A stretch of DNA of 64,000 nt from a virus: positions 4,993-68,992 of IMG/VR virus record IMGVR_UViG_3300037487_000581. One strand, written 5' to 3'. Of this stretch, positions 1-64,000 are shown piece by piece. Positions within the stretch are counted from its first letter, which is position 1; each line of letters begins with the position of its first letter. The notes below the pieces were generated by a model, which was not told where the DNA came from, made no database searches, and worked only from the letters and a program-made list of their open reading frames with translations. The position numbers were made by a program, and so were the translations under genes.

Positions 1-133
1 TTCTCAATCACTGTAAATGCGAATTTGTGATTTACACGTAACCACCTCTTCATTGCGATGTTGTATAAGATACATTCACGTATAACCCACACAATACCGA
101 CAACCCACGGTATAACAAATATGATTTCTGGTT

Positions 134-406
134 TCATGTGGTTTCTCCTAGTGCGCGGATAGCGTCTGCGCAATCTGAAAGTTCTTCGTTAACTACCGAA
201 GCACGATGCGGACCTTTAAAACTCTCGCATGTTTTTGCACAACGCTCAATTGTTGATTTCTTTGCTGCTTTCCAAACGTCCCAACAGATTTGTTTGAAGC
301 TGAGTAATGTGTATCGCCCCTCTTCTGGATGCCATTCATCGTGGATCGTATAACCCCTTACGCGATACCAATGTTCAAAATCTGCATCTGGTAAATGTGG
401 TTTCAT
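134..406 (-). CDS. Hypothetical early protein with C-terminal ERC..C...AIRALG module
   Basis: 90-aa ORF; C-terminus shared with ORFs 2302-2619 and 2619-3098. Confidence 0.7.
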   Translation of the reverse strand: MKPHLPDADFEHWYRVRGYTIHDEWHPEEGRYTLLSFKQICWDVWKAAKKSTIERCAKTCESFKGPHRASVVNEELSDCADAIRALGETT

Positions 407-430
407 TTCATTCCCTTCCCGTGTTAGCCG

Positions 431-658
431 TCACCATGACATCGTGTCGCGCAGGGTGGAAATCTTCACGTCGTAGAGGCCAGTCTTCTGCATTTCTCCC
501 TTGGCCGCTTCGAGCATCGCCAGCCGCTCCTTCTGCTCGGCGATCTTGCGCTCCAAGTTCTCGCCACACGTCATCTGTTGCATCGGGTCTTGCTTCATTT
601 CATATCCGCCAAGGACTCCAATGACTCCTTGTGACGCACTATTGCTTTTTTCGTACAT
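431..658 (-). CDS. Hypothetical coiled-coil protein bounded by attC-like boxes
   Basis: 75 aa with AAGGA SD; GTTAGCC at 423-429 and an attC-like left half at 700-718. Confidence 0.65.
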   Translation of the reverse strand: MYEKSNSASQGVIGVLGGYEMKQDPMQQMTCGENLERKIAEQKERLAMLEAAKGEMQKTGLYDVKISTLRDTMSW

Positions 659-699
659 GAGTATTTCCTTTTCAGTTGTGCCGCGTTTTGTCGTGTCAC

Positions 700-740
700 G
701 GATAACACGTCGCTCAACCCGGACGCTGCGCCGGCAAGCT
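700..740 (+). other. attC-like left half-site (R''-spacer-L'')
   Basis: GGATAAC-acgtc-GCTCAAC; 703-718 (TAACACGTCGCTCAAC) is identical to 1748-1763 of the complete site. Confidence 0.7.
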
Positions 741-770
741 CTTCAACCTTCATCGCTTCATCCACGTTCA

Positions 771-1082
771 TCACTCATTGCATATTCCTGACTCCAAGGC
801 CAGCACCTCATCCAACGCATCCCTGACTGCTATCTGTATGCGCGCTGTTGTTCGTGTCACGTCTTGAATGCTTCCGAGCAGGTACGGTGTTACTTTCCGC
901 GCGGCTTGCAACGCCAGTTCGTCACGCGTGTTTGGAGTAATTTCCGTGTTCAATCTCCCTGCTGCGTATCCGGCATCAAAACAAGTACGCCCATACGCCA
1001 GCATTTGCATTCCGCTGTAGGCGTCAAACGATAGAGATTCGCAATCTTCTGGTTCAGGACGTTCTGGTAAATGTTGATTCAT
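771..1082 (-). CDS. Hypothetical early protein
   Basis: 103-aa ORF with GGAGA SD, co-oriented with neighbours. Confidence 0.7.
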   Translation of the reverse strand: MNQHLPERPEPEDCESLSFDAYSGMQMLAYGRTCFDAGYAAGRLNTEITPNTRDELALQAARKVTPYLLGSIQDVTRTTARIQIAVRDALDEVLALESGICNE

Positions 1083-1264
1083 TTCAGCTCTCCAATCTCG
1101 CTAATACTTTTTCAAGTATTGGTTTGGGTAAACCCTCAACCATACGATCAATATTTGTTGGCCGTCACCTTGGATTAATCCAGCTATAGCCTTCCGCAGA
1201 CATCGCATTCGCTACCCGAATGTGATGATGTTTCTTAATCGCTCGTACTATGTGGTGTTTCATT

Positions 1265-1501
1265 TCAGTCCTCCTCCATCGCATCTCGCGCTCGGCTTAA
1301 ACGCAGATCAAAATGCAATGCATCAAGCAACCGCGTCTGGTCTTCTTTGATGCCCGCCTGCTTGAACTGATCCATCAAATTGGATAGCGCCACTGCATCA
1401 GTAAAGTTATCCATAGGAAGAAACACTGACGGACAGCCTTGCAGTTTGAACTCTGCTATGCCCGATGAAGTTGCTACGCTTCCTGTCCAGTTGAAATTCA
1501 T
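1265..1501 (-). CDS. Hypothetical early protein
   Basis: ORF track 1265-1537; likely start MNFNW at 1501, downstream of an AAGGA SD. Confidence 0.6.
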   Translation of the reverse strand: MNFNWTGSVATSSGIAEFKLQGCPSVFLPMDNFTDAVALSNLMDQFKQAGIKEDQTRLLDALHFDLRLSRARDAMEED

Positions 1502-1549
1502 GCTGTGATTCCTTGTAAATACGCGGTTACATGTCAAATATGCTGTGTT

Positions 1550-1723
1550 CTATGCGTTAGGCGGCGTAAGGTTCGGAAGTTTTGGGTTTTTGTTCCACGC
1601 CAATGAAAAAGATTTGTACCCGAAATTCACCCAAAGCAAGTGCCTATGGCTATCTTGTATTTTGCTATTTCTGTACCCAATGCCGTAGGCAAACTGATTA
1701 CTCATTGATGTATATTTTTGCAT
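1550..1723 (-). CDS. 57-aa hypothetical protein in attC-bounded cassette (not in ORF track)
   Basis: AAGGAG-N6-ATG; MQKYTSMSNQ...LPNLTPPNA*; the final codons run through the GTTAGGC box at 1556-1562. Confidence 0.55.
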   Translation of the reverse strand: MQKYTSMSNQFAYGIGYRNSKIQDSHRHLLWVNFGYKSFSLAWNKNPKLPNLTPPNA

Positions 1724-1744
1724 TCATATCTCCTTGTGTTCTCC

Positions 1745-1812
1745 GCCTAACACGTCGCTCAACTCGGGAGCAGGCGGCTTTATCGCCTGCGCCGGTTAGC
1801 TAGGCGTTAGGC
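1745..1812 (+). other. Complete integron attC-type recombination site (68 bp)
   Basis: R'' GCCTAAC 1745-1751, 5-nt spacer, L'' GCTCAAC 1757-1763 (extra C), inner stem GCAGGCG/CGCCTGC, L' GTTAGC 1795-1800, 5-nt spacer, R' GTTAGGC 1806-1812. Confidence 0.85.
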
Positions 1813-2148
1813 GTCCGGGTCATCGGGTATCGCCATCCAGTAGCGCGGGCCATCCGCGCCGGTCAATCGGTATTTGTCCCACACCATTTCCCACCCGCCA
1901 TCGACATACCGGACGGAGTGCGGAACATCTGAGTTGTGCAGTAGCGCGAGAATTGCCGTTCCATCTTCCGGCGCAAGTCCCATCGGCTGCCAACCGTTTT
2001 GCATGGCATCGTGACGGGCCTGCAAATCCTCCATGTGCCGCGCGGCCTGCCTCAATGCTTCGGCAGATGTTGGAGACTGAAATTCAATCGCCGCATTCCT
2101 GCGTATAAACCCAGCGTATCGTTGCGTCATTGTCATCGTCTTCTCCAA
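1807..2148 (-). CDS. DUF551-like phage protein
   Basis: WQPM..APEDGT.IL...WMAIP motif; the stop codon lies inside the attC R' box. Confidence 0.7.
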   Translation of the reverse strand: MEKTMTMTQRYAGFIRRNAAIEFQSPTSAEALRQAARHMEDLQARHDAMQNGWQPMGLAPEDGTAILALLHNSDVPHSVRYVDGGWEMVWDKYRLTGADGPRYWMAIPDDPDA

Positions 2149-2153
2149 TCGTT

Positions 2154-2243
2154 TCAGCCTAACTCTCGTTTACAGTTGCCTTCGCTCGGCATCGTGTGAA
2201 TATCAGCATCAGACCCGCAGAACGGGCAAGGTTTCAGTTCCAT
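2154..2243 (-). pseudogene. Truncated Lar-family (restriction alleviation) Zn-ribbon gene fragment
   Basis: AGGAGG/AAGGA SD; MELKPCPFCGSDA... ends after 29 aa in an attC-like half-site and lacks the second CxxC. Confidence 0.6.
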
Positions 2244-2301
2244 TTCCTTTCCTCCTGGGTTGTCATGCCCAACAAACCAATCAAGCACCATTGGTCTAGT
2301 G

Positions 2302-2619
2302 TCATTTCTCATCTCCTAATGCGCGGATAGCTTCTGCGTACTGTTGTCCGTCTACAATGTCTAAGCAGACGCTTGCACATCTCTCCCGCTCTGCTGCCAG
2401 CGCCAGCAAGACCAGATCTTCACATTTTACCCATGTTCTATCCGTCGCTTCCTGTTCAGCTCGTTGATAGGTTTCGTTCAGTTCTTTGCGACGTTCTTCC
2501 TGATCCCGCAAGTTTTGCTGCCGCAGCATTCTATGAGAATCAATTAGTTGCTCAACAGGTATAGTCACACCCAGTTCCCTTGCATAATCTTCAAGCATTT
2601 TCATTTCCCATACACTCAT
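2302..2619 (-). CDS. Hypothetical protein with AERERC...AIRALG tail
   Basis: 105 aa; TAATG overlap with the upstream ORF. Confidence 0.75.
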   Translation of the reverse strand: MSVWEMKMLEDYARELGVTIPVEQLIDSHRMLRQQNLRDQEERRKELNETYQRAEQEATDRTWVKCEDLVLLALAAERERCASVCLDIVDGQQYAEAIRALGDEK

Positions 2620-3098
2620 TATGATTCCCCTAGTGCGCGGATAGCGTCACAGCATTCCCATGCTGTTTGCCGAAAACCCCTGATATGTATCTGCTCGCAC
2701 GCCTTCAGGCAACGCTCCCGTTCCTTAGCCAGCACAGCACGCAGGGCGGTGTCATCTACTGGCTGGGCGAGGGCTTCATCAGCAAACTCAAAAGCTTCAC
2801 GCAAGTGAGCATAGTCAATACAGTCGCTACACGGTGGAGCTATGTGGCATGAGCAGTTGCTGTCTGGAGGTCTATCAATAGCTTCAACCATAGTTTCAAG
2901 CGCATCCCGCAGCACTTTCTCCCGTGCTTGGGAGGCTGCGAGGTTAATTTGCAGATCGCGCACGTCATTGCACACGTAGTCTTCCAGCTTTCGAACCTCC
3001 GCTCGCAGCGTCTCAATTTTGTCGGCTGCTTCTCGCATGACACGCGAATATCCAGAGGTCGGGTTATAGCTCCGTAGCTTTTCAATAAGGTCAGTCAT
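2619..3098 (-). CDS. Hypothetical protein with CSCH..PPC..C motif and AIRALG tail
   Basis: 159 aa; coiled coil plus Cys cluster; AGGAGG SD. Confidence 0.75.
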   Translation of the reverse strand: MTDLIEKLRSYNPTSGYSRVMREAADKIETLRAEVRKLEDYVCNDVRDLQINLAASQAREKVLRDALETMVEAIDRPPDSNCSCHIAPPCSDCIDYAHLREAFEFADEALAQPVDDTALRAVLAKERERCLKACEQIHIRGFRQTAWECCDAIRALGES

Positions 3099-3242
3099 CT
3101 TCCCTCCTAGTATTCAAAGTTGACGAAACAAATGATACACGGTGCGCCCTTACCCTTCGGTGTGATCGTGATCCAATAAAACTCATAGTGTTGATATTTC
3201 ATGATAGCCCCTATATGTTAGCCGTTATGTAACGGCAATTAC

Positions 3243-3271
3243 ATGGTAGCCAACACGCCATTCAAATACAA
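3243..3271 (-). promoter_or_regulatory. Sigma70-like promoter (early family)
   Basis: TTGTAT-N17-TACCAT, followed by palindrome CCGTTA-NN-TAACGG (3222-3235) and ATAGGGG SD. Confidence 0.6.
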
Positions 3272-3324
3272 GCCAATTACCCTACAGCAAGCTCAAACCG
3301 TATTACCTATACCATAGCACCAAC

Positions 3325-3352
3325 AAACAAAGAGACCGCCACAAGGGCGGTC
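3325..3352 (-). terminator. Rho-independent terminator
   Basis: GACCGCC-5-GGCGGTC followed by TCTTTGTTTG on the minus strand, downstream of gene 3424-3918; two more hairpins lie at ~3361-3417. Confidence 0.6.
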
Positions 3353-3423
3353 ATAAAACAAGGTGCTAGGAACACCTTGCAGGGAGTCTTTCATCTCAAG
3401 AACAAGTTCTTGAGATACCAAGG

Positions 3424-3918
3424 TCAAGCATCGATAGAGATCATACCGCGCTTGATTGCGTAACCGACAAAGCTCACCGTTGCAAACTCTTTGCTAGTAC
3501 CGTCACGAGCTTCTTGAGTGAACTTCTCAGGAGCCTGAGCAAAGAACGTCGCGAGGTCGGTGTTGTCAGCCAGAATCTGAGCCACTTCTTTACCCGCTTT
3601 TCCAGCAGCAATCAAAGTCTCAGGTTTCAACACCGTATAAGTGCCTTCCTTAGGAACAGCCTTACGAGGACCGCGAACCTTGGCTTCACCGTTAGCCGTG
3701 ACCTTCGGTGCTTTAGCAGGAGCATTCTCAGCTTTCATTTCCTTGAACACATCACCGAGACCAAACTTTTCAGCAGTCTTGTGATGAGTTACCAGAGTTT
3801 CATCTTCATTACAATCATATTCGTCACCGGCCAGAACCCAACCAACGACATTAAATCCGTCTTCCTTGTTTCCGCCTACCAACATTCCCGCTTTTTCCGC
3901 TACCATGACTTCGCTCAT
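3424..3918 (-). CDS. Lys/Ala-rich protein, possible DNA-binding; paralogue of 7078-7581
   Basis: Start MSEVMV after AGGAG; codon choices resemble the capsid gene; C-terminal NTD...EF...AIKRGMI motif. Confidence 0.7.
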   Translation of the reverse strand: MSEVMVAEKAGMLVGGNKEDGFNVVGWVLAGDEYDCNEDETLVTHHKTAEKFGLGDVFKEMKAENAPAKAPKVTANGEAKVRGPRKAVPKEGTYTVLKPETLIAAGKAGKEVAQILADNTDLATFFAQAPEKFTQEARDGTSKEFATVSFVGYAIKRGMISIDA

Positions 3919-4037
3919 TTTATGACTCCTATGCCCTTCGGCAAAATGTAACTCGAATTGACCACCAACTCGATGACTAAATTGTATATCAGGTATTTTC
4001 AAAACACAACAACTATTTTCATTCCTCACGAATCTCA

Positions 4038-4220
4038 CTAATTGATTTGTTTGTTGATCAAACTGTATATTGTCAACGGTGATTCTTTAACAACGAATAC
4101 TGTCTGATCAACACAAACCACATCTGTCTCTCCATCCTCATTGACTAGAAATGCAATGATCTTAGAAGGGTTGACAAACACATCTTCTTGTTCATCGCCC
4201 GCTAAGGTGAGAACAATCAT
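4038..4220 (-). CDS. Small FlbD-like phage protein
   Basis: VFVNP..I......T.V......V.ES pattern; GAGG SD. Confidence 0.55.
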   Translation of the reverse strand: MIVLTLAGDEQEDVFVNPSKIIAFLVNEDGETDVVCVDQTVFVVKESPLTIYSLINKQIN

Positions 4221-4325
4221 TTCCTACCTCCTTTCTCCGATTCAGCATGAGCTTGACGTTGATTACGATAGGACTTAACAATAATCCTACGCAATGCCGT
4301 GGTGCATCCTTTGAATTGAATCTTG

Positions 4326-4568
4326 TCACATTTCCGCATAAGTCATCCTTTCAAGTATGTTGCGTTTCATTAACTCAAGAGCGAGCAGTATCTCAGCATT
4401 GGACATACGTGCCGAGACCACATTGACATCCCATTGCCCTGCCACATCATTGACTGTCAACATCACAAACATGTCAATCTTGTTGTAGTCTACTTCACTG
4501 ATTACTTCAATGGGTGACTTATCCAATGGGTCAGCAATGATACCTGGGAATAGATTATGTACGTTCAT
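4326..4568 (-). CDS. Hypothetical protein
   Basis: 80 aa; ATGA overlap with the upstream ORF. Confidence 0.65.
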   Translation of the reverse strand: MNVHNLFPGIIADPLDKSPIEVISEVDYNKIDMFVMLTVNDVAGQWDVNVVSARMSNAEILLALELMKRNILERMTYAEM

Positions 4569-4834
4569 CTAGACACCGTTATGTCATAATTAAGATTGTC
4601 AACAACACGATCAATCGCCCTACTAACGTCGTCTTCAATTGCTTCCCATATATCAGTTGTTGCTTGCTTGCGTATAACATCCTGCACTGTCTCATCATTC
4701 TCAATGACATACTTGACTGTGGATTGCACTGACCTATCATAAGATGTATCACAATTACCAATGACTGCCGCTTGCACTTCAAGATCCTCTCTAAGTAACT
4801 TGAGAAGTAACTCTTTCAACATTTGTTCAAACAT
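4565..4834 (-). CDS. Hypothetical protein
   Basis: Likely start MFEQML after GAGGAG. Confidence 0.65.
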   Translation of the reverse strand: MFEQMLKELLLKLLREDLEVQAAVIGNCDTSYDRSVQSTVKYVIENDETVQDVIRKQATTDIWEAIEDDVSRAIDRVVDNLNYDITVSR

Positions 4835-4835
4835 T

Positions 4836-5072
4836 TTATTTCTCCTCATCTTCAACGACACGATAAACAGGAGACAATCCTCCGTCAATCAGCTCTTGGT
4901 CGTATAACCATTTGGCAGCGGTCATCATACCATCATACGGCCACGATGCTGTGACATGTGGGCAAGTGACGAGACTATTCGCCAATGCAACGACATTCTC
5001 ATGATGAACAGCGAGGTCCAATGTGTCAAACACCTCACCATCTTCAGTTTCAAATACCTGTTTGATTGCCAT
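4836..5072 (-). CDS. Hypothetical protein (FETEDGEVF N-terminus)
   Basis: 78 aa; first gene after the 5114-5142 promoter. Confidence 0.7.
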   Translation of the reverse strand: MAIKQVFETEDGEVFDTLDLAVHHENVVALANSLVTCPHVTASWPYDGMMTAAKWLYDQELIDGGLSPVYRVVEDEEK

Positions 5073-5102
5073 TTCGTACCCCTATAGAACACGGTAAAAT
5101 TA

Positions 5103-5142
5103 CCGGCAAGCAAATAATAACGCTTGCCGGTGTCTATTACAA
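5103..5142 (-). promoter_or_regulatory. Stem-loop promoter
   Basis: TTGTAA-N17-TATTAT; the -10 lies in the loop of a 9-bp inverted repeat (5103-5111/5122-5130). Confidence 0.7.
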
Positions 5143-5322
5143 TACCGAAGCACCCATCCGTTTATCATACAACTTCTTCATCACAGCGTTCAATGAACGA
5201 AGAATCTGACCCTTGTAAAGATAATTACCACTTTTGACAGCTATGATTTCTTCATGAACAATCTCTCTGAGTAACTGAACTTGTTGTTCACTTAGAGTGA
5301 TCGTCAACGTCTCCTTGCTCAT
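5137..5322 (-). CDS. Hypothetical protein
   Basis: 61 aa; ATGA overlap with DUF932 gene. Confidence 0.6.
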   Translation of the reverse strand: MSKETLTITLSEQQVQLLREIVHEEIIAVKSGNYLYKGQILRSLNAVMKKLYDKRMGASVL

Positions 5323-6305
5323 AACGCGAGGGCCAACTCAAATGCCTTCGTCTTCAACGTGTTGCCGACTCCATACCACGCCGAGTTGACACGAGCGTCT
5401 GCTGTGCGGTGACCAGTGTGATGGTCAATTGTTTCAGTAACCGCATTCAGTAAACCCCACATGGTATCCTCGGCCGAGGTAAGTTTGCTGCCCATACCCT
5501 CACCCTTAAACAGCGCCCACACATTGGCACACTTCTGCATGACAGCGGGATTCTGGTCTTCAACACCGATACTTGGGTCACCAAACAGTTCAATAAGAAA
5601 TTCAACTGCTTTGTCACGTTCAACAGTCTTCGCTGCCAGTAAACCAATCTGCTCACTAAAGCGGTTCCACCCTTGGTCAATGAATCCGAGCTGTTCCTTG
5701 ACCTCAGCGGGTTTCCATACGCGGTTGTGCGGAACCTTGATGCGCGTGTTCTCATCCTTCACCGCAACTGATAACGTATTGAAACACACGACACGAACAG
5801 ACGTAAACTGTGCCGTCGTTGCCAACGTACCGTCGCATGACGTGGTCAACAAGAGATAACCCTTGACCTTGTCATCACCCGGCAATACCGCCATTTTCTT
5901 CGTGTTAGCTAGGGCAAAGAACCGCTTACCACCGAACAAAACACCTGCTGTTTCAAGTTCCAATCCAGCGGTATCAACGAGGTCGCGATAGAACTCCAGC
6001 ACCTCAATTGGTTGCACGATATTGTAACTGCTGGACACCACCGACAACGGTGCGTTCGTATCGCTCCTGTATAACACGTTCTTGTCAGGATAGATCAGAG
6101 TGTTTGTCAATGCCGACATGTCATCACTGACCACATCAAACTTTACCGCAGTGCGGAAGATCTCCCAATCCATGTGAGCAGACTTCGCCCACGTTTCAAT
6201 GGGAGCACCTGCCTCCAACTCGTTGCCGAGACCGTGCCACGCCGATTGATTAATGAATGCAAAGGCGGCTTCGCCTGTCGTCATATCGATTTCATGAGCC
6301 ATCAT
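5319..6305 (-). CDS. DUF932 / phage-plasmid TIGR03299-like protein
   Basis: AWHGLG, LYRSDT..PL.VVS..Y..VQP, ETAG.L..G, YLLL.TSCDGTLAT, SVRVVC.NT and T.WGLLNAVTE..DH motifs. Confidence 0.9.
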   Translation of the reverse strand: MMAHEIDMTTGEAAFAFINQSAWHGLGNELEAGAPIETWAKSAHMDWEIFRTAVKFDVVSDDMSALTNTLIYPDKNVLYRSDTNAPLSVVSSSYNIVQPIEVLEFYRDLVDTAGLELETAGVLFGGKRFFALANTKKMAVLPGDDKVKGYLLLTTSCDGTLATTAQFTSVRVVCFNTLSVAVKDENTRIKVPHNRVWKPAEVKEQLGFIDQGWNRFSEQIGLLAAKTVERDKAVEFLIELFGDPSIGVEDQNPAVMQKCANVWALFKGEGMGSKLTSAEDTMWGLLNAVTETIDHHTGHRTADARVNSAWYGVGNTLKTKAFELALAL

Positions 6306-6525
6306 TCATCTCCTCAATAGGTATCAAATCGAGATTTTCTACTATCCAAATTTTGGTCTGATATTCATCTTCCGATTCTCCAGAATATCCTCCATAACCT
6401 GCGACAATGAAGCACTCTGCCCCATCAGTAAACTGAAGACGAAGATAACCTTCGTCGTCATACTGTTCTGGTTTCATTTGTGTGGTAGACGCAATGGTCT
6501 TACCAACCAAATCTTCAAACTTCAT
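6292..6525 (-). CDS. Hypothetical protein
   Basis: 77 aa; AGGAG SD; LVGKTI N-terminus common in small phage proteins. Confidence 0.7.
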   Translation of the reverse strand: MKFEDLVGKTIASTTQMKPEQYDDEGYLRLQFTDGAECFIVAGYGGYSGESEDEYQTKIWIVENLDLIPIEEMNDGS

Positions 6526-6561
6526 TTGTTTCTCCTACCCCGCCCGAAGGCGGGAGTTAGT

Positions 6562-6789
6562 TTAAGAAGTTGTTTCCGTTTCAACTACCGGCGGAAGAGT
6601 GTCAACCAACTGGTTGTCCTTAATCATCATGATGGTGGGGATATCGCCATCGGGTGTGAACAGTGCGTCACTACCGTACCCATTCATGTAACGCACCTCG
6701 CACTTACTCATCACTTCGGTGAGCTTGTTGAACGTTACCTGATCCATAACCAGATAGCGGCTATACTCAATACGCATTGCGAATTTCAT
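6562..6789 (-). CDS. Hypothetical protein
   Basis: 75 aa after the 6808-6859 promoter; followed by a CTTCGG-loop hairpin at ~6538-6556. Confidence 0.7.
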   Translation of the reverse strand: MKFAMRIEYSRYLVMDQVTFNKLTEVMSKCEVRYMNGYGSDALFTPDGDIPTIMMIKDNQLVDTLPPVVETETTS

Positions 6790-6807
6790 TTTGTTACCCC
6801 TATGAAC

Positions 6808-6859
6808 TGCGGCACAATTACCGCAAACAAATTGTGCCGCATAATGGTTTCAATTACAA
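6808..6859 (-). promoter_or_regulatory. Stem-loop promoter
   Basis: TTGTAA-N17-CACAAT; 12-bp inverted repeat 6808-6819/6830-6841. Confidence 0.65.
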
Positions 6860-7078
6860 CTACTGACGCACTTTACCTTCGTCAGTATAACCACGAATCG
6901 CGCTCACCAAAGGATGGTCAATAGAAAAGAAGTAACATGCCCAAGCAATCGGCTCCTCACCGACCGGAACTTCGATAGTGGATACGAAACGTATATCAGA
7001 CTCATACACGTGACGGCCTGCGAAATCCTTACGTTCGGTTCTGACCGGTTCCAACTGTTCATAGACATTGTATAACAT
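6860..7078 (-). CDS. Hypothetical protein
   Basis: 72 aa; TAATG overlap. Confidence 0.65.
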   Translation of the reverse strand: MLYNVYEQLEPVRTERKDFAGRHVYESDIRFVSTIEVPVGEEPIAWACYFFSIDHPLVSAIRGYTDEGKVRQ

Positions 7079-7581
7079 TATTCTTCTCCATCGCTAGTTT
7101 TGATAATCCAACCACGTTTCAATGCCCAATCCATCTGAGCTTTGAATGTGAATTCAGACGCACCTGTTGTACGATACTTCTCATTGGTCGCGTGCCCCTC
7201 GTTTTCCCAATCTTTGATCGCAGTAACGAAGTCAGTGTTACGTTCCATTACAGCCATCATGTCGTGACGGATATCACCATCAGGTGCGCGGAGACCGTTC
7301 TTAACCCACGAATATGTTCCAACCAGACTGTTATTACCGACTCGGTTGCGACGTTTAGGAGCACCGAATGGATTAACGGCTTCCATTATCTCGTACTCAG
7401 TTCCGTATGGCAGTTCCTTGGACTTAAAGACCTGACGCACCAATGCCCGTTTGAATCCTTCGGGTTGGTTGTTTGCAAACTTGGCAGCGGGTATCTCTAG
7501 ATACTTGATACCGACCATCTTTACATCTGCGAAAGGGGCTTGCTTGAACCATCCTTCGTTCACTACTTTAATGATCTTCAT
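7078..7581 (-). CDS. Hypothetical protein, paralogue of 3424-3918
   Basis: 167 aa; ATAGGGG SD; GTY, NTD, EF and ALKRGWI motifs. Confidence 0.75.
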   Translation of the reverse strand: MKIIKVVNEGWFKQAPFADVKMVGIKYLEIPAAKFANNQPEGFKRALVRQVFKSKELPYGTEYEIMEAVNPFGAPKRRNRVGNNSLVGTYSWVKNGLRAPDGDIRHDMMAVMERNTDFVTAIKDWENEGHATNEKYRTTGASEFTFKAQMDWALKRGWIIKTSDGEE

Positions 7582-7732
7582 TTTGAAGACCCCTATATTC
7601 GCCGTTCCCAGAGGACCGACTTCTCAACGCTTTCTTTCAAGTTGCGCGTTGCTCAACAACTTTCTCTGTTTGTTCCTTTAACGCCCCAACCATACAGAAA
7701 AGAAGGCGGTGCAGCACTGCACAACTCAAATA

Positions 7733-8095
7733 TTACGCACCTGTTTTATCATTAGCAACATAATATTTGTCAACTTCGTCACACCATAATTCAAACTCAA
7801 GGTTGTCGTAGTTATATCCCTCTTCAAAGAACCGATCGAATTGACCTTGCGAACCACAGGGTGTCTTCTGTGCATACCTCAACAACTTCGTTGCCAATGT
7901 GAGACGCTTCTTAAAGTCTTTGTTCTCCTTCTGCAGAACCTTTACAGTCTGCGTCAGCATGTCCGTTCTAGCAGGGCTGAACTGTTGATGTGAATAATTT
8001 TCCTTGCAATCATCCCAACCGTTTTCATACGCTTCATTGGCTAGCCTATCAATTAGCGTTTTGACTGACTCTATGTCTACATTGTTCTCTTTCAT
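7733..8095 (-). CDS. Hypothetical protein
   Basis: 120 aa; AAGGAG SD. Confidence 0.65.
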   Translation of the reverse strand: MKENNVDIESVKTLIDRLANEAYENGWDDCKENYSHQQFSPARTDMLTQTVKVLQKENKDFKKRLTLATKLLRYAQKTPCGSQGQFDRFFEEGYNYDNLEFELWCDEVDKYYVANDKTGA

Positions 8096-8285
8096 CTCGC
8101 TTCTCCTTACAATCTACACATATCCAACGACGGTTCTTACCATTGTTGAATGAGATATATTCACCACCCTTTACCAATGGTGACCGTTGACAAGCTGAAC
8201 ACCAACGTGTCTCAGGGTCAGCGTGCATTTTGTTAAAAGGCATATCATCCTCTGCAAATGTAATGACCACGTTGATCAAATCCAC
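8049..8285 (-). CDS. Small Zn-finger protein (CxxC...CxxC)
   Basis: RWCSAC...RRWICVDC. Confidence 0.6.
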   Translation of the reverse strand: MDLINVVITFAEDDMPFNKMHADPETRWCSACQRSPLVKGGEYISFNNGKNRRWICVDCKEKRDEREQCRHRVSQNAN

Positions 8286-8345
8286 AGTCCAATAGACCAG
8301 GTGGTTCTTTATGAACAGGTTGTTCTTGTATAAACAAGGACAATA

Positions 8346-8831
8346 TTACTCCGCAAATAAAACCCATTGAATCCCCGCTTTCTCTGCCAAGTCTTTTGAT
8401 GACTGCGAATATTCGCTAAGAAACACCACACGTTTTGCCGACGTATTCATGATCAATTTCATGCAATGGCGACAAGGGCTGACGGTGACGTAGACTGTAT
8501 GAATCTTTTGTACGTCGGCGCATTGAAGAAGCGCATTCTGTTCAGCATGGATGGCCTCACAAATCTCAAGCCCTTGACCTGAATCATGATCTGCTCCGGC
8601 GCATTTGTTAGGATAGTGATGTACGGTAGTCAACCCGTATAGTTCATACTTCGGCCCGGTGAGTTCTTCATTACAATGTGGCAGACCTCGCGCAACACCG
8701 TTATATCCTGTCGATGTGATGTGACCATAGATGTCAGTTATGACACAACCAACTTGCTTGCGGATACAAGTCCCCCGCTCAGCAAGGGATAATGCGAGGT
8801 CAAGGAAGATCTTATCTTTATCAGGGCGCAT
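8346..8831 (-). CDS. dCMP deaminase
   Basis: TC.RKQVGCVI, TGYNG, HAEQNA and SPCRHC zinc-deaminase motifs. Confidence 0.95.
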   Translation of the reverse strand: MRPDKDKIFLDLALSLAERGTCIRKQVGCVITDIYGHITSTGYNGVARGLPHCNEELTGPKYELYGLTTVHHYPNKCAGADHDSGQGLEICEAIHAEQNALLQCADVQKIHTVYVTVSPCRHCMKLIMNTSAKRVVFLSEYSQSSKDLAEKAGIQWVLFAE

Positions 8832-8955
8832 GTTTGATCCATTCTAAAATCTTGTGTTCTTGAGTCCATCCGTTACGATGGTGTTCAACGAGTCGCCAAG
8901 AACTGTAATTCCACGACATACCTCCCGGCCAATAGATTCTTTCAAATTGATCCAT
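8821..8955 (-). CDS. 44-aa Trp-rich hypothetical protein (not in ORF track)
   Basis: TGATG overlap with ligase; fills the gap to the deaminase; MDQFERIYWPGGMSW... Confidence 0.5.
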   Translation of the reverse strand: MDQFERIYWPGGMSWNYSSWRLVEHHRNGWTQEHKILEWIKHAP

Positions 8956-9881
8956 CATGATATATCATCCTTATGGCGGATACTCTTCATCGTCGGAAAG
9001 CGCGGTTTATCCTTGCTCCCGGTTGCGAAGAAGGTATAGTTTACGATGATTGAAGGGATGTCGGTTCTTCGCAATAGACCGCCGTTATTCATAAACCAAT
9101 GTCGATCGAAATCTAAACGCGCCCACCACCAATCACGATCAGCATCACTGAAACCTGTACCGATATTGAACTCAACGCCTGTTTTCAAATCACGTACAAT
9201 CAATGCACCCATTGTTCCCATCGGTTCAAGGTTCTCTTGGTGCGAAGTGCGCTTTGTCTGACCGAGTTCACCAACGGTCGCCTCGTTTGCATTGTGAAGT
9301 TTCTCTTCCATACCGATGACCAATGCTTCGCTATCCTCAAATCGCTTGAGTTTAAGCAACCACCCTTCCTTCGTCGTACTTCGCCCGTTCTTGTACGGCC
9401 CGCCGATATCACGCAACATCACACCTTCATAACCCCGCGTAAGATACATGTCTTCGAGTTCATCAATTTCATCTGGTCGCCAAACATAATGATGAGGTAC
9501 GAGTATCAATGGTCCCTTTTCACCATAAGGTAATGTTGAGAACCTAGTCTCCCAAGTGACTGCAGTCAAGTCGTGTCGGTCAAACACATGGTAATTGACA
9601 TCAGGTTCACCATCACGTGACATCACACCTGACGTTGTTTTCAGGAAACAGTTTTTGTCAGCAGCAGGACCGACAATCAACTCACCATCGTAACCTTCAA
9701 GATGTGCGAACAATTTCTGCACATGACGATTCGGTATCGGCTTGAGACTGCGGCTCATAACGACCCCATCTTTGACAATGGCCCGGATACCATCCAACTT
9801 CGGACTCAGTGCTAAAGGGAACTTTAGCTGACTGAGATCTTCCGGTGCTTTACCGGCAAGCATGGGTTTGAATTGACTCAT
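8955..9881 (-). CDS. ATP-dependent DNA ligase
   Basis: PMLA, KLDGIR, DGEL, EGVMLR, LLKLK, IGTGF and PRFP motifs. Confidence 0.95.
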   Translation of the reverse strand: MSQFKPMLAGKAPEDLSQLKFPLALSPKLDGIRAIVKDGVVMSRSLKPIPNRHVQKLFAHLEGYDGELIVGPAADKNCFLKTTSGVMSRDGEPDVNYHVFDRHDLTAVTWETRFSTLPYGEKGPLILVPHHYVWRPDEIDELEDMYLTRGYEGVMLRDIGGPYKNGRSTTKEGWLLKLKRFEDSEALVIGMEEKLHNANEATVGELGQTKRTSHQENLEPMGTMGALIVRDLKTGVEFNIGTGFSDADRDWWWARLDFDRHWFMNNGGLLRRTDIPSIIVNYTFFATGSKDKPRFPTMKSIRHKDDIS

Positions 9882-10117
9882 TTGTTCCTCTCAATCAACA
9901 TTTGATCTGCCATTTCGTAAGCGCACTCGGCGATAGTTTTAACAGAAACAATCTCGGCTTGGGGACTTCGTAAGTAACTGTCCATCGCCTTCGCAGCGAA
10001 GTAATCACGAAGCGTCATACCGTCAGTCAAATACTGGAAAACTGTTGTTTCACCAGTTGTGTTGTTTTGTGAAATCTGTGTTCCAGTTGGAAATGCCGGA
10101 CCTCCGTTATTAGGCAT
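9878..10117 (-). CDS. Conserved small phage protein (GGPAFP...GMTLRDYFAAKAM family)
   Basis: Characteristic motif; likely start MPNNGG. Confidence 0.8.
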   Translation of the reverse strand: MPNNGGPAFPTGTQISQNNTTGETTVFQYLTDGMTLRDYFAAKAMDSYLRSPQAEIVSVKTIAECAYEMADQMLIERNK

Positions 10118-10308
10118 AGTAATAGTCTCCACCCATTGGTGACTTGTACAGATTCGACTCGTCAACGTTTTCACGAGCTTCTTTCCAGTTATCAACCACA
10201 ATCACCTGCCCATTGGGCACCCATTCCCTTGCATCAATTTCATCTTCAGCAATAAGGGCAACCCGTTCGGTAACTTTACTCTGGCATACCACATACGTTT
10301 TAGACATG
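10110..10308 (-). CDS. Hypothetical protein
   Basis: ORF track 10110-10331; start near MSKTY is approximate. Confidence 0.55.
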
Positions 10309-10454
10309 TTCGTCAATCCTTCTATTATCAATAAGATATTTAATGATGTTCTTCAGCACATCGTTCTCTTGTTGCAACACTAAAATCTTGCGGTCAAGTT
10401 CCACACCTTGTTTGGCAAGGAACAACAGACGCTCAAACAATTCATCGTAGCTCA

Positions 10455-10691
10455 TTAGAAAACTTCCTTATCGTTTGCAGGTGTAAATCGATATTGACAA
10501 CCGATCAGCTCTAACTTGTCTTCATCTGAAATATCGAGTCTGTCTATAACACGGCTAACGATTTCAGTTAAGTTTCTTACCAACGATTCGAGTTGTTCAA
10601 GTTGACCACCACCGTCATTAGAATTACGCTCAATCAATTGGTATGTATTTAACTCGCTGACAGTGTAATAAAGTTGATCTAAGACTCTCAT
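10455..10691 (-). CDS. Hypothetical protein
   Basis: Likely start MRVLDQ overlapping the upstream stop. Confidence 0.6.
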   Translation of the reverse strand: MRVLDQLYYTVSELNTYQLIERNSNDGGGQLEQLESLVRNLTEIVSRVIDRLDISDEDKLELIGCQYRFTPANDKEVF

Positions 10692-10888
10692 TCTAGTTCC
10701 TCGATCAGTCGCTGCGTGTTCTTGATACGCGACAACCAATAGTCAACTTGGCGATGCTGTTCGCTGGCAGTTTTCCAATCGCGGTCATCAAGGCTGTTGA
10801 TTGTCATCTCAAGTGCGATACGCGTCTTTTCAATTTGCTGCTCGACCTTGTCAAGTAGCCACGCTTCAATTTGTTGCTTGGTCATCAT
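10688..10888 (-). CDS. Hypothetical protein
   Basis: 66 aa; first gene after the 10916-10958 promoter. Confidence 0.65.
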   Translation of the reverse strand: MMTKQQIEAWLLDKVEQQIEKTRIALEMTINSLDDRDWKTASEQHRQVDYWLSRIKNTQRLIEELE

Positions 10889-10908
10889 GTCTATACCCCT
10901 ATAAATTA

Positions 10909-10958
10909 CCGTTACATAACGGCCTGCAAACTATAGCGCAGGCCGTTATCGCTTACAA
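10909..10958 (-). promoter_or_regulatory. Stem-loop promoter
   Basis: TTGTAA-N17-TATAGT; the -10 lies in the loop of a perfect 12-bp inverted repeat (10916-10927/10938-10949); palindrome CCGTTA-CA-TAACGG at 10909-10922. Confidence 0.75.
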
Positions 10959-10965
10959 CACCATT

Positions 10966-11973
10966 TTAATCACCGTACCCAATGCGACGCAGTAGTTCTT
11001 GGAAGGATTGTTTGCCACCCGCTCCTTGTAGATTACCGCGCCCTGCTGTCTGCAATTGACCAAGAGTCGGCTGACCACCAGAGGCTTGTATCAATTTCTG
11101 TATAATCCCCTCATTGGCACCTGAGTTCATCCGTTGACTACCTTGACGCAATGCGTTGAGCAACGAAGTATTAACTGGCGGGGTCGGCCCACCTTGCGGC
11201 ATTTGCAATCCAGGAGGAGGCGTTCTAGTTCCCTGACCTAACGTCGGCATACGCGCACCGCGACCCAATGCTTGATCAGCACCGGGAGGCATGTACTGAC
11301 CACGACCAGCGAAAGCGGGGATCTGAGGAGACGGAGGCATTTGACCACCTTGTCCTAGCGGGCGCGGACCTTGCATCTTAGCCAACATCGCTTTGACAGC
11401 ACCGGGATTCATACCGTCCACAGGGCGCACATTGGATATTGCCGTTGTTGCGCCGGGGTGGTTTACCGCACCACGCACCGCACCAGTAGTTATCCCTGCC
11501 CTTGGTAATGCCCTAGGCGCTGCTCCTGCTAATGCGCCTATACCTTTGGTTAGGCCAAGCGCACCGAGGCCCATAAGCGGTTTCATTAAAGGTAACAATT
11601 CTTCAGGGTAAGCGCCTTCCACAGCACCTTCACCCATGTCAGGGCGATTGGGAGACAATGCTGCATCAATGTCAGCTTGCATACCAGCATACGGGTCACT
11701 TGCCATACTATGTGCTTGGGGATTACCTGGAACTGAAAGACTTTCACCGGCCTCAATCAAATTGGGATTCTTAATTTGAGGATTGAGACGAATGAGTTCG
11801 CGAACTTTGACACCGTATTCTGCGGCAATACTTGACAACGTGTCACCGGGTTTGATTTCTCTATTTGAAACAGGTGGGGAGATATTTGCTACGATTTCAG
11901 CCATCGTCCTAACTGGGGATTCTTCATCTCCAAGACCTAGTGATTTCAGAGTGCTAGAACGATAATAATCCAT
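10966..11973 (-). CDS. LysM peptidoglycan-binding protein with Pro/Gly/Gln-rich tail
   Basis: [43 protein letters not shown] is a LysM domain. Confidence 0.85.
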
Positions 11974-12088
11974 TTTGAATCTCCACTTGGCAATAATGCC
12001 AAGTATAGCTCAAAATTGAGGTGGGGCGCAGCATCCCTGCATTAACTTTGCTCCTTTCGGTTAAGGTTAATTTGCGCCCCATTGATCT

Positions 12089-12265
12089 TTACTTCAGTTT
12101 GATGAAGTCTTGAATGTGAATTTGACCAAGTTCTTTATCATAAAATCCAACAACAGTGTATTCTCCATCTTCATCCGCTAGATCGAATGCAATTGTTCCA
12201 ACAGGTACTACGTCTTTAGGGCAATTGGAAATATGTATCCAACTAGGGTCAATCAGTTCGTTCAT
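12089..12265 (-). CDS. 58-aa hypothetical protein (not in ORF track)
   Basis: TGATG overlap with dut; MNELIDPSW...FYDKELGQIHIQDFIKLK*. Confidence 0.55.
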   Translation of the reverse strand: MNELIDPSWIHISNCPKDVVPVGTIAFDLADEDGEYTVVGFYDKELGQIHIQDFIKLK

Positions 12266-12747
12266 CACTGTTTACCTGTGCTCCCGAATCCATTCGCACC
12301 GCGTTTCGTCTCATTACTGAACTCAGTAACAACTTCCATAAATGGGTGCAATGCAATGGTGAAAACAAGTTGGGCAATGCGATCCATCGGTTGAATATGA
12401 ACACTGTCATTGCTTTCGTTGTATAAGCAGACAACGATCTCACCTTGGTAGTCAGCGTCAATCAATCCAGGTGTATTGCGAGGCTTTACACCTTTACAAC
12501 CGAGACCAGAACGCGGCATGACAATGGCACAGGGAATGATCTTGACATTTGTTTCATTACCGTGTTCCAACTCTTCCACAAAACCTTTGGTCGCCATGTT
12601 CAGCGCAATCCCTGTTCCAATCTTCTCCTGCCCACCTGGAATAAGCCAGACGTCTTTATCAACACACGCACGGAGGTCATACCCTGCTGCTAAATCAGTT
12701 GACGGTTTAAACTCAGTCAACCGCTCATCTAAATATTTGATCTGCAT
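12265..12747 (-). CDS. dut: Trimeric dUTPase
   Basis: All five motifs: AGYDL, PRSG, GLIDADYQG, DRIAQL, RGANGFGSTG. Confidence 0.97.
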   Translation of the reverse strand: MQIKYLDERLTEFKPSTDLAAGYDLRACVDKDVWLIPGGQEKIGTGIALNMATKGFVEELEHGNETNVKIIPCAIVMPRSGLGCKGVKPRNTPGLIDADYQGEIVVCLYNESNDSVHIQPMDRIAQLVFTIALHPFMEVVTEFSNETKRGANGFGSTGKQ

Positions 12748-12902
12748 TAAAGCTCCTCAAAGAAAAATTTCTCAATTATTTCAATCAACTTTTGTTTAGA
12801 AAACTGACCACCGTGACCTAATTCTTTATCATAAATCCAAACCAAGGTTTCATCTTCAGTGTCATCGTAAATCTCATAGTCTCCTATTTCAAATTTATCC
12901 AT
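12747..12902 (-). CDS. 51-aa hypothetical protein (not in ORF track)
   Basis: TAATG overlaps at both ends; MDKFEIGDYE...IYDKELGHGG...EEL*. Confidence 0.6.
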   Translation of the reverse strand: MDKFEIGDYEIYDDTEDETLVWIYDKELGHGGQFSKQKLIEIIEKFFFEEL

Positions 12903-13630
12903 TAAAACTTCTCCTTACCGTGAGAACAATGTTCTTCAGTTATCGGACAAAATCTGCAATTCCCACCACGCCCGTTCTTTTGCATATCACCAGGATTCTC
13001 AGGCCACACGTCAAAGCGGTAGCAACGGTCGATATCTTCGAGCGTTTCTTTAAACGGTTCAAACAGCTTATCCAAATCCTTGCGGTAGAACCAATCACTA
13101 ACTTGGTCGCTATAGTTCAAGAAGTGGAATGTCACCTTCACCTTGTTGACCTCAGGGTGCGCCGTCATAACCACCCAAGCGTAAAGCTGAAGTTGTTTGG
13201 TGATCTTGACCTTACCTGTCTTCCAATCGGCAATTTCACACGAATCACCGTCAATCTTCATCCAGTCAATATAACCTGTATACCAACGGTCAGGGTCTTC
13301 GTCGGAACAACGAACCAGTTTATTTTCTTTATACCAACCTTCAAATCTGACAGGAAAATGAGCTAACCACTTAAACGAATACCCGGCTTCACAAATCCCA
13401 TTCTTCGCTTTGTAGATATCGAGCACACGTTTCCACCGCGCCAATTCAGGATCCCAAACGTCATCACGAATATACTTTTCAATCAACTCGTGCAAACGCG
13501 CACCTTCGTTACCCGCCTTGGATTCTTCGCTCTTTATCAACCCTTTGGCACGGACAAGTTCGTATTGCTTGGGGCAAGTCATAAGACCTAGGCTGGAAAA
13601 TGACCAGCGGTAATGCGGAACTTCGTTCAT
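12902..13630 (-). CDS. PD-(D/E)XK exonuclease (Cas4/RecB-like)
   Basis: WSFSSL...CPK, G.RLH, GYID, IADWKTG, QL.LYA and C.FCP motifs; ATGA overlap at 13630. Confidence 0.9.
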   Translation of the reverse strand: MNEVPHYRWSFSSLGLMTCPKQYELVRAKGLIKSEESKAGNEGARLHELIEKYIRDDVWDPELARWKRVLDIYKAKNGICEAGYSFKWLAHFPVRFEGWYKENKLVRCSDEDPDRWYTGYIDWMKIDGDSCEIADWKTGKVKITKQLQLYAWVVMTAHPEVNKVKVTFHFLNYSDQVSDWFYRKDLDKLFEPFKETLEDIDRCYRFDVWPENPGDMQKNGRGGNCRFCPITEEHCSHGKEKF

Positions 13631-14235
13631 TTGCGTCTCCATGCGCCAATTGTTTGCCAATGACCGCCTTCAAGTTTCGGCTCTTTGACACACTCCCAAC
13701 CGTCAAACAACTTGACCAATTCTCGCGCCTTCTCAATATACTCCTTGTTCGTGCGATGAATCTCAAGAGTCACTTGTTTCACAAAGTTAGGAAGCGGTTT
13801 GGTCAAGAATGTGTATTCAGCTCCCTCGCAATCAATCTTAAGGACTTCAGGTCTGTGTGTCTTAAGAATGAAGTCAAATGAAACAGTCGGGACTTTTATT
13901 TCTTTACGACCTCGTGTCGGGCGCATGGTATGCGAACCTTTGTTGATACCGTCCTCATTGACGTAGAATGAAATCTCACCTTCGGAATCAGACACTGCCA
14001 AATGATGAGGGGTCACTTTGTAATCAAATACATTATGAACAAGAAGCTCGTAATTCTCTGGCTCAGGTTCATAGGAGAAAACTTGCTTCGCGTCCTTCTG
14101 AGCAAAGTAGACCGACGCCGCACCAAAACAAGCGCCGATGTCCATTACGACCTTGTCCTTAACGTCCATCCAACCGTAAGTACGAGCGATCTCTTTGACA
14201 ATATAGTCGTCGTACGTTCCTTCGCGTGTCTTCAT
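13627..14235 (-). CDS. FkbM-family SAM-dependent methyltransferase
   Basis: VMDIGACFG, SYEPEPENYELL and LKIDCEGAEY motifs. Confidence 0.9.
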   Translation of the reverse strand: MKTREGTYDDYIVKEIARTYGWMDVKDKVVMDIGACFGAASVYFAQKDAKQVFSYEPEPENYELLVHNVFDYKVTPHHLAVSDSEGEISFYVNEDGINKGSHTMRPTRGRKEIKVPTVSFDFILKTHRPEVLKIDCEGAEYTFLTKPLPNFVKQVTLEIHRTNKEYIEKARELVKLFDGWECVKEPKLEGGHWQTIGAWRRK

Positions 14236-15005
14236 TTTGCAATTCCTCGTTGATAAGACTTCTTCCAGCCGATACGTACATCAGTTCTAACGCCACCACC
14301 CCATGAACCTTTCGTCTCCTTCTCAACGGGTGTCACAAGACCGGGGTATTTCGCTGCCAATGCGAATGCAGCTTCCTTCTGTGTTTCCAACGTGCGGTAT
14401 TCCTTACAACCACCATCCATGTTAGAACCCGGTTGGTTGTTCGTAAACGTATTGATCTCAACATTCTTGAACCCGTTAGTCAACAGGGTCAACGTAACGT
14501 CGAAGTCTTCCATGACCTTCATTGCGGTAAAGTCACAACCTGCTTCAATGAACGATGGTTTGTGAATACCGAACACGCGCATGATACGAGTGTTCTCGCT
14601 CCACTCACCTTCCTTACGATTGTTACCCTCGCGTGATGAAATACCGACCATTGCATAACCACTGTCGATATGATCTTCAATCAAGTTCACCATCGCACGG
14701 AGATCTTCGGGTGTACAAGGTGTCAAATACAACGGATTGTCGGTTCGCTTACCGCGACGGGCAAAACTTAGGTCGTCGTCCATCATGATAACTTTATCAC
14801 CCGGATGGTAATCCATAATAAATTGACGCGTGTGACCAATACCTCGTTTGACATTATCTGGTTCGATGATGACTTGAAAACCTCGTTTGAAAAGATATTC
14901 AGCTTCAGTATCTCTACAAACGAGAGCGAAGTCAATCCCTGCTTCTCGTAAGGCTTTCGCAGTCTCTTGGCGATCAGTTCTTCCTAGGGTCGGAATGTAA
15001 ATCAT
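14232..15005 (-). CDS. GT-A fold DNA glycosyltransferase (TET/J-associated, GREB1/JGT-like)
   Basis: IYIPTLGR, GI..TRQ.I, MMDDD (DxD), MEDFDVTL and GGC..YRT motifs; coupled to the polymerase by ATGA overlap. Confidence 0.8.
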   Translation of the reverse strand: MIYIPTLGRTDRQETAKALREAGIDFALVCRDTEAEYLFKRGFQVIIEPDNVKRGIGHTRQFIMDYHPGDKVIMMDDDLSFARRGKRTDNPLYLTPCTPEDLRAMVNLIEDHIDSGYAMVGISSREGNNRKEGEWSENTRIMRVFGIHKPSFIEAGCDFTAMKVMEDFDVTLTLLTNGFKNVEINTFTNNQPGSNMDGGCKEYRTLETQKEAAFALAAKYPGLVTPVEKETKGSWGGGVRTDVRIGWKKSYQRGIAK

Positions 15006-16876
15006 ATCTTCTTACTCCTTGTCTTCTTGACTACAAGTGGGCGTTCTTTAAGACCGATATCCATCAACAAATCATTTACTTCGTTTGCATACCAATTGTA
15101 ATCCACATTGTTAGGAAAGTCAACAGGTAAATTCATGCAAGCAATTGCTCCATCGGAACGCGGTACTTTGTTACCAGACTTGACGTAATTGATTGTACCG
15201 GGTGAGTCTGTCCCATAGAACCAACGTACAGTCTTACCCAAATAAGTTCCAGCTTGGACACCTCCACCACGAACAGCGCGGGTTGTTAAAAACCTACTAA
15301 TCTCCTTACAATTTAGTATCGTTTCCTTTGGATCAGTACCGTCTTTAAGGAATGCGATCAATGCTTCATTGCATATATCGTTCTGTGGGTTCTTTTGCAA
15401 ACCTCCGGGGCTAAAGGTTCCTTTAGTTTTCACCTTACCGTCAGTCTTAATTGCGATGTAGTTATTCACATCGCGCGAATACAAGCCGGAGTAATATGTG
15501 TCTTCAAACTGGAACTTTGAGCGGCGCTCAAAATCACGTACGATTAAATCAACATCTTGACGTTGCTCTTTTGTGTAATACATCACAATACCGTCAGTAT
15601 TGGCTGACACAATTTGAATGTCATTAAGCTCAAGTTGTTCAATCAACATCAACAAGGTGAGCTGACCAGTGACTGTAACTTGAATCATTAGGTCAGGGGC
15701 GTACAGTGCTGAGTAAATAGAATTCAACTTGCCGAATGCGCCGTTAATCGTGATGCGAAGACCGTCCATTGTAACGACGCCGCGCTCAAGTTCTGCAATC
15801 AGTTCCTTAGTCAATTCTTCAAGGATGGCGTGTATTCGCTTGACCGTACCTTTTGCACCGACGCGGCGATCAACCAAGACCTTGAACACTTCAAGAAAAT
15901 ACGGACCGAGGTTCTCAGGGAACAACCCTTGATTCAGGATGATGGTTGGGTAATACGACGTAACGTCAATGTCGCGAAGTTCGTAGTCATCTTCATTGGT
16001 AAACGATCGCTCACTTTCTTGTGAGTGTAAACCTCCCATCCCTAACTTGTAAACACTCTGATTAATCTCAATCAATGTGTCAGCAAGTTCTTTAGTCATT
16101 TCAATCTGACCGTTGGTCTTAGCAGTAAATGGTGATCGGCGCACCATTTCAAGCACTTCTTGCAACTGAGGCGTTTTGTAACTGATGTAATCAGGAACCT
16201 TGTAAAAGAACTGTCTCTCCTTTACCGAAGGTTTGACAAGTTTCTTACCTGTAAGGCGAAACAACTCAGCTTTGATTACCGCTTCAGAAACCTGAGCGTC
16301 GGACTTGGAACGCAAGTCAGTGCGATACTCAGCAGACATAACTTCTCGTAGTTCAATACGACCCTTGACCTGATTGAACAATTCTCGTGTTGTCTCAAGG
16401 TCGTTTAAACAATAGTCAGCGACTTCCCGCATTTGTTGCCGTGTCAAAGGTTTATCAGGGTCATAAGGAAGACCCTGCAACTTTGGCATGTGCATACGCG
16501 CACCATACGCCTTGAGGCTAACCATAACGCCCGGTGCAACCTCTTTAATGTCAATATGGTCGTAGCTCAGTGCATTACACTTGAAATGCTTGTAAAAGTT
16601 CCAAGGTTTCATGTCATGCACAATTATAGCATCACTGGCTTCCTTCAACTCAGCACACTCCCTACCTGCAAGAGCCAAGCTGAGAATCGGGAAGTCATAG
16701 TTTACACCGTTGAATGTGACGACTGTATAGCTATTCATGATACGGCGGATACCTTCGATGTCAAGAACAGAATCGTCGTGCATCTCATATTCACGAATCT
16801 TACCTTCCATATTGATAAACTTGGCAAGGAAGAAATTCGGGTAAACTTCAAGGTCGAGGAAGATAGGGTCAGTCAT
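15002..16876 (-). CDS. Family B DNA polymerase with 3'-5' exonuclease domain
   Basis: ExoI DLE, ExoII FNG..YD, ExoIII YC.ND; motif A DVTSYYP, motif B RITINGAFG, motif C NTDG; likely start MTDPIF. Confidence 0.9.
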   Translation of the reverse strand: MTDPIFLDLEVYPNFFLAKFINMEGKIREYEMHDDSVLDIEGIRRIMNSYTVVTFNGVNYDFPILSLALAGRECAELKEASDAIIVHDMKPWNFYKHFKCNALSYDHIDIKEVAPGVMVSLKAYGARMHMPKLQGLPYDPDKPLTRQQMREVADYCLNDLETTRELFNQVKGRIELREVMSAEYRTDLRSKSDAQVSEAVIKAELFRLTGKKLVKPSVKERQFFYKVPDYISYKTPQLQEVLEMVRRSPFTAKTNGQIEMTKELADTLIEINQSVYKLGMGGLHSQESERSFTNEDDYELRDIDVTSYYPTIILNQGLFPENLGPYFLEVFKVLVDRRVGAKGTVKRIHAILEELTKELIAELERGVVTMDGLRITINGAFGKLNSIYSALYAPDLMIQVTVTGQLTLLMLIEQLELNDIQIVSANTDGIVMYYTKEQRQDVDLIVRDFERRSKFQFEDTYYSGLYSRDVNNYIAIKTDGKVKTKGTFSPGGLQKNPQNDICNEALIAFLKDGTDPKETILNCKEISRFLTTRAVRGGGVQAGTYLGKTVRWFYGTDSPGTINYVKSGNKVPRSDGAIACMNLPVDFPNNVDYNWYANEVNDLLMDIGLKERPLVVKKTRSKKI

Positions 16877-17087
16877 CGTCTCTGTCTGCAAAGAATTCCT
16901 CTTTGCGCCTCCTAACATATTGTTCGTAAGTTTGTTTGGATTCAAGCTCACCATCACACGCTTCGCATAACAAAACCATTTGTGTGTCTGTTTCCTTTGA
17001 ACCCCAATATTCATATGGACCGATACCTACGTCAGTCCATTCACCATCAACGTTCTCACCGCAGTGCGGACAGATCATTTTATTCAT
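16869..17087 (-). CDS. Small Zn-ribbon protein
   Basis: CPHCG...DVGIG.YEYWG...CEAC. Confidence 0.65.
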   Translation of the reverse strand: MNKMICPHCGENVDGEWTDVGIGPYEYWGSKETDTQMVLLCEACDGELESKQTYEQYVRRRKEEFFADRDDD

Positions 17088-17238
17088 GCCCCCATTGAAA
17101 ACCACAATCGTGACAAACCCAGTAGTCGCATTCATCAGCTAATGCGTCTGCATCGTGGTGATAATGGGCAGTGTCGTCGCTATCACATTTTGGGCAAGTT
17201 ACCCAGTCGTAGTAGACTTCTTCCTTGTTTTCATCCAT
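17080..17238 (-). CDS. 52-aa acidic Zn-ribbon protein (not in ORF track)
   Basis: MDENKEEV...CPKCDS...VCHDCGFQW; follows the ATAGGGG SD. Confidence 0.6.
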   Translation of the reverse strand: MDENKEEVYYDWVTCPKCDSDDTAHYHHDADALADECDYWVCHDCGFQWGHE

Positions 17239-17267
17239 TTCATAACCCCTATAGAATACCTTTGTTT

Positions 17268-17311
17268 ACTTGCGGCAGGTACATAATAACCCTACCGCAA
17301 GTCTTTTACAA
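17268..17311 (-). promoter_or_regulatory. Stem-loop promoter
   Basis: TTGTAA-N17-TATTAT; the -10 lies between arms ACTTGCGG (17268-17275) and CCGCAAGT (17295-17302). Confidence 0.7.
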
Positions 17312-17315
17312 CAGC

Positions 17316-18197
17316 TTAAACGTCGCTATACTCAGTACGTGAACCACGAGCATTTGATTGATAATGGATGTCAAACTCAAGCAATGCACATGCCCCTGTG
17401 TCGTTATCCAACGCGTCGCTAGAAGCTAACCTTGATATCTTCCACATGATACAACATGAATCGTTGAAACCAGTCATGTCAATTGGCCCAAATGCAACGA
17501 GTTCGTGTTTCTTTGCATTATTTGGATTCACCTTAGTGACCGTTGACAATGTTGTATAAGTTCCATAAGCATTGACGAAGTCACCGAACACATTGGCAAT
17601 GTCATATTCAAATTTCCAACGGGTGTTGTTAGCAGAAGCATTGATAAAACGCAAATGAATATGAGGATGTATTTCAGTTCCATTTGCCCAAGCGTGCGGC
17701 ATCTGAGCAATTCCAGCGATTGTATTGTCGGTATTGCCTGCGAATTCAAGCATCCCAGTCGCATTACTTACGGTCGGTGGAGCCGACGCTCCTGCGGGAT
17801 TAATGCCTTGAGATGGGAAACGTAGATCGTCCCAAAACAAACCTCGGTCTGAACCCATGACAAGCCACCCACTAGGGTACGCCTTCAATGTCACTAAGGT
17901 TTTCTCTGTCAACGGGTAAACCCCATTAACATCATTTATCAGATCGGTTCCATCGGGCAAAATATTGACTATATTCGCTCCTGTCGCATAGACATACAAC
18001 TTCCTTCCATTGATAACAGAAGGAAGTGTGATATCCACATCACCGGTAGATGTGTCAACAATGAGATAGTCATCATTGTTAGACACTGTATAATCAGCAT
18101 TGACATTCTTAACCTTCTCAAGTGAGTTCAACCATAACAATGTGTCCCGACTAGGGAACCGATCTGAAGCATGGTAATGCTCTTGATTGTCAAACAT
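17316..18197 (-). CDS. Virion/tail-fibre-like beta protein located outside the structural module
   Basis: ADYTV...DY.IVDTS.G.V.ITLP fibre-type segment followed by a WDDLRFP...QMPHAW...DIHYQ domain. Confidence 0.55.
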   Translation of the reverse strand: MFDNQEHYHASDRFPSRDTLLWLNSLEKVKNVNADYTVSNNDDYLIVDTSTGDVDITLPSVINGRKLYVYATGANIVNILPDGTDLINDVNGVYPLTEKTLVTLKAYPSGWLVMGSDRGLFWDDLRFPSQGINPAGASAPPTVSNATGMLEFAGNTDNTIAGIAQMPHAWANGTEIHPHIHLRFINASANNTRWKFEYDIANVFGDFVNAYGTYTTLSTVTKVNPNNAKKHELVAFGPIDMTGFNDSCCIMWKISRLASSDALDNDTGACALLEFDIHYQSNARGSRTEYSDV

Positions 18198-18198
18198 C

Positions 18199-18726
18199 TC
18201 ATCTATCCTGATCTACGTAACCGTCTGACAACGGTTCTTCACCGCCCCAAAAGTTCTTCAACATCGGACTGATAGCACCCTCATTGGTAATGTGATGATC
18301 TAACGCAGCCTTCATTGAATACTGACGCATCATTTCTTCACGCAAATGTTCAGGAACACCTGTCATAGCGTCTTCACGCATTTTGTCCATTTTAAATGAC
18401 AATTGCTCTTGATAGTCATCGGGGTATTTCTGTTTATCGATCAGAGAATCATCAGTAGGGTGTTTGACACTTTCCGCAGGACGAACCCCTTCCATATTAA
18501 TATGGATAGCTTTTTCTATATTGTATTCAAGTTCAATCAGCTTCTCAATAAAATGAATGGATTTTTCAAGGTCCTCTTTACCGTTCTTAAGATGATATCG
18601 CTCTAAATATTTCGTTGCACATCCTACAAAGTAACCGCGACCATATAGACGGTACATTCTATCCCAATGTTGTTCGCCATCTTTTGGATAGTGAGTACCG
18701 CCCACTTGTTTATCATTTGCGCTCAT
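18199..18726 (-). CDS. DUF3310 (SaV / T7 gp1.7-like nucleotide kinase) protein
   Basis: QVGGTHY...KYL.RY..KNG.EDL.K..H motif; ATGA overlap with the TS homologue. Confidence 0.85.
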   Translation of the reverse strand: MSANDKQVGGTHYPKDGEQHWDRMYRLYGRGYFVGCATKYLERYHLKNGKEDLEKSIHFIEKLIELEYNIEKAIHINMEGVRPAESVKHPTDDSLIDKQKYPDDYQEQLSFKMDKMREDAMTGVPEHLREEMMRQYSMKAALDHHITNEGAISPMLKNFWGGEEPLSDGYVDQDR

Positions 18727-19688
18727 TTGGATTCTCTCTTTTCCAACCATTGTTGACAAGCTAACCGCCAGTCTGTTGCCTGTATTGCTAGCGTATAGTA
18801 TAGCCCGTTTTTATTTTCCTTGTGTGCCCGGTGCGCCATCGCCATTGGCTTTGCGACGTAGTTAAAGAATGGATCCATGTACTTCACACTCCGCCACGGT
18901 TCTTCCATGAATGTGTATAAGTCACTCATCCAGCTTTCTTTATTGCTTACCAATGGGAACGGTGCGACCTGTCCGTTCTTATACGGGTCATCTACAGTCA
19001 GCGGTAAATCGTGACACTTGTTCCAATGGGGAGTGAGTTCTGTGTACACGTGCATACAGTTGCTGATCTGCCAATAACGCCCAACCTTAACACCGATCAT
19101 TGATGCAACATATTCTTGAATCACGCTCATGTGAACTGCATTTGCGCCCAATGCGCCAAGAATAAAATCATTACTACGATTGTAAACAGTCCAGTCGAGA
19201 TAACCATCGCGAATACGCGGGACGATAGTGAGGTTGCAAGCCTTGTCTAAAGTTTCTTTACCAAGGTCGTCGGTGTCCCATATCTGCAAGACGGCTTGAC
19301 GGTCGTCTGGATTTCTTCTGAGAAGTGTAATGACTTCGTCGATTTGGTCACGTCCAAAATGCGATCTGAGTCGGTGACCGTACGCGGCGTTGAAACGATC
19401 CCCATCGTCGCTATACTTCCGCATTTGGCTATTGTATTCATCAAGGAATTCAACATCATCTCTTCCTGCGAGCATCCAAAGACTCTCGAATAAATGAAAG
19501 AAGGGGTTGGCATCTCGTTCAGCAGAGAATAAAACTCTTTCGTCAGGTCTGTCGTACTGGACGGCGGTTGGAGACATGATTTCGAGTGTTGGTCCATTTC
19601 TACTATCCCTTTTCACACCGTTGTTTTTCAAATGAAACAATCCCAATGGGAAAATATCATTTACATTTCTACCGCGAATACTCAGCAT
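18723..19688 (-). CDS. Thymidylate-synthase homologue, probable dUMP hydroxymethylase
   Basis: SRNG, RDANPFFHL.E.LWMLAGR, AYG.R, catalytic Cys in DKACN, RSND, GANAVH (Asn, dUMP type) and HVY motifs. Confidence 0.88.
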   Translation of the reverse strand: MLSIRGRNVNDIFPLGLFHLKNNGVKRDSRNGPTLEIMSPTAVQYDRPDERVLFSAERDANPFFHLFESLWMLAGRDDVEFLDEYNSQMRKYSDDGDRFNAAYGHRLRSHFGRDQIDEVITLLRRNPDDRQAVLQIWDTDDLGKETLDKACNLTIVPRIRDGYLDWTVYNRSNDFILGALGANAVHMSVIQEYVASMIGVKVGRYWQISNCMHVYTELTPHWNKCHDLPLTVDDPYKNGQVAPFPLVSNKESWMSDLYTFMEEPWRSVKYMDPFFNYVAKPMAMAHRAHKENKNGLYYTLAIQATDWRLACQQWLEKRESK

Positions 19689-20020
19689 TAAATATCTCCT
19701 TTGTTGTTTATTGCGTCACAATCAAGTGATTGTAACACACTGAAAACTCCAAGTGCCAACTGGTCAATCGCCATCTCATTGTGATTATTATCTGCGTCTC
19801 TTAACTCACGAATGTTAAGACGCTCAACAATGACGTGTATCACCTCGTGCCAGAATGTTTGATTCATCATCTCAATAGACTTACTGTTGTCTATGCGAAT
19901 CGACTCCTCAACATAACTGACTTCACCATAAAGGTCAGTACGCTCTTTATTATGGCTGACCAAATGCCCGCCGTCAACACCCGTTACTTCAAAAGGTAAA
20001 CCACAGACTTTAATTTTCAT
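19688..20020 (-). CDS. HExxH zincin-like small protein
   Basis: YG......I.I...TFWHEVIH. Confidence 0.7.
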   Translation of the reverse strand: MKIKVCGLPFEVTGVDGGHLVSHNKERTDLYGEVSYVEESIRIDNSKSIEMMNQTFWHEVIHVIVERLNIRELRDADNNHNEMAIDQLALGVFSVLQSLDCDAINNKGDI

Positions 20021-20892
20021 TTTGCACCCGGATAATGTGAGCGAGGACGACCTTCACCATTCTTGACACGTAGATATTTATCGAACTCACAATTACAGTT
20101 CTGTATGTTGTGCGCGGGTAATAGCCAACCCAATTCGTCTTCAATTAGCAACCTTTGCTCATTTATCTCTTTCAACCCTTGATCTTGACGCAACGCTTTC
20201 TCAACCGGGCGACCGTGGTAACGGTTAAGACCGCGAATTGACCCTGGGCCGAGCGGAGCCCATGCCCACCAATCACTGGCCCCGTCAAGTAAAGGTGTAA
20301 ACTTAAGATCAGCAACGACTTGTCCTGCCATGAAACTACCGAGACCATCGAACTGACGAAGATGTTCCCAATATTCTTCAAGAGATTCTTGAAAATTTAG
20401 GTTAGGTCGATGATTGCGTGTTATCGGAGCACGACCTTTCTCCCAGATAGGAGTCAACACACGATCAAGAATGTAATCAACTTTGTCCATGCTGACACCG
20501 TTGGTGCTGACAAGATACGCGCCTGTAAAGACTTTACCTTCTTCAACATCACGAATATGTTTCAATTGAACACGAGCTGCGTCTTTCCAACCATTGAAAT
20601 TATAACCACTCGGAAACATGATTCTAGACAATGTCGGAGGCCAATTGAACAGGCGGGCAACGATCATAGCAAACCAAAGATTCGGATGGTCACGATATGG
20701 ATCAATCCAGTTCTTTTTAATCCAGATTGAGACAGTGTCTTTCTCGCGTTCGACATTGCAGAACTTGTAAGTTTGAAATATCGGATCATCACTCCAAGGT
20801 TTAGGATAACCGTGTTCTTTCTTCACGCGGATTGACTCACGCTCTTTGATCCAATATACAAACAGCTTCTGCATTTCATTAAGTTCGCTCAT
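20017..20892 (-). CDS. aGPT-Pplase1 / 5-hmdU DNA kinase helical-domain family protein
   Basis: ERE.IR..K..G...PWS.DPIF..YKFCNV.RE.D, RLFNWP.T, FTGAY, G.G.FMAGQVVADL, GPGS.RGL and CEFDKY.R motifs. Confidence 0.88.
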   Translation of the reverse strand: MSELNEMQKLFVYWIKERESIRVKKEHGYPKPWSDDPIFQTYKFCNVEREKDTVSIWIKKNWIDPYRDHPNLWFAMIVARLFNWPPTLSRIMFPSGYNFNGWKDAARVQLKHIRDVEEGKVFTGAYLVSTNGVSMDKVDYILDRVLTPIWEKGRAPITRNHRPNLNFQESLEEYWEHLRQFDGLGSFMAGQVVADLKFTPLLDGASDWWAWAPLGPGSIRGLNRYHGRPVEKALRQDQGLKEINEQRLLIEDELGWLLPAHNIQNCNCEFDKYLRVKNGEGRPRSHYPGAK

Positions 20893-21013
20893 TTGACTAA
20901 GCTCCAAATAATGTAAAACCAACACACGACAGAAGCAATTAGTGAATTTAGAAACAAGATCGATCTAATCGCATACTGTGTTTCATAAGACAAGTTGTAC
21001 CACCATTTGTGCA

Positions 21014-21529
21014 TCATTTTGCTAAAATCCTTATCAAATGTTTAGCTTGCGAAATTGCATCGGATAGTGCGTTGTGATGAGTTCCTTCGCGTTCCATTTT
21101 AATATGTGGTGCTAATGACTTCATAGTACGATAACAACGATCGTTATAATATTCCCACGGAACATCTAGCACCTTGTGTCTGCGATAAGCGTTGGCTAAA
21201 ATGACGTTATCAAATGAGGCACCATTTCCCCAGACTTTGACATCATCAAATTTTGACATATAGTTATTAAAATCTAACAACACATCGAATTCATGTTCAC
21301 CGACACGTTCAAACTCTCGTTGCGCTTCTTTTGTTTGAGCCATCCACCAAAGAACAGTAGACGTATCCATAACTCCACCGCATTTAACAGAAGTATCCAA
21401 GTCAATCACGTCATAGAACTTTTCGCCCAGTTCTCCTGTTTCAATATCAAATGCCACAGCACCAATCGCAATGATCGCGGCGTTGGTACTCGTACCCATT
21501 GTTTCAAGGTCTATCATCACATTGTTCAT
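21014..21529 (-). CDS. DEDDh 3'-5' exonuclease (exonuclease VIII / RNase T-like)
   Basis: MIDLET, VWGNG..FD, RC.RT and HNALSDA motifs. Confidence 0.9.
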   Translation of the reverse strand: MNNVMIDLETMGTSTNAAIIAIGAVAFDIETGELGEKFYDVIDLDTSVKCGGVMDTSTVLWWMAQTKEAQREFERVGEHEFDVLLDFNNYMSKFDDVKVWGNGASFDNVILANAYRRHKVLDVPWEYYNDRCYRTMKSLAPHIKMEREGTHHNALSDAISQAKHLIRILAK

Positions 21530-21785
21530 GTTTCACCTTTGTGTAAATACGTGGTTTTGAATACGCCGAGTTTTGAGTCACTTCTTTATGCTTAATCATC
21601 TTCTGAATCTGAGCACTTATTGTGTCTATAGTCAAACCTGTTCCGGCAACTAAATCTTTAGCCATGAACGTTTCAGGTACAGTTTCTAATAATTGGGCGC
21701 GTCGTGCTTTTGCCAAACGTGCGACCCGTTCATTACGCTTTTTAACCGCTTGATACTTATCAATCATCATTGCGATTCGCTCCAA
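21504..21785 (-). CDS. Small basic HTH-like protein
   Basis: F.AKDLVAGTGLTIDTISAQI winged-HTH-like segment; start uncertain. Confidence 0.5.
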   Translation of the reverse strand: MERIAMMIDKYQAVKKRNERVARLAKARRAQLLETVPETFMAKDLVAGTGLTIDTISAQIQKMIKHKEVTQNSAYSKPRIYTKVKHEQCDDRP

Positions 21786-23308
21786 AAATCAAAGTAAAGT
21801 TTACTCGAAGGTTGAACAATTGTCAACTTATCTTTTGCCCTTGTTACACCAACGTAAGCAACACGACGCTCATCATCAGGTGACTTTATAAACTCTTGAT
21901 GCGATTTATAGGCCATATCTGACAACAACACGACATGTGATGCTTCACCACCTTTTGCAGAATGTATCGTACCTATTGAGGTTTTTGGTGCATGGGTTAG
22001 CTTGTAACCATTCGAGAGCACTAGCCTGTAGTAGTCTATTAACCCCTGCCCTATACCGCTGCACACATTGTACCACGGTGCCAAGTCTTTTAAACCATAC
22101 TCATCACGCAACTTGGCAAAGTCAAACATATCAGTATCTTTAACATTGGCAATGCGAACTTTATGGCCGCGAGCCAAATATTCACCAACGTGCATCGCAT
22201 CGTACATTGCTTTGGCTTCTGCACCAGTTATTGATTCAGTTTTACGCAACTTCTCAACAGCGTAGATCGCTTTAACGTGAGCAGAGTGTATTGATGAACG
22301 ACCGTATTTTCCAACATAAGGCATACCGATCATCATAAAGTGTTCAGCAATGCGCTTTGTCAAAAAGTTGTTACGCACAAGAATCAACGTATCTTCATTA
22401 GCATCAAAATCAATGTTCTCAAGCGAATTAACAAAGTCAACTTGACCTTCAACATCACGACTATTAAACGGTTTATCAAATCTGCTTTCAATTTTGGACA
22501 CCAAACCTTTCGCCAATTCATGAACCGAACGAGGTAATCGGTACGATTGACTTAGAACCTGCTTTTCACCTTCAAGCGCCAAGAACGACTTTATATCAGC
22601 ACCGCTAAAACGATAGATTGACTGATCATCGTCACCAGAGATTATCGTCTGCTTAACGTTCTTGAACGCATGTTGTAATACCGACCATTGCAAACGCGAC
22701 AAATCTTGAGCTTCGTCAACAATAGCGTAGTGAGCATTAGAGCTATCACACATATGAATGTAAGCATCGAGCATGTCAGTGAAGTCCATAACATACTTGG
22801 AACTTTTGAAATCTTGATACCCTTCTTGGAATCGTTCAAGTTCTTCCCATTCGCATTCAACATAGTTCTCCTCCCAGATCTCACGCAACGGTCGTTGTTG
22901 CACCCGAGCAAGGTTGTCAAGAAACAATAAAATGTCGCCTTTCTCGCTACCTACCGGCACACCTTCAGCTTCATCCCACGTACCTTCAAAACGATAACCC
23001 AACCATTCACCTAACTCACGATAATGTTCTTTACCTATAACATCTGCTTTACCAATACCGAGTGCTGCGAAACACATGGCATGAACTGTCTTGAACATCG
23101 GTAATTGTCTTGCTTTAATATTGAATCTATCTGCTGCGCGTTCTGTTGCCTCACTAACCGCTTTCTTTGTAAAACTGACAAACGCCACTTTGTCAGGCGG
23201 TACTTCTTTCTTAAACAATTCGTCAACGTGATTTAAAACTGTCGTCGTTTTCCCGGTACCTGGAGGACCAAGTATTACCGTTTGATTATCAGAAATCCTC
23301 ATGTTCAC
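21767..23308 (-). CDS. UvrD/Rep-like SF1 helicase
   Basis: GPPGTGKT, SFT, VDEAQD, GDDDQSIY, QSYR, TIH.AKG.E and YV.VTRAK motifs. Confidence 0.95.
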   Translation of the reverse strand: MNMRISDNQTVILGPPGTGKTTTVLNHVDELFKKEVPPDKVAFVSFTKKAVSEATERAADRFNIKARQLPMFKTVHAMCFAALGIGKADVIGKEHYRELGEWLGYRFEGTWDEAEGVPVGSEKGDILLFLDNLARVQQRPLREIWEENYVECEWEELERFQEGYQDFKSSKYVMDFTDMLDAYIHMCDSSNAHYAIVDEAQDLSRLQWSVLQHAFKNVKQTIISGDDDQSIYRFSGADIKSFLALEGEKQVLSQSYRLPRSVHELAKGLVSKIESRFDKPFNSRDVEGQVDFVNSLENIDFDANEDTLILVRNNFLTKRIAEHFMMIGMPYVGKYGRSSIHSAHVKAIYAVEKLRKTESITGAEAKAMYDAMHVGEYLARGHKVRIANVKDTDMFDFAKLRDEYGLKDLAPWYNVCSGIGQGLIDYYRLVLSNGYKLTHAPKTSIGTIHSAKGGEASHVVLLSDMAYKSHQEFIKSPDDERRVAYVGVTRAKDKLTIVQPSSKLYFDFWSESQ

Positions 23309-24794
23309 TTCCTTTTTCTGGCACGGCTAATTTACGTTCTTTAGACTTAGGATCATATATTGTGTTCGGTACGCACCACACTGTTTCAACACCCTCTCGT
23401 ACCAAGGTCACACCCAAGTCCGTCATAACCAACCATATCTTACGCGGGTCATATTTCATGTTTTGCCGTTCAAGAAAGCCCATGAAATCTATACCACGGA
23501 ACAAATAACTTTCATCTTTAGGGAACCAACGGCCCATTCGTATTTCAGAAGAGGCTTTTCCAGGTGGGGTCATTGCGAAGAATTTTGGCAGGTAGTCTTC
23601 AACCCTATCTGTCATCCGCGTCTCACGCGGCATATCTATGATCTCTATTGCAGATAACTTGTTTCGTACAAATTTGTCCCAGTCCTCATTCTTCATGCGC
23701 CCTGGAATCTTGTTTATAGCGTTGACACAAACAACTTTGAAACGGTCTTGATTTAGTAGGTCTTCCGTCTCTATCTCTGTACGCACACCCTCTAATGACA
23801 ATATCCACATCGGTGGTTGTGAGTTCATTTTTGTTACTGAGTCAAGCGCAATACCAACATCAATATGTTGGAAAGCGTGAATGCCAAACTCTCTTGATTT
23901 ACACGTTTCACGATTGCAATTGTTACAGAGTGGAGTGTTGTTGCATGTGTACGAATAATTCTTCTTCTCAAGTGACTTTACAATCGCACCGACTTCACGG
24001 TGATTAAGCGGTGGGTTGATAAAGTTATGGTTGAAGTTATTGAGTTCATCTTCCCATGTTGATTCGTACTTGACACGAGCATAAACACCCAAGTTGAACA
24101 ACACGTTGTTCCGCTCACCCATCCCTGCTTTTTGCCGTATGATTGACTGCAAACAAGGCGGACCGTCTTCTATTTCAGACTGAGTTGCTGGTACAACAAA
24201 GTCCGTAACCATCTCAAGCTGCATTGACTCGACATACTCAAGAAACTCTACAGAACCGAGTTGTTTACCGTCTTTTATTGCGTAACGCTCTGTATCATCA
24301 CCGCAGAAGTACGGCATGTTGAGCCAATTGCCAATATCTGTTTTGTTGGCTAACCGTACTTGTTTTGGATAAAACTCACGTTCACCTAGGTCAAGGGCAA
24401 AACTCGCCTCTGCCATCTTTGCTCGCACTTCCGAGCAAGGAACCCAGTCTTTCCAGAATGCTGTAAGATGAGCCCCGCCTGACTTTGTCTTGAGTACGAC
24501 AAACGGCATGTCTAACGCTTTGACTTTTTGCTCAAGCTCAATTAAGTCTAATGGGTAGATGTCAACATCAATTGCGCCCCATACGCACATCCCATCATCG
24601 TTAATTGGGATGACACCCAGACCTTCTGTACCTGCTAAATGCTTTTCCCAACACTCAACATTGTAAGCCTCGTGTAAGGTTTGATTAGTTGATTCTCGCT
24701 TACCTTTTGAATTGATTCTAGTGCTTGTTTTGTTCTTGCCACGTGCTCTATCTAAACCACGATAGATATTGAAAAACCTCTCAGCAAAGCTCAT
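23289..24794 (-). CDS. AEP-type primase with PriCT-like domain
   Basis: WGAIDVD, KTKSGGAH, GNWLNMPY, PPCL and GERNN.LFN motifs. Confidence 0.85.
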   Translation of the reverse strand: MSFAERFFNIYRGLDRARGKNKTSTRINSKGKRESTNQTLHEAYNVECWEKHLAGTEGLGVIPINDDGMCVWGAIDVDIYPLDLIELEQKVKALDMPFVVLKTKSGGAHLTAFWKDWVPCSEVRAKMAEASFALDLGEREFYPKQVRLANKTDIGNWLNMPYFCGDDTERYAIKDGKQLGSVEFLEYVESMQLEMVTDFVVPATQSEIEDGPPCLQSIIRQKAGMGERNNVLFNLGVYARVKYESTWEDELNNFNHNFINPPLNHREVGAIVKSLEKKNYSYTCNNTPLCNNCNRETCKSREFGIHAFQHIDVGIALDSVTKMNSQPPMWILSLEGVRTEIETEDLLNQDRFKVVCVNAINKIPGRMKNEDWDKFVRNKLSAIEIIDMPRETRMTDRVEDYLPKFFAMTPPGKASSEIRMGRWFPKDESYLFRGIDFMGFLERQNMKYDPRKIWLVMTDLGVTLVREGVETVWCVPNTIYDPKSKERKLAVPEKGSEHEDF

Positions 24795-24945
24795 AACGCG
24801 CCTTTGTTATCTATATAACCCTATGTTTAGGGCGGGCTAATAGTGTACTGCCAACAAGCCTGCCACTGCAAACTCTGTACGGGCCTCTCACCCATCCGGA
24901 TCTCATTTAACGGCTACAGATCTCCCTGCCGCTGATCAATTAAGA

Positions 24946-25734
24946 TCAGAACTTCTCTTTCTCGTTTGACGGAGATTCAACGTTCATGTTGCGTTCCACC
25001 TTGGCAAGGCCCGACTTGACTGTGTGATTGAATGCCTTGGCTTCAAGGTATTCGGCACTGTCAGACGGAATCTTGTCACCGAGCTCGAACTTGTAACCGA
25101 ACCAAGAACCTTTGTCATTGCTCTGAGCAACGGTCTTGACACGATAGTAACGCGAGAACATCGGGGCAGTTTCGTACATGCCGGACACAGGGTTCTTTTC
25201 CTTCTGACCTTGCATCATTGACATCCAGGTTTTGGACGCTTTGATTTGGCTAGAGGACAAACTCATGATAGCCGGAGACAACTGACCATTGTGGCTGATC
25301 AACACGTAGTGATTACGTGTGTCGCTGAGTTGGTGACCATTGGGTAACATATTGCGACCCTTGTCATCACGTTCAGTTTGCGAAACAAGCGGGTCATTCG
25401 GACTGTGCTCACCAAAGAAACCACCACCGGACTCACGCAGACCCCATTCGATGAAGCGTTGCGTGTAATGACAAGGGATGATCAGAACACCTTCATCGCC
25501 GAAACAATCTTGAGTGACGCTGTTGAAGAGCATTCCTTCTTCAGCACCCTTGATGTAGGATCCATCGGACTTCTTGACTTGCGGGGAACCAGATTGCAGA
25601 ATGCTCAAGAACGGAATTGCATACGATTCTTGACTGGTTTCCTCAAAACCACTACCTGCATCTTGAGAATACTGCTCATCAGCAAGTGCAACAGCGGTTT
25701 CAGCTTTTACTGCGACTTCATTGGTTTTTGCCAT
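24946..25734 (-). CDS. Single-stranded DNA-binding protein (phage type)
   Basis: G.GFE...IPFL.ILQ..SPQV, IEW, M.L.SSQ.K.S..W and N.KGSW motifs; charged tail ending in Phe; position within the replication module. Confidence 0.7.
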   Translation of the reverse strand: MAKTNEVAVKAETAVALADEQYSQDAGSGFEETSQESYAIPFLSILQSGSPQVKKSDGSYIKGAEEGMLFNSVTQDCFGDEGVLIIPCHYTQRFIEWGLRESGGGFFGEHSPNDPLVSQTERDDKGRNMLPNGHQLSDTRNHYVLISHNGQLSPAIMSLSSSQIKASKTWMSMMQGQKEKNPVSGMYETAPMFSRYYRVKTVAQSNDKGSWFGYKFELGDKIPSDSAEYLEAKAFNHTVKSGLAKVERNMNVESPSNEKEKF

Positions 25735-25744
25735 TTCGATTTCC

Positions 25745-26158
25745 TTTTAAAACGGTTAGTTGGTTGTGACCGTCTCTCCGACCTGTCATACGAATCATTT
25801 AGATACAGGCCCGCAGAACGTCTGTACCGAGCGATCGTATATGCTCGTGCTCATCTTTACTACGAACACTGCTGTCTCATCACTCACCGTCCGTGTCGTA
25901 CATTACACGTCGTTGGTGCGTCACGCATTGTGAGACTTCCCGCACTCACATCAGTTGTTAGTGTCTAGAATAACAACTGACGAACAGTGTTCGTAGTAAA
26001 GATGACCGCTTACGCCGGTCAATCGGCACTTGTTACGACTTAATGCGGCTATGCTCGCCCGGCCACTACGTCTCGTAACTAACGCCACACCGTTAGACAA
26101 GTCAGGTGCAGAATGCTCATTTAACGACAGTAGGATTGTCAGCCTGCCAGCAAAGTCA
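25745..26158 (-). ncRNA. Candidate structured non-coding RNA / leader (family not identified)
   Basis: No credible minus-strand gene; perfect 21-bp long-range inverted repeat plus at least six local hairpins. Confidence 0.55.
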
Positions 26159-26329
26159 TTATTTGATATTGAAATTCCTCGGATAGTAAGTCTTTACATC
26201 AGAACTCATCACTGTTTCCATTGTCTTTCTAGGGTCAACCCATCCGAATCTGTAACCGTTGACAACAGGTAATTCAGATTCAAGTTTACTTTGAAAAAGT
26301 AGGAAATCAACAACCTGTTTAAACGTCAT
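26159..26329 (-). CDS. 56-aa hypothetical protein (not in ORF track)
   Basis: ATGA overlap with the upstream gene; MTFKQVVDFL...YYPRNFNIK*. Confidence 0.45.
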   Translation of the reverse strand: MTFKQVVDFLLFQSKLESELPVVNGYRFGWVDPRKTMETVMSSDVKTYYPRNFNIK

Positions 26330-26826
26330 TTGCTTATCACCGTTGTTTTCACAACGGAAGCTCCGAACAATTCCAAATCAAATTCCAAACCTTTTGTAAT
26401 GCGCTCTTTAACAAAGGCTTTAAGAGTCTGCGGGTGGATGGTAGACTTTACGTCAGCAACCACTCCCGCTTCTGTTAACATATCAAGAACTTTTTGAGCT
26501 TCTTGGTCTTCACCTTTGCCAAAGTTTGCCGCTACAACGGTTTTAATAATACCATCAAGACCACTCTGGCGCAACCATTCAAAGCAAACATACAGGTTAG
26601 CTTCTGGAATTGAAGCGAAGTACGCGTCTTTGATCGACACCTTGTAACCGTTGTCCAAAGTAAATGATTCAATGCCCATTTCAGCCATCATGTTCGGCAC
26701 GATTTCTTGTGACTGCTTGCGTTGTTTCTCTTTCTCAATCTTCAACGACTTTTCAAGTTCTTCAATCGTTTGCTCCATCGTTTGCTGGAGCTTTGCCGCT
26801 ACAATCAAATCTTTTAACTGGATCAT
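26326..26826 (-). CDS. Conserved phage replication-module protein
   Basis: P..M.E.G......L.NG, F.WLR..G...IIK and IHPQTLKAFVKE motifs, typical of the gene upstream of this SSB type. Confidence 0.75.
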   Translation of the reverse strand: MIQLKDLIVAAKLQQTMEQTIEELEKSLKIEKEKQRKQSQEIVPNMMAEMGIESFTLDNGYKVSIKDAYFASIPEANLYVCFEWLRQSGLDGIIKTVVAANFGKGEDQEAQKVLDMLTEAGVVADVKSTIHPQTLKAFVKERITKGLEFDLELFGASVVKTTVISK

Positions 26827-26969
26827 TCTGTATCTCCAATATTTAAGATGTGGAGTGCAAGAATGACTTTTATAACTTCTTCAACTGAAACACCTGCGCT
26901 ATTTGCAATATCTTGCAAAGTAGAATATGCAGATTGTTCGAGTTTCAAATCAACGAGTTCATAATCCAT
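26823..26969 (-). CDS. 48-aa ribbon-helix-helix-like protein (not in ORF track)
   Basis: LVDLKLEQSAYSTLQDIANSAGVSVEEVIKVIL fits a strand-helix-G.S-helix pattern; ATGA overlap. Confidence 0.5.
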   Translation of the reverse strand: MDYELVDLKLEQSAYSTLQDIANSAGVSVEEVIKVILALHILNIGDTE

Positions 26970-26984
26970 ATTTCACCTATAAAA

Positions 26985-27332
26985 TTAATCTACCGCTTGA
27001 CCCCATGCCTGAACAGTGATCGGCAAATACTTCCGTTGCCGTTTGTCCCATTTAAGGATCTTAAAAGAACCACTGTTGATGTCGGCTGCAACAGCGCAAA
27101 CAGTACCGATCATAACAGGGTCACCTACCGGAAGGATATAGTCATCATCACAAAAATCCTTAAGATCATTGCGAAGTTGACGCACCATCGGTACACTTAG
27201 AAACATTGACTGGTTATGCTTAGTCAATATCTCGATTTCACCATACTCCATCGCAGGAGTAATGTCAAACATTGGAGTCGCCTTACCCTCTCGATATGTT
27301 AGCGGTTCGGTGACGCAGAAAACTTTACTCAT
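26985..27332 (-). CDS. Conserved hypothetical protein
   Basis: A.EYG, DDYILPVGDP and LKWD....Y motifs; TAATG overlap with helicase. Confidence 0.75.
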   Translation of the reverse strand: MSKVFCVTEPLTYREGKATPMFDITPAMEYGEIEILTKHNQSMFLSVPMVRQLRNDLKDFCDDDYILPVGDPVMIGTVCAVAADINSGSFKILKWDKRQRKYLPITVQAWGQAVD

Positions 27333-28783
27333 TACAACCTCATCGTTTGCACTGAGATATCTTTCTTGTCTCTCAGTATTTTAACTATCTTTTCATCCAT
27401 TGTGTTCTCAGCAATAATATCTAAACAAACAACAGATTCAGTTTGTCCAATACGATGCTGACGATCCTCACTTTGTACTCTATTGCGGTAACTGAAGTCG
27501 TTCGAGTAATAAATTGCCAAATGACTATTGGTCAAATTCAACCCGACACCACCTGTTGCCGTATTGCTTACAAGGTAACGCACTTTACCGTCTTTGTAAA
27601 GCTGCATTTTGGCCTCTCGGTCAGTTGTGGCACCGTAATAGGTGATACACTCGTCGCCAAGAATCTTTTCAATCATTCGTATTTCATCAGTAAAGCGACA
27701 CCAAATAATAGCTTGACCAACGTGGTTATCAAGAGCAGTCAACAATGCCTGGATACGAGGATTGTCCTTTGGATCTTTAAATAATGGTATAAGTCCTTCG
27801 GTTGTATCGCCAGGAAGAAATCCTGCCAAAACTTGTTGTAGACGTAACAATAACGTCAATTTATGAACCACGGTAACTGAATCATCTTCAAGTTGAACCT
27901 TTGATTCTTTTACCAATTTATCATATATTTGACGTTGTTTCTTTTCAAGGTCATAATAGATGGATTCGTAAATCTTATCAGGCAAATCAGAGTGATCAGC
28001 TTTCTTACGTACAACACAATAAGGACGGATCACATCTTGCAACTTGTCAAGATTCTTCCACATCGGTTTACCTTCTTTATCTTTCTCAACCAATGTTGGA
28101 ACCCAACGAGCACCTTTCGCCATGATAGCCAAAACAGTCGGATGGGTGGGAGGTAGGATGTTGGCGTAGGTGTGTTTGAAACTGGTGAAACTTTGACCAA
28201 ATATATCAGTGTCAAGGAACGTGAACTGCGAGTACAAATCAAAAACACTATTGTTGATCGGTGTACCTGTCAATATGCGTTTGTATGCCGCTTTGTCACC
28301 TAATTTGAGCAATGTCTCAGTGCGTTTGGCAGAGGGATTCTTGATAGTGTCAGACTCGTCGATCACCAATAAACAATCAGACGCGTTTAGAAAACGCTTC
28401 AAGAACAATTCTGCTGCTGAGTTCTTACGTGACAGCGACTCGATATTCATGCACAACAAACGAAGTTGTGGTCCTGGTGCGAATAATCGTTCGCATTCAT
28501 CAATTGACTTTTGATTACCAGATTTCCAAACACCAACGCGATAGTCCATACCATCAGGCATATCGTTGGGAAAGTCCTCACGCGCCCATTTGGTATGTAT
28601 GCCATTGGGTGCAATGATTACAACCGCGTTGATCTTGCCTTTGGAATACAAGTAAATCGCTGTATCGTTCGTTACTTTGGATTTACCTAGACCCATTTCG
28701 TATAGAATGGCAAATTGGCGCAGATCTTTTGTGCGTTCAAAATCTTCTAACTGGTAATCACGTGGTTTTCTTTTGAATATCAT
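27332..28783 (-). CDS. SNF2-family SF2 helicase
   Basis: EMGLGKS, IDES, LTGTP, G.GLNLT and QSEDR.HRIGQ motifs. Confidence 0.95.
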   Translation of the reverse strand: MIFKRKPRDYQLEDFERTKDLRQFAILYEMGLGKSKVTNDTAIYLYSKGKINAVVIIAPNGIHTKWAREDFPNDMPDGMDYRVGVWKSGNQKSIDECERLFAPGPQLRLLCMNIESLSRKNSAAELFLKRFLNASDCLLVIDESDTIKNPSAKRTETLLKLGDKAAYKRILTGTPINNSVFDLYSQFTFLDTDIFGQSFTSFKHTYANILPPTHPTVLAIMAKGARWVPTLVEKDKEGKPMWKNLDKLQDVIRPYCVVRKKADHSDLPDKIYESIYYDLEKKQRQIYDKLVKESKVQLEDDSVTVVHKLTLLLRLQQVLAGFLPGDTTEGLIPLFKDPKDNPRIQALLTALDNHVGQAIIWCRFTDEIRMIEKILGDECITYYGATTDREAKMQLYKDGKVRYLVSNTATGGVGLNLTNSHLAIYYSNDFSYRNRVQSEDRQHRIGQTESVVCLDIIAENTMDEKIVKILRDKKDISVQTMRL

Positions 28784-28973
28784 TTACAGTCCTTTTTGTC
28801 TTACCCTTGATTTGCCAAGGTTCAACGTAAACACAAACAACTTCCCTATCATTAACTTGTGAAGCAACCAAAGCCAACCTTTGGTCTTCACAACGCGGTG
28901 GCGTTTGAACAACGGATTGTTGACCAAAGTAGTAACAAATCCAACCAACGAAAATTAACAATAACCATTTCAT
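28758..28973 (-). CDS. Small membrane-anchored protein
   Basis: MKWLLLIFVGWICYYFG hydrophobic N-terminus after the ATAGGGG SD. Confidence 0.55.
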   Translation of the reverse strand: MKWLLLIFVGWICYYFGQQSVVQTPPRCEDQRLALVASQVNDREVVCVYVEPWQIKGKTKRTVNDIQKKTT

Positions 28974-28995
28974 ATATGCCCCTATAAACACAGCC

Positions 28996-29024
28996 ATTTT
29001 GGCACAAACCAATGGTCACAGCAA
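28996..29024 (-). promoter_or_regulatory. Promoter of the replication module
   Basis: TTGCTG-N17-CAAAAT with TGn extension, followed by TATAGGGG SD. Confidence 0.5.
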
Positions 29025-29451
29025 CCGCCACCATAGGTCTCATTTTATCAAGAAATATTTCAATAAAATTGCCAACACGTCCCCCCTAGACAACGTATAA
29101 ACTCGTCCTTAAGACGTCATGACGAATTTGTAAATAATAACCATTATCATCTATAATAACCCGCATGTTTAATAACATGGTCTTACCTACTTTATAATTA
29201 ATAAACAATAAGTGTTGCAGCAAATTTTATTTTGCACTCTCTCGACCGCTAATATTGTAACTGTTTAATTAAATAATAATTTACCCTATATGGCGCTCAA
29301 ACAGTGTTACTGTTTAGTTGCCGAGTTTGCTGTACTGTGCCGCTAAACATACCTGCCAAAAGCCTAGCATAAACCCCATTTTAAACGCGTCTGGACGCTG
29401 TTTTGTTAATGCTCAACCTATAGGGTGGGGTTACCCTATGGGCCTGTTTGC

Positions 29452-31236
29452 TCATTGCTGGTTAAACCTACCGGGGTTCCTGAAAGAATCCTGAGTTTGA
29501 ACGCCCATTCCTTTATCATCCTCATCAGAGCTACCGCCAAGTTCTTTTATCAAGGCTATGACACTAGCTAACTCAGGGCCAGACTCCCTCGCGCTACCGA
29601 TACCAAAACGACCTAACGCTGAAGTCATTTCAGGAACAGCGTTACCGAAATAAGCATTTTTTCCAAAACGTGTACCAGACAACATGGCGGTTGGAGCAAC
29701 GACTGCGGCTAACATCTCTTGTAGACCTGCTGCGGTCAATGAACTTGAATGAGTTAGACCTTCATCAACCTTGCCCAAGGCCGCACCGTGACGATTCATT
29801 GTTGAAATTGCATCAACGACATTTGAAGCATCGTATGGGCCATATTCGCTTAGATATTGACGAACCAAATCTACCTTGTCGGTATCCGGATTAGTCACTA
29901 TTCTTGCTGTATCAGGTGCACCGTGTTTGGCAACTTGTTTAAGATCGTAAACAATATCTGATTCCTTCCAAGGAAGTACCATTTCTTTCCATTGTTTATT
30001 CGCATCATCAAACAGTTGTTTTCCTTGACCAACAGACTTATAACCGCCCCACGTATTCAAGTCATCGGATGTACCATCCAACAACTTGGCGAAACGACGA
30101 GGTAGATTTCTATCCGCCATCTTGGTTGAACCAGGAACAGGAGTTGAGATCGCTTTAATTGAAGGAGTCAAACCACCTAAAGATTTACGAAGTTCGTGAT
30201 ATTGTAAAACAGGAATCGATTTCAATTTATTCATCGGTGTATCTACAATGAATTGCAATTGATCGCGAACAACTTGGTCAGGAATCTTATCTACAAAACT
30301 AGGATCGTGACGCAATATTTCTGTCAAAGACGTCTTCAATCCATTCGGGCGTAAACCTGGAAGAGCTGGATTAGAAGAAACAAAATCTTCAAATGGTTTC
30401 CAAATTTCGTTAGAAGCATTGTTCATTGCTTTATTAGTTTCATTGACCGCTTCTGTTACCGCATTTGTACCTTTGACTTTATCGGGTACTATCAAACGAC
30501 GCAGTTTCTCTTTCTCACGGGAAAACGCGCTTGCTCCAGTCGGTAAATGAGAATGCAAGTTCTCAGCCATACCCATGAGCGTTGCGGTCTTATCGAGATC
30601 TCCAACACGCGGGCTAAGACCCATTCCGGTCAATTTTTCATTGAGATCTCTTGCAGAACCCTTTGTTCCCCAGTTACCCATATAACCTTTGACAGGTTTT
30701 ATCAATGCTTCCATTCCAGCAGAACCCAATCCCGCCCCTATGGCTCCGGTAGCACCGGCAAGACCTCTATCGGCAGCAGAGCCTTCAGTTGTTCCTGCTT
30801 CATAAGCACCGGCGATACCAGCATTTACCCCCGCTCTACCAAGAAGCGTTGCTGCTCTACTTGCGGGTAAAGCTAATCCCGGCGCAACCTCTCCAATAAA
30901 TTGCCCCGTTTTGGCATACCCTGAAACAGGTGACAATTTGTTTGCGATACCATCGTTCCAATACTTGTCGTTTTGTTTACCTTCTTCCCGCATTTGTTGG
31001 CGAGCATTCTTTGAATAATCATTACCCAACAATTCACCGCCAGCCAATACAAGATCTTTTACCCCACGATAGGCTCTATTCAACCCACGACCCGTTCCGA
31101 TTCGTAACGCTTGAATTGGATCAATATCTTTGGCATAGTCAGGTAATTTGAATGAATCTTCTGATACAAAAGAAGGTTCTTCGAAATTATCTTTCTCAGG
31201 AGTATAAACCATAGAAGGTTCAACAAAGTCGCTCAT
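29452..31236 (-). CDS. Internal virion / DNA ejection protein
   Basis: 594 aa; Gly/Ala-rich amphipathic segment; last gene of the virion block. Confidence 0.6.
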   Translation of the reverse strand: MSDFVEPSMVYTPEKDNFEEPSFVSEDSFKLPDYAKDIDPIQALRIGTGRGLNRAYRGVKDLVLAGGELLGNDYSKNARQQMREEGKQNDKYWNDGIANKLSPVSGYAKTGQFIGEVAPGLALPASRAATLLGRAGVNAGIAGAYEAGTTEGSAADRGLAGATGAIGAGLGSAGMEALIKPVKGYMGNWGTKGSARDLNEKLTGMGLSPRVGDLDKTATLMGMAENLHSHLPTGASAFSREKEKLRRLIVPDKVKGTNAVTEAVNETNKAMNNASNEIWKPFEDFVSSNPALPGLRPNGLKTSLTEILRHDPSFVDKIPDQVVRDQLQFIVDTPMNKLKSIPVLQYHELRKSLGGLTPSIKAISTPVPGSTKMADRNLPRRFAKLLDGTSDDLNTWGGYKSVGQGKQLFDDANKQWKEMVLPWKESDIVYDLKQVAKHGAPDTARIVTNPDTDKVDLVRQYLSEYGPYDASNVVDAISTMNRHGAALGKVDEGLTHSSSLTAAGLQEMLAAVVAPTAMLSGTRFGKNAYFGNAVPEMTSALGRFGIGSARESGPELASVIALIKELGGSSDEDDKGMGVQTQDSFRNPGRFNQQ

Positions 31237-31238
31237 GA

Positions 31239-32822
31239 CTACCTCTTTAGCAATTTGTCAGGGTCTGCCAAGTTTTTAACGCTGTTGTCGGCATAAGATT
31301 TCCAACGAGCATCGATGTCTTTTGGTAAATTTCCACCATTGGCTATTCTAGCACGTTCAATCCAAGATTGCTTATCTTCAACGTCAAATGCCCAATTACC
31401 AGTTGGCAATAAACGATACTTCAAAGCATGAGTCGGTGTTGTATCACGTTTATAACCTTGGAAAGTGTTGCCTTTTGAATCATAGAAATTAATCTTCTCA
31501 TTAATGACATCGCCCATTGTAGCGTTGGCAAGTTTCATGAGAGCCATTACTTTCAAGTTACCTTGAGGAGTGTTGCGAAGATCACCAACAGACTTTTGAG
31601 TAACAATCAAGTCAAGGTTAGATACGGCTGTGCCTGCACCCAACGCCTTGATCTTATCACGGACAAGTTCCATCATCTTAGAATAATATGCCGAGTCATT
31701 ACCGGCATATTGTGCCAAAGATGAATTTGGATCAAGGTAGTTCATGTAACCACCGATCTTATTCAGTGCTTCATGGGCAGCCCCTGAATTCAATTTATCG
31801 GATTCTAACAAACCTTCCATCGAAGCGATTTGCTGGTTAGCGTTTGCGAATGAATCTAATCTTGTCTTGTAATCTTCATAAACTTTGTACTCACCTTCAC
31901 CCATTGACTTTTCATTGGCAAGTTGTTGAGGAGTTCTTAATTGAACGGATGCTGTTTTTGGCTGAACTGTTGTTGGAGCGATATTTTCCGCAATGGTGGG
32001 GGCAGAAGTCTTTAGCCAATTGTCAAAAGCCGGTACATCTTCAGGGGACATACTCTTACGAACGTACTCGATATACTTTGGATCTTTGAACTTAGCCAAT
32101 TGATCTGGTGTAAATTTAAAATCATGCTCAACTTTCTTAGCTTCCGACACTTTTTGTTCACCTGGACGAGTCCAAGCGCCATCAGAAGGAACCGGGTCTG
32201 GGCTGCCAATGCGAACCTTGTTTTTAGCCATTGCTTTTTGAAAAGTAGATTCTGTTTGTTCAGTAACCCACTGCAAACGAGATTGATCATCGGGGAATTT
32301 CAAACGATCATTCATCGACTGTGTTACGAAATGGTCAAATATCTTACCGTACAATGGTGAATTTGACTCATTACGATATAATTCTTCAACTGTGTTGGTA
32401 TTCGGATCGTAACCAACCAAGGCGTTACCGATCACTTTAGCATCGGCCTTCCAACCAGTTTGACCTGCTTTAGTGGTCTTCATCTGATCCAACACCTTGG
32501 CACGAAGATCATTGATCTCCTTGCGATCGGTATCCAAATAAGTACCGATCATCTTTTGGTCAATGAACGGGTCAGTCTCTTGACGAGTTTGGTAAGCGTC
32601 CATCGCCTTCTGATAACCCTCAGCGGCACTGGTTCCATTTTGCAAGTAACCGGAAGCCGCTCCCAACAATCCAGTTACCTCAGGTGAGAAACGCTTCGAA
32701 CGCATTTCTTGATTACGAGAAACGGTTTCACCCAATAGGTTTTTAATAGCCATCGCTGCCTCGGCTTCTGATACACCGAGCCGCTGGTACTCTTCCATCA
32801 AGAAGTCCATTTGGTTAGGCAT
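31239..32822 (-). CDS. Internal virion / DNA ejection protein
   Basis: 527 aa, helical; LGAG.AVSN.D motif typical of podovirus DNA-transfer proteins. Confidence 0.6.
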   Translation of the reverse strand: MPNQMDFLMEEYQRLGVSEAEAAMAIKNLLGETVSRNQEMRSKRFSPEVTGLLGAASGYLQNGTSAAEGYQKAMDAYQTRQETDPFIDQKMIGTYLDTDRKEINDLRAKVLDQMKTTKAGQTGWKADAKVIGNALVGYDPNTNTVEELYRNESNSPLYGKIFDHFVTQSMNDRLKFPDDQSRLQWVTEQTESTFQKAMAKNKVRIGSPDPVPSDGAWTRPGEQKVSEAKKVEHDFKFTPDQLAKFKDPKYIEYVRKSMSPEDVPAFDNWLKTSAPTIAENIAPTTVQPKTASVQLRTPQQLANEKSMGEGEYKVYEDYKTRLDSFANANQQIASMEGLLESDKLNSGAAHEALNKIGGYMNYLDPNSSLAQYAGNDSAYYSKMMELVRDKIKALGAGTAVSNLDLIVTQKSVGDLRNTPQGNLKVMALMKLANATMGDVINEKINFYDSKGNTFQGYKRDTTPTHALKYRLLPTGNWAFDVEDKQSWIERARIANGGNLPKDIDARWKSYADNSVKNLADPDKLLKR

Positions 32823-33697
32823 TATACAGTGACCCCACTCTGACTTGTATAGTTTGAAGAACTATTGCTCTGACTCATTGATTGATTTTGGTTAGGAACC
32901 AAACGGCCAAGGGAAGCATTGTAAGCCTGAGAAAGAGCGCCGTAATTTTCAAGCGGGAATGTATAGTTCTCAGTCCACTGCGCTTTCTGTGCATCCAACG
33001 CGGCTTGTTGTGCAGCTTGATCTTGTTGACCTAAGTTCATTCCAGTGTTCAAACCAGTAATACCATACTGACCCATGTTCTGAGCAAGTGTGCCCATGTT
33101 CTGAGCGTTTTGAGTACCCAATTGACCCCAATTTAGGTAGTCAGTAGCAGCTTGACCATAAGCATTATTCATCATAGTCGCACCGCTATTGTTGATTGAG
33201 TCTTGATTATCTCTCAACGCGCGGTTAGTGAAGTCAGCATTACGGGTTGAGCCAAATTGACCATTTCCGGCGAACGTACTATTGACTTGCGGCAACACAT
33301 TTTCCATTAGATTACGATTAGACATAGTCGTCATCGTATTTAACGCCCCTGTCAAATAGGGGTTCATGTGTTGCATCATTTCTTGTTCATTCCAGACGCC
33401 CGCATTGGACATCTGTTGACCAGCCTGACCCATCAAACCAGCACCCTGACCATATAGCGGTGAGCTCTGATCAAGATAACCCTGCCCCTGCCCCAACCCT
33501 GCTTGCTGGAGTGGGCTTAAACCAGCGACACGGTTTCCCTGATAACCTTGTGTCGGCAAACCCGCCAAAGACTTATCAAAATAGTTGCTAGATTTCTGCC
33601 CACTATTCAAATACCAACTTGGTAGATTTGAACTAGAAGAAGATGAAGAGCTTCCAGAAGAACTGTTGTATCCAAAATTGTCAGTTATGCCGGTCAT
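32822..33697 (-). CDS. Internal virion (pilot-like) protein, Gln/Gly/Asn-rich
   Basis: YQG.RVAGLSP.QQ, MNPY and G.FGS.R motifs. Confidence 0.65.
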   Translation of the reverse strand: MTGITDNFGYNSSSGSSSSSSSSNLPSWYLNSGQKSSNYFDKSLAGLPTQGYQGNRVAGLSPLQQAGLGQGQGYLDQSSPLYGQGAGLMGQAGQQMSNAGVWNEQEMMQHMNPYLTGALNTMTTMSNRNLMENVLPQVNSTFAGNGQFGSTRNADFTNRALRDNQDSINNSGATMMNNAYGQAATDYLNWGQLGTQNAQNMGTLAQNMGQYGITGLNTGMNLGQQDQAAQQAALDAQKAQWTENYTFPLENYGALSQAYNASLGRLVPNQNQSMSQSNSSSNYTSQSGVTV

Positions 33698-33701
33698 TTG
33701 A

Positions 33702-34544
33702 TTACCCCTGTCCGTAGCTAGCTAGGTATTGTTGATATGCCGCCGCCTGAGCCGGTGGAGCGCCTTGTGGAACAGCGTAAGGGTTTGTTACGACAGGAGG
33801 TTGACTAACTGCGACTGTATTCAAAGCACCTTGATTTGGTTTCAAATAATTATACATTTGATCTTGATCACGCATACCGATCAAATCGCTAGCATAACCC
33901 TTGAAATCGCCCTCGTATCCAAGTAAATCATTAATGTACCCTTTTCTACCTTCGGCTTGTGAAGCACGTAATGCTTGCAAACCACCGGTATCGATACCAT
34001 CTTTACCAAGAATCGCCATTTCGCGCTCTTGGTTATAAGGTTGCGTTTGCTCCATGTATTGACGCAGCAACAAATTATCCCGAGCACTGGTTGTTTGATC
34101 ACCAGCACCTTTAGTCATATTCGCATAGTTATTAAAGTCACTGGTCTTAAGGGCTCCCTGTGAATTGGCTATACCTTGATGAGCGACTTCTTGATTAAGT
34201 TCGTTATTTTGGGTACTTTGGATAAGGTTGTTACCGATAAGTCCTGCTGATAACAAGGAAGAGATCGTGTCAACAGTTCCAGAAGGAAGACCGAGTCCTT
34301 GAAGTAATTTGGCAATCGCAGACGGACTGTTAGAACCTGTTGCGGTTAGATCTGATCCAATGAAGTCATTTTGGTCTATGACACCATTTGGATCAGTGTA
34401 CCAATTTCCATTGCCATCACTGGACATACCTATAGTCGGGTCTGAACTCCATGGGTCATTGGTCCAATTTTCCTCAGCTCCGAAATCTATCAAACCGTTT
34501 GAGTCCAATATCTGATCAGTCATTTTAACCCCTACTTTGGTCAC
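33702..34544 (-). CDS. Putative internal virion protein
   Basis: 280-aa ORF in the ejection block; start may be MTDQ slightly downstream. Confidence 0.55.
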   Translation of the reverse strand: MTKVGVKMTDQILDSNGLIDFGAEENWTNDPWSSDPTIGMSSDGNGNWYTDPNGVIDQNDFIGSDLTATGSNSPSAIAKLLQGLGLPSGTVDTISSLLSAGLIGNNLIQSTQNNELNQEVAHQGIANSQGALKTSDFNNYANMTKGAGDQTTSARDNLLLRQYMEQTQPYNQEREMAILGKDGIDTGGLQALRASQAEGRKGYINDLLGYEGDFKGYASDLIGMRDQDQMYNYLKPNQGALNTVAVSQPPVVTNPYAVPQGAPPAQAAAYQQYLASYGQG

Positions 34545-36015
34545 TTAACCATTGTGAAAACGTCTTAATCCCAGTATCTCTAATGGAATTCTTATTCGGT
34601 GTATTACCACTAGCCAATGAACCCGCAGAACTAGAAGCGATGCCAGTCAATGCTTTTTGCAGATACGGATTTGTGACACCCATATCGGTCATATTCTGTT
34701 TACCTGAGTTAGAGCCAAGATAACCTTGTGTAGCACCAGAGGCAAATGAAGATACCGGGTTGAATTTGTTACCAGTGATTAACGAACTTAAACCACCACC
34801 TGTCGCACTTGTCAAACCGCCAGTTAATGCGCTATTCGCACCACCTGTGATACCCATCCCTGTTAGAGAGTTACTAACCGTAGGATTTGCCCATTTGGAA
34901 AATCCTCCGCTGAGTGCTCCAGTCAATCCGCCTTTTAGAACGTCACCACCCGTTACTGCTGATCCGAGTGCACCACTCAAACCTCCGGCAACCGCCATAC
35001 CACCCGCACCTAATCCTGCAGCAGTGGCTCCTAATCCCGCACCTGCAGCGGCACTAGATAAACCCATAGCTCCAGCACCAGCGATACCAAACCCACCTGT
35101 GATTGCTCCGAGTGCTATCGATCCAATCAAATCGCCCAGAAAATCAGAAGACTTGGTGTTACCTCGCGTAATATCCCTATATTCCTCACCCAAGGATTCC
35201 CTCATTAGTAACGGAACTAGTTCGGCTCTTATATTGGTTATCTTACCTTTATCATCTCTAGCCACCCACGCTGGATCGTTCATGTACTTTTGAAGTTCCG
35301 GCATGTTGACGTAATCCTGACCCCACTTGCTATGCACGTCAGTAGTAATGCGGTTTAGCTGGTCTTCTCCAGCAAAGTCATAACTACCCTGCCCGGTTTT
35401 GTACCCACCACCTTGACTAACCATGCGGGTCGCTGCTTCCTGCGGGGTCTCCCGATGATACTTTCCATCAGCGATGTATGCGTCTTGCTCATTTGCATTC
35501 CATGTACCGTCGTCATTAGTACCGTCAGCAAGTTTTCTTTTGAATAACTCTGTGCCTTCATCGACATTGCTATACCCTTGTTGTGGCATACCGTTCGGGC
35601 CAAGCAACCGTATCGCATTGGTGTATTGTCCGTTAGCGTCCTTGATGTAATATGCGGTGTTAAAACCAGAGTCATCTACATCAGACAAGTCGTGTGAGTT
35701 CTGGATTAGATCTCCTCCACGCATCCCACCCTGCAAATTAGAGATACCAAAATCCTCGCTGGACATGAACTGGTTCGGGTCAAAAGAAACCATCTTGCCA
35801 GCGTTATCCGTGGCAAATGTGTCTATCGTTGGGAGATAGGTATCCGCTATCTGACCATAGTAATCCTGCAGGAACGGAGTGACCCCCATCATTCCATTTT
35901 CATCAGCAACAAGACCACTACTGTTATAGGTGAAAGTTGGCATCGACAACGGGCCAACGGGTTGAACCGGAGCACTTTGTTGAGACATCCAATCCGAGAA
36001 TGATAGAGCAGCCAT
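34525..36015 (-). CDS. Putative internal virion protein with Gly-rich hydrophobic C-terminal half
   Basis: Long GA/GG-rich putative membrane-inserting segment. Confidence 0.6.
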   Translation of the reverse strand: MAALSFSDWMSQQSAPVQPVGPLSMPTFTYNSSGLVADENGMMGVTPFLQDYYGQIADTYLPTIDTFATDNAGKMVSFDPNQFMSSEDFGISNLQGGMRGGDLIQNSHDLSDVDDSGFNTAYYIKDANGQYTNAIRLLGPNGMPQQGYSNVDEGTELFKRKLADGTNDDGTWNANEQDAYIADGKYHRETPQEAATRMVSQGGGYKTGQGSYDFAGEDQLNRITTDVHSKWGQDYVNMPELQKYMNDPAWVARDDKGKITNIRAELVPLLMRESLGEEYRDITRGNTKSSDFLGDLIGSIALGAITGGFGIAGAGAMGLSSAAAGAGLGATAAGLGAGGMAVAGGLSGALGSAVTGGDVLKGGLTGALSGGFSKWANPTVSNSLTGMGITGGANSALTGGLTSATGGGLSSLITGNKFNPVSSFASGATQGYLGSNSGKQNMTDMGVTNPYLQKALTGIASSSAGSLASGNTPNKNSIRDTGIKTFSQWLSDQSRG

Positions 36016-36021
36016 TGGTTT

Positions 36022-36049
36022 AGTTTACCATAAGGTGAGCAAAGTGCAA
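36022..36049 (-). promoter_or_regulatory. Late-module promoter
   Basis: TTGCAC-N16-TAAACT with TGn; 14 nt TTGCACTTTGCTCA identical to the promoter at 58391-58419. Confidence 0.65.
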
Positions 36050-36056
36050 CGCAGAG

Positions 36057-37763
36057 TTAACTACGAAGATCTCCAGGTTCAGTCCAAAGTATAGTTTTAC
36101 CCATTTCATAACTGCCGTTTAATTCATTAGAACTAAACCTCAACTGCAAATGTCTGCGTTGAACACGCAAATCTATCTTTTCAGTTGCGTTTGTGAACAC
36201 AAACGGACCGTCAATTGTTTCATCAGAATTGGCATAATCTCTACCCAAAACTTCTAAAGAAACGTTTCCATTTTGAATGATATCTGGTTCTACACGAACC
36301 AATCTTGTTAAACGATTGATACCTTGATTAGCCGGTAACCCGAAATCAGCAGTCGTTATGTAACTTTCTATGGCAAGTTCATTACCACCCTCAATACGGT
36401 TCAATCCTTTTTCATGAATAAACATTGAATACAAACTGTAATGACTTGTCAATGTTCCTGAAAATCCAGATGAAGTTATTGTTTCTGTATCAACAAATGT
36501 CGCAGCTGAAACCATGTGAACAATGACTTCAGTTGTTGACAAAATTGAACTGACCGTACCCGTGGCACCTGATGTCCCGCCTGTTATAGTAGATCCAATC
36601 GCAACTGAACCGGAGGTGACGGTGAATATCATATCCATATCACTGTTTTCAGAAGAACCTATCATTATAGGGTAGCGAAATACTTGCGAATAGTAACCGG
36701 AAGACCGATCTAATTCACAGTCGTACCAAACCTGTTCTCTAAGATTAAGAATAATCGCATGGGTACATTCAGTCGCATCACCCCTTGGGTAAAACCACCA
36801 AATTTCACCGTAACGTGGTACCTTCATTGCCCAAATCTTTTGACGCTGGTTATAATTGAGGTTATCAAATAACCAATTCAAATTCATTGAATTGCTAACT
36901 TCTGCAATAGTAGAACCATTGGTAGATAAGAAACGATCGATACCTATCCAATAGTAAATACCGTCATATTCAATGACTGAATTCTGAGCCAATATTGAAG
37001 AAGAACCGATTCTTGAAAAGCGGAATATCGACGGTCCGCCAATGAATTCCATCTTCATCAATGAGTCCAATGTCCATAACAAACCCGACGCCCCTGAACC
37101 AGACTTCAACGATTTACCTTGGACTATCTTAGAACCCGTTATCCTAGCCGTACCAGCGTCACCGGTAGTGTAGTTTTGTGGTTCATTGGCATTTGACCAA
37201 GTCACCTTTCCATCTGAACCATATAGAACTGCATAGGGCGATGTAACAAAAACACCACCAGCAGCCACCGCATTAGAGTCGACCACTGCCTCAAAAACAG
37301 CAGACCCATCGGCTTGACCAATGTAAAGACTTTGTTCTGTCAAGTCATCAATATTAGACGCAGTTTTTGTAGGGACTGCCAATATGATCGTTGACTCACT
37401 ACCTGCGGCAGCGTCAAACATGATATCAGTTGACCATAGGTATTCATCGCCACCAGTGAAACCAACTGGAGTCAATCTATTTACAGAAGAACCTGCCCCA
37501 TTTTCATCTATCTGAGTAACTTCGATCTTTTTACCAGAGAAAGTGAACACGTTCGTGAGATCACCACGTGACCAAACTTGCGTGTCTCTTACCGGACCAA
37601 ATACAAAAGAAGAGTTTCGTGAATAACCACCGATCTTTTTAGGGCGACCACGTTGAAAACGCACCCATTTACCGTCTGAATAGTTGTCTCCATCCAAATT
37701 CGTACCGTCGCGACGAATTCCGGGCTTGGACTGTATCAACGATACTTTTTGGATTTCAGACAT
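36057..37763 (-). CDS. Tail nozzle / packaged-DNA stabilisation protein (P22 gp10-like)
   Basis: PGI.RDGT...WVRFQRGRP.KIGG N-terminus, EIWWFYP, beta-propeller composition. Confidence 0.7.
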   Translation of the reverse strand: MSEIQKVSLIQSKPGIRRDGTNLDGDNYSDGKWVRFQRGRPKKIGGYSRNSSFVFGPVRDTQVWSRGDLTNVFTFSGKKIEVTQIDENGAGSSVNRLTPVGFTGGDEYLWSTDIMFDAAAGSESTIILAVPTKTASNIDDLTEQSLYIGQADGSAVFEAVVDSNAVAAGGVFVTSPYAVLYGSDGKVTWSNANEPQNYTTGDAGTARITGSKIVQGKSLKSGSGASGLLWTLDSLMKMEFIGGPSIFRFSRIGSSSILAQNSVIEYDGIYYWIGIDRFLSTNGSTIAEVSNSMNLNWLFDNLNYNQRQKIWAMKVPRYGEIWWFYPRGDATECTHAIILNLREQVWYDCELDRSSGYYSQVFRYPIMIGSSENSDMDMIFTVTSGSVAIGSTITGGTSGATGTVSSILSTTEVIVHMVSAATFVDTETITSSGFSGTLTSHYSLYSMFIHEKGLNRIEGGNELAIESYITTADFGLPANQGINRLTRLVRVEPDIIQNGNVSLEVLGRDYANSDETIDGPFVFTNATEKIDLRVQRRHLQLRFSSNELNGSYEMGKTILWTEPGDLRS

Positions 37764-38137
37764 TACGGCAACTCGTTCGCAGCGGCAGGGGTACCAAGGA
37801 TGGTCGTTTTATCTACTGCGAATCCCTTGGCGATCAGCACATCCAGCATTGTCGGTAAATCGGCACGCTGCAAATCAATGTGTTTACGCACTTGGGCATC
37901 CTTGACCAGAGCTTGTACCACTGCGTCATCAGAAGCCAGGATGGGGATTTTGTATGCTCCGAATCGGTCGTAGAACGCACCTACTGAGATAAGCCAAGTA
38001 TCTAGATACACAGACTCGGGTCGGTATATATCATCAGAATCAGCAGCGAGCAGCGCACCTTCTCGGGCAGCGAACTCCGCATCGCACTCGATCATATTTA
38101 CGATTATACCATTCTTGACTATTTTGTAGCGGGCCAT
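37763..38137 (-). CDS. Tail fibre-associated protein
   Basis: G.IVN.IE....F N-terminus; immediately downstream of the Gly-rich fibre gene. Confidence 0.55.
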   Translation of the reverse strand: MARYKIVKNGIIVNMIECDAEFAAREGALLAADSDDIYRPESVYLDTWLISVGAFYDRFGAYKIPILASDDAVVQALVKDAQVRKHIDLQRADLPTMLDVLIAKGFAVDKTTILGTPAAANELP

Positions 38138-38146
38138 GATACCTCC

Positions 38147-38896
38147 TTACTCATTCCAGAAAACGATGCAGTAACCAGTACCACCGGCATAACCTGCGTT
38201 TTCAACGTGGTCGCCAGCGAGTGAACCAGAACCACCGCCTCCTGAGTTCGCAGCAGCGGCATAACCTGCGTTTGCTCCAGGGCCGTAGGAACCGCCACCA
38301 CCAGAACATGTCGTGGTGCTAGTACCGCCAGCCGATAGGGAAGACCCGCCGCTGTACGCCGTACCAAATGAAGATGATCCGCCACCACCACCGATACAGG
38401 TTAACACTGTAGAACCTGGCATCCCGACAGCTAGATAACCCCCGGAACCTCCGCAAGTTGATCCAGCAGTGCCGGGCGTGATAGTACTTACGGTCCCACC
38501 GCCACTGGCTTGACCACCGCCACCTCCACCGGCACCAGGGGAAGTTCCTGCAACAGCGTGACCGCCACCACCACCCCCGTAGGCATATATCGTGCCGAAA
38601 TACGTGTCGCCTCCTGCACCACCGGATGCACCAACACCCCCTGCGCTACCTGCAGAACCGATACCAACAGAGATCGCGGCCAGTGGTGTGACCGAGACAT
38701 CTCGGATTACAACCGCACCACCACCACCACCACCACCGTTAAGCGATCCACCGTCGCCACCACCGCCGCCACCACCACCCACAAGCAGAACGCGCACCGC
38801 ACTTATACCGAGGGGGACGTTGAAAGTATCACTATAGGTAAATACTTGGCTTTTAGTCTTACCTCCACCACCCGCAAACTGCGTCAACGTACTCAT
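38147..38896 (-). CDS. Glycine-rich tail fibre protein
   Basis: FT.S.TF.VP.G...V.V..VGGGGGG glycine-rich domain. Confidence 0.75.
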   Translation of the reverse strand: MSTLTQFAGGGGKTKSQVFTYSDTFNVPLGISAVRVLLVGGGGGGGGDGGSLNGGGGGGGAVVIRDVSVTPLAAISVGIGSAGSAGGVGASGGAGGDTYFGTIYAYGGGGGGHAVAGTSPGAGGGGGGQASGGGTVSTITPGTAGSTCGGSGGYLAVGMPGSTVLTCIGGGGGSSSFGTAYSGGSSLSAGGTSTTTCSGGGGSYGPGANAGYAAAANSGGGGSGSLAGDHVENAGYAGGTGYCIVFWNE

Positions 38897-40731
38897 ACAA
38901 TTCTCCAGTCAGTACCGTTTATACATTTCAATGTTATGGAGGCATTTGCTTTATCAAATGTCAGATTTTCAGCCAACCCCATGATAGTTTTACCCGTATT
39001 ACGAGCAATAATACAATCAACTTGTGTGCTTGTGTTTACTATAATTATAAGGTCACCATTTACAGGGGAAGCTGGAAGGGTAAGTGTTAAACCAGAAGCC
39101 GAATAAGAATAGGCAGAGTTAGATGTAAGTGTTGTATTAGAAGCCAACGGGTTAACCCCACCAACAAAACCGATTAACGAGGGCGATGTTATTGAAGGTG
39201 AGGTTATTGTAGGTGAGGTCAGCGTCTTATTTGTCAAAGTCTGAGTCGAATTGGTATCAACAAAGGTCTTTGTTGCTGCTCCATCACCTATAGTCAGTAC
39301 ATTAGAAGAGGTGTTCCATTGAACAACACCTTCCGTTGTACTTCCCGAACCAGAAGGAACTGTCCAAACCCCGCCATTGACTACCGGAGAAGTTAATGTC
39401 TTATTGGTAAGCGTCTGTGCGGTCGTTAAATCGACCATTGTCTTACGACCAGAACCATCGCCGATAGTCAGTAAATCCGAATCGCTATCCCAAACAAGTG
39501 CGCCTTCTGCAATTTGAGCAGGGGTTGTTACTGATGGAATTTGCAAGTAACCTGTTGGGACAGAAAAACCTGTAGTATCAAATGTACCCATAGGAACACC
39601 GTTTACCGAAAAACCTATACCGTAGGTTCCGTTTTTATAAATACCAGTGTTTGTTTGACTTATAAATGATATAACTGGAATTGAATATGATCCATCTCCA
39701 ACACTAATATCTCCTGTTATTTCAGCAGTTTGAGCCGCTAAAACATCGGTACCATTACAAAAGATAATAGCTCTTTCACCTTGCGGTATAGGCGAACCAA
39801 GACCCGCTGCAGTCTTAACTGTTACCGTTTGAGAAGTGCTTAGATTATTATGAACATAATAAATAGAAACAACACTAGGGACAACGACTGTTGCTGAAGA
39901 AGCAGGGGTGCCAATAAAGGTCAATAGTTTATTACTGGCTTCAGAACTGCTCAATGTTTGACTTCCAGCTACAACTGTCTTAACCAATTGTGTGAACTGA
40001 TAAGTAGTCGATCTTCCGTATCCAATTGTGTACCAAGTAGTGCCTGTTGAAACCAGTACAACTGACTCACCTGGATTCAGAGTCAATGTTGAACCACCAT
40101 CGACCAATTCAGATGCGTTGGGATCGATCGTCAATGTTCCAGAACCTGAATTACGAACCATGCAAAAGAAGTCAGATCCAAATGTACTTACCGCTGATAA
40201 AGAGCAAGTGGCGACCCCACCTGTAAATACGAACACTTTGGCGCGGTCGTATTGATCAATTGACCAACTATCAGATTGAATTTCAGTTTGATAGGCTGCG
40301 TTTAATACAGAACCGATAGCTTTTATACCATAACCAGAAAGAGTCGCTGCATCTGCAGCAGACGTTCCAGTTCCAAATGTAGTAACAGACCAATCACCTT
40401 CATCCGTATTATCTTTAACTTGAAGATAAACTGCGACACCCGCTGCAACTGTTGTCAATGCCGAAGAATCGGATTTAACAATGGTTAGGGTTTCGGAACC
40501 GATGTTCTTGAAAATTACAGTTTCACCATTCGACACTTCAGAGGCCAACGGCATTGTGATAATCACACCTACTGAGCAAGAAATATCATTTGTCGCAGCG
40601 AGTGTTTTATCGCTTCCAGAATAGTTATAAGGCCATTGGAATTGTTCGTTCGCAGTCAATACGTAAGACGCAAACGATACATCTGCCCCCGGTACAAGGG
40701 AATTTGAGAAAACGTCAGTATAGCTTGTCAT
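38893..40731 (-). CDS. Tail fibre / tail spike proximal protein
   Basis: Thr/Ser-rich; duplicated EG...W.....LTIGDG...QTLTNKTLTSP unit; TLPASP..GD C-terminal domain. Confidence 0.75.
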   Translation of the reverse strand: MTSYTDVFSNSLVPGADVSFASYVLTANEQFQWPYNYSGSDKTLAATNDISCSVGVIITMPLASEVSNGETVIFKNIGSETLTIVKSDSSALTTVAAGVAVYLQVKDNTDEGDWSVTTFGTGTSAADAATLSGYGIKAIGSVLNAAYQTEIQSDSWSIDQYDRAKVFVFTGGVATCSLSAVSTFGSDFFCMVRNSGSGTLTIDPNASELVDGGSTLTLNPGESVVLVSTGTTWYTIGYGRSTTYQFTQLVKTVVAGSQTLSSSEASNKLLTFIGTPASSATVVVPSVVSIYYVHNNLSTSQTVTVKTAAGLGSPIPQGERAIIFCNGTDVLAAQTAEITGDISVGDGSYSIPVISFISQTNTGIYKNGTYGIGFSVNGVPMGTFDTTGFSVPTGYLQIPSVTTPAQIAEGALVWDSDSDLLTIGDGSGRKTMVDLTTAQTLTNKTLTSPVVNGGVWTVPSGSGSTTEGVVQWNTSSNVLTIGDGAATKTFVDTNSTQTLTNKTLTSPTITSPSITSPSLIGFVGGVNPLASNTTLTSNSAYSYSASGLTLTLPASPVNGDLIIIVNTSTQVDCIIARNTGKTIMGLAENLTFDKANASITLKCINGTDWRIV

Positions 40732-41357
40732 TATTTACTCCGCCTTGCAGATGAATCAGATTGACGCCGTGAATCTTCACTTGAAACAATACCGATAGCC
40801 CGATCATACAAACCTTGGAATTCAGCTATTCGTTCAGATTGTTTTAAGAATGGCTGCGCTTCTAATAACGAAGCATACAATAATGCTTGTGGAGCATAGC
40901 GAGTTGTCCAATTTGTTTGATTAGTCGTATCCAATGGTTGCGGGCGTTCGTAATAAGTCAATGAAGCCGGGTAAGTTCCGTCAGGAGTTGGGCCAATATA
41001 GAAATGGTCATAATCATAATCAGAATAGAACTCAGGAACATCCTCAATAATTGGATCGGGCCAATAAGTTTGAATGTATTCGACGCTGCGATTCTTAATT
41101 GACTTTTTGTTACTACCTGTGGACATAAAGAAACTCATTGTTTCACGCCAACGAGCAGGCTTTTCATAGACATTATTACCCTGCGTCAATTCGAAATTGA
41201 CAATACGAACGTGACCGAGTCCTTTAAATTCACTTGCCAACCGATTCTCGGCCAACATGATGAATCTTGGAACTTGTGCCAAAAATTCTGAATCAGATCG
41301 CTCAGCATAAATAGCGATGTCGCTAACAAGCGAGTCGTAGGTCATTGCCTCAGGCAT
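40731..41357 (-). CDS. Head-tail adaptor protein
   Basis: TY..L...I..Y.ER, P.FI.LAE.R and NW....P..LLYA.LLEA.PFLK motifs. Confidence 0.75.
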   Translation of the reverse strand: MPEAMTYDSLVSDIAIYAERSDSEFLAQVPRFIMLAENRLASEFKGLGHVRIVNFELTQGNNVYEKPARWRETMSFFMSTGSNKKSIKNRSVEYIQTYWPDPIIEDVPEFYSDYDYDHFYIGPTPDGTYPASLTYYERPQPLDTTNQTNWTTRYAPQALLYASLLEAQPFLKQSERIAEFQGLYDRAIGIVSSEDSRRQSDSSARRSK

Positions 41358-41562
41358 CTAAAGCCTCGTCAGTAAGGGGTCTGTTTATCGTTATATTCTC
41401 AGGTTCTCTTTGAGCTTTACGATAAGGATCAAATTCATCGCAACAATCTTTACATACCAAAAGACCCTGAATATTAGGGTCTACTTTTAGTTCTTTGCGA
41501 GACATTTTCTGATGGCATCTCATGCAAATTCCAGGTGTATTTGGTACAGGATGAAACATCAT
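41350..41562 (-). CDS. Small Zn-ribbon protein of the head module
   Basis: ICMRC...DPN..GL.VC..C.D..DPY. Confidence 0.7.
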   Translation of the reverse strand: MMFHPVPNTPGICMRCHQKMSRKELKVDPNIQGLLVCKDCCDEFDPYRKAQREPENITINRPLTDEALDA

Positions 41563-42506
41563 GATGTGTAAACACCTATGTCTGGTGAGATATTGATAGG
41601 TGCATTATCCCGTTCTTCTAGATAAACCTCGTTAAGAGCATTTTGGGCCTTAGTACCACATAGGGTTATGCGCTCGGGCGCAACACCGGGCACCTCAAAG
41701 GCTAGGTTAGCGGCCAATTGCCACGTTATAGCTTCCAACCAACGCTGCGGCACGTCAATAGTTTCAGTTAATTGACCAACGTCACCGATGTGACGATTGC
41801 GATATAATTGAACGATGTTCTCAGAAGCGACCGCATTTGGAACAGGCCAAAGGGTCATGATAGGACCGACGTGACGCTCAAACAAGAATTGTAACGGGAC
41901 GCCGATGACGTTCTTATTTGGCAATGAAGAATAGTCGTCACGATTGAAACGATACATCGGAACGTCTGTGAATGCACTCACAAACTCAACGACATTAACG
42001 GTCAGTGCCGTTGTATTTTCAAACTTAACAAACGACGTACTTTTGATACCATCAATAGCGAACCATTTCGGTTCATCTGTTGTTAATGTCGTGGCGTTTG
42101 AATAGGTCACACCGTCATCTGAAAAACTAACCGTAACCGTCAATTCGTCAGTGTCCAAATAAATCATTTGAATATCTGACGCCGCGTCGAGTTCGGTGAT
42201 ATGTTCTGTTGCGGTAGTTGACTCTATACCAGCGACCTTTGTCAAACGACGATAGTTGGTGTTTAAAACATCAACTGTTCCGCTGGCAAGGAGATACTTC
42301 GCTTGCCCGTTGTGAAGAGAAACAAACTGTTCTTCAAGACACCAGAGATTTAAACCGACATTTGATAGATTGTTTAATACCAAATGAAGATTGTTTTTGG
42401 CTATCTCGATGATCTCAGGAGTTTGTTCTTCGGCAGACTTACCGACCCGCCTAACTGCCGTATCGATCACACTCGCTATTTTAAAAGTAGTTTGACCGAC
42501 AGTCAT
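41559..42506 (-). CDS. Head-tail connector / tail tubular-like protein
   Basis: N.GLNLW, R..RDDY..LPNK, LWPVP and DVPQRWL.A...LA motifs. Confidence 0.7.
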   Translation of the reverse strand: MTVGQTTFKIASVIDTAVRRVGKSAEEQTPEIIEIAKNNLHLVLNNLSNVGLNLWCLEEQFVSLHNGQAKYLLASGTVDVLNTNYRRLTKVAGIESTTATEHITELDAASDIQMIYLDTDELTVTVSFSDDGVTYSNATTLTTDEPKWFAIDGIKSTSFVKFENTTALTVNVVEFVSAFTDVPMYRFNRDDYSSLPNKNVIGVPLQFLFERHVGPIMTLWPVPNAVASENIVQLYRNRHIGDVGQLTETIDVPQRWLEAITWQLAANLAFEVPGVAPERITLCGTKAQNALNEVYLEERDNAPINISPDIGVYTS

Positions 42507-42532
42507 CGTTTGCTCCTAAGCTGATGAGAGGC

Positions 42533-42561
42533 AGTATAGCACGGCTGTTTGAGTATTACAA
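42533..42561 (-). promoter_or_regulatory. Late-module promoter
   Basis: TTGTAA-N17-TATACT with TGn; AGGAG SD downstream. Confidence 0.65.
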
Positions 42562-42565
42562 ATGA

Positions 42566-42922
42566 TCAACTTAGAGCAACAAGAAGTGTCGCAGTCGTGG
42601 CAGCCATGACACGACCATTACGCAAATGAAGATTCAGAACTGTACCTGCGGTAACGCCTGTGAAAATGACAGTCGCCCCGGTTGATACCATCTTGATAGA
42701 GAGATTACCGTTACCACCGACATAGATTGCGTTACAATTGACCGAAGTAGAATCACTTTTTGTGATATCTGCAGCGTTGGTAAAAGGGGCAAGAGCTTTG
42801 TTACAATAGATCTTTTTAGGAATCACGCCGAGGCGCATTTCCTTCGGTACGGTAAACAAGACCATCGATGACTCTTTAACAGGGTCACCGTAACGTTCTC
42901 TAGCTTGTTTACTGGTCAGCAT
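42566..42922 (-). CDS. Chimeric protein: endolysin N-terminal fragment fused to a head-spike-base paralogue
   Basis: Residues ~1-45 align with 55264-55686; the remainder aligns with 44501-44740; TAATG overlap at 42922. Confidence 0.7.
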   Translation of the reverse strand: MLTSKQARERYGDPVKESSMVLFTVPKEMRLGVIPKKIYCNKALAPFTNAADITKSDSTSVNCNAIYVGGNGNLSIKMVSTGATVIFTGVTAGTVLNLHLRNGRVMAATTATLLVALS

Positions 42923-43236
42923 TAGAAAAACTCCCGCCAAGGTGTCTCAGGGAACACTTCATAGGGTTCAAATGAAGTAGGCAGTGGTTCCCCTGAAATG
43001 ATCCTTGAACAGACGTACCATCCCGGTTGTGCAGCCATCTCTGGGTAGGGCCCATCTGGTCCTTGAAGGGTCACGCCAGTTGGGGCATAGACAGTGCCCA
43101 CGACGTCAATTGCGTAGCGGTCTGTGTAACGAATAAAGAACGGCTCACCTTGTTCGTCTATCCCTGTCATCCCTGCTGCACTAGCTAGGGCGAAGGAGGT
43201 TTCCATATCTGGGAATATAAAGAATCGTGTGTGCAT
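42922..43236 (-). CDS. Head-fibre-associated protein
   Basis: IDVVG..Y.PTG.....PEM....GW motif commonly found downstream of this fibre type. Confidence 0.6.
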   Translation of the reverse strand: MHTRFFIFPDMETSFALASAAGMTGIDEQGEPFFIRYTDRYAIDVVGTVYAPTGVTLQGPDGPYPEMAAQPGWYVCSRIISGEPLPTSFEPYEVFPETPWREFF

Positions 43237-43245
43237 GTTGGTTCC

Positions 43246-44499
43246 TTATGCTGACAGCACTTGCAGCGTGGCGTTAGTTAGACGCTGGGGGTAGTAGGTT
43301 AGGCTGCGTATGCTGTGTGAGCCGTTAACGCCTGAGCCGTGATCGCAAAAGCCGAACTTGGTTACAACCGGGATTGTTGCTACCGTATCTGTTTGCACAG
43401 TTGCTCCGTTGTGAGCCTGACCAACGTCGTTGGTCTTGTACCCAGTAGCTGTCTTGACAAACGTATTTGCTGTGATGGCTGCGGTTGAAAGTATCGCTTG
43501 TGCAACGCCTCCCTCCTGAATTGTTGAGTAGTAAGTGCCACTGCCGTTCTGTTTCAAAAGCGCAATGGTGTTGTTATTCGTACCATCATCCACATTCCAC
43601 ACTCGGTCAAACCCTGACGTTCCCGGCGATGCGCTGCTATACTTAGCAACAAACGTCCCCTCACTCTGGTTATACCAACTGGAGAAATTTGTACCTGTCA
43701 TACTGGCAATGTCAGCAGCACGGGTTAGAGCTATAGCCTCTGTTTTGATGTAGCTGGTGGGGAAGGTCCCTGCTTCAAGCTGTGCGCCCCAGATGTAAAC
43801 GTAACCAGCAACAGCCTCAGTTGCGTTACCTGGATACACGCGAATCTGTGGGTTTGCTATAGAGATAGTGGCTGTTGCTGAGATACGCACCCACCCATTA
43901 GGAAGAACATAGGAGGCGAACGCCGATGCTGACCCTATTAGTGCTGTGAAGGTATTTAAAGAGAAATCATAGACACCTCGCACCAGTACAGACGGGGTTC
44001 CGTCAAATATATCAATACTAACTTTTCCTAGGTTACCATCTTTAACAAAGACTGAACCGGTATATGGGCCAACAGCCCCGGTGCTGGACTGCCCCCGTAC
44101 TGCAAACGCATTTGCTGTTTTAGTTAGTCTGTCTGCAGTTACGTCTCCATATGGGGACGTAATATCGTTCGGTGTAACGGTGACGTTTGCGCTAAGCGTC
44201 CAAGCGCCATTACCAAACGCCTCAGAATAAATAAGCAGATTGGTTCTTGCTTCCTCAATCAGCAACCCCAAACTCTCCCCATTAGCAGGGTTGTGGTTAA
44301 ACCTAGCTACACCATCTGCTGCTGTTTGCATCACCCCTGCTGCATCAAAGTAGGTGGCATTTGAAGCGCGAGTGAAGGTGATACGACCATCTAGTTGCTT
44401 TGTCTCGGCAAATGGTAAATTCAATGAAGGGGCCATAGAGTCCCCGTTAGATAGTAACGGCTTCCTATAAGGTATTCCTGAACCGATGCCGATTAGCAT
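43246..44499 (-). CDS. Head spike fibre protein with carbohydrate-binding/LamG-like domains
   Basis: TFTRAS.ATY....G, GLLIEEARTNLL, WGAQLEAG.FPTSYI.T...TRAAD and YYP.RL motifs. Confidence 0.8.
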   Translation of the reverse strand: MLIGIGSGIPYRKPLLSNGDSMAPSLNLPFAETKQLDGRITFTRASNATYFDAAGVMQTAADGVARFNHNPANGESLGLLIEEARTNLLIYSEAFGNGAWTLSANVTVTPNDITSPYGDVTADRLTKTANAFAVRGQSSTGAVGPYTGSVFVKDGNLGKVSIDIFDGTPSVLVRGVYDFSLNTFTALIGSASAFASYVLPNGWVRISATATISIANPQIRVYPGNATEAVAGYVYIWGAQLEAGTFPTSYIKTEAIALTRAADIASMTGTNFSSWYNQSEGTFVAKYSSASPGTSGFDRVWNVDDGTNNNTIALLKQNGSGTYYSTIQEGGVAQAILSTAAITANTFVKTATGYKTNDVGQAHNGATVQTDTVATIPVVTKFGFCDHGSGVNGSHSIRSLTYYPQRLTNATLQVLSA

Positions 44500-44500
44500 G

Positions 44501-44740
44501 TTAAACTCGCAACGCGATTATATCAGATGCAGTCGTTGCTGCCATAATTCTACCGTTTGTGAGTCGCAACGGTAACAGGCTCCCAGAAGAAACGTTTGTA
44601 TAGGTAACAACAGAGCTACCAGATTTATGTTTGATAGCCAAACTTCCACCAGTACCAACATAAATTCCTTCACATGAAACTTCAGTGCTGTCAGATTTAG
44701 TGACAGCGAACGCATCTGTTGCAGAAGAAGAAACAAGCAT
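44501..44740 (-). CDS. Head spike base protein (RcGTA Rcc01079-like)
   Basis: AVT.SD......IYVG.GG.L......V.....G..LP.....I.AT.TA..I.AL pattern; directly upstream of the head fibre gene. Confidence 0.75.
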   Translation of the reverse strand: MLVSSSATDAFAVTKSDSTEVSCEGIYVGTGGSLAIKHKSGSSVVTYTNVSSGSLLPLRLTNGRIMAATTASDIIALRV

Positions 44741-44759
44741 TTCATACTCCTAAAGCGAT

Positions 44760-44779
44760 TCTCCCGCCGAAGCGGGAGA
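44760..44779 (-). terminator. Hairpin (CTTCGG loop), possible terminator or stabiliser
   Basis: TCTCCCGC-TTCG-GCGGGAGA on the minus strand; weak U-tract. Confidence 0.45.
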
Positions 44780-44784
44780 GTTGA

Positions 44785-45219
44785 TTACCGACTTGCGTAA
44801 ACTACAGTTAAACGAAGCGTACCTTGAGTCGTTGTCGCAGCCGCATTAGCATCGATGGTGATGACAACAGAAGTATTAGTTCCGATATTAGCCATCGCTG
44901 CCAATTGAGCAACGGTCAATGCAACAGCGGCACGAGTCGTAGTAATGAGGTCGGCAGACGTCATGTACTCTGCACCAGCAGCCGCAGTTCCGACCGTAGT
45001 GGTCAAGTTAGCAATCGTACCCGTCGCAGCTACGACGGTGTCAACATAATACGCGATGATCTGCGAATTAGCGGGCAACGTAATCGTAGAACTGACTGCC
45101 GCATGAGAACCTGCAACAGTTGAAACGGTAGTGGTTTTAGTCAAAACCACGTCACCCAAACAGGCGCAGGTTTGATCAGGACCGGAACCTGCTTGCAAAG
45201 GCTTAGTGAAATAGGTCAT
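44785..45219 (-). CDS. Virion structural protein (capsid decoration-like)
   Basis: Thr/Ala-rich; LPANSQI and G..RLTV.Y motifs; follows the capsid gene. Confidence 0.65.
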   Translation of the reverse strand: MTYFTKPLQAGSGPDQTCACLGDVVLTKTTTVSTVAGSHAAVSSTITLPANSQIIAYYVDTVVAATGTIANLTTTVGTAAAGAEYMTSADLITTTRAAVALTVAQLAAMANIGTNTSVVITIDANAAATTTQGTLRLTVVYASR

Positions 45220-45236
45220 TTAAATCTCCTAAAGTT

Positions 45237-45258
45237 CCTCAGGGCTTTCGCCCTGAGG
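45237..45258 (-). terminator. Hairpin after the major capsid gene
   Basis: CCTCAGGGC-GAAA-GCCCTGAGG. Confidence 0.55.
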
Positions 45259-45265
45259 TTGGTCA

Positions 45266-46198
45266 TTAAACGCCAGCAGTTCCGAACAGAGCACGCCAGT
45301 CGGTCCAACCAGAGCCATAACGCTCAGTAGACTTGTAGCGAACGCTATCGGTCTCGAAATCACCTTCCATGGATTTCTCCAAGGAACGACGTTTCAGAAC
45401 CTTCAGACCTTCCGGAGCATCGGTTTGGATAAACCAAGCGGTGGAACTGGTCATGCGGGACACAGAAGCAGTGTCACCAGACAGCATTGCGGTCGACTTG
45501 ATCGCGTTGATGTCGTTGTTAGCAGTACCAGAACGCAGAACGCTCTTCAGGATAACCTCGGCTTGGAACACGTTGTCCGGAGAAATGATGAGTTTCTTCG
45601 GGGTGATGCGGATCTTCTTACCGTTAGCATCTTCTGCTTTACGGATTTGGATCAACATCTGTTCCAGAGAGGTTTGTGACAGAGCAGCAGCGGTTGCCAG
45701 CAAGTTAGAGCGGGAGGCACCACCAGCAGCGGCACCAGCAACGTCGATGTGAGCATTGGAAATCAGCTCGACGCCGTCACCACCCTTATAGCTCGAATTG
45801 AAAGCGCGATTCAGGTGATTAGCCAGAACGGTTTCTTTGGTCTCAATCATAGACTGAGCCAAGTGTTTCGAGAAGGTGGTACCGATACGGATATGGTCGC
45901 CGTCTTCAACCAAGACTTTGGTCAGAGCATAAGCCAGACCGTAGACCTTGTAGGTGTAACGCTGGACGAACAATTGACCACCAGACTGATAGGTAACGGC
46001 CATACCGTCCGGTAATTCGGGTGCAGCACCCATACCATACAGCATAACTTCTTCATGATAAGAGCGCGGCGTACCGGTCTCTTCAGTCATGAATTGTTTC
46101 CACTCGTCCTTACGTTGATCGTAGATACCATCGAACGATTTGTTAAGAATCGGCTCAACAATACTACGGAAATCACTAACGCGCATAGGGGTTGCCAT
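45266..46198 (-). CDS. Major capsid protein (HK97 fold, Mu gpT-like)
   Basis: EP.LN..F, EE....G.G.A, TKE..AN.LN.AF, AWF..TD.P.GL and GDF.T...RYK..ERY..GW.D.R motifs; strongly biased codons. Confidence 0.9.
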   Translation of the reverse strand: MATPMRVSDFRSIVEPILNKSFDGIYDQRKDEWKQFMTEETGTPRSYHEEVMLYGMGAAPELPDGMAVTYQSGGQLFVQRYTYKVYGLAYALTKVLVEDGDHIRIGTTFSKHLAQSMIETKETVLANHLNRAFNSSYKGGDGVELISNAHIDVAGAAAGGASRSNLLATAAALSQTSLEQMLIQIRKAEDANGKKIRITPKKLIISPDNVFQAEVILKSVLRSGTANNDINAIKSTAMLSGDTASVSRMTSSTAWFIQTDAPEGLKVLKRRSLEKSMEGDFETDSVRYKSTERYGSGWTDWRALFGTAGV

Positions 46199-46214
46199 GT
46201 GTCATTCTCCTTTA

Positions 46215-46853
46215 TTAAGTGCCAGCGGCGTTCTGAGCAGTACGGCCAGCGCGACCCAACTGCGGACTAGCGATACGAACGATACACAGCGGATAGGTGT
46301 CGGCTTGACTGTTCTTAGCATCTTCGTGGAAGCCGAGCAGTTGGAACTGACCTTGTGCGTCATCAGCAATAGGACCAGTGGTCGTATTTAGCATCTGAGC
46401 AGAGAACTTAGTACCAGCAGCGGCGAAACCAATCATGTCGAACTGACCACCGATTTCGATAGTACCAACAGCACCATCGGCTTGAACTACAAACTCGTTC
46501 TGATCACCTTCGATAACCCAAGCAATCGCATTGGCGCTATCTTTGGTAGCAGTAGAAGCAGTCCAGGTGTCGACCTTAACTGGACGACCTTCGGAATCGG
46601 TATATTCGCAACCTACGAAAATACCCAAGACTGGAACACCAGAGGCGACCGTACCCGTACGAGTTTGGTCAGTGGTGGCAAGACCAACGGTTCCACCATT
46701 GGAGGTAGTACCGATAGTACCGAGGAGATTAACAGCATCGCCGGGTTGGAGAGTAACCGCATAACCAGACAACAGAGGGAACGGGCGAGCAACACCGTGT
46801 ACCATCGGTTGACGAGCAAGGCGGAAACCAAATGGGGCGCTAGTAGCAGACAT
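46215..46853 (-). CDS. Capsid cement / minor head protein
   Basis: APFG.R, GD.V, G.F.GC.YTD and F.VQAD motifs; directly upstream of the capsid gene. Confidence 0.7.
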   Translation of the reverse strand: MSATSAPFGFRLARQPMVHGVARPFPLLSGYAVTLQPGDAVNLLGTIGTTSNGGTVGLATTDQTRTGTVASGVPVLGIFVGCEYTDSEGRPVKVDTWTASTATKDSANAIAWVIEGDQNEFVVQADGAVGTIEIGGQFDMIGFAAAGTKFSAQMLNTTTGPIADDAQGQFQLLGFHEDAKNSQADTYPLCIVRIASPQLGRAGRTAQNAAGT

Positions 46854-46864
46854 TTAGGTTCCTT

Positions 46865-47392
46865 TCAATTGAAAACAGGGATTTTTGCGTTTGACGAAAG
46901 GTTACGGAAACCTTCATCGTCTTGGTCGAATTGCCCCAACTTCTTACCACCGGAATCCTTAATAGCTTCAACGGCATTCGCCTTAATCCGCTCTTCTTCA
47001 TCCATGGGTCGATAGTGGTGATATTCTTCCATGATCTCTTGATAAATATCTTGGGGAATCTGAAAGAGGATCATTTCATTCATCGAAACACAACCTTCAT
47101 ATTCACCAGACTTAGATCTATAGTGATCAAAACCGGGTATTTCTTCTGCTTTCACTGGAGTGTAACCCATGCGTTGCCGCTTGTAGATCGGGTCGTACTG
47201 ATTAGTTGTCGAAAGCCATACATAATGCCAACCGGGTCGTGCTGGAGGGGTCGGCAAAGCCTCTTGGGAGAATTCTCTAAACATCCTACGACGTTCTTGA
47301 GAAGTAGACATAACTGTTTCTGCAGTAGCACGTTCGTCATTGCGAGTATTACGCGAAACTACATCATTCTTTTTAACCATTCGTTCATCCAT
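46865..47392 (-). CDS. Conserved head-module protein
   Basis: LP.PP..PGWHY.W, R..G..PV and M.L..IP motifs. Confidence 0.7.
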   Translation of the reverse strand: MDERMVKKNDVVSRNTRNDERATAETVMSTSQERRRMFREFSQEALPTPPARPGWHYVWLSTTNQYDPIYKRQRMGYTPVKAEEIPGFDHYRSKSGEYEGCVSMNEMILFQIPQDIYQEIMEEYHHYRPMDEEERIKANAVEAIKDSGGKKLGQFDQDDEGFRNLSSNAKIPVFN

Positions 47393-47404
47393 TTTGATAT
47401 CTCC

Positions 47405-48376
47405 TTAACGTGACTGTTTATCGTAATCCATGTAGGCTTTAATCATTTCCCGACGTAACGTCGGGTCTTCCCAAGCACCTGCTTCTCTAATCGCTTTTAC
47501 ACGATCTGGTGAAAGCCTGTAACCTGCCGATGGTCTACTTGTAGAACTACTTCCTTCAGTCGGTGGTCTAGAGTTACCTCCATTGTTTGAACTATTGCCG
47601 CCAGTATAGCTCCCATTTGAGCTATTTGCAAATCGATGTGGCATATATTTTTTGAGCCGGGTATCCAATTCTTGCCAATATTCAGGTTGACGAGGATCCC
47701 AACCTTCTTCAGCGAGCATATTATCCACTGTCAAAACAACACGGCTATCCGGATCACGACCACTTGGGTCATACCAATTCTTATCCTTTGTCCAGTTCTG
47801 GGCATTGCGGGCGATAGTTTGGTCAAGTGGTTGCTTGGGTCGCTGCGACATCTTCTGAGCGACTGTTTGCTTAACCCTAGCCAAATCTTCAGCACGCTTA
47901 CGAGCGGCATAGTAAAGTTCAGTAGCGTCAACTGCCGCCTCACCGTTACCTTCTTGGGTGGCTTGCGCCATTGCTTGACGAGCCAATTGGAGCGCCTCAT
48001 TGGCATCAGAAATAGCTTTATCAATTTGGGCAACACCGGATTGAACATTGCGATGCTCAACTGTGTTCTTCCAGGTATTAACTTCTTCTAATTGACGACG
48101 TAATGAGTCAATTTCGCGCTTGTATGAATCTTCTTTTTCACGAACATGACGTTTCTTTTCTTGACGTTCATTTCTGCGGCGCTCACGAATAGCTTCACGT
48201 TCTTCGGGGGTTTTATCCTGATGAAGTTCGTCTTCTTTACGATCTTCCTCTTCCTCAGGTGTTTCTTCTTTAACAACTACTTGCGGCTTCTCACCAAGTT
48301 CAATTAGGTCTTGATCAAGTAGATTTTGATCTTCAGAAGATACAACTGGTTCTTCAATTACAATGTCTTCGGCCAT
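47405..48376 (-). CDS. Scaffolding protein (putative)
   Basis: Acidic N-terminus, long coiled coil, W...N.W and EG.DP...EY..ELD.R motifs; position before the capsid genes. Confidence 0.7.
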   Translation of the reverse strand: MAEDIVIEEPVVSSEDQNLLDQDLIELGEKPQVVVKEETPEEEEDRKEDELHQDKTPEEREAIRERRRNERQEKKRHVREKEDSYKREIDSLRRQLEEVNTWKNTVEHRNVQSGVAQIDKAISDANEALQLARQAMAQATQEGNGEAAVDATELYYAARKRAEDLARVKQTVAQKMSQRPKQPLDQTIARNAQNWTKDKNWYDPSGRDPDSRVVLTVDNMLAEEGWDPRQPEYWQELDTRLKKYMPHRFANSSNGSYTGGNSSNNGGNSRPPTEGSSSTSRPSAGYRLSPDRVKAIREAGAWEDPTLRREMIKAYMDYDKQSR

Positions 48377-48393
48377 ACGATTCTCCTTCAGAA

Positions 48394-48813
48394 TCAGCGG
48401 TTAATATACTCGTGTTGTGAATTCAATGGGTCACCTTTGATTTTAGCAATCAACTCGTGATCATTGATTAACATGAACAATGCGGGTTCTTCGGGTTCGT
48501 TTGTAATCGCAACTTCAAAGCGATCACCACCATACTTAGGAACACGAACAAACGAACCAACGTCAGCCCATACGCCTTCCGGCCACGATTCCAATGTATC
48601 TTTCTTTTTGAAAGCCAATGCGCCAAGTGCGACAACTTTAGCGACTTGCGTATTGAACTTTTCAAATTCACGGGTCTCACCAGCAAGGACAATTCCCGAA
48701 GCAGTGGTGCGCTTTACCCGACGTAATTGAACAAGTACACGACCGCCAAGCGGTTCGATACCTGAATCTACATCTGGAAATGCCCAATTGATATCTTTAC
48801 TATTTTCCATCAA
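48394..48813 (-). CDS. groES: GroES-like co-chaperonin
   Basis: EPLG.RVLV, T.SGIVL, V.ALG, V..PKYGG and LINDHELIA motifs. Confidence 0.85.
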   Translation of the reverse strand: MMENSKDINWAFPDVDSGIEPLGGRVLVQLRRVKRTTASGIVLAGETREFEKFNTQVAKVVALGALAFKKKDTLESWPEGVWADVGSFVRVPKYGGDRFEVAITNEPEEPALFMLINDHELIAKIKGDPLNSQHEYINR

Positions 48814-48830
48814 ACTTCCTTTCGAAGTTA

Positions 48831-49004
48831 TTAATCGTCCTGATCGCTCTCAAGCTCCGTTAAGATTTGAATAGCTTCCTTTAGGCCATTGTACTGACCA
48901 ACCCGCTCACGATAGGACGCAAAATCGTTAGCGGGAAACTCTAATACACTTTTCTCAAGTTCATTCAAACGTGCAAAAAGCGCATTTAGTTGTCTATTCT
49001 CCAT
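48831..49004 (-). CDS. 57-aa conserved protein upstream of GroES (not in ORF track)
   Basis: DF..YRE.VG...GL..A motif; TAATG overlap with a 15-codon Lys-rich ORF upstream. Confidence 0.6.
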   Translation of the reverse strand: MENRQLNALFARLNELEKSVLEFPANDFASYRERVGQYNGLKEAIQILTELESDQDD

Positions 49005-49076
49005 TACTTCTTTTTCGGAGGTTTGACGGTTTTCTTAGTCTTACAAGGCATTTCATTTCTCCTATGTTGAAAATTT

Positions 49077-49105
49077 AGTGTAGCTCAAGCGGCGAGCAAA
49101 AGCAA
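49077..49105 (-). promoter_or_regulatory. Late-module promoter
   Basis: TTGCTT-N17-TACACT; spacer begins TTGCTC like the other late promoters. Confidence 0.55.
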
Positions 49106-49636
49106 CATTGTCTCATCATTCTTACGCCGCTTTTTAATTTTAGCTTCCTTAATGACCTTGGCTTTTACAAACTCTTCATAAGCAACGACCAACGGTGTTA
49201 TTTCATCTTTCTCAATCTTTATTTCTTTAGGTTTAATCGGTTTTAAACGGTTGAACGGCGATTTGTTTACTTCGTCAATAATCGCATCGATTTCATTTAA
49301 AATAGCGGCATTTTCAGCCTCCATTTTAAATACCGGAGCATAACGGGGTAGGCTAGGGTAAGGGCTACTTTGCTCAATACGCCTTGCTGCACGTCGAATA
49401 GCCTTGGGTTTTGGCTTTTTGCTTACCAAAAGTGGGACTTTTGGTACAGCAACAGGTTCTTCTTTAATTAACCCGCGTTTCTTATGGTCTTCTTCAATTG
49501 ACTTGGCATACAGTTCGTACATCCAAAGACGCGTTGTACCTGAACGAACTGAGGATTCAGCTATATCTTTTCCAAGACCCATCGCGACAATGGCTCCTGC
49601 TATTGGAGATAGGCCAAAACCACGTGCGACAATCAT
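49085..49636 (-). CDS. Hypothetical basic protein
   Basis: 183 aa; Lys-rich; DE..LLLL C-terminus. Confidence 0.6.
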   Translation of the reverse strand: MIVARGFGLSPIAGAIVAMGLGKDIAESSVRSGTTRLWMYELYAKSIEEDHKKRGLIKEEPVAVPKVPLLVSKKPKPKAIRRAARRIEQSSPYPSLPRYAPVFKMEAENAAILNEIDAIIDEVNKSPFNRLKPIKPKEIKIEKDEITPLVVAYEEFVKAKVIKEAKIKKRRKNDETMLLLLAA

Positions 49637-50679
49637 TGCAGTCTTTCTCTAACCTCAGCACCTTGACCACGATAATTCTGTGTCTCAGTTGCATTTTCAT
49701 ATAGTTGTGCAGTTAGATACGGAGTTGTACCGTCGTCTGCATAAACTGTCATGACACCTGTTGTTGGGTTAGTGACGGTCTTATTACGAAGGATGCGTGA
49801 ACAAATTTCCATTTTGTCACTCAACGAAATCGCTGTACTATGTGCCCAAACAGCATCAGATATTTCTGTCGTGGTTGGGATCATCAGATGCTCCTGTAGA
49901 TATGCGAGTTCTTCCGGTGTAAATAGGTCTGAACTGGGGACATAAACACTTAACGTCGCAGCCGCACCAGTGTAACTATAAACCCCAGACTGAGCATACA
50001 ACGAAACACCAATAGTCAGTGTCGTTGAAAATCCGTTTAGCGTATAGACCGCAGGATTAGCTGTTAATACCAGATCCTTCGTGGTTGTCGCTGCGCCCCC
50101 AGTATAGCTATAACTCGCAGGACTTGCAACCAACGTAAGAGCCTGTACCGTTGTTGCTGCGTATCCGGTGTAGGTGTAGGTCGCGGGGTCTGCACTTAAT
50201 GTACCGCCAACGACTGAACTTAACGTCGCCGCCGCACCCGTGTAACTATACGTCGCAGGGCTGGCTGTGATCGTTAGGTCTTTTGTCGTTGTTGCCGCTG
50301 CCCCGGTGTATGTGTACGTCGCGGGGTCTGCGCTCAACATCGACCCGGTTACTGAACTCAGTGTCGCTGCTGCGCCCGTGTATGTGTAGGTCGCTGGACT
50401 CGCTGTGAGCGTCAACGCCTTGATAGTGGTCGCTGTCGCCCCGGTGTAGGTATACGTGGCGGGACTTGCAGTGAACGATACGGCCCGTGTTGTTGTCGCT
50501 GCTGCGCCTGTGTAGGTGTAGGTCGCTGGACTGGCGACCAGACTGACCGCAACGACGTTGGTTACGGCGGCAGGGGTGTACGTGTAGCTACCCGCTCCTG
50601 CGGTAAGGCTGACCGCAGTGCTACCACCAGAAGCGGCGGTATCAAACGCTACATACGATACCCGTACATCAATCGTCAT
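49633..50679 (-). CDS. Repeat-containing virion protein (about 10 copies of A.PATYTYTGAAAT)
   Basis: Ten 21-23-aa tandem repeats; C-terminal LRNK.VT.P.TG..T.Y.DDG.T domain. Confidence 0.75.
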   Translation of the reverse strand: MTIDVRVSYVAFDTAASGGSTAVSLTAGAGSYTYTPAAVTNVVAVSLVASPATYTYTGAAATTTRAVSFTASPATYTYTGATATTIKALTLTASPATYTYTGAAATLSSVTGSMLSADPATYTYTGAAATTTKDLTITASPATYSYTGAAATLSSVVGGTLSADPATYTYTGYAATTVQALTLVASPASYSYTGGAATTTKDLVLTANPAVYTLNGFSTTLTIGVSLYAQSGVYSYTGAAATLSVYVPSSDLFTPEELAYLQEHLMIPTTTEISDAVWAHSTAISLSDKMEICSRILRNKTVTNPTTGVMTVYADDGTTPYLTAQLYENATETQNYRGQGAEVRERLQ

Positions 50680-51758
50680 TCATCAGCCTCCAGTTGAACG
50701 TGGAGCGATGAGTAATCGGTAATCGCATCACACTCGCCAGAGGTCAGCGTGATTGGGTAATCCTCGTAGCTGCTGGTCAGCCCGGTGATCGTGCGTGTGG
50801 CGATGGTTGTTGTGTCTTGTTTTAGCGTGGCGACGAGAGTGTTGCCGTTGTCACTCTTAGCTCTGATCGTCAGCACTTGCCCACTCGACGTGCCGGGGTC
50901 GGTAACAGCAGAGAGCGCAAGGTCGCACGTCGCTGGCTCAGTTGCGCTGATGTAGTCTGCGTCGTCTGCTACGGGTTCATCGACGAGGGAATAGAGCGGG
51001 GCGTCTGGCTGGCTGAAGGGGGTGCGAGAGGGTTGTTGTTTGAAGATTTGCCAGGGGTTCGCAGCCAGCCCTGGTAATAAATGAGGTGGTGTGTACTCCC
51101 GCTTTGCCGCTAGTAATGCCACATACATAGTGTTGTATGAACTACTCGTTAAATAGGCTGCGGTTACGTTCTGTAAGTAATAATTGCCTGTTCTTTGTAC
51201 GGATATTATCTTCCCTGTGGAATTATCTCTTACACACAAATTCCAAAGTCTATTTCCACCCGCATCGTCATAAAACGACATTACTATTGTTGAGTAACCA
51301 ACAGGAGAATCACCGGCTTCGAGTTCTGTTCCGTAGGGGAAAACTCCAGCACCTCTATATGTTGAAGTTAGATGTTGTTTAAAACCTAACCCCCACCCTT
51401 TAGTTCCTGATACACCAAAAAAAAGGCCTCCTTCGTATGCTGAAGTCCAATTAGTTCTATCAGTTTTTGCTATGGCTATATAGGTCATCATCCCAGTCAG
51501 AGGGAATGATGCTTGAAGTTGAATATGCGCCGCTCCTACGTCTATTTTATGCACCAACCCAATAGGGCTTGTCACTAACGAATGCCCAGTAGGAAGGGCT
51601 ATATCCCCAGGTAAATACGTTACATATTTATTATCTCTCTCCACCCTACCCTGCGGCTGCGTATATGTCTTCCTCGGCAATATCAGCGACGCTGACCCAC
51701 CCTTAACACTCGGTGTCCAGCCTGTAACGAGGTCAGCACTTGGGCGCGCGATGGACAT
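50676..51758 (-). CDS. Mosaic virion protein with internal LamG/ConA-like domain
   Basis: L.ANPWQIF closes a lectin-like domain; flanks form an ARP...WTPS / LY..VDE...DDADYI protein. Confidence 0.6.
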   Translation of the reverse strand: MSIARPSADLVTGWTPSVKGGSASLILPRKTYTQPQGRVERDNKYVTYLPGDIALPTGHSLVTSPIGLVHKIDVGAAHIQLQASFPLTGMMTYIAIAKTDRTNWTSAYEGGLFFGVSGTKGWGLGFKQHLTSTYRGAGVFPYGTELEAGDSPVGYSTIVMSFYDDAGGNRLWNLCVRDNSTGKIISVQRTGNYYLQNVTAAYLTSSSYNTMYVALLAAKREYTPPHLLPGLAANPWQIFKQQPSRTPFSQPDAPLYSLVDEPVADDADYISATEPATCDLALSAVTDPGTSSGQVLTIRAKSDNGNTLVATLKQDTTTIATRTITGLTSSYEDYPITLTSGECDAITDYSSLHVQLEADE

Positions 51759-51760
51759 TA

Positions 51761-52159
51761 CTACGTAGTAACGCTGTTAGTGACTTCAGACAGGTAGGCT
51801 TCGACGGTAATGTCGTTACCTGTATGCGCCGCGAACTCAACCTCCAGACTCATAACCCCCGGACCAAATTCCCAACTTTGCTCAGTGATAGCCGCATTGG
51901 TAGTGCCACCGCCAAATGACCATACCGTCTTCCAGTCCGCACCAGCAGATGCAGCGGCTGGCATAGTGGCGTTGTGCGAGACAAGTACGTTACAGACGCA
52001 TTGGGCAGTTGGTGCTGTCGCCCCGTTGGTAATCTTCATTGTCAGCAGACCGCCAAGAGCAGTCTGTAAGTCAGTACGTCCACGAGTCACGGTTGCTGCG
52101 GTTTTGGTTGCACTAGCAACTACCGTCCGTGCATTTTTAGTTACTGTCGTTGTGCTCAT
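51761..52159 (-). CDS. Putative virion protein
   Basis: 132 aa, Thr/Ala-rich beta protein. Confidence 0.6.
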   Translation of the reverse strand: MSTTTVTKNARTVVASATKTAATVTRGRTDLQTALGGLLTMKITNGATAPTAQCVCNVLVSHNATMPAAASAGADWKTVWSFGGGTTNAAITEQSWEFGPGVMSLEVEFAAHTGNDITVEAYLSEVTNSVTT

Positions 52160-52578
52160 AAGAAGCTCCCATCATCGTTAACAATCGCCACACGAACATC
52201 CCACTCGGTTAGCGGATCAGGCACTTCGGCAATCGCCAACAAAGCGGCGGCGGCGGCTTCAGGAATAGCTCCACCGGATGCAAGTTGCTGAATCATCCCG
52301 CGAGTGGCGGGACTACCGAAGTCCAGCTCTCCGCGCTCGATCAGCACCCATGCCCATTTGACCGGGCTTGAGACAGCCTTTAGTGCGTCGAGTCCGTCGA
52401 GTAGTGCGCTGCCAGCGTCGGGGCCGAGGGTTTCCAGCACCAGACCTACGCCACCCAGTTTCTGAGTGACTTTTGTTCTGCCAGCGGAGAGCGCATCTGC
52501 GATAGCTTGAGTATCTGGCACAAGTGCCAGGATGGCGGGGTCAGCATTGATAGCTGATCTGATTTCAATAGGTGTCAT
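52156..52578 (-). CDS. Hypothetical protein
   Basis: 140 aa; ATGA overlap with the downstream gene. Confidence 0.65.
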   Translation of the reverse strand: MTPIEIRSAINADPAILALVPDTQAIADALSAGRTKVTQKLGGVGLVLETLGPDAGSALLDGLDALKAVSSPVKWAWVLIERGELDFGSPATRGMIQQLASGGAIPEAAAAALLAIAEVPDPLTEWDVRVAIVNDDGSFL

Positions 52579-52581
52579 AAG

Positions 52582-53025
52582 TTAGGCTCCTGCTAATGTG
52601 AAGATAGTGCCGGGGTTTGTGTTGTTGAACTTAACAGTGAATGTGTCGCCAGCGTTGCTCAACGTGACCGCCGAGCCGTTATCCCAGTAACCAACAACAG
52701 CATCGACCGGAGTAATCGCGTTGTCGTTGTAGAGGATTGCATACTGGAAAGGACCGATGCCGCCTGCGGTTGCTGTGAACACAACTTGCGTTCCTTGCAC
52801 GGTCATCGTTCCAGTTGTTTCACTAGATGTGATGGTCGTTGTTGATCCGCCTCCCGTGTATCCGTTAGCTGCGGCAGGAGCCGGGAACGCGCCAACAGTC
52901 CAACTGACAGTGGAAGAACTAGGGGCAGTATTGGTCAATGCGACTTTGAACACGTGTGCATCAAAGTCATGAACACCCAGAACAAGTTGTTCTGCAAAGT
53001 CGTTTACTTTCTGAAATGTTGCCAT
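52582..53025 (-). CDS. Putative virion structural protein
   Basis: D....FKVALT, NGYT.GG, IGPF.YA.LY and W..GS.VTL..G.TF motifs. Confidence 0.7.
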   Translation of the reverse strand: MATFQKVNDFAEQLVLGVHDFDAHVFKVALTNTAPSSSTVSWTVGAFPAPAAANGYTGGGSTTTITSSETTGTMTVQGTQVVFTATAGGIGPFQYAILYNDNAITPVDAVVGYWDNGSAVTLSNAGDTFTVKFNNTNPGTIFTLAGA

Positions 53026-53027
53026 GT

Positions 53028-53279
53028 TTATTGCTCCTTAATTTGGTTCGTACCCTTGATAAGCTCGCGGGCGCGTTCTAGGTCAGTTAGGTACGCCCAG
53101 TAACAGTGATCTGGCTCCCAGAACACAAGTTTGTTGATCCACTTCTGCGCAGGCCACTCACTTCTATAGGCGCGGCCTGAGATCGACTCGTTAGCATCTC
53201 CATTTAGCAGCAGCACATTGGCAAGCTGGCTTACTGCGTCGAACAGTCGCACGAGGTATTTGGGGCGCACGACGATCAT
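53028..53279 (-). CDS. Conserved small phage protein
   Basis: SQL.N..LL.G..NESISGRAY...W....HC motif; TGATG overlap. Confidence 0.7.
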   Translation of the reverse strand: MIVVRPKYLVRLFDAVSQLANVLLLNGDANESISGRAYRSEWPAQKWINKLVFWEPDHCYWAYLTDLERARELIKGTNQIKEQ

Positions 53280-53695
53280 CAGAAAAACCCCGTCTGGTGC
53301 ATACCGATCCCGAGCATTGTCAGGAGGGCAGTGATCGTTGCAACGATCAACTTCTCCATGATGTTCTCGCTGATCTTTCTCTTTGAGTTTGCAGCGGCAA
53401 GGGCTTCGGCCTCTGCCTTCAACACAAAAGGGCACTTGCCATTGGGTCGGCTAGTACGGAAATTGTGCAACCAGTCCATGTCATCATGAAACGTTGCTGT
53501 GTGACCATTCAGTACAATGCTTTTGATGGCGGATTCGTCCTGCAGAACTGCGTCGATCTTCATCGAAAGACGGCCAAAACCGCTGTGTATGATCAGTAAA
53601 ACAGCCTTCATTGATGGGTCTTCGCACTCCGCAATCGCCCGCATGATCTCGTCAGCCATCGCCGCATCCTCGTGGTCACTCTTGCGCCGGTTCAC
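53279..53695 (-). CDS. Membrane-anchored lysis-cassette protein (holin-like?)
   Basis: RRKSD N-terminus and one C-terminal TM segment. Confidence 0.5.
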   Translation of the reverse strand: MNRRKSDHEDAAMADEIMRAIAECEDPSMKAVLLIIHSGFGRLSMKIDAVLQDESAIKSIVLNGHTATFHDDMDWLHNFRTSRPNGKCPFVLKAEAEALAAANSKRKISENIMEKLIVATITALLTMLGIGMHQTGFF

Positions 53696-54186
53696 TTCAA
53701 AACCTCTTCAATCCAGCGTTGTAATCCGTTGAGTTGGGCGGCGTTTGAGTTGGCGATGGCGTAGTTGGTGACGATGTTTTCGGCGAGATCAGCGGCACTA
53801 ATGGGCGCGGTGGCGTCATCAGGTTTGCCGGTGGGTGCGGGAACGGGCGCACCTGCAACGGCTGCGTTGGACAACACGCCGATAGCCCCAGAACAGTTGC
53901 CAGTAATAGCGTTGGCATAAGTAAGATATTCCCGTTTGAGGTCGGCATATTTGCGCTCCGTATCTAATAATTCTTTGCTGATCCGCTCGCCTTCCGCGAC
54001 GCTTGCAAGATAGAACTGATGCGATTCCTCCGCCTGCGCTGCAGCAACCAGTTGATGCTCGATGTTGCACTCGTCAACAGCATCAGACCTAATAGCCAGA
54101 ACAACCCAAGCACAGCAAGCGACAGCACCAGCGGCACCCAGACCAACCAACCAAGTGCGGAGGGGAATAAGCGAGAGAAGTCCCAT
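53692..54186 (-). CDS. Rz: Inner-membrane spanin (Rz-like)
   Basis: N-terminal TM, coiled coil and C..A.....QL..LQ.W-like C-terminus; start near MGLLSL. Confidence 0.75.
   Translation of the reverse strand: MGLLSLIPLRTWLVGLGAAGAVACCAWVVLAIRSDAVDECNIEHQLVAAAQAEESHQFYLASVAEGERISKELLDTERKYADLKREYLTYANAITGNCSGAIGVLSNAAVAGAPVPAPTGKPDDATAPISAADLAENIVTNYAIANSNAAQLNGLQRWIEEVLK
53697..53948 (-). CDS. Rz1: Outer-membrane lipoprotein spanin (Rz1-like), embedded in Rz
   Basis: Alternate frame inside Rz; lipobox LSAC; Pro-rich PHPPANLMTPPRPL. Confidence 0.75.
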   Translation of the reverse strand: MPTSNGNILLMPTLLLATVLGLSACCPTQPLQVRPFPHPPANLMTPPRPLVPLISPKTSSPTTPSPTQTPPNSTDYNAGLKRF

Positions 54187-54187
54187 G

Positions 54188-54430
54188 TCATTCATCCACC
54201 GTTTGAACTCTGTACACACCTGCCTGATCTACTGCCATGTGAGTATCGAACTGGTTTACAAACTGCACGAAGTCAGACCACTCTGATTGATCTATGAGTA
54301 GAGAATCTGCGCTACCCATGCGCCCGATCTGTACCCAACCTGTGCTGTCATATGTCGCCATACAATCAAGGTTTACACCTTCGTCTGGAACGCACAGTGT
54401 TTCGAGTTCGTTGAGTTTTAGTGTTCTCAT
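54188..54430 (-). CDS. Hypothetical protein
   Basis: 80 aa; ATGA overlap. Confidence 0.5.
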   Translation of the reverse strand: MRTLKLNELETLCVPDEGVNLDCMATYDSTGWVQIGRMGSADSLLIDQSEWSDFVQFVNQFDTHMAVDQAGVYRVQTVDE

Positions 54431-54540
54431 TCGTCCAGACCTACAAAATTACGCGCGGCGGCGAGTGCAACAATGCCGATCACCAGCACCGGGATCATGA
54501 AGAAAACGGCGCAGAGCGCGATGGAGGTCGCTTCGATCAT
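54427..54540 (-). CDS. 37-aa single-TM peptide (not in ORF track)
   Basis: ATGA overlaps on both sides; MIEATSIALCAVFFMIPVLVIGIVALAAAR. Confidence 0.5.
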   Translation of the reverse strand: MIEATSIALCAVFFMIPVLVIGIVALAAARNFVGLDE

Positions 54541-54794
54541 GGACGACTCTCAAGGTAGTTTTTGAACACGTACCCGACCAGCAGCGTCGCCGGGGCGGAT
54601 AGCGCAGCCAGGATTGCCGCAACTCCAGCGTCAGATTTACCCAGTGCCAGTGCCGTCAGTGAGTACTCATGCGCCCACTCGGCCTGTACCCAGAGCATCC
54701 AGATTGATATGCCGAGGACGGCACGACGGATGACGCCACGCTGGTCGATGAAGTCCCAGAACTGGGTGAAGGAGTTGGTCAGCATTTCGGTCAT
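54537..54794 (-). CDS. Holin (putative, 2 TM)
   Basis: 85 aa with two hydrophobic segments, between endolysin and spanins. Confidence 0.6.
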   Translation of the reverse strand: MTEMLTNSFTQFWDFIDQRGVIRRAVLGISIWMLWVQAEWAHEYSLTALALGKSDAGVAAILAALSAPATLLVGYVFKNYLESRP

Positions 54795-55267
54795 GGTGCG
54801 GGAACCACCACGATCTGTCCTGCCGGTATCTGGACTGGGGCCGGTTGTGTGACGACTATCGGTGCGGGCTGAGTGACTACAGTAGGCGTTGACACCGCTG
54901 CATGACTATCCGTAACTACGTCGTGGCGGTCTGTCGTTGTGGTCGTTGTCGTAGTTGTCACCGCGCCAGAACCTTTCAAGGCGTCAAACCCGTGAACGGC
55001 CATCGCTCCCATCGCGTAAGGCACAACCGCCGCACCGACTAAACCCGTCACCTGTCCGGAGACGCTCACAAACGCGTCATAGCCGTTCGTCGGCAATTTA
55101 AGTCCACGATCACGCGGATCGGTGTAGTCCAGCGTGCAACCGCCAGCGGGGCATGTCATGCTGATCGTCGGGCGGGATTTTGTCTGCGCATCCAGAACGG
55201 CTTGCAGCGTGGCCGGATTAGTGCCGCAACCTGCTAAAAATATCACAGGAATTAGCAGGGATTTCAT
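54791..55267 (-). CDS. Lipoprotein
   Basis: MKSLLIPVIFLAGC lipobox; internal hydrophobic segment; Thr/Pro-rich tail. Confidence 0.75.
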   Translation of the reverse strand: MKSLLIPVIFLAGCGTNPATLQAVLDAQTKSRPTISMTCPAGGCTLDYTDPRDRGLKLPTNGYDAFVSVSGQVTGLVGAAVVPYAMGAMAVHGFDALKGSGAVTTTTTTTTTDRHDVVTDSHAAVSTPTVVTQPAPIVVTQPAPVQIPAGQIVVVPAP

Positions 55268-55686
55268 GCTGGAAACTCCCGTAATTGAAAGTGCATACCA
55301 TCTGGCCTATCCCAATGACCGCCCCATTCAAAACCAGCGTCTTCAAAGCAAGCGACAAAACCTTTTGTCAATTTTGGTTGGGCACCGAGTGGATTCCAAG
55401 CAGCATTAACATCAATCGCCAACCCCCACGAATGCAGCGATGCTTGACTTGAACCTTTTTGATGACGGATATTGAAACATCCGTCCCAAGTTTTCAATTC
55501 GTCAATGTGATTACGAACTATAAGGTTTACGATTGCATCTGCCAACGGGGCACGTAAATCACGATTTAGATAAATCTTTCCCGGTATAGCAGAACGTTCC
55601 ATAACAGATGGAACATCCCATAAGATCATAGCCGATTCATGAATTGGCGAACCATAACGATCTAGAGCTTGGCGGGGCGTGATCAT
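55264..55686 (-). CDS. Endolysin, M15-family peptidase
   Basis: GCFNIR, SLHSWGLAIDVN and WGG.W..PDGMHFQ motifs. Confidence 0.9.
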   Translation of the reverse strand: MITPRQALDRYGSPIHESAMILWDVPSVMERSAIPGKIYLNRDLRAPLADAIVNLIVRNHIDELKTWDGCFNIRHQKGSSQASLHSWGLAIDVNAAWNPLGAQPKLTKGFVACFEDAGFEWGGHWDRPDGMHFQLREFPA

Positions 55687-58367
55687 CCGATATCAATCTC
55701 AGAACGAGAACCAATTACGTCACCATTCTCATCTCGTATCGCCGTGGCTTTACGTGGTGCGCGTGTTGATTCAATTGTTGATTGAAGACCTTGCATGATC
55801 GCCATTAAAGGTTCGTTAAGATCAGGTTTAGGTTGTTCTGGAACAACCGTAGATAACTGCGCTTGTGCTATTTTAGCAGCTTCTATTTGCAATTTGGTAG
55901 CATTATCTTCGCGATTTTTCCACATCTCAATTTTAGCGTCAAGCATGGCTTCTTCACGAAGCTGTTGAACGCGATCGATAGCCGCCTTTGACTGAGATTC
56001 GTTCTCAGTAATACGACTCATCACTTCTGCCTTAGTTCTTTCCATTTCAGCAGATAACTTGGTCATCTCACGTTCATGTTTCAAACGATCTTCTTCGGCA
56101 CGACGCTCTGTTTCAACTTGCTGCGCTTCGGTCATCAAACGAGTAGACATAATGGTCGGATCAGGATTCATCCAATCCATGTTCTGTTTGACGAACAATG
56201 TCACTTGATTTATGACTTTACTAACTTCTTGAGCAACCATCGCGTCTTCTTCAACCATTTGGTTGGAAACATACGCCATCGCTTGCAAATTAGGTGGTGG
56301 AGGTTGCTGCGGCATACCATTGGTTGCCTGCGGTGCCGGGAGTTGCTGTTGTTGCGGCTGGCTTGCGTCTAACATGCGTTTGGCAAAGTGCAAACCCAAA
56401 TGTTCCTTTAAATGGTCCATAACTTTCATAGTTATAGGAACCATAATTGGATTCATGCCATACATCGGGTTTTTAAGATAACTGATATGAGTCACGATGT
56501 GACTGATATGATCTTGTTGAATATCAGTTATCACAGGTTTACCGGTTATGAAACCGACCATCTCCATCGCAGGGTCAGTTGGTTGAGGTTGTTGAGGTTG
56601 AGGAAGGAAACGCTCAACATCGTTAACCTTCATCAAACGCAACATCGAACGGTGAAGTTCAATCTTGTTATACTTGACTTCAGGATCGCTAGACGCCAGT
56701 TGTAGAACACCTTGCATTTGAGCAAAACGTTGAGCTTCGCTAAATATGCGCGGGTCACTTACTGGATTGACACCTTTCATCGAAACAGTCTGTGCATCCA
56801 GACCATATTCTTGAAGTTTGGCTTGACCGTAGGTCTTTAACAGCCGCAGTACGATTTCAAACTTCTTAGCTTGGCTAAAGTGAAGCCTGCTGTGGATGCT
56901 GGAGAAAATCACAGCACCTTGTTCAATCAACGCTTGAACAGTTCCGACAGGGGTATTTGCAGTGGCGTCAGCTATCTTTTCACTTGCTGTGCTAACGACA
57001 CCCTTTGCAGCGTCTGTCAACCAACCAAGAAGTTGGAATAGAACTGGGGACGGTGCGTTAAACGGCATCGGCATGATGTATTTACGAATATCATCTATAC
57101 CCGCCGGACCTTCAATTTCAGCTATCTGAGTAACTTGAACAGACTTTGTCTGCCCATTGATACGCGCGCCTTTCAGTTTTAGGAGAGTAGGTGCATTATT
57201 GATATGAGCACTGTCAAGAAGAGCGCGAAGAGAGCCAGTAGCAGCAGCGGAAAGCCCACCAATAAGATGCGGGAGACCGATTCCATACGCCCCCATCCAA
57301 TAGATAAATACGTCTTCAACAATCCAATCCAATTTCTGAAAACTTTGATCATTTTGATCCCAATTGCGACGTATGGATAGGACGTTTTGCTCGTATTCAT
57401 CAACTGTGACGATATATGGAACACGTTCACCGTTTGAGAATTCGTCTTCTTCTATTTCGAGCTCGGTATAGATCTCATAAACCACCCTAACACCGTCTTC
57501 ATTGAAGCCAGACTCGGTTTTACCTTCAATTTTCTCATTTGCACGAGCAGAAGCCGATTTATCAGGGAAACTAGAAACATCGAGCGACGAATTTAGGTCG
57601 CGATAAACACCTGTTTTGACTCGTGACTCATAATCATATTTATTTGGATACTGACGATGCGTAACACGGTCGGCATCATAGAAATTTGTCGCACTGAATG
57701 GAATGAAAATGTTGTCAATTGGAACAAATTCAGCACAAATACGATTTTTCTTCGTGCTCCAGAACAATTTCATGAATTGACTACCGCCCAACGGGAGCTG
57801 AGTCAGTAGTTTTTCAGTTTCACCACGATATTCGGCAATTTCTTTGGTAAACTGGTCATTAAGACACATCGAAGTTGCTTTGATCGCCTTTTCTTGCTCA
57901 GGATCGACCAAACCTTCTGTTTCCATTTTGACAGGACCACCTGCCGGAAACAGTTCCTTAATAGCACGACTTGCGAAGTCTACACACGACTCAGCCAGAA
58001 CAGGGTGAACGACCTTGGAAGCACCTGTGAATTGAGCACCGCCCGGCGCATCGTCACCTAGACCAGTACGACGGAGACCTTCTTCATACTGTTGATCACG
58101 CTTTTCACGTGCTTTTTGATCTTCTTCAACTTGCTCGATTAAATCGGTTGCAAGATCTTGAAGAAACTTTTCGCTAAGATCTTCAGCTAAATTATCATCA
58201 AATTGCTGAGGTTCTTCACTAGATTCTTCATCAGGTATGATTACCGAACCATCTTCTTGCTCTATAAACTCATCAGAAGGAGAATCTTCAATGACGTAGT
58301 CTTCCTCTTCTGCAGGAATTATCGGTTCTTCTGGCTCAAGGTAAGAAGGATCGTTGACGTGGATCAT
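55683..58367 (-). CDS. Portal protein (P22-like, long C-terminal barrel)
   Basis: 894 aa; F.GAS.VVHP.LAE, YG.GL.HLIGGL, LR.LLD and PVGT..AL.E motifs; coiled-coil C-terminus. Confidence 0.88.
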   Translation of the reverse strand: MIHVNDPSYLEPEEPIIPAEEEDYVIEDSPSDEFIEQEDGSVIIPDEESSEEPQQFDDNLAEDLSEKFLQDLATDLIEQVEEDQKAREKRDQQYEEGLRRTGLGDDAPGGAQFTGASKVVHPVLAESCVDFASRAIKELFPAGGPVKMETEGLVDPEQEKAIKATSMCLNDQFTKEIAEYRGETEKLLTQLPLGGSQFMKLFWSTKKNRICAEFVPIDNIFIPFSATNFYDADRVTHRQYPNKYDYESRVKTGVYRDLNSSLDVSSFPDKSASARANEKIEGKTESGFNEDGVRVVYEIYTELEIEEDEFSNGERVPYIVTVDEYEQNVLSIRRNWDQNDQSFQKLDWIVEDVFIYWMGAYGIGLPHLIGGLSAAATGSLRALLDSAHINNAPTLLKLKGARINGQTKSVQVTQIAEIEGPAGIDDIRKYIMPMPFNAPSPVLFQLLGWLTDAAKGVVSTASEKIADATANTPVGTVQALIEQGAVIFSSIHSRLHFSQAKKFEIVLRLLKTYGQAKLQEYGLDAQTVSMKGVNPVSDPRIFSEAQRFAQMQGVLQLASSDPEVKYNKIELHRSMLRLMKVNDVERFLPQPQQPQPTDPAMEMVGFITGKPVITDIQQDHISHIVTHISYLKNPMYGMNPIMVPITMKVMDHLKEHLGLHFAKRMLDASQPQQQQLPAPQATNGMPQQPPPPNLQAMAYVSNQMVEEDAMVAQEVSKVINQVTLFVKQNMDWMNPDPTIMSTRLMTEAQQVETERRAEEDRLKHEREMTKLSAEMERTKAEVMSRITENESQSKAAIDRVQQLREEAMLDAKIEMWKNREDNATKLQIEAAKIAQAQLSTVVPEQPKPDLNEPLMAIMQGLQSTIESTRAPRKATAIRDENGDVIGSRSEIDIG

Positions 58368-58390
58368 TTGACATTCCTATGTATTGAGCC

Positions 58391-58419
58391 AGTTTAGCAC
58401 TTGTTTGAGCAAAGTGCAA
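58391..58419 (-). promoter_or_regulatory. Late-module promoter (portal operon)
   Basis: TTGCAC-N17-TAAACT with TGn. Confidence 0.7.
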
Positions 58420-58427
58420 GGTGAGTG

Positions 58428-59522
58428 TTACCAATCCGCTGAGTTATCTAATGGAGTCCAATCTTTACCGACCCTTAGTTTTGAAATCTCATCTAACGTC
58501 AAATAGTCAGAATCAACCAGCAGTTGTTCTTCCGGTGTTAGATCTGATTTCTTGTAAAGACCGGCCATATCCAAATCACCTACATCTGACCAATTACCAG
58601 ATTTTACGAAGTCTTGGAGTTTCTCCTGAATCTTTGATTGATAATTTGGATCTTTCGCCATTAATTCTTGAACTTTTTCATGATCCCAAGAATTACCGAG
58701 CGGTTTGATTTCTGTGATTGATTGGCGTGGAGTATACTTATCCAAATCAACATCATATCCTTTTTTCTTAAGCTCTTGATCTAGTAAATAGCGATAAGAT
58801 TCATTAAAATCTTCTTCAGGTGATATGGCGTTCTCTAATTTATAATCTAATTTATCTAATAATTCCGGAGGGACACCTTGTTCTTTAGCACGATTAATCC
58901 AAGTGACTTGATCGGGGTACTCAGGGTGAGTTTTTATCGCAATCTGAGCGTGAGGATTACCAAAATTATCGAGTAGAATTTCAACTCGTGAGTCTCCTCC
59001 AGCATAATGATCACACATCCCGCCTTGCGTACACCACGCTCCACGTTTTCCAGCGTCGACAACGTATTCACGATGTTTAGGATTATTCGTTACATCTTCA
59101 GGTGCAACGAAGCGGAAACCGTCATCGTATTGTTTAGATGTTGGAATACCTTCGGCTCTTGACATTTGCTTACGAGCGGCTTCGGATTGCAATGCACGAT
59201 GTTGATTGATGCCGTGAACCTTCTTCACCGCTTCTTCCATTGTCAGCCCTTTGAACCCTTCAGGTTTCATGCGAAGGTTCATTGGGAGACCTGAATCGGG
59301 TCTTGTGGAATTCAGAAGTTCGTCGATGAGGTGTTCCCAACCGAGATTGTCTAATCGGTTAGCATAAGGTTGATAAATTTGAACATCGTCAGCGACTTTT
59401 GAAAATTCAGGATAGACTCTTGCAAAATCATCTGTGCGACTAGAACGAACACCTTTAGTTTCTGACAAAATTTTGTCGTCAGATACATCTTCCCATAAGT
59501 GACCCAATGGAGATTGTGCCAC
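58428..59522 (-). CDS. PcfJ-like / polyvalent-protein fragment
   Basis: G.WC......Y..G......L.D..G.PH..I pattern and I.EIK..N...QDFVKSG.WS.VGD; GTG start is doubtful. Confidence 0.55.
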   Translation of the reverse strand: MAQSPLGHLWEDVSDDKILSETKGVRSSRTDDFARVYPEFSKVADDVQIYQPYANRLDNLGWEHLIDELLNSTRPDSGLPMNLRMKPEGFKGLTMEEAVKKVHGINQHRALQSEAARKQMSRAEGIPTSKQYDDGFRFVAPEDVTNNPKHREYVVDAGKRGAWCTQGGMCDHYAGGDSRVEILLDNFGNPHAQIAIKTHPEYPDQVTWINRAKEQGVPPELLDKLDYKLENAISPEEDFNESYRYLLDQELKKKGYDVDLDKYTPRQSITEIKPLGNSWDHEKVQELMAKDPNYQSKIQEKLQDFVKSGNWSDVGDLDMAGLYKKSDLTPEEQLLVDSDYLTLDEISKLRVGKDWTPLDNSADW

Positions 59523-59728
59523 CCCTTCTTGTCATCAAGAAGTTCTGGTGATTGACCAAACAATAGGTCTCCGAATGAATTCCCGGCGCCATATTTATTC
59601 CAAGGGGAATCGATTTTACCGAGTTTCTTTGTCTCGTACTTATTTAAAAAGTCCTTAACCATTTTTGCAAAATCGGCCTGCGGGGCAATTAGCGGATTAC
59701 GATCAGGTGCACGTAGGTAATCGGTCAT
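59351..59728 (-). CDS. Hypothetical protein overlapping the next ORF by 172 nt (possible frameshifted N-terminus)
   Basis: ATGA-coupled start; see findings. Confidence 0.45.
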   Translation of the reverse strand: MTDYLRAPDRNPLIAPQADFAKMVKDFLNKYETKKLGKIDSPWNKYGAGNSFGDLLFGQSPELLDDKKGWHNLHWVTYGKMYLTTKFCQKLKVFVLVAQMILQESILNFQKSLTMFKFINLMLTD

Positions 59729-60561
59729 AGCATACCTTCTATTTTGTTCTGGACGTAACCTTCTTTTTCTAAATCGTACTTATAGATGCGATTTAGAATA
59801 TCTTCCAATTCGTTCGGAGCACCTTTTTCAGGAAGCTCAACCATCGACGGTTTATAAGTTTCAACTGGATAGAGTTTCTTAAACTTATCTAGAATCGCTT
59901 GAGCCTTTGGAGGTAACTTGGCATAATCGTAATTTTCAGATAATTCTGAAGTTTGATCTATACCGAGATCTTTCATTATGTTAGTCATAGACTCATCTGA
60001 ATATGTCCCATTACCGCCGATAATGGTTATTTCCATCGGGTCACGTTTAACCGGACCCTTCGCCATTTCGATCAAATGGTCTGACATGCCTAATTTCTCA
60101 AGTGCGTCTTTTATCTTAAGATAATGCGCCCGTGCTTGTTCTGTGTACGGACGTCTTCCTTTTATCATTTCCGTACCCGCACCAGGGCCTTCGGTGTAGA
60201 GGGTGCTGAGTTCTTTTAGGTTCTTCGGCTTGTAATCATCTGTCAAAAGACGATAATACGCTGCCCCACCCATAAGATTCTGTTCAGGATCAAACGGTTG
60301 TGTTACCCCTGTATCCTTCCTTGTCGCACCACCTAGTTGCATCAAACCCATCGGACCGGTGGGTGATTTGGCAAGGTAATCTAAACCAGATTCTTTAAGA
60401 GCGGCAGCAGGGACTAGATTCTTGGGTAGACCAAATAGATCATTGAAGTGTTTCGCTAATGCAATGATCTCATCTGCCCCATGTGGTGCGCGAGCATTAT
60501 TGGGTAACAGGTTATCGTAAGTCGGTTTACGAACGATAGAGATCGGTTTCTTCTTAGCCAT
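59725..60561 (-). CDS. Lytic transglycosylase (SLT) domain protein
   Basis: A..ES, A.SP.G.MGLMQL and DPEQN..GGA.Y motifs. Confidence 0.85.
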   Translation of the reverse strand: MAKKKPISIVRKPTYDNLLPNNARAPHGADEIIALAKHFNDLFGLPKNLVPAAALKESGLDYLAKSPTGPMGLMQLGGATRKDTGVTQPFDPEQNLMGGAAYYRLLTDDYKPKNLKELSTLYTEGPGAGTEMIKGRRPYTEQARAHYLKIKDALEKLGMSDHLIEMAKGPVKRDPMEITIIGGNGTYSDESMTNIMKDLGIDQTSELSENYDYAKLPPKAQAILDKFKKLYPVETYKPSMVELPEKGAPNELEDILNRIYKYDLEKEGYVQNKIEGML

Positions 60562-60562
60562 A

Positions 60563-60946
60563 TCAATAACCCTGAGCTGTGTCGCGGTGGGAACGATTCA
60601 ACTTTTTCAACAGATTTGAATTTTTGATTTGTTGAATATAGTCAATGAACTCTTGATCTGTTTTAAAATTTGGACCTTGATCTATACCAAATTGAGTATT
60701 ATAATCATCCATCCGGCGCTCGGTATGAGGTTGACCAAGACCAAGAATCGCTTCGTTGAGCCAATGAGCTGTTTCAGCAGCGTCGGGTGATATACGACGT
60801 GAGATCAATCCACCTGCAATTGCGTGTCGTGCGGCATCGCCGACACCATTTGAAACATAACCCGGCATCTTTTCAGTCAGACGCTCAGCTTCATTCTTAG
60901 CATCCCACGCCTTGCCAAAATTCATTATCAGTTCCAATGGTCCCAT
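60563..60946 (-). CDS. Hypothetical protein (DA.RH...E...MD..N motif)
   Basis: 127 aa; GDAARHA and RMDDYN motifs. Confidence 0.6.
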   Translation of the reverse strand: MGPLELIMNFGKAWDAKNEAERLTEKMPGYVSNGVGDAARHAIAGGLISRRISPDAAETAHWLNEAILGLGQPHTERRMDDYNTQFGIDQGPNFKTDQEFIDYIQQIKNSNLLKKLNRSHRDTAQGY

Positions 60947-61045
60947 ATTGCGCCCGCTGAGTGTTTACCGCAGTATGGGCCATATTTGCGAGGTTGTAAA
61001 CCTAACCAATGAGCGAGGTTTACAAGAGAAGATGAATTTCTCTTG

Positions 61046-62743
61046 TTACACACTATAAGGATTCTCGTACCCTTCTCCCCACGTCTCGTCCTCTTCTTCG
61101 TCCTTAGCTCTTTCTGGATCAATTGACACCCAACCTTGATCACGTAACAAACTGAGCCCTTGGCTGAGCGTGTCAACATATTCGTCATGAGGGCTATTTG
61201 GGAAGCTGCAAACCTCGCGTAAGAAGTCTTCTGACCACGTAACAAATTCTCCTGGAACCTGTTTTGACTCTGGGATATAGACTCGTCCGTTGTAAACCAA
61301 ATGACTGACCGCGTGGAGGCGCATCGTCTTGTCAGGTCTTCCAGGATTATATTTCCTTATCGGCAATCCTGCGCGTTGCAAATCTTGAATCAATGGGATA
61401 CCAGAACCCTTGTCCTCGATCAATAGGATATCAACCGGAGCTTCCTGATCGCCGTAAGTATTCTTATAATCCTCTTGAGCCTTTTTGCGTAGCTCTGGAT
61501 ACTTCAAATGATCTGTCCAACAATCAAGAACCATCGCGCAGTGAGGCGAGTCCTGATCAGGGCGGAAGATGCCTAATACGAGACAACCTGTAGGATCGTT
61601 TTCTGTGTGTTCTGTGAAAGCGGTATCGTAGCTTTGTATGACATATTCAAAGAACGGCATATCTTTATTAGCGGGCCATCTCTTGAACCAAGACCTCTTC
61701 AAGATACCAGATTCCTCGATATCGATCAGTTCGGCATAGATCTCCTGTCGACCTAGATTCGTCCCTTCGTACTGGGTGATCTGGCGCATGAATGGCGCAG
61801 CCAAATTCGTGCGATTCTCGTAAGTACTTCCGGTGGTGATAATGATCTTGTTAACCGGATGCCTTGCCAATTTCACCAATTGCTGGATCAATGGAGTGGG
61901 CTTCGGAGTCGTGGTCACAACGCATCGTGGATTGACACCGAGACGCAAACAGAATTGCAACATATCCCATGTCATCTGTTGCGTGTTTATATCATAACCC
62001 GCAATCTCATCAACCCATGCAAAATCAAACTGAGGTCCGCGAAGGCGTTCTGGCTCTTCGGCTGAGAATAGAGACGCTTGAGCACCACTCGGCCAAGTGA
62101 CGCGGCGTTTTGTTGATTCGTACAAGGGTTTATTCCATGGAGGGCAAACGGGAACTAGACCTGACTGACCCTCAACAGCAACGTCTCGAGCATCGCTGGC
62201 AGTCGGGCTGATGACTGCGATGCGCTTCGCTTGACCTGTTTCAACCATTTCTCTTGCGAGTTCAGCGCCGACTCTTGTTTTACCAAATCCTCGCCCTGCC
62301 AATAGAACCCATGTCTGCCAACCATTACGGAATTGACAAACCTTATCTTGGGCATCGGAAGTTCTTATCCAAACTTCGGGCTTTAAATGAGGAACAAGTT
62401 TCCACCCATCTTCATTTGGGATTTCATGGCGGATATCAATATTATCGTTGTTATGACTATGACATCCCGGAAAGCTCTCCAAGGCAAGTTTAGACATTGT
62501 CTTACTCTGTGCTTGGAGATAAGCGCACATGCAATAAGATGTGGATTTCGACTTCTCATGATCGGGAGCCAATTGCTTCGGTCGACCATTGAACTCCCAA
62601 CTGAATTGTAAACGTGACGCATCTTCATCAGACATGACACGAATCATGTCTGCGCGCTTCTGAGCAGGGAGAAGATCAAATTTCTCTCTTGCGCTCAGAT
62701 ATTCTGTCGACGGTTTGTCTGTTGACTTGAGAACGTCAGTCAT
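61046..62743 (-). CDS. terL: Terminase large subunit
   Basis: AGRGFGKT Walker A, PERLRGPQF, WVDE Walker B, TTTP; nuclease DTA and FP...HDE.VD motifs. Confidence 0.95.
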   Translation of the reverse strand: MTDVLKSTDKPSTEYLSAREKFDLLPAQKRADMIRVMSDEDASRLQFSWEFNGRPKQLAPDHEKSKSTSYCMCAYLQAQSKTMSKLALESFPGCHSHNNDNIDIRHEIPNEDGWKLVPHLKPEVWIRTSDAQDKVCQFRNGWQTWVLLAGRGFGKTRVGAELAREMVETGQAKRIAVISPTASDARDVAVEGQSGLVPVCPPWNKPLYESTKRRVTWPSGAQASLFSAEEPERLRGPQFDFAWVDEIAGYDINTQQMTWDMLQFCLRLGVNPRCVVTTTPKPTPLIQQLVKLARHPVNKIIITTGSTYENRTNLAAPFMRQITQYEGTNLGRQEIYAELIDIEESGILKRSWFKRWPANKDMPFFEYVIQSYDTAFTEHTENDPTGCLVLGIFRPDQDSPHCAMVLDCWTDHLKYPELRKKAQEDYKNTYGDQEAPVDILLIEDKGSGIPLIQDLQRAGLPIRKYNPGRPDKTMRLHAVSHLVYNGRVYIPESKQVPGEFVTWSEDFLREVCSFPNSPHDEYVDTLSQGLSLLRDQGWVSIDPERAKDEEEDETWGEGYENPYSV

Positions 62744-62798
62744 GGCATGGAGGTGATCATGACAACGATTATGATGATAAACATGAGTTCAAACAGTG

Positions 62799-63389
62799 TC
62801 ATTTCTTTTCTTCGTCGAACGTAATGTCAGTTATCTCAGCTTCAATGGCATCGAGGAACCGCTGTTTCGTCTCCTTGAATTCTATCGGCCCGCCGTTTGC
62901 ACCAGTGACCTCGTTGACCTTGACTTCCTTCCATCCGGCACGTCGGCTGAGCCAAAATTTGACCATATCCGTATCGCCGCTCAGAGCGCTTTGCAAAGCA
63001 ATCTTGGCGACGCGTTGATTGATTCGCCCTTGAGCGGTCTCAATCTCATAGGCATAGTACTTCTCAAGGAGTTTGGGTTCAATTCTTAGAATGGCAGCGA
63101 CATCGGTCGTGGACGCACCGAGGGCAATCATTTGTTCTACTTGTGTTGCTTGGGCAAATCCTGGATCAAATCCTGGACTTCCTTTAACGTTTGCTTGACG
63201 AATGAAAGTCTCACTGATCTGTTTAGACCATTCGGGCAATGTGTAGTCTTGTTCTAGTAACGCGAGCTCACGTTCTCTATCTGACCCAACAATGAATCTG
63301 GGTTGTGTTTTCGGTACAAAATCATCTTCTAGTTCAAAAGGATTGACCTTGTCTTCATCTTCGTTACGCTTTCTTTTGGGCCGTGCCAT
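62799..63389 (-). CDS. terS: Terminase small subunit (putative)
   Basis: HTH (IA..L.I...L.KYY..E), A..GD.....FWL..RAGW and EVTGANGGPI motifs; upstream of terL. Confidence 0.75.
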   Translation of the reverse strand: MARPKRKRNEDEDKVNPFELEDDFVPKTQPRFIVGSDRERELALLEQDYTLPEWSKQISETFIRQANVKGSPGFDPGFAQATQVEQMIALGASTTDVAAILRIEPKLLEKYYAYEIETAQGRINQRVAKIALQSALSGDTDMVKFWLSRRAGWKEVKVNEVTGANGGPIEFKETKQRFLDAIEAEITDITFDEEKK

Positions 63390-63873
63390 GTTATCTATCC
63401 TTAAAGTCATTCGACTTCCAGATTTCATTGTAACTCATTTTTAAATTTTTGTAAAATTTTTCATGACTCGTTTTGATAGGCGTGGACGATTGCTTAAAAT
63501 TTAAGCACATTTCTCATCACCGATTTTTGCAACCACTGCAGCCCAGTAGGAGTAAGGGAGGCTGCTGGTGGGACCCATCGGCTTTAAACCTAGGTCGTAT
63601 GCCCCTCATGCTTAATTTGTAGGCAGTAGTAAAGGGGCTCATCAGGTGCACCAGTACATATGTACTATGCCCCTGTCATTGGCACGCCGCTTGCTATAGG
63701 CATAGGCCATGCCACCATTGGCGTTATGGTACACACGTACTATGTAACATATGTTGCACTATGCAACATGGGGCTAGAGCGGGCTATAACATAGCGTAAG
63801 CGCACGCAATATGCTGGCCTATGCTATGCCATACCCTTGCTTGTTTGCGTGCACGCTTGGCCCATTGCCGTTG

Positions 63874-63923
<50 letters not shown>

Positions 63924-63968
63924 CAACATAACGTCATAACTAATTATATAGTTATGTTAGGGTAAATA

Positions 63969-63994
63969 AAAAGCCGGGCAATTGCCCGGCTTTT
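63969..63994. terminator. Bidirectional Rho-independent terminator
   Basis: AAAA-GCCGGGC-AATT-GCCCGGC-TTTT perfect palindrome. Confidence 0.75.
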
Positions 63995-64000
63995 ATGTTA

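What the first reader, a model, noticed from the sequence alone, without database searches (positions are those of the whole stretch)
420..2290. Integrase-less array of integron attC-type sites separating phage early genes, in antisense polarity
Seen: a complete 68-bp attC at 1745-1812 (GCCTAAC-N5-GCTCAAC...GTTAGC-N5-GTTAGGC, with the extra C in L'' and an internal stem). Further left halves lie at 700-718 (16 nt identical to the complete site), 2157 (GCCTAAC-tctcg) and 2267 (GCCCAAC-aaacc-AATCAAGC). R'-type boxes lie at 423-429 and 1556-1562. All have the same orientation and sit at gene boundaries, giving at least four cassette-sized units: 431-658, 1550-1723, 1807-2148 and the Lar fragment. 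Known: in integrons the strand carrying the L'' extra base on the left is normally the coding strand, and IntI recombines the folded bottom strand. Here every enclosed gene is on the opposite strand, the cargo is phage-type (DUF551-like, Lar-like), and no tyrosine recombinase is encoded in the window. Inference: the phage lineage captures or shuffles early genes as attC cassettes using a host IntI or an unseen recombinase, and older sites decay to half-sites.
Basis: partly seen in the sequence, partly recalled or inferred. Interest (0 to 1): 0.88.

Follow-up and report, generated by a model that had tools for sequence, protein, structure and literature searches.

The report
Integron attC cassette remnants in phage
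A sediment phage with no recombinase of its own carries one intact integron recombination site and several broken ones between its small accessory genes, and the same kind of site marks swappable gene cassettes in dozens of other phage contigs.

Summary
The 68-bp element at 1745-1812 is a genuine integron-type attC. A covariance model built on its family scores it 80.7 bits. The same model finds the paradigm attC of aadA1 in a class 1 integron.

The family gives 270 co-oriented sites in 85 viral contigs. In 3 of 55 records checked it lies beside an IntI integron integrase.

Across arrays, the left box of a site pairs with the right box of the previous site: 79 of 144 perfect, against 17 of 144 for its own right box. 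That is the signature of crossover at G|TT.

The window is not an array. It has one intact site, three truncated left parts (700, 2157, 2267) and one right-end remnant (1550-1562). The box at 423-429 fails the consensus.

The whole phage genome encodes no tyrosine or serine recombinase.

The antisense polarity is real and holds for the family: 133 sites against 1.

The only structural variant seen, 1091|2922, is unrelated to the GTT boxes.

attC clusters in virulent phages are already published (Qi et al. 2023). The homogeneous phage family with inverted cassettes is a new variant.

Earlier notes of this scan report integron-like arrays in other phages, with different recombinases.

The parts
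1745..1812 (+). Intact 68-bp attC: R'' GCCTAAC, spacer ACGTC, L'' GCTCAAC (extra C), inner stem GCAGGCG/CGCCTGC, L' GTTAGC, spacer TAGGC, R' GTTAGGC. The predicted crossover lies between G1806 and T1807.
   Evidence: Sequence; fold; R1 80.7 bits, E 6e-20; family alignment A1 with compensatory changes in 4 inner-stem pairs.
1557..1806 (+). Cassette 1, about 250 bp, with matching ends. It starts with TTAGGC of the R' remnant and ends with the intact attC. Its gene is the 57-aa ORF 1550..1723 on the - strand, whose last codons run into the remnant of the previous site.
   Evidence: R' at 1556-1562 is complementary 4 of 4 to R'' at 1745-1751. AAGGAGAT precedes the ATG at 1723. The ORF has only one non-self relative.
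1550..1562 (+). Right-end remnant (spacer plus R' GTTAGGC) of a lost attC.
   Evidence: Direct repeat D19: 13 of 14 bases identical to 1800-1813. GTTRRRY occurs in the first 4 kb of the + strand only at 1556 and 1806.
1807..2163 (+). Cassette 2. It starts with TTAGGC, whose TTA is the complement of the gene's TAA stop, and ends at the R'' remnant at 2157-2163. Its gene is the 113-aa ORF 1807..2148 on the - strand (probable start at residue 5, giving 109 aa).
   Evidence: 42 relatives, most ending ...PDDPDA-stop. Relatives are flanked by attC in L235, L239 and L240 on the opposite strand. G+C is 0.58-0.64 against about 0.45 for the phage.
2157..2163 (+). R'' box (GCCTAAC) of cassette 2. The rest of its attC has been replaced by the 3' end of the Lar-like fragment.
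   Evidence: One of 3 GCCTAAC in 64 kb. It is complementary to R' at 1806-1812. The spacing to the ribosome-binding site GGAGAAG and the ATG is as in L235 and L239.
2154..2243 (-). Truncated Lar-like gene (MELKPCPFCGS...). It has its own ribosome-binding site and ends inside the R'' box of cassette 2.
   Evidence: Pfam Lar_restr_allev 22.2 bits (cut-off 28.6), profile positions 2-18 of 58; phrog_599. Sequence.
2267..2286 (+). Left half (R'' GCCCAAC, spacer AAACC, L'' AATCAAGC) of another attC type, about 10 nt upstream (in gene direction) of the Lar ribosome-binding site. Its right half is missing.
   Evidence: The pattern occurs once in the window and in 0 of 100 shuffles. The same left half opens model-detected sites in L004 and L031.
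700..790 (+). Left part of a ~122-nt long attC variant: R'' GGATAAC, ACGTC, GCTCAAC and part of the central region that holds a small ORF on the - strand. The right half is lost, so it cannot fold as a site.
   Evidence: R1 21.9 bits, E 0.002 over 700-748. Repeats D8 and D17. Alignment A2 with 8 full long variants. tblastn match of ORF 595..774 to L094.

Best explanation
WHAT IT IS
The region holds the remains of integron gene cassettes inside the small-gene block of a recombinase-less, probably virulent siphovirus-like phage. I call it siphovirus-like because its DNA polymerase is about 45% identical to those of Acidovorax, Pseudomonas and Xanthomonas siphoviruses.

Site 1745-1812 is an intact IntI-type attC. 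It belongs to a very homogeneous family that circulates among environmental phage contigs.

HOW THE FAMILY IS BUILT
- The gene lies on the strand that IntI recombines, the 'bottom' strand.
- In gene direction each cassette therefore reads: folded site, ribosome-binding site, gene, then the stop codon TAA, whose last A is the last base of the cassette.
- The first 15 bases of the next site give stops in all three frames.

SHOWN
- The site's identity.
- The family's association with IntI in other phage contigs.
- The crossover-at-G|TT signature in arrays.
- The reversed polarity.
- Two cassettes in the window have matching ends.

INFERRED
- The cassettes reached this phage through an IntI supplied in trans, by a host integron or by a co-resident IntI-bearing phage. 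Alternatively they came by recombination with a phage that already carried them.
- Without an integrase in the lineage, the sites are being eroded by ordinary deletions. These keep each gene's 5' leader, which explains why left halves survive.
- The single intact site could still recombine with an attI, an attC or a secondary site if IntI is present.
For: FOLD AND STRUCTURE
- Sequence and fold.
- Family alignment of 54 distinct sites. Four inner-stem pairs change on both sides, with 0-1 unpaired cells. 92.9% of cells are paired, against 20-47% when the partner is slid.

SCORES AND COUNTS
- R1 scores 80.7 bits in the window.
- R1 gives 282 hits, 270 after removing opposite-strand shadows, in 85 of 100 sources. 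47 loci hold at least 3 sites, and only 3 loci mix strands.

INTEGRASE
- TIGR02249 scores above its 265-bit cut-off in G005 (446 bits), G016 (466) and G027 (468).
- In all three the integrase diverges from the attC top strand.
- The G005 IntI is 54.9% identical to IntI1.

CONTROL
- R1 finds attC of aadA1 (38.1 bits, E 9e-9) just 3' of aadA1 and on its coding strand.

CROSSOVER SIGNATURE
- R''(i) against R'(i-1): mean 3.11 of 4 complementary, 79 of 144 perfect.
- R''(i) against its own R'(i): mean 2.23, 17 of 144 perfect.
- Random pairs: mean 2.11.
- Wilcoxon p = 3e-10.

POLARITY
- A ribosome-binding site, a start and an ORF of at least 40 aa within 45 nt after R'' on the bottom strand: 133 sites bottom only, 1 top only, 5 both, 79 neither, of 218.
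- The GC3 test gives 49 bottom, 3 top and 88 ambiguous of 140 intervals.
- Bottom-strand cassette genes include DNA methyltransferases.

THE CONTIGS ARE PHAGES
- 9 of 55 records are at least 90% complete, and 2 have terminal repeats.
- A phrog_2 terminase is present in 15 of 55.
- A tail protein is present in G005.

THE WINDOW'S OWN CASSETTES
-.
Against: - Only one site in the window is intact, and no integrase is in the genome. Present activity is therefore unproven.
- The only structural variant found in other samples, a joint at 1091|2922 in contigs of X2 and X4, removes the whole block at points unrelated to any GTT box.
- No excised circle or cassette-sized deletion was seen. Only assembled contigs, not raw reads, could be laid, so such forms would mostly be invisible.
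- The G+C shift (high from 1750 to 2050) spans the attC of one cassette and the gene of the next. It does not follow a cassette boundary.
- L102/L241, a relative of the 113-aa gene, has no detectable attC nearby.
- The 57-aa cargo has no relatives in other contexts.
- R1 was built from sites selected by a 16-mer of the window's own site. The family counts are therefore biased towards look-alikes.
- IntegronFinder's own attC model was not available.
- No close relative of this phage could be fetched for a locus comparison.
Confidence: 0.8

Rival explanations
1. The sites are real attCs but only passengers. The block came in by homologous or illegitimate recombination with another phage that carried cassettes. 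IntI has never acted in this lineage, and the conserved 68-bp sites serve at most as patches of homology for phage mosaicism.
For: - No integrase is in the genome.
- The only variant seen (1091|2922) has 2 bases of microhomology and no GTT box.
- The half-sites are cut at arbitrary points.
- The high-G+C stretch crosses a cassette boundary.
- The same sample holds other contigs with nearly the same site, which offers homology (X1 records 2 and 3).
Against: - Two consecutive cassettes in the window keep exactly complementary ends at the predicted crossover.
- In the family at large, junctions follow the IntI rule, not the ends of the homology.
- The 113-aa cassette keeps its own ends beside different neighbours.
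Confidence: 0.15
2. The hairpin is an RNA-level element of the phage transcript, such as an RNase III-type processing site, an insulator or a stabiliser between genes. Its likeness to attC is convergent.
For: - It lies on the transcribed strand between a stop codon and a ribosome-binding site.
- It folds equally well on both strands.
- Its stem shows compensatory changes.
- It supplies stops in three frames (read).
Against: - No Rfam family matches at E of 10 or better.
- No terminator-like site was called there, and no U-run follows the stem.
- The unpaired spacers are invariant, which RNA folding does not require.
- The family sits beside IntI in canonical geometry.
- The family shows the hybrid-site signature.
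- The model built on it finds attC of aadA1.
- An added RNA role on top of recombination is not excluded.
Confidence: 0.03
3. It is a chance palindrome or an assembly chimera, in which a repeated attC in the sample caused a false join of phage and integron DNA.
For: - The site is repeated in the source sample.
- Depth rises from 30.9 to 44.3 in the bin 1743-1876, because other contigs share 32 bases there.
Against: - An independent assembly of the same run gives one 7,909-nt contig that covers 1-2937 at even depth.
- Both flanks carry genes in the phage's own style, including a paralogue (2302..2619) of a gene outside the block (134..406).
- An E-value of 6e-20 excludes chance.
Confidence: 0.02

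Closest known systems
Clusters of attC sites lacking an integrase (CALINs) in virulent phages (Qi, Rajabal, Ghaly, Tetu, Gillings 2023, Front Microbiol, PMC9892861; abstract and sections 2.1 and 3.4 read)
   Same: - attC sites in phage genomes that have no IntI.
- The cargo includes DNA methyltransferases.
- The proposed role is as a route of cassette flow.
- In that paper, 5 of 6 tested phage sites were recombined by IntI1.
   Different: - That paper found 17 CALINs in 10,705 cultured or NCBI phage genomes, each with at least 2 sites. It describes same-direction cassettes as typical.
- In the passages I searched it does not mention genes on the bottom strand or one homogeneous site family shared by many phages.
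- Here the window has one intact site plus fragments, so it would not meet the two-site rule.
Class 1 integron (IntI1, attI1, attC of aadA1)
   Same: - R'' RYYYAAC, a 5-nt spacer, L'' with an extra C, a stem, L', a spacer, then R' GTTRRRY.
- R1 aligns attC of aadA1 end to end.
- The IntI of contig G005 is 54.9% identical to IntI1.
- The integrase diverges from the attC top strand.
   Different: - In class 1 integrons the gene lies on the top strand, 5' of its attC, and is read away from intI1.
- In the phage family the gene lies on the bottom strand, 3' of its attC in gene direction, and is read towards intI and co-directionally with it.
- The window has no integrase and no attI.
Sedentary chromosomal integrons with homogeneous attC (for example the Vibrio cholerae repeats; recalled, not tested here)
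   Same: Many cassettes share nearly the same attC sequence (86% mean column identity in A1).
   Different: The homogeneous sites here are spread over many different phage contigs rather than lying in one chromosomal array.
Conserved boundary hairpins that promote phage mosaicism (promoter-early stem-loops of T4-like phages; recalled, not tested here)
   Same: Short conserved hairpins between small early genes mark the places where gene content differs.
   Different: Those act through homologous recombination and carry promoters. Here the junction rule is that of IntI crossover, and no promoter was called at the site.

Membership tests
Integron attC site | Outer inverted repeats R'' RYYYAAC and R' GTTRRRY | tested here: met
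   GCCTAAC at 1745-1751 and GTTAGGC at 1806-1812. AAC and GTT are invariant in 54 of 54 family members.
Integron attC site | Inner imperfect repeats L''/L' with an extra-helical base on the R''/L'' arm, and unpaired spacers of about 5 nt | tested here: met
   GCT[C]AAC against GTTAGC, with spacers ACGTC and TAGGC unpaired in the fold. The layout matches attC of aadA1 in the R1 alignment.
Integron attC site | Significant score with an attC covariance model | tested here: inconclusive
   IntegronFinder's model was not available. My own model R1, built from this family, gives 80.7 bits. It also detects attC of aadA1 (38.1 bits) and canonical bacterial arrays such as L151 and L167.
Integron attC site | Family members lie in co-oriented arrays next to an integron integrase, which diverges from the top strand | tested here: met
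   Met for the family: G005, G016 and G027, 3 of 55 records checked. Not met for the window's own genome.
Integron attC site | Crossover at G|TT, so each site in an array is a hybrid whose R'' matches the start of its own cassette | tested here: met
   79 of 144 perfect against 17 of 144 for the same site; p = 3e-10. In the window, 1556/1745 and 1806/2157 are both 4 of 4.
Integron attC site | Recombined by IntI as a folded bottom strand | not testable with these tools
   This needs the attC x attI conjugation assay.
Integron attC site | Cassette gene on the top strand, 5' of its attC (usual, not strictly defining) | tested here: not met
   Genes lie on the bottom strand in the window and in the family, 133 against 1.
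CALIN (cluster of attC sites lacking an integrase) | At least two attC sites close together and no integrase nearby | tested here: inconclusive
   There is no integrase. Only one site is complete. The second model hit (700-748, 21.9 bits) is a truncated site that cannot fold.
Complete integron | intI gene plus attI plus cassettes | tested here: not met
   No TIGR02249 match at E of 1 or better and no PF00589 match at E of 0.01 or better in the 68,992-bp record.
Lar restriction-alleviation protein (PF14354) | Score over the Pfam cut-off across the domain | tested here: not met
   22.2 bits against a cut-off of 28.6, covering profile positions 2-18 of 58 only. It is a truncated fragment.

The most novel reading that the evidence does not exclude
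Freshwater and sediment phages share a cassette pool of their own. Its units are built 'site first, gene second', with the gene on the recombined strand. They are exchanged by IntI1-like integrases that sit as ordinary genes inside temperate-phage operons, downstream of and co-directional with the cassettes. Integrase-less phages such as this one are clients of that pool, drawing accessory and counter-defence genes (methyltransferases, Lar-like genes) from it. This would be a phage-side mirror of the bacterial integron, not just stray bacterial cassettes in phages.
Probability: 0.4. Interest if true: 0.8.

Novelty: new variant of a known kind. Interest (0 to 1): 0.6.

Why it matters
Integrons are known as bacterial gene-capture platforms. 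One paper has shown that a few phages carry their parts.

Here the same recombination-site family turns up in at least 85 viral contigs, including complete genomes. Integrases 55% identical to the clinical IntI1 are embedded in phage operons. The gene polarity is consistently opposite to the textbook cassette.

If this holds, three things follow:
- Phages own a cassette economy that trades accessory and probably anti-restriction genes.
- This gives a direct, testable route of cassette flow between phages and bacterial integrons of the soil and freshwater group, the group from which class 1 integrons are thought to come.
- It raises a mechanistic question: why the recombined strand is the coding strand in phages.

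For the window itself the matter is modest. It is a decaying client with one usable site.

Tried and rejected
SEARCHES THAT FOUND NOTHING
- Megablast and blastn of the region against 50,697 phage records found nothing.
- Rfam at E of 10 or better gave only chance matches.
- I looked for close relatives of this phage through the 204-aa, 159-aa and 57-aa proteins. These gave none, or one remote locus, so no locus comparison with relatives was possible.
- The promoter and terminator scan gave nothing at the site.

TESTS THAT WERE UNINFORMATIVE OR WRONG
- Comparing ORF length alone could not call the coding strand in G+C-rich contigs (109 bottom against 62 top of 171). I replaced it with a codon-position G+C test and a ribosome-binding-site-plus-start test.
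- My first idea was that the 57-aa cassette is a low-G+C island bounded by the boxes. I dropped it. The phage baseline is itself about 0.45, and the deviant stretch is the high-G+C 1750-2050.
- The genome-contig scan with the 16-mer is mostly chance. My own estimate is about 280 chance matches in 596 billion bases on two strands. I used only the loci that the model then confirmed, and I ran the model on 80 of the 120 stretches returned.

READS
- Only assembled contigs were on offer. X2, X3 and X4 cover small parts of the stretch.
- No excised circle or cassette-sized joint was seen. For contigs this is no evidence of absence.

COVERAGE OF THE CENSUS
- IntI and terminase were sought in 55 of the 85 records with sites. 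The other 30 were not examined.

LITERATURE
I made three searches and one malformed search. Beyond Qi et al. 2023 I found no paper on integrons in phages, and none on wholly inverted cassette arrays. Subscription journals and supplementary files were not searchable.
Full report
WHERE THE WINDOW LIES
The window is bases 4993-68992 of a 68,992-bp IMG/VR virus record rated 100% complete. All large ORFs lie on the - strand.

The record encodes a DNA polymerase, a helicase, a primase, a portal, a large terminase and a tail fibre. The polymerase is at most 45% identical to those of Acidovorax, Pseudomonas, Xanthomonas and Burkholderia siphoviruses. The phage therefore has no close cultured relative.

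The DNA of the region matches nothing in 50,697 phage records. A run search places it in a sediment metagenome.

No tyrosine recombinase, integron integrase or serine recombinase is found anywhere in the record.

THE OBSERVATION
It folds as single-stranded DNA at about -19 kcal/mol on either strand, and 0 of 200 shuffles fold as well.

A second, partial copy lies at 700-748, and the right end is repeated at 1550-1563.

THE FAMILY
A 16-base stretch of the site gave 99 stretches in IMG/VR. Most of these carry the whole element.

I aligned 54 distinct copies. AAC, the left spacer, the left inner repeat, CCGGTTA and GTT are invariant. The sequence outside TAAC...GTT is free.

Four pairs of the inner stem change on both sides, with 0-1 unpaired cells. 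Overall 92.9% of cells are paired, against 20-47% when the partner is slid.

A covariance model of this alignment (R1) gives the following in the window with filters off:
- 80.7 bits for 1745-1812 on the + strand;
- 21.9 bits for 700-748;
- nothing else at E below 3.

In 100 sources (986 kb) R1 gives 282 hits at E of 0.01 or better. After removing opposite-strand shadows, that is 270 sites in 85 loci. Of these loci, 47 have three or more sites and only 3 mix strands. Spacings of 200-1500 bp and a single orientation are the look of cassette arrays.

IS IT AN INTEGRON SITE?
Four independent lines say yes.

1. Integrase. The curated integron-integrase model TIGR02249 scores above its 265-bit cut-off in 3 of the 55 records I checked: G005 (446 bits), G016 (466) and G027 (468). 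In each, the integrase lies next to an array and diverges from the model's + orientation. That is the canonical geometry. The G005 integrase is 54.9% identical to IntI1.

2. Paradigm control. In an E. coli plasmid with intI1-dfrA15-aadA1, R1 finds the attC of aadA1 (38.1 bits, E 9e-9). It lies immediately 3' of aadA1 and on its coding strand. This fixes what 'top strand' means for R1.

3. Bacterial arrays. Among the 80 of 120 genome-collection stretches that I scanned, lower-scoring sites form arrays in MAGs such as L151 and L167. There, ORFs fill the top strand.

4. The hybrid-site rule. This is the most telling line. IntI cuts between G and TT. The variable four bases of a site's left box should therefore pair with the right box of the previous site, which is the start of its own cassette, and not with its own right box.

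The 144 non-redundant neighbour pairs show this:
- previous site: mean complementarity 3.11 of 4, and 79 pairs perfect;
- own right box: mean 2.23, and 17 pairs perfect;
- random pairs: mean 2.11;
- Wilcoxon p = 3e-10.

Homologous recombination within the conserved core would not produce this pattern.

POLARITY
- On the bottom strand, a ribosome-binding site, a start and an ORF of at least 40 aa begin within 45 nt after the left box at 133 of 218 non-redundant sites. The count is 1 for the top strand after the right box, 5 for both and 79 for neither.
- A codon-position G+C test gives 49 bottom, 3 top and 88 ambiguous of 140 intervals.
- Named bottom-strand cargo includes a C5 methyltransferase in G027 (read from the translation), and two N6/N4 methyltransferases and a DHHA1 protein in G005.

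In all three integrase-bearing contigs the cassette genes run towards intI and are co-directional with it. Phage genes continue beyond: a second integrase in G027, a RusA-like ORF in G016 and a tail protein in G005.

In gene direction a cassette therefore reads: site, ribosome-binding site, gene, TAA. The last A of that stop is the last base of the cassette. The next site begins TAACGCCTAGCTAAC, which holds stops in all three frames (read).

ARE THE CONTIGS PHAGES?
- Of the 55 records, 9 are rated at least 90% complete and 2 have direct terminal repeats. None of those carries IntI.
- One terminase family alone (phrog_2) is found in 15 of 55. These include G003 and G004, whose loci L095 and L011 hold 8 sites each, and G022, whose locus L026 holds 6.
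- A few loci share replication or structural proteins with the window phage at 25-52% identity. The carriers are therefore diverse.

WHAT THE WINDOW HOLDS
The window holds one intact site and wreckage.

Cassette 1 (1557-1806) starts at the right-box remnant GTTAGGC (1556-1562) and ends with the intact site. Its ends are complementary 4 of 4. It carries the 57-aa ORF, which has only one non-self relative.

Cassette 2 (1807-2163) starts with TTAGGC, whose TTA is the complement of the gene's TAA stop. It ends at GCCTAAC (2157-2163), one of only three such heptamers on the + strand of 64 kb. The rest of its site has been replaced by the end of a truncated Lar-like gene.

The gene of cassette 2 (113 aa) has 42 relatives, most ending ...PDDPDA-stop. 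In viral loci these relatives are flanked by attC on the opposite strand:
- In L235 a site overlaps the stop codon.
- In L239 and L240 a site ends 17-30 nt before the start.
- 17 of the 18 model hits in these loci are antisense to the gene.
- L235 and L239 keep GTTAGGC upstream and GCCTAA|C at the stop, but have different neighbours. That is cassette behaviour.

The relative L241 shows no site.

2267-2286 is the left half of another site type. It matches in 0 of 100 shuffles, and the same half opens sites in L004 and L031.

700-790 is the left part of a ~122-nt long variant, which in 8 other loci holds a small internal ORF.

The box at 423-429 fails the consensus, and 431-658 has no support as a unit.

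Left halves survive because they form the 5' leader of the gene downstream. That last point is inference.

IS IT ACTIVE HERE?
This is not shown. Only contigs could be laid. In two other studies' runs (X2, X4), contigs identical to the phage elsewhere join 1091 to 2922. The join skips 1,830 bp, which includes the whole attC block and two-thirds of the 159-aa ORF, with 2 bases of microhomology and no GTT box.

That is an ordinary deletion or insertion. It shows the block is dispensable, and it counts against ongoing attC-driven change in this lineage.

The source run also holds other contigs that share 32 bases of the site's right end and diverge 3 bases after the right box. The family is therefore abundant in that sample.

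WHAT IS KNOWN
Qi et al. 2023 (PMC9892861; abstract and sections 2.1 and 3.4 read) screened 10,705 phage genomes.
- They found integron parts in 21 phages, including 17 integrase-less attC clusters.
- They showed that IntI1 recombines 5 of 6 attC sites from virulent phages.
- They noted methyltransferase cargo.

The kind is therefore known. In the passages I searched they do not describe reversed gene polarity or a homogeneous family shared among phages. Three further text searches found no such report.

Earlier notes of this scan describe integron-like arrays in other phages, run by Xer-type or other small recombinases. Those are different systems. I did not test them, and they did not change my reading.

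VERDICT
The window is a new and rather decayed member of a published kind. The family it led to is a new variant: an IntI1-like integrase inside phage operons, a homogeneous attC, and genes on the recombined strand. That variant deserves a proper census and a recombination assay.

Noticed in passing
window 1092-2921: Contigs from two other studies' runs (X2, X4) are identical to the phage on both sides but join 1091 directly to 2922. They lack 1,830 bp, which hold nine small ORFs and all the attC material. The joint truncates the 159-aa ORF and shows 2 bases of microhomology.
   Followed up: partly
window 134-406, 2302-2619, 2619-3098 (- strand): Three paralogous small proteins end in the same motif (C..AIRALGE/D). 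Their 3' ends form a 44-nt direct repeat family (D1). No Pfam family matched. phrog_343 matched only the first.
   Followed up: no
L094:5036-5156, L040:1241-1363, L070, L045, L073, L012, L054, L011: A ~122-nt long variant of the attC carries, inside its central region, a ribosome-binding site and a small conserved ORF (MNVDEAMKVEEL...) on the bottom strand. The ORF reads out through the left arm of the site. Its function is unknown.
   Followed up: partly
L031 (G027) 3575-5747; L232 (G016) 6004-7661; L231 (G005) 10805-11791: IntI1-like integron integrases (one is 54.9% identical to IntI1) lie inside phage-type operons. They are co-directional with the cassette genes and downstream of them. In G027 a second, ordinary tyrosine integrase follows directly.
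   Followed up: partly
G012, G020, G022, G048: Large-terminase matches in four attC-bearing viral records contain 1-3 in-frame TGA codons. This could mean split genes, frameshifts, introns or a recoded stop.
   Followed up: no
window 588-609, 1072-1093, 1253-1274, 4824-4845: A conserved translation-start region (CAT-TTCA-...-CTCC on the + strand, i.e. GGAG..TGAAATG on the coding strand) recurs at the starts of several small genes (D2). One copy is the left edge of the 1,830-bp indel.
   Followed up: no
L127, L142, L180, L113 (bacterial MAG contigs): The high-scoring phage-type site (84-92 bits), with bottom-strand genes, also occurs in contigs binned to Dechloromonas, Methylovulum, Gallionellaceae and Nitrosomonadales MAGs. 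These may be prophages or mis-binned phage contigs, and they hint at the host range.
   Followed up: no
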